A DNA stretch of 11,181 bases from Candidatus Hodarchaeum mangrovi (GCA_016839515.1 JAEOUE010000048.1:1-11181); one strand, 5' to 3'; positions 1 through 11,181 are shown, counted from the stretch's first letter. Made by a program: numbers and translations. The notes: a model not told the origin generated them from the letters alone.

Positions 1-2889
1 CTTTATTCGACCGTATTGATGAATAATGTATATGATACTGTTATAGAGGGTTCTCCTTATGAAATTCGTATAGATTTTAGAGGAAATTTTAATGATTCCC
101 AACTTGAAGGTTTTAAGAATAATTTCAAATCTAATCCACAGGTTTTAGATGCGCAGCTTTTATATGGCAATGCACGGACAATTGTAGAAACAACTGGTAC
201 TTCTACAACTATGTATACTCTTGCCAATTTAGAAGCTGAAATACTCGTAGAATATAGTAATCAAACGTTCTCAAATGCTGAAGGGATTGTTTTCTCAAAC
301 ACCTTCCTTTCTTCCTCTGATATTGGAGTTAGATTTAAGAATAAGCTACTTACATCACCAGATACTGGAATATATACTAATTCTAGTCCCTATTATCATG
401 GTGTAATAATTTCAGAGGATCTAGTTGAAAAAGCACGAATTCAACAAGGAAACATCCTAAAATCTATTACTCTAGCAATTACTCAACAAGATCCAGAGAA
501 TATTTTCAATCAGAATACTCTTTCTCAAATTACTTTAAGTAATGTAACAGTAGCAGGGATAATATCCTCAGATATTGGAGCCTCTGCAGGAATTTTCTCT
601 GAAGCATTAATGTTTGGAACAGCTGGATCAATTTATGTACCTCAAGAATTACTGGAAAGTCAAAATAAAACCGTATTCTTAACAGATCTTCGAATGAATG
701 AAATGAGATACGCAGTTATAAAAATAGATGAGGATAAATTTAATTTAGCTGATCCACAACAAGTTAATAGCCAAATTAACCGGTTAATAAATGAAATTGA
801 GAAAACCAATTTGGTTTTCATTGGAACTAATCTTGTGGAAGGACAGTTACTACCATTTCAAATCTTAAGCCTGTTTATCTTTATTTTTGATGGGATTCTT
901 ACTGTTCCAGTTGCTATTTTATCATTATATTTACTCTCTTTTGGTGTAGATCTATCATTACATGAAAGAAAATATCAAGTAGGAATTTTAAAAACTCAAG
1001 GAGCCTCTCCAAGGCAAATTAAGCGAAAAGTGCTAATAGAGACATTTATTCTAGCCATTAGTGGCTTAATTATCGGTTATTTAGTTGCGATATTCGCTGC
1101 ATGGGGTATTGGAACAGCAAAAGGATTTATGAGATGGGATTGGGATTATGCATTAAGTGAGCTTCCCGACTTTTTCTATTTCGACCAAATAGCATTTTTT
1201 GTGGTTGGAGGACTTATTTTTGTAATATTATTACTCATGGTAAATGGAAAAGCAAATACTTTTATTGAAATGGAAATAACTGAGTCTGTACGTCGTACAG
1301 AGGTTAAAAAACAAAATTTTCTACGTCGTAATAATCTAGACTTAATATTTTTTACTATTGGACTTCTAGTATTAGTTTTAGTTATTGCGAATGATTGGTT
1401 TGGCTATTACATTAACTTAGGAGTAGTTGGAGGATTTCTAGCACTTTTAGGACCTCCTCTATTTTGGATAGGAGGAGCTGCTTTAGTCGCTCGCTTAGCT
1501 GTCTTCATACCTCCTAAAGCAGATCGTGTAACACGGAAAATAGGATTCTTAAAAGATATCAATTTATTAGCGAAAGGGAATGTTTTTCGAAAAGCAGGGG
1601 ATATGCCACGATTAGCTTTAATTATAGCTTTAACTGTATCGTTCAGTGTTCTCGCTGCAGTACAAGGCAATACAGGGGAATTTCATAAAGAACGTCTAGT
1701 AACTTTTGAAGTTGGTGCTGATCTTTCGGTTTCAACTAGTCTTAATTTTTCATCATTAATAATACAAGAATTCGCAGCTAGCTCAGATAAAATTGATAAT
1801 GCTATGGCTATTGGAGTTACTTCAGCAATGGTATTCAATGATCCAGTTTTATTATATACAATCGATAATCAACTTTATGACACTGTAGGAATTTGGCAAA
1901 GTGATTCTGTTCCTGATTCTACTCCAACAGACTTAATAAATAGTTTAAGAGAGGATCCAAATGGAGTTCTTCTTGGTAAAACAGTTTTTCGTGAAAAAGC
2001 GTTGGAAATTGGTGAATCCTTTACAATTGAAATATTAACATATCATTGGAATGGATCGTTTATTAATTATGATTTTATTCCGCATAATGTGACCGTAAAA
2101 GGTGTGTTTGATCACTGTCCCGCCGGAATTGGACCAAGCAATATAATTATCGATCATTCATTACTTAATCGTGTCAGTAATTTGACTGCTTTAGCTGAAA
2201 ATTTAAGCTCATTACCTCCATTCATAACTGCATTAATCCCAAATTTTCTTAAAAATCAATTAAATTTATTTACAAATGATTCAAAAGGTATATTGGCTTC
2301 AAAATATCTTATCAAAACAAAACCAAATGCAGATGTTAAAGCTATTAAAAGTGCTCTTCTTTCCCCTACAAACTCATGGATTATATCTGTTAAAACTTTG
2401 AAAGAGGAGATTCGACAAGCAAATGAAATTGAAAATGTTGATTATGGAATACCTGGCTTATTAACTGCTGATTTTGTCATCTCTCTACTTGCAGCCACTT
2501 TAGCTACATTTATATTCATGAGTATTCTAATGGAACAACGAAAAAGAGAATTTGCTATTCTTCGTAGTTATGGTGCCTCTGATCGTCAAATTTATAAGTT
2601 AGTATTTAGTGAATCAGCTGTATTACTCCTTACTTCTGTAATTTGGGGATTAATAATTGGATTAGGCCTTTCAATACTATTTAATGGGTTTTTTGAATTT
2701 ATCGATGTTTTTATAACTCCTTTAAGTACCCTTGCTTCTGGTGTGACATTAAAGCGCTTAATTATATTTGATACCTTGGGATTAATAGGAACACTGACCC
2801 TTACTCTAATAGCTATGTTAATTGCTACCTATTTCTCCACACGAAGTTCTATTAAAGCAAAAATTTCAATCGTTGTTCGTGAATTATAG
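1..2889 (+). CDS. FtsX/MacB-family (type VII) ABC transporter permease with two fused FtsX modules; 5'-partial
   Basis: The frame is open from base 1 (CTT TAT TCG ACC GTA TTG ATG...), so the TTG at 16 is probably not the true start, and the expected first TM helix is absent. Two FtsX signature segments are present: ERKYQVGILKTQGASPRQIKRKVLIE and QRKREFAILRSYGASDRQIYKLVFSE. Each follows a large extracytoplasmic domain and sits among TM helices. The gene lies directly upstream of an ABC ATPase and ends with TAG at 2887-2889. Confidence 0.92.
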   Translation, partial: LYSTVLMNNVYDTVIEGSPYEIRIDFRGNFNDSQLEGFKNNFKSNPQVLDAQLLYGNARTIVETTGTSTTMYTLANLEAEILVEYSNQTFSNAEGIVFSNTFLSSSDIGVRFKNKLLTSPDTGIYTNSSPYYHGVIISEDLVEKARIQQGNILKSITLAITQQDPENIFNQNTLSQITLSNVTVAGIISSDIGASAGIFSEALMFGTAGSIYVPQELLESQNKTVFLTDLRMNEMRYAVIKIDEDKFNLADPQQVNSQINRLINEIEKTNLVFIGTNLVEGQLLPFQILSLFIFIFDGILTVPVAILSLYLLSFGVDLSLHERKYQVGILKTQGASPRQIKRKVLIETFILAISGLIIGYLVAIFAAWGIGTAKGFMRWDWDYALSELPDFFYFDQIAFFVVGGLIFVILLLMVNGKANTFIEMEITESVRRTEVKKQNFLRRNNLDLIFFTIGLLVLVLVIANDWFGYYINLGVVGGFLALLGPPLFWIGGAALVARLAVFIPPKADRVTRKIGFLKDINLLAKGNVFRKAGDMPRLALIIALTVSFSVLAAVQGNTGEFHKERLVTFEVGADLSVSTSLNFSSLIIQEFAASSDKIDNAMAIGVTSAMVFNDPVLLYTIDNQLYDTVGIWQSDSVPDSTPTDLINSLREDPNGVLLGKTVFREKALEIGESFTIEILTYHWNGSFINYDFIPHNVTVKGVFDHCPAGIGPSNIIIDHSLLNRVSNLTALAENLSSLPPFITALIPNFLKNQLNLFTNDSKGILASKYLIKTKPNADVKAIKSALLSPTNSWIISVKTLKEEIRQANEIENVDYGIPGLLTADFVISLLAATLATFIFMSILMEQRKREFAILRSYGASDRQIYKLVFSESAVLLLTSVIWGLIIGLGLSILFNGFFEFIDVFITPLSTLASGVTLKRLIIFDTLGLIGTLTLTLIAMLIATYFSTRSSIKAKISIVVREL

Positions 2890-2893
2890 GAGG
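2888..2893 (+). promoter_or_regulatory. Shine-Dalgarno site for the ABC ATPase
   Basis: AGGAGG overlaps the permease stop codon and lies 8 nt before the ATG at 2902, consistent with an operon and translational coupling. Confidence 0.75.
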
Positions 2894-2901
2894 AAAAAAG
2901 A

Positions 2902-3879
2902 ATGGCTAAATCACTATTAAAAGCGCAAAATCTTTATCACATTTACCGTGCTAAACAAGATCAAGCATCAGTTGTGGCATTAAAAGGTGTAGGTTTTGAA
3001 ATCTCACAGCGAGAATTTGTTGCAATCGTTGGGCCTTCTGGATCTGGGAAATCAACATTGTTACGAGTTTTGGGGGGCCTTATGAGACCGACAGCAGGAT
3101 CTGTTATATTCAATGAAGAATTTGACATAACTAAAACCTCTGAAGAGGATTTGACTTTCTTTCGTAGACATGAAGTTGGTTTTGTTTTTCAAGAGGGTAA
3201 TCTTCTTCCTGACTTATCTGCTTATGATAATGTTGTTCAATCAATGACGCTTGCAGAGGTCCCATATGAATTTAGAAAAAAACGTGCATTGGAATTATTA
3301 GATACCATGGGTGTTCTTCCTCGCAAAAACCAGCTTGCTACACGGTTAAGTGGAGGAGAAAGACAAAGAGTAGCTATAGCACGTGCAATGGCAAATAATC
3401 CACGAATTATTATTGCAGATGAACCGACAGGAAATGTAGACTTCAAAACTAGTGTTCGATTATTAGAACTATTTAAACAGTTAAATCGAGATACAGGAAT
3501 GGCATTTCTTTTCGCAACCCATTCAAATCATGTTGCAGGGTATGCAAATAGAAGTATAGAGCTTAGAGACGGTCTTTTTCTGGGACAACATGGAAAAGAT
3601 ATTGACCTCTCTAGCTTAGATCTTTCTCGGATGGTAATTATGGATAGTGATAATCGTATTACCTTACCCGAAAATATTATGGGTCAATTAAAAGAAGTAG
3701 GATCACTGTGGAATATTAGTGTAGTAGAATCTAAAAAAATCCTCTTGACTCCCTTAGAAGCTATTGCTGAAGAACAAGTCCCTATTCAGGACAGTTTTGA
3801 ACAACGTGAGTGTCCAGTATGTGGTATCATGAACCCACCAGAAGGAAAATTTTGTATCTCATGTGGAGCGAAGTTCTAG
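2902..3879 (+). CDS. ABC transporter ATP-binding protein (LolD/MacB/FtsE-like) with C-terminal AbrB/MraZ-like segment and zinc ribbon
   Basis: Walker A GPSGSGKST, Q-loop VGFVFQEGNLL, signature LSGGERQRVAIARA, Walker B/D-loop IIIADEPTGNVD and H-switch ATHS are all present. An extra ~90-aa tail ends in CPVC-x10-CISC. Confidence 0.95.
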   Translation: MAKSLLKAQNLYHIYRAKQDQASVVALKGVGFEISQREFVAIVGPSGSGKSTLLRVLGGLMRPTAGSVIFNEEFDITKTSEEDLTFFRRHEVGFVFQEGNLLPDLSAYDNVVQSMTLAEVPYEFRKKRALELLDTMGVLPRKNQLATRLSGGERQRVAIARAMANNPRIIIADEPTGNVDFKTSVRLLELFKQLNRDTGMAFLFATHSNHVAGYANRSIELRDGLFLGQHGKDIDLSSLDLSRMVIMDSDNRITLPENIMGQLKEVGSLWNISVVESKKILLTPLEAIAEEQVPIQDSFEQRECPVCGIMNPPEGKFCISCGAKF

Positions 3880-3931
3880 CACCTAGAAAGTTGAATAAGT
3901 ATTAATGAATAAATTTTAAATGAAATAAGAA
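3880..3931 (-). terminator. Possible T-rich terminator region between convergent genes
   Basis: A 52-bp gap between convergent stop codons. The minus strand reads TTCTTATTTCATTT...TTTATTC just after the stop, which is T-rich with no GC hairpin and compatible with archaeal-type termination. The signal is weak in AT-rich DNA. Confidence 0.3.
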
Positions 3932-6900
3932 TTAAGTAACTTTCGGTTCAAGCATTATTGGATAAATGACTTTTAAGCGGAAACATTTCTCTAATAATTT
4001 GTATGCTTTGACAAGTGATACTCCATGTTTTGTAAGAGATGAGGTAAAAGTAACCACATAAAATGCAATTTGACCATCACGAAGCAGAAGACCCTTCAAG
4101 TATAATATGTGTTTTCGTTCTTTTTCAGTGAATTCCTTTCGCTGATTCTGAAATCGGTTAAAATCAAGGGTTAATTTACTTAATAATCCGACATTTAGAT
4201 GTTGATAGATCAATCCTCTAAATTCTTCAGGATAGTCTCTTATTCCTACATCTTCTAGATCCTGTTGACTAAATCTTGTTTCAATTGCCTCATGAAGTCT
4301 TGTAATCTTCTCTTTCATAAATTCACTTAAACGTCCTTCAGATACCAAGCTTATTGTAGAATATTCACCATGATGCGATAGTATACTAAACCCTTCTCTT
4401 TCTAATACATCAAATTCTCCTTTCTTCATCGCTCTTTTAGATACTTCAGTTACAAGACTAGATACAGCTGATGTTAATCCTGCTGTTAAATCAAGATCCT
4501 GAGTTTCAACTAAAAAGTTTTCAGTATAGAATGCTATTCCAAATTTATTTCTACAAATAATCGATCTTATGCTTAAAACATCAGTAAAACGTTGGGCTAT
4601 CTCTTTTTCTTTCTGCTTTTTTACATATACTTTTTGTCGTTGTCTTCTCCGAAGACTAACTGCTCCAAAAATAACCACCAAAGGAATAACTATACCAGCG
4701 ATTATAACTGGTAAATACTCTTCCCATGAGATGGAATTATCTGTTGGAATCGTAATGAAAAATGGCTGAGAAGATGATTTCGAAGTACTAAATATATTAG
4801 AACCTTCCTTTGCAATTATACTCCATGTAATTGTTCCACTATTAGAGAAAGAGAGGGTAGTAACATATAAACTACCATTATAATCCATATTAACTGTTTC
4901 TGTCTGTAAATCAGCTCCACTTCCTCCAGACCCTCCTTGGGAAACAAATTCATAGTCTAAGATTACCTCAGAAATTCCTGATCCCCAATCTGAGACATTA
5001 GCCCATATTAAAATCGAATTGTCTGATTTTTGAAAAATACCAGCATCTATAATCACTGGCCCCCAATAGGTTTTCAAACTAACATTCTCGACTAAAATAA
5101 AATTAGGTTTACCATCATAAATTAATATTGAATAGTTGAAAGTACAATTACAATGGATATAAGTTGAATATGAATACTTTGAAGCTATTAAGCTCATTCT
5201 ACCGAATAAATTTATCCATGAGGTGCCATTAAAGTAGTCTATTGTTATTTCAGCAGCATTAATTGAACCAAAATAATCTGTTGCATCAACCCAAAAATTT
5301 AGTCGAGAGAAAGAATGATTTATTAAGGTTTCAATATATCCAAAATCTTTAACAATTGGAGGAGACTTGTCTTCAATAATCTCCATATTCCAATGGGTAA
5401 TTGCTAGATTATTACAATTGTCATATGCACTTATTCTGTAATTAAATGCGTTCCCTGGAACAAATCCTGAAACTGTATATGTATAAATATTTTCTGATCC
5501 ATTCTTAGACATAGTTTCGTTAAAAATGGAGATAAATACAAATTCTAGTCTTACTGAGGAATGATCAGATGGAAGACCACTTCCAGTCGAATATTCAATC
5601 ACCTCAGCCCAGAATGTTACGGTACCATTTTGATATTCATAAATACCAGTATTTAGTATTTTAGGAGCTGATATATCATTTATCAGAATCGTACGATTAC
5701 TTATTCCTAAATTACCTGCGTTATCAGCTGTCCAGACTTCTATGATAACTTCTTCTCCATAATTAAAGGTTTGTTCGAAGGTATAGAAGTAGAAGGAATC
5801 ATACTCCATTAGATATTGATTTGTAATACTTTGATGTGTAAAATTAATGTAAAAAGTGTTATTGATATCACGCACGTCCCCATACAGATCGTTTGCCCAA
5901 GAAGTTATCGAAATCTTTCCATCGGTAACAGAGGAATTTTCTATTGTAAAAAAAACTGTTGGTGGAATTAAATCACTCAATTCAATCTTTTGATACTGGT
6001 CAGGAGTAATATCTACTATATTGGAAGCTGAATCGATAGCTATTGTATAATACCAAACATCGTGAAGTCTAAAGTCGAAATTATGGATTTCTTGGTAAAA
6101 TAGATTGTCATCAATACTATTCATTGATACATTATACCAAGTTCCAAAATAGTTTTGCGTATAATAAAGAGTCGCCGTAGTATCATTATCAGGCCAATCA
6201 ATAACATTAGAATTAAATAAAACTGTACCATTGCCAAATTCTTGAGCATTGAAAGTAATTTTTGGTACACTATTATCACCAATAACCGCTATATGTTCAA
6301 ACCCCCAATTTATATTGCCTGCAAAATCCGATGCAGTAATTCTATAGACTACTGTGTCATTAAAATTAAATGTATATTCAAATTCGTAGGTTATTTCACC
6401 AATTGGATATAAAGGAAAAGTATCATTGGCCCAACTGCCATTATAAATTGCTAGATAGATAGCTACACTACTGTTATTTACTCCACTTTGATATTCATTC
6501 ATTTCTTCTACAGTAGCTCTAAAGACTACAAATCCCTCTTCATGAGCACTTAGATTATAACTTGCATCATATATGACTGGTTGATATGAATCTTGAGGAT
6601 AAATTAACCCAAATTGGGGAGAAAACGTATTATTGTTCTCATTACCGACACTATCAACTACTGAATGAATAGAATAGTTTAATAAAACATTATAATAAGC
6701 AAAGGTCTCAAAAATCCATAATCCAGACGAATTGAGATACATATTCGAGTAAGTATTATTAATTCTTAACACAACTTGTTGGACAAGACTTTCTTCGTCA
6801 GATACATTAGCGTAAAATATTAATGATCCATCTTCATTATCAGAAACGTTGTAGTAGTATACAATAGGGGGAGTTAAATCGCCTAATGTGAAAAATAAGT

Positions 6901-8326
6901 TCTCGGATTGCTTTTTGTTAGATGCAATATCTAGGGCAGATATATTGTAATAGACATTGATTCCCAAACTTGGAACTCCTTCAAGAGCTGTATCATTATA
7001 AAAGTGAGTTCCATCCAAAGAAACCATGGAATAAACGCTATCACGTAAAACAGAAGAATCTGTTGAATTTTTAATAGTTAAAGAAAGGTTGACACTATTA
7101 ATTTCGCTTTCATCAAAAACATCAGCCATAAACGTAGTATTTAATGGATAAAAATGGATATTAGTTATAATTGGAGCATTATTATCATTGTATTCCTCAA
7201 TTTGAACAGAAAAGAATAATTCTGGATTTATATTATAAGTACGTTTACCAGCAACTTCCAAAAATTGTAATTCAGTGTTAATTGTGTCTTCATATTCAAT
7301 AGTGATATTATAAAGCCCAAAAGGAATATCAGCAAAGGTAGTCAATCCTAAGCTAGATGTATTTTGAATCCAAATATTTAAGGGATTATTTACATCTATA
7401 AGAGTTGCTTGAGCATTTGTTACTGTTTTATTAGCTAAATCAGTTACTTCTACTGTTAAAGATGCATTTCCAGGATTGTCATTATATAATAGCCAACTTA
7501 ATGTTTTATTCCAGCTTTTCCAACCATTTGTAGACAATGAAGAACCCCAACCTGCGCCCCAAAATGCTCTCCTTTCAGGAGCTAATGAAAGATCCCAAGC
7601 TTTCTTCCCTTTGTCTAAAACAACCCATGTTGCTTCACCTAGATAAATCCACTTACCTTGATTATCAGATCGTAAAGCAATAAGTTGAATTTCTACTCCA
7701 TTGGGAATATATCTGTAATCCTCAATAAAACTAACAGAGTTTGATTCTATATAAACTGGAAAGATGGATTCACTGTTAAGATCTTCAGAAACAAAATGAG
7801 TGTTATCATGGATATAAAATTTAGAAGTATCCTTAATACTATATGAGCTTCCAAGTTTAAATTCGTCATAATGACCTGCTTGCATTGTAAGGATAGGTAT
7901 TGGGGCATTAGATAATGAATCAACGGTACCAGCTTCCGCTACTGAGCTTGATATTACAATAACGTCGAAATTATCATAAATATATGGTCCTTTGCTAGTA
8001 CGATATGTAACATTGTAATCAAGGACTGTGGTCATAAAATCATAAAAAGGAATATCTTTATCTGGGTTTGGTGATATAGCATTATCCACAATAAACAGAA
8101 TTTGAGGTTGTTGAAAGGGTTGAACAGATAAAATAATGTCATTTTCATTATTATGTGAGTTTGGATTTATTGGTGTTCCAGTTATAGGGGGAACAAAAAT
8201 AGATTGATTTGTTTGAGTACCGAGAAAGTTAAAATAATTTAAAATACAATAAGATAGACTAGGAAGACTCAATATCGTACATACGAGCAAAAAACAAATT
8301 TTTATTTGAATTTTAGATGATTGCAA
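3932..8326 (-). CDS. Large single-pass cell-surface glycoprotein, receptor-like: Ig-like repeat ectodomain, TM helix, cytoplasmic longin/roadblock-like domain
   Basis: A 1464-aa ORF with a TTG start immediately after an in-frame TGA. It has a hydrophobic N-terminal signal (KICFLLVCTILSLPSLSYCIL), about 8 beta-rich repeats and many N-x-S/T sequons. The TM helix YLPVIIAGIVIPLVVIFGAVSL (aa 1204-1225, nt 4652-4717) is followed by RRRQRQK and a ~240-aa cytoplasmic region. Confidence 0.88.
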   Translation of the reverse strand: MQSSKIQIKICFLLVCTILSLPSLSYCILNYFNFLGTQTNQSIFVPPITGTPINPNSHNNENDIILSVQPFQQPQILFIVDNAISPNPDKDIPFYDFMTTVLDYNVTYRTSKGPYIYDNFDVIVISSSVAEAGTVDSLSNAPIPILTMQAGHYDEFKLGSSYSIKDTSKFYIHDNTHFVSEDLNSESIFPVYIESNSVSFIEDYRYIPNGVEIQLIALRSDNQGKWIYLGEATWVVLDKGKKAWDLSLAPERRAFWGAGWGSSLSTNGWKSWNKTLSWLLYNDNPGNASLTVEVTDLANKTVTNAQATLIDVNNPLNIWIQNTSSLGLTTFADIPFGLYNITIEYEDTINTELQFLEVAGKRTYNINPELFFSVQIEEYNDNNAPIITNIHFYPLNTTFMADVFDESEINSVNLSLTIKNSTDSSVLRDSVYSMVSLDGTHFYNDTALEGVPSLGINVYYNISALDIASNKKQSENLFFTLGDLTPPIVYYYNVSDNEDGSLIFYANVSDEESLVQQVVLRINNTYSNMYLNSSGLWIFETFAYYNVLLNYSIHSVVDSVGNENNNTFSPQFGLIYPQDSYQPVIYDASYNLSAHEEGFVVFRATVEEMNEYQSGVNNSSVAIYLAIYNGSWANDTFPLYPIGEITYEFEYTFNFNDTVVYRITASDFAGNINWGFEHIAVIGDNSVPKITFNAQEFGNGTVLFNSNVIDWPDNDTTATLYYTQNYFGTWYNVSMNSIDDNLFYQEIHNFDFRLHDVWYYTIAIDSASNIVDITPDQYQKIELSDLIPPTVFFTIENSSVTDGKISITSWANDLYGDVRDINNTFYINFTHQSITNQYLMEYDSFYFYTFEQTFNYGEEVIIEVWTADNAGNLGISNRTILINDISAPKILNTGIYEYQNGTVTFWAEVIEYSTGSGLPSDHSSVRLEFVFISIFNETMSKNGSENIYTYTVSGFVPGNAFNYRISAYDNCNNLAITHWNMEIIEDKSPPIVKDFGYIETLINHSFSRLNFWVDATDYFGSINAAEITIDYFNGTSWINLFGRMSLIASKYSYSTYIHCNCTFNYSILIYDGKPNFILVENVSLKTYWGPVIIDAGIFQKSDNSILIWANVSDWGSGISEVILDYEFVSQGGSGGSGADLQTETVNMDYNGSLYVTTLSFSNSGTITWSIIAKEGSNIFSTSKSSSQPFFITIPTDNSISWEEYLPVIIAGIVIPLVVIFGAVSLRRRQRQKVYVKKQKEKEIAQRFTDVLSIRSIICRNKFGIAFYTENFLVETQDLDLTAGLTSAVSSLVTEVSKRAMKKGEFDVLEREGFSILSHHGEYSTISLVSEGRLSEFMKEKITRLHEAIETRFSQQDLEDVGIRDYPEEFRGLIYQHLNVGLLSKLTLDFNRFQNQRKEFTEKERKHILYLKGLLLRDGQIAFYVVTFTSSLTKHGVSLVKAYKLLEKCFRLKVIYPIMLEPKVT
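4745..7186 (-). repeat. About 8 diverged ~100-aa Ig-like (beta-sandwich) protein repeats
   Basis: Units begin DNNAPII, DLTPPIV, DSYQPVI, DNSVPKI, DLIPPTV, DISAPKI, DKSPPIV and YWGPVII. They share a (N/D)G-x-V-x-F-x-A-x-V-x-(D/E) strand, and most end with Y-x-I-x-A-x-D-x-(A/S)-(G/S)-N. The repeats are visible at protein level only. Confidence 0.75.
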
Positions 8327-8570
8327 TCAGTTCAGCCCAAATAATCAATAGAATGAATCTATTTAGTTTAAAATTATAGTCAAAAATATTTGAAGCTTCC
8401 TCAATAATTCATTCGTATAAACTTACTAGACGAAGTTTTAAGAAAAAGAGAGGAAATTTTGTTTCAGATAATATTTATCGACTACTAAACTTAGAATTGA
8501 AAGATAATTACCTATCAATTTCGATTTAGGACACCAAGGTTAAAATAGGCTTGGAATGCAAAATTAGATA

Positions 8571-8617
8571 TCAGAGAAATTTATAATCCGATAAAATTCT
8601 CGAGAAAACTTTTTATG
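8571..8617 (+). promoter_or_regulatory. Candidate archaeal BRE+TATA promoter(s) for the TPR gene
   Basis: Two purine-rich BRE-like plus TATA-like elements: CAGAGAAATTTATAA (8572-8586) and CGAGAAAACTTTTTATG (8601-8617). The second ends about 35 nt upstream of the ATG at 8653. Confidence 0.4.
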
Positions 8618-8638
8618 AATTATGATGCTGAAATTTTA

Positions 8639-8645
8639 GTGAGGG
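8639..8645 (+). promoter_or_regulatory. Shine-Dalgarno-like site for the TPR gene
   Basis: GTGAGGG lies 7 nt upstream of the ATG at 8653. Confidence 0.5.
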
Positions 8646-8652
8646 AATATAT

Positions 8653-9486
8653 ATGAGTCAAATTCCATCAAAAGGAATAGATTTCTCGAGTCTACCTCCA
8701 GTTCAGATTATGGTTCATGTCCCCAACGACGAAATCAGATTAAAAATTTATTGGATAAAATATGCAGACAAAATAATCAAGGAAATAGGAAAAATTCTAG
8801 AAAAAATTGTAGATTCAAAAATGTACTACCATTTAGGATGCATAAACAATAAAAAAAGCATTGTTCTAAAGTTATGTCTAGCTTGTCGAAATGGGAATCT
8901 CTATATAATTCAAGAACGTAAAGGAACACTTAAGCCTATCTTACTTCAATTTGACTTTGAATGGAGACTTTTTTTAAGATGGAGGGTTCGGGTAAAATTA
9001 TTACGGGGTTCTTTTCCAATATTATCCAATGGTAAAGAAAAGAGAGAGAAAAAGGAGAATATCAATCAATCATCAATAAATTATCAATTAGATTATCCAA
9101 CAGAGTGGTTTAATATTGGGGTTTTATTACAGAAAGAAAATCAGTATAAGGAAGCAGAAAAAGCTTATCAAAAAGCAATCAAGAAAGATCCTTCTTTTGC
9201 TCTTGCTTGGAATAATCTGGGGGTAATGCTAGTAAATCAAGGAGATTATACGAGAGCGGAAGCGGCCTATCGAAAAGCAATTGAACTTGATCCCTATCTC
9301 GCCATAGCATGGTATAATTTAGGGAATAGATTAGTAGTAAAAAATCTAGAAAAAGATGCAGAAGCTGCTTATCGAAAAGCTATTGAATTAGAGCCAGATT
9401 ATTTAAAAGCTAAGGTACAATTAGACCAATTATTACTCAATAAAAAACAAGAAAATGAGTTCGAAGAATTACTTTTGTCCTCTTAG
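8653..9486 (+). CDS. Tetratricopeptide repeat protein (3 TPRs plus capping helix) with uncharacterised N-terminal domain
   Basis: Three exact 34-aa TPRs with a W-x-N-(L/I)-G ... A-x-x-A-Y-x-K-A-I-x-x-(D/E)-P consensus. The ~125-aa N-terminal alpha/beta region and charged linker have no obvious signal peptide or TM helix. Confidence 0.9.
   Translation: MSQIPSKGIDFSSLPPVQIMVHVPNDEIRLKIYWIKYADKIIKEIGKILEKIVDSKMYYHLGCINNKKSIVLKLCLACRNGNLYIIQERKGTLKPILLQFDFEWRLFLRWRVRVKLLRGSFPILSNGKEKREKKENINQSSINYQLDYPTEWFNIGVLLQKENQYKEAEKAYQKAIKKDPSFALAWNNLGVMLVNQGDYTRAEAAYRKAIELDPYLAIAWYNLGNRLVVKNLEKDAEAAYRKAIELEPDYLKAKVQLDQLLLNKKQENEFEELLLSS
9097..9402 (+). repeat. 3 x 102-nt TPR-encoding repeats
   Basis: Units are 9097-9198 (PTEWFNIG...KAIKKDPSF), 9199-9300 (ALAWNNLG...KAIELDPYL) and 9301-9402 (AIAWYNLG...KAIELEPDY). 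Confidence 0.9.
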
Positions 9487-9628
9487 ATGCTATTACTACA
9501 TATTATAGATTGCATAGCGTTTGAGGTTTTTCAATTTATAATAATTGTATCCTCTGGAGCTTATGACAAACTATCGAATTAAATTAAATTTTTAAACTCT
9601 AGGAACATATTCTTAACTTAAATCAAAT

Positions 9629-9644
9629 AAGAAAATCTTAAGTA
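9629..9644 (+). promoter_or_regulatory. Possible BRE+TATA-like element for a leaderless transcript of the 9664 gene
   Basis: AAGAAAATCTTAAGTA ends about 20 nt upstream of the ATG at 9664, and there is no SD-like motif before this ATG. Confidence 0.3.
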
Positions 9645-9663
9645 GTCCCTGAGACGTATAAAG

Positions 9664-11181
9664 ATGATTAGAAAAGTAAAATTATCTAGAAATTTGTTCA
9701 TGTTATGTTTCATCATAATTACAATTACTTATAGATTAGTAAATCTTACACAACACCAAAATAATTATACTATACAATGGACTCTTCCAAAGAAACTCAT
9801 GAATTCCCCTAATGTCACGATAACCTCCCCAATGGCTACTACTTATACATCAATGAATATTACAGTTGAGTTAAATGGTGATGCAGTTCATTTTTGGTAT
9901 TATATAACAAGTATAGATACAATAAATAGAACTTGGTTTACAAGTGAAAATCGGGTTATTACAGAGGATGGTTCTTATACTCTCCATGCCTATGGGAATG
10001 ATTCACTTGGAGATATTACTCATGTGTCTGTTTCATTTATTATTGATACCCTTCCCCCAATAATTACCAATTTAAGGGCATATGATGAAGCTGGAGGAAA
10101 TATTTTACCAGAAAATAACTGGCATAAAGATACAGATCCTCTTTTCACATGGGATGTGTCTCCTGACGTAACAGGCATTTTAGGTTACAGTACTTCAATT
10201 AATAGTATCCCTGATACTGTAGTTGATACCACTGAGAAAAGTATGGTCCTATCTGACCTATCTGAAGGTATAACTAACTTTAGTGTCAGAGCTTGTGATA
10301 ATGCTGGGCATTGGGGTCCCCCAGCTCAATTCAGGTTTAAAATTGATACTCTTGGGGATGATGTGTTAATTTCCTCTTCAAGTCATCCCGATGAAGGATC
10401 ATGGTATAGCAATAATACAATCACATTCTGTTGGTCAACTTCTTCCTCTACATCCCCTATTGTAGGATATAGCTATATCCTTGATCAGCTACCAACTACA
10501 GAGTCAGATGCTACCATAGATATCTCTACTCAATCCCTTATTTTCGAAAATATCAGTGAAGGAATCTGGTACTTCCACATTCGAGCAATTGATCAAGCAG
10601 ATAATATTGGCCCTGTCGATCACTATAAAATTATGGTTGATTATTCTGTTCCTATGATCTTAAACCTTCGATGCTATTCTGAACCAGGAGGATATCTAAT
10701 GTCAGAAATTGACTGGTATCAAGATACTGATCCATTTTTTGCTTGGGATGTCACTCCGGATGTGAATGGAATCCTCGGTTATAGTACCTCAATTAATGGG
10801 ATTCCTGATACGACAGTTGATACAACAGGCCAAACAATGGCCCTTGCTGCCCTTCCTGATGGAGTCTGTAACTTCAGTGTACGAGCCTGCGATACTACAG
10901 GAAATTGGGGTCCCCCAACTCATTTTATACTTCAAATTGATACCATTGAGGAAGATGTCCTAATTCTGTCCTCAAGCCATCCTGAAGAGGGTACCTGGTA
11001 TATTAATAATACAGTCTCATTTAATTGGTCTACCTCTTCCTCTAGTTCTCCCATTCTTGGCTATAGCTATAATTTTGATCAATTACTTATAACAGAGCCA
11101 GATGCTACCGTAGATATCTCTACTCAATCACTTATTTTTGAAAATATTAGCGAAGGAATTTGGTACTTCCATCTTCGAGCA
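9664..11181 (+). CDS. Secreted/surface Ig- or FN3-like repeat protein, 3'-partial (not in the ORF track)
   Basis: Manual translation from the ATG at 9664 gives 506 codons with no stop to the window end: MIRKVKLSRNLFMLCFIIITITYRLV (signal-like) ... SPNVTITSP...DGSYTLHAYGNDSLG...IDTLPP ... EGIWYFHLRA. It has one Ig-like domain (about 9805-10044), then alternating A/B beta-sandwich domains with several N-x-S/T sequons. Confidence 0.92.
   Translation, partial: MIRKVKLSRNLFMLCFIIITITYRLVNLTQHQNNYTIQWTLPKKLMNSPNVTITSPMATTYTSMNITVELNGDAVHFWYYITSIDTINRTWFTSENRVITEDGSYTLHAYGNDSLGDITHVSVSFIIDTLPPIITNLRAYDEAGGNILPENNWHKDTDPLFTWDVSPDVTGILGYSTSINSIPDTVVDTTEKSMVLSDLSEGITNFSVRACDNAGHWGPPAQFRFKIDTLGDDVLISSSSHPDEGSWYSNNTITFCWSTSSSTSPIVGYSYILDQLPTTESDATIDISTQSLIFENISEGIWYFHIRAIDQADNIGPVDHYKIMVDYSVPMILNLRCYSEPGGYLMSEIDWYQDTDPFFAWDVTPDVNGILGYSTSINGIPDTTVDTTGQTMALAALPDGVCNFSVRACDTTGNWGPPTHFILQIDTIEEDVLILSSSHPEEGTWYINNTVSFNWSTSSSSSPILGYSYNFDQLLITEPDATVDISTQSLIFENISEGIWYFHLRA
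10045..11181 (+). repeat. 594-nt (198-aa) in-frame tandem duplication, A-B-A-B
   Basis: A1 is 10045-10344, B1 is 10345-10638, A2 is 10639-10938 and B2 is 10939->11181. The offset is exactly 594 nt at every anchor checked (DTDP 10129/10723, GIWYFH 10561/11155). Hand count gives about 60/100 aa identical for A and about 62/81 for the visible part of B. Confidence 0.93.

Follow-up and report, generated by a model that had tools for sequence, protein, structure and literature searches.

The locus raises the question of what a giant archaeal surface protein does with the folded domain that it appears to carry on the inner face of its membrane. Within the window, by which we mean the whole 11,181-nt stretch analysed (JAEOUE010000048.1:1-11181, Candidatus Hodarchaeum mangrovi), positions 3932-8326 of the minus strand form one uninterrupted reading frame of 1,464 aa with a TTG start. 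Full-length orthologues at 57-66% identity lie on Hodarchaeota and Heimdallarchaeota MAG contigs, and the source organism is a Hodarchaeales-like Asgard archaeon. The gene is laid out as follows:

3932..8326, minus strand: whole gene, single-pass surface protein of 1,464 aa; TTG start, stop at 3932-3934
8237..8326, minus strand: N-terminal hydrophobic segment, aa 1-30, putative signal peptide or signal anchor; hydropathy peak at aa 3-30
7472..8119, minus strand: N-terminal ectodomain module, aa ~70-285; no Pfam match, look-alikes in the ESM Atlas
7178..7471, minus strand: beta-sandwich-like module, aa ~286-383; weak Pfam match, Ig_DR_A0283-like
4757..7177, minus strand: about eight tandem repeats of ~100 aa, aa 384-1190, with many sequons; recurring motif, units alignable
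4646..4732, minus strand: single transmembrane helix, aa 1199-1227; hydropathy maximum 2.86, RRRQRQK directly after
4574..4645, minus strand: basic juxtamembrane helix, aa 1228-1251, net charge +5; predicted helix at AlphaFold2 model residues 2-24
4178..4573, minus strand: predicted cytoplasmic longin-fold domain, aa 1252-1383; AlphaFold2 model and structural matches
3950..4177, minus strand: putative winged-helix-like domain, aa ~1384-1459, net charge +9; modelled alone, weak structural matches

A Kyte-Doolittle scan (19-aa window, threshold 1.6) detected only two hydrophobic segments in the protein, at aa 3-30 and aa 1199-1227. The first is preceded by a Lys-bearing start, and a similar stretch after a short charged start is present in 10 of the 11 orthologue N-termini compared (the start of the eleventh, P0144, is apparently incomplete). 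All 41 N-X-S/T sequons are found in the ectodomain, against about 20 expected from composition, and the 237-aa tail has none, against about 0.7 expected; in each of six orthologues the total is 35-46, of which 0-2 fall within the last 240 aa. K and R are scarce in the ectodomain (2.4 and 1.4%) and frequent in the tail (8.0 and 6.7%), which agrees with an outside/inside split. The lone internal transmembrane helix, its positive-inside RRRQRQK flank and the restriction of sequons to the outer part, 41 before the helix and none after it, support the type I single-pass layout that a preliminary description of this DNA had proposed, and the orthologues are alike. Judging from its sequons, the giant surface protein is probably sugar-coated (N-glycosylated).

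The ectodomain, of about 1,170 aa, begins with the module at aa ~70-285 (mean identity 56% among 10 orthologues), whose look-alikes in the ESM Atlas are unnamed bacterial clusters (score 0.90-0.91). It is followed by a weak Ig_DR_A0283-like Pfam match at aa 287-347 (E 0.034, under the curated cut-off); three orthologues have a precomputed PF13620 match, whose position within them is not given. Across aa 384-1190 the motif xP[PIVKT][IV]x returns every 96-102 aa, marking approximately eight tandem repeats that are probably Ig-like stalk domains.

The tail was modelled by AlphaFold2 with a pLDDT of 91.1 and a pTM of 0.85, 187 of the 237 residues reaching at least 90. DSSP on this model places strands at aa 1253-1260 and 1265-1270, a helix at 1278-1296, strands at 1305-1310, 1313-1319 and 1323-1329, and a helix at 1335-1351 (E26-33, E38-43, H51-69, E78-83, E86-92, E96-102 and H108-124 in tail numbering, with helices to residue 155). 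The result is a five-stranded antiparallel sheet in the longin topology, beta-beta-alpha-beta-beta-beta-alpha(-alpha). The preliminary description had read the same order of elements for a domain at aa ~1252-1352, correctly converted to nt 4271-4573; the start of that domain stands, and its end has to be moved, as the predicted longin fold continues to about aa 1383.

Structural comparison by VIA-align found its best match in synbindin (2zmv_A, Z 12.7, rmsd 3.0, 122 aa), followed by sedlin (2j3w_A, Z 12.5) and 4afi_B (Z 12.2), with the Lokiarchaeota longin 8yqg_B at Z 10.8; by the tool's own statement, models without a clear match typically have a best Z of 7-8. Rows 1 to 23 (Z 9.6-12.7) are either titled longin domains or proteins of longin fold, namely TRAPP small subunits, AP sigma and mu N-termini, delta-COP, CPLANE and Lst4. 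These longin rows use model residues 24/25-155 and stand above the roadblock-type rows (Z 7.7-9.5), while Foldseek returned 17 PDB matches at E <= 1e-3, comprising both longin-type and roadblock-type structures. Solved longin domains thus match the full domain, above other folds, in VIA-align and Foldseek. In the model the juxtamembrane helix (residues 2-24) stands ahead of the sheet; roadblock/LC7 domains have an N-terminal helix packed on theirs, in place of which longins have additional helices at the C-terminal end. Neither Pfam longin (PF13774) nor Robl_LC7 (PF03259) matched the whole protein or the tail (hmmscan, E <= 1), sequence and profile searches of the tail against PDB sequences gave nothing below E 0.2, and the tail family is unannotated, with no Pfam match. 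The link to longins is consequently one of predicted fold only; at that level, AlphaFold2, Foldseek and VIA-align support the longin-type fold proposed earlier. This is also the best-conserved region of the protein, with a mean identity of 70% against 56-61% for the ectodomain parts (10 orthologues), and family-wide conserved positions include G36, Y40, D50, G56, A60, F64 and E122 in tail numbering.

The earlier account of the tail missed an additional C-terminal domain. Modelled alone, it has a pLDDT of 84.9 and the elements E19-21, H35-50, H58-67, H72-84 and E88-90; a winged-helix domain is built of three core helices and a wing formed by a beta hairpin. VIA-align gave a best Z of 7.9 and then mostly winged-helix domains at a weak Z of 5.3-6.9; the winged-helix rows, which include ORC2, MCM8, SAMD1, LexA and Rpa2, all lie below Z 8, and Foldseek had no match at E <= 1e-3. 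We therefore assign aa ~1384-1459 only weakly as winged-helix-like. From the outside inwards, the protein would comprise a signal segment, the N-terminal module, a stalk made up of some eight Ig-like repeats, one helix through the membrane and then, inside, the basic helix leading to the longin-fold domain and the winged-helix-like domain. We are highly confident of this architecture and fold.

A search with the tail in 1.84 billion proteins recovered 131 cluster representatives at E <= 1e-3, a number that, together with the top conservation of the longin part, argues that the feature is more than chance. A transmembrane helix lies directly upstream of the tail in 113 of the 131, and five have soluble N-terminal extensions. 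Ectodomains ahead of it include Laminin_G_3, PKD, Big_13, ChitinaseA_N and FG-GAP, its soluble fusions include one to Peptidase_C14 (caspase) and one to a DUF87/HerA ATPase, and in this genome it forms the C-terminal end of three MFS proteins. BLAST alignments between this protein and more distant members are confined to the membrane-proximal part and the tail. A recurrence of the tail on different ectodomains, which the preliminary description had proposed to look for, is thus confirmed among paralogues and relatives. It is present in 85/121 sampled Asgard genomes, some of which have tandem arrays of tail-bearing proteins of ~760 aa.

These observations lead us to favour a portable protein-docking module as the probable role of the tail. 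Its high conservation, and its fusion behind unrelated ectodomains, MFS transporters, HerA and caspase, point to one common kind of soluble partner, which would most likely be kept at the inner membrane face, right beneath the membrane protein that carries the tail. The partner would most likely belong either to the small GTPases of the Ras superfamily or to the longin/roadblock proteins that regulate them. Membrane-tethered longin and roadblock platforms in eukaryotes operate in this manner, and direct binding of a small GTPase characterises TRAPP, Mon1-Ccz1, Ragulator and MglB. The position or engagement of the surface protein would then be linked to GTPase-controlled processes.

Gene context speaks to such a partner in one branch of the family. 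A paralogue of the same layout in this genome (C208:14360-19189, 1,609 aa) overlaps a Ras-family gene by 11 nt, and a second Ras-family gene follows the first. A same-strand Ras-like gene lies within 1.1 kb in 9/62 unique tail-bearing proteins, against an own-genome background of 15/938 genes of at least 400 aa. Of the 12 members of the divergent sister clade to which this paralogue belongs, within the same genus, eight share an operon with Ras-like GTPases, as does one further locus, L029. The Ras-adjacency label needs at least three changes on a quick tree, but eight of the nine Ras-adjacent members belong to this one clade, so few evolutionary events are involved. Neither this gene nor any of the 10 rows of its own clade has a GTPase neighbour. 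Outside the genus, a phylum-wide sample held 60 tail genes that could be evaluated, and only one of them is followed within 1.1 kb by a Ras-like gene on the same strand, a rate near the 34/3,706 of the own-genome background. The Ras profile used derives from the Ras-like proteins of this genome and could overlook Arf-like or Rag-like genes. At tail-bearing loci, no neighbour with a telling function recurs. The genome itself encodes 45 Ras-like genes and nine Robl_LC7 matches, seven of them over the curated cut-off. With 0/10 in its own clade and 1/60 across the phylum, the coupling of outside contact to small-GTPase signalling put forward in the preliminary description is not supported by gene context for this protein, and a GTPase-system partner for this particular protein is less likely than not.

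A rival reading is that the tail anchors, sorts or clusters its carrier, with no signalling and no GTPase involved. The longin would pair with itself or with longin/roadblock proteins and the winged helix would offer a second contact, so that the glycoproteins are clustered, positioned (for example in protrusions) or tied to a cytoskeleton or coat-like layer. Longin domains also function without GTPases, as in SNAREs and AP sigma subunits, and among the top matches of the tail are the longins of AP sigma and mu, of zeta/delta-COP and of SNAREs, whose partners are coats or cargo rather than GTPases. A general handling tag would be expected to show the spread seen here, on more than 100 different ectodomains, in 85 of 121 genomes and in the tandem ~760-aa arrays, and GTPase adjacency is not general (1/60). 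Moreover, Asgard longin and roadblock proteins are reported to dimerise in the accessible parts of PMC10933270 and in the PDB titles 8yqg and 9jue, and cultured Lokiarchaeia are described, in the accessible text of PMC9834061, as having many complex surface proteins and no ordered S-layer. This reading leaves unexplained the Ras-like operons of the sister clade (8/12) and L029, as well as the fusion of the tail to soluble enzymes (HerA, caspase); we consider it a serious possibility, if well short of an even chance.

Three narrower alternatives fare worse. That the tail is a catalytic longin of the GAP type (FLCN, NPRL2, SMCR8), switching off a membrane small GTPase, is suggested by the pairing of a longin with a small C-terminal domain, which recalls NPRL2/NPRL3 as presented in the accessible part of bioRxiv 10.1101/2020.10.19.343400, by matches to C9orf72-SMCR8 (7o2w_A, Z 9.1), an FLCN complex (6nzd_G, Z 8.1) and a SEA-complex chain (8adl_S, Z 8.0), and by conservation of the Gly before strand 2 (G36, 88%) and of R83 (protein R1310; 85/131 aligned members, 64% of 132). 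However, the GP motif specific to GAP longins, at the end of the beta1-beta2 loop or the start of beta2 (PMC12290439, section 2.4), is found at its place in 0/132 family members; a shifted G-x-P occurs in 56/132, with G-I-A in this protein. GAP longins have their catalytic arginine finger next to the GP motif. Longins of the TRAPP, SNARE and AP types also outscore the GAP longins in VIA-align, where NPRL2/NPRL3, FLCN and SMCR8 rank lower (Z 8.0-9.1), and unlike these proteins ours is membrane-integral, its tail having no DENN or NPRL2-type C-terminal match. We find a GAP very improbable. Intramembrane proteolysis could instead free a basic winged-helix tail for DNA, in a Notch-like or anti-sigma-like manner, and the +9 charge of this domain and a Peptidase_M50 + CBS gene adjoining the orthologue in L017 and a related gene in L021 would fit. 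Yet this charge varies across the family (median +2, range -6 to +9), the M50 gene occurs at only two distinct loci of 63 (L014-L076, some duplicates; L038 is the same as L017), no homologue of it turns up at E <= 1e-5 in this genome, which is 91% complete, and the winged-helix matches are weak, many being protein-binding domains, so we give a tethered regulator very little credence indeed. An export or adhesion system formed with the neighbouring FtsX-type permease and ABC ATPase (window 16-3879), which lie in convergent orientation to the giant gene, is extremely unlikely: the FtsX, this ABC ATPase, the TPR gene and the Ig-like gene are beside the giant gene in no orthologous locus, the sole match being an unrelated ABC-2 type transporter in L017 (29% identity).

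As a whole, then, our best explanation is a glycosylated type I protein with a longin docking tail, for which a GTPase-system partner is the likeliest; we hold it tentatively, at somewhat under an even chance. Its predicted tail shares fold and element order over ~130 aa with eukaryotic longins (TRAPP synbindin and sedlin; VAMP7, Sec22 and Ykt6; AP sigma/mu N-termini; zeta/delta-COP), at Z 11.1-12.7 and rmsd 2.5-3.9 A over 122-128 residues in most rows (6.4 A for VAMP7, 2vx8_A), and like them it would lie at the cytoplasmic membrane face, with no sequence similarity detectable by hmmscan or PDB searches. It differs in being fused behind the transmembrane helix of a giant glycoprotein, the longin being joined to the membrane at its N-terminal end, whereas SNARE longins are N-terminal and distant from their own C-terminal anchor, and in the winged-helix-like domain that follows. 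From the same phylum, and of the same fold class, are the Asgard longin and roadblock proteins, such as 8yqg_B (Roadblock-Longin, Z 10.8), LokiRag 9m28_A (Z 9.5) and 8yl2, and, in the accessible text of PMC10933270, the Thor and MK-D1 roadblocks; this family is expanded in the same genomes. Fusions of Asgard longins to GTPases, TRAPPC3, Vps28-C/adaptin ear and two-component domains, described in the accessible parts of PMC10933270, PMC10936438 and bioRxiv 10.1101/2020.10.19.343400, indicate a widely shuffled domain; the examples given there are soluble or GTPase-fused, and none forms the cytoplasmic end of a surface protein with a single membrane pass.

By analogy, the tail may work as Ragulator-Rag does, in which LAMTOR1-anchored roadblock dimers dock Rag GTPases at lysosomes, or as MglB-MglA, that is, as a membrane-held platform for a small GTPase. 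Genes of the sister clade share operons with Ras-like GTPases, much as mglB and mglA are encoded together. The anchoring differs, by covalent fusion to a transmembrane glycoprotein here and by a lipidated scaffold in Ragulator, as does the fold, a predicted longin in the tail and a roadblock in Ragulator and MglB. Extended to the whole family, this analogy would define, in the Asgard archaea nearest to eukaryotes, a large class of receptor-like membrane proteins made up of giant adhesin-type glycoproteins and MFS transporters, each with a longin and winged-helix platform of its own on the cytoplasmic side that recruits or regulates small Ras-superfamily GTPases directly and kinase-free. We judge such a class rather unlikely. 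If it exists, prokaryotes would already have had a forerunner of the wiring that links receptors and transporters to GTPases, with SLC38A9-Ragulator-Rag as a comparable case, and in the operons of the C208 clade a genetic trace of this family-wide coupling would still be visible.

The giant gene is among the five large ORFs of the window, which has a G+C content of about 32%. The gene and the parts of its product are as follows.

3932-8326, minus strand: giant gene, a single ORF of 1,464 aa with a TTG start
aa ~70-285: N-terminal ectodomain module, no family match
after the N-terminal module: beta-sandwich-like piece with a weak, sub-threshold Ig-like Pfam hit
aa 384-1190: about eight tandem repeats of about 100 aa
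aa 1228-1464: tail of 237 aa, with the predicted longin domain (aa 1252-1383) and a winged-helix-like part (aa ~1384-1459)

A hydropathy scan of the protein found two hydrophobic segments and no more, at aa 3-30 and aa 1199-1227, the second followed directly by RRRQRQK. All 41 N-X-S/T sequons (about 20 are expected from composition) lie between the two segments, and the tail has none (about 0.7 expected). Lysine and arginine are scarce in the outer part and abundant in the tail. The orthologues are alike: an N-terminal hydrophobic segment of the same kind is present in 10 of the 11 whose N-termini were compared, and in six orthologues, which have 35-46 sequons apiece, the last 240 aa hold 0-2. 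Because of the two segments, the split of sequons and of basic residues, and the agreement of the orthologues, the layout is predicted to be that of a type I, N-glycosylated surface protein. It comprises a large glycosylated ectodomain, one TM helix, a cytoplasmic longin fold and a small helical domain, each shown or confidently predicted. The whole protein has no significant Pfam match, some orthologues carry PF13620, and the N-terminal ectodomain module matched only unnamed bacterial clusters in the ESM Atlas.

Searches of Pfam at E <= 1, and of the PDB by sequence (phmmer) and by profile, gave no match to the tail, and in the ESM Atlas it matched only unnamed archaeal clusters (0.92 and 0.89). 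A search of the whole genome with Pfam Longin gave no match, but its control was equally silent, so this result carries no weight. We modelled the tail with AlphaFold2 from an alignment of the tail and 38 short relatives (A1), obtaining a pLDDT of 91.1 and a pTM of 0.85, with all five models at 89.5 or higher. A juxtamembrane helix (tail residues 2-24, residue 1 being aa 1228) is followed by strand-strand-helix-strand-strand-strand-helix, the same order that the preliminary description had read from the sequence, and by further helices to residue 155. Foldseek returned 17 PDB matches at E <= 1e-3, all of longin or roadblock type (zeta-COP, AP sigma subunits, VAMP7, LAMTOR proteins and dynein-roadblock chains of axonemes), with MglB (E 1.4e-3) and an Asgard roadblock (E 1.7e-3) just outside this cut. 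VIA-align, which is independent of Foldseek, was run against 48,161 chains.

VIA-align matches of the tail model
synbindin: Z 12.7 (rmsd 3.0 A over 122 residues)
sedlin: Z 12.5
VAMP7: Z 12.2
Sec22: Z 11.8
Ykt6: Z 11.2
longin domain of a Lokiarchaeota Roadblock-Longin protein: Z 10.8

Roadblock domains rank below the longins (Z 9.5 to 7.7). Since models without a clear match typically peak at Z 7-8, the predicted longin fold of aa 1252-1383 stands well above background, and the longin-type fold first proposed for the tail is thus backed by the model and both structural searches. The remaining 80 or so residues, modelled alone (pLDDT 84.9), form a three-helix core with short strands. They had no Foldseek match at E <= 1e-3; in VIA-align they matched mostly winged-helix domains (ORC2, MCM8, SAMD1, LexA, Rpa2) at Z of only 5.3-6.9, and best the RRE-like part of TbtB (Z 7.9). 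With reserve, we describe this predicted domain as winged-helix-like.

The longin domain is the best conserved part of the protein, with a mean identity of 70% across 10 orthologues, compared with 56-61% for parts of the ectodomain, 58% for the winged-helix-like part and 45% for the TM helix. Family-wide, in 132 proteins, the conserved positions (tail numbering) are G36 (88%), G56 (91%), A60 (96%) and E122 (89%), as well as Y40, D50, F64, R83, G85 and S102. Orthologues of the giant protein (1,338-1,476 aa, 52-76% tail identity) come from Heimdallarchaeota, Hermodarchaeota and Promethearchaeota MAGs and, where named, are called hypothetical or "carboxypeptidase-like regulatory domain" proteins. 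A narrower alignment (A3) found 17 loci in GTDB genomes, all in Hodarchaeota, Heimdallarchaeota or Hermodarchaeota MAGs. In close relatives the A1 profile matched 21 of 21 genomes at E <= 1e-5, with 2-16 matches apiece. Phylum-wide, the A1 profile at E <= 1e-18 was found in 85 of the 121 genomes sampled and 32 of 46 genera. Contigs of 20 DNA runs, contributed by 7 studies, carry the window stretch in near-identical form (67-95% of sampled words); the sources are given as sediment, marine sediment, soil or unspecified metagenomes or under a coded organism name.

When 1.84 billion representatives were searched exhaustively with HMMER, 131 proteins passed E <= 1e-3; of these, 45 reached 1e-10 or lower and 15 reached 1e-30 or lower. 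A hydrophobic helix lies directly upstream of the domain in 113 of the 131; 13 are short and begin with the domain (fragments or free forms), and five have a soluble N-terminal extension. We ran Pfam on 22 representatives, picked by length or oddity. Eight have ectodomains matching Laminin_G_3, K319L-like PKD, Big_13, ChitinaseA_N or, more weakly, Ig-like or macroglobulin-type families; two are soluble fusions, one with Peptidase_C14 (caspase) and one with DUF87/HerA; and 11 match no Pfam family whatever. FG-GAP was found in P0092, which is among the five lacking a detected upstream helix. When the giant protein is compared by BLAST with more distant members, the tail alone, or the last repeat and the tail, aligns. 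The tail thus recurs across genomes behind different ectodomains, a recurrence that the preliminary description had suggested looking for. In ten clusters, the named members belong to Hodarchaeota/Hodarchaeales or Kariarchaeaceae (four "hypothetical", one "ATP-binding protein"); one more has a name without a taxon and four are nameless. The caspase fusion P0088 (498 aa, metagenomic) lacks a TM helix and carries the Peptidase_C14 domain (E 2e-16) N-terminal to the longin tail module. In the Asgard family f14, the tail profile matches three or four frames of about 755-780 aa spaced within 7-14 kb (G089:C13, G121:C83, G027:C30, G078:C75, G113:C73), which suggests tandem arrays of small, putatively receptor-like paralogues.

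The genome of Candidatus Hodarchaeum mangrovi (4.0 Mb, 91% complete) encodes four other single-pass tail proteins (on contigs C344, C23 and C208, and a fragment on C320) and two soluble ones. The C208 paralogue and the fusions are listed here.

C208:14360-19189 (locus L077): paralogue of 1,609 aa, single-pass, with the layout of the giant protein and a divergent longin tail
C179:18863-20530, C179:20663-22246 and C251:15275-17017 (loci L078, L079): MFS_1 transporters ending in a longin-like match
C197:2366-4969 (locus L004): HerA/DUF87-type ATPase fused to the longin and winged-helix-like module, no TM helix

The three transporters have 10-12 hydrophobic segments and a C-terminal match to the longin-tail profile (E 4e-7 to 7e-4), a layout reminiscent of transceptors. 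The ATPase fusion is also seen in the representative P0126, and at least 12 related genomes contain frames of about 880-936 aa that give the same partial match to the profile.

The preliminary description also proposed that the protein couples extracellular contact to small GTPases, for which the evidence is mixed. The genome has 45 Ras-like genes by our own profile, 52 Pfam Ras matches and 9 Robl_LC7 matches. The C208 paralogue and a Ras-family gene (19179-19769, counted from its first possible start) share 11 nt at the stop of the former, and a second Ras-family gene lies downstream of this pair (20044-20601). The C208 clade is a divergent sister clade within the tail family, from the same genus, and 8 of its 12 members have a Ras-like gene nearby, at 13-469 nt on the downstream side or, in one locus, 291 nt upstream. 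Among 62 unique tail proteins of at least 400 aa, drawn from this genome, 20 relatives and 17 GTDB loci, nine have a Ras-like gene on the same strand no more than 1.1 kb away, compared with 15 of 938 own-genome genes of at least 400 aa; these counts come from kin and are not independent, hence we give no P values. Eight of the nine fall in this 12-member C208 clade of one genus, according to a quick tree whose careful search was unfinished. The ninth (L029, Ras-like gene 79 nt downstream) is in the sister group of the giant protein's clade. At two loci of orthologous context (L023 and L030), a Ras gene in convergent orientation lies about 445 nt downstream. In the giant protein's own clade, however, none of 10 rows has a same-strand Ras-like neighbour within 1.1 kb. 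In the phylum-wide sample, 60 matches outside the genus led to 63 tail genes, 60 of them with at least 700 nt of downstream sequence, and only one of these 60 has such a neighbour (own-genome downstream background 34 of 3,706), by a profile built on the Ras-like proteins of this genome that may miss Arf-like or Rag-like genes. A complex prediction for the C208 tail (A4) and the downstream Ras-like protein (A5) gave a score of 0.25 and a mark of 0.32, and weighs neither way. We read a GTPase link as real in one sub-branch of the tail family; for the giant protein itself it is a reasonable but unproven extrapolation.

No recurrent partner was found among 69 of 82 neighbour ORFs searched with Pfam (the 13 omitted being three ORFs from L019, the long L020:13447-18795, and the outermost one or two at each of eight additional loci), or among 190 clustered non-tail ORFs from 60 phylum-wide loci. 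The neighbours seen are local housekeeping genes (RadA, phosphoglycerate mutase, Fe-S oxidoreductase, VTT, RsmB, DNA methylase), and no FtsX, ABC ATPase, TPR or Ig-like neighbour is retained beside orthologues of the giant gene. An unnamed ORF of about 190-200 aa with no Pfam match (L108:1442-2050, minus strand, and six further loci) lies near tail genes in seven loci of six genomes, which may be mere local synteny among kin. A Peptidase_M50 gene with CBS (site-2-protease-like) directly follows an orthologue or close relative in two MAGs (L017:10744-11832, minus strand; L021:6271-7356, plus strand); this genome, 91% complete, has no homologue at E <= 1e-5. The other genes of the window are as follows.

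16-3879, plus strand: FtsX-type permease of 957 aa whose N-terminal extracytoplasmic part is very large, then an ABC ATPase ending in a zinc ribbon (DZR/Zn_Ribbon_1, E ~1e-3)
8653-9486, plus strand: protein of 277 aa encoded divergently from the giant gene, its N-terminal half unassigned and its C-terminal half bearing three TPR repeats
9664-11181, plus strand, running off the window: second surface protein with a signal-like start and repeated units of about 190 aa (Big_13, E 3.7e-10), two long repeats being near-identical in stretches and the C-terminus lying beyond the window

Because the tail is the best conserved part and recurs after ectodomains that are unrelated, after transporters and on soluble enzymes, we propose that it would act as a docking module, bringing a common kind of partner to its carrier. 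By analogy with membrane-held longin/roadblock platforms (TRAPP, Mon1-Ccz1, Ragulator and SRX-SR-beta, all among the VIA-align matches of the tail), and because of the operons of the C208 clade, a small GTPase or its regulator would be the single most likely class of partner. The main rival is clustering, sorting or anchoring of the surface proteome with no GTPase involved. Such a role agrees with the matches of AP-sigma, COP and SNARE type, with GTPase genes not being a general part of the context, and with the apparent tandem arrays that members of about 760 aa form in some genomes.

Two more specific roles for the tail appear unlikely. Some longins are GAPs, for which a GP motif has been described (PMC12290439, section 2.4); this motif is missing from all 132 family members, 56 of which have a shifted G-x-P, speaking against a catalytic GAP role. 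The winged-helix-like part could also be a regulator released by proteolysis through an M50 peptidase, yet its charge of +9 is peculiar to the giant protein (family median +2), and the M50 gene, absent from this genome, adjoins just two related loci.

We regard the giant protein as an Asgard longin-tailed surface protein of a family without annotation in databases. Published accounts describe Asgard longin fusions with GTPases, TRAPPC3, Vps28-C/adaptin ear and two-component domains (PMC10933270, PMC10936438, bioRxiv 10.1101/2020.10.19.343400, PMC4917890). Full-text searches found no description of a longin as the TM-anchored cytoplasmic tail of single-pass surface proteins, nor did the portions available of these papers and of PMC9834061, PMC13037920, PMC12290439, bioRxiv 10.64898/2026.10.28.762692 and 10.1101/2025.02.26.640444, although the asCOG tables of Nature 2021 may list the family. 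This analysis adds the fold evidence for the giant protein, the clade-restricted Ras-like operons, the negative phylum-wide control and the MFS-longin fusions.

Asgard genomes encode dozens of small GTPases and longin/roadblock proteins with no assigned cellular role, and cultured Asgard cells display many unexplained surface proteins. Longin domains fused to surface glycoproteins and transporters offer a physical site, the inner face of the plasma membrane beneath defined surface proteins, where some of this GTPase/longin machinery could act. The tail (aa 1228-1464) is a short, expressible bait for finding partners, and the tightly linked receptor and Ras-like genes of the C208 clade are the first concrete pairs. 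If the GTPase link is true, it would bear on the origin of membrane-to-GTPase signalling before eukaryotes; if it is false, the tail would still be a useful marker of the surface proteome of these archaea.
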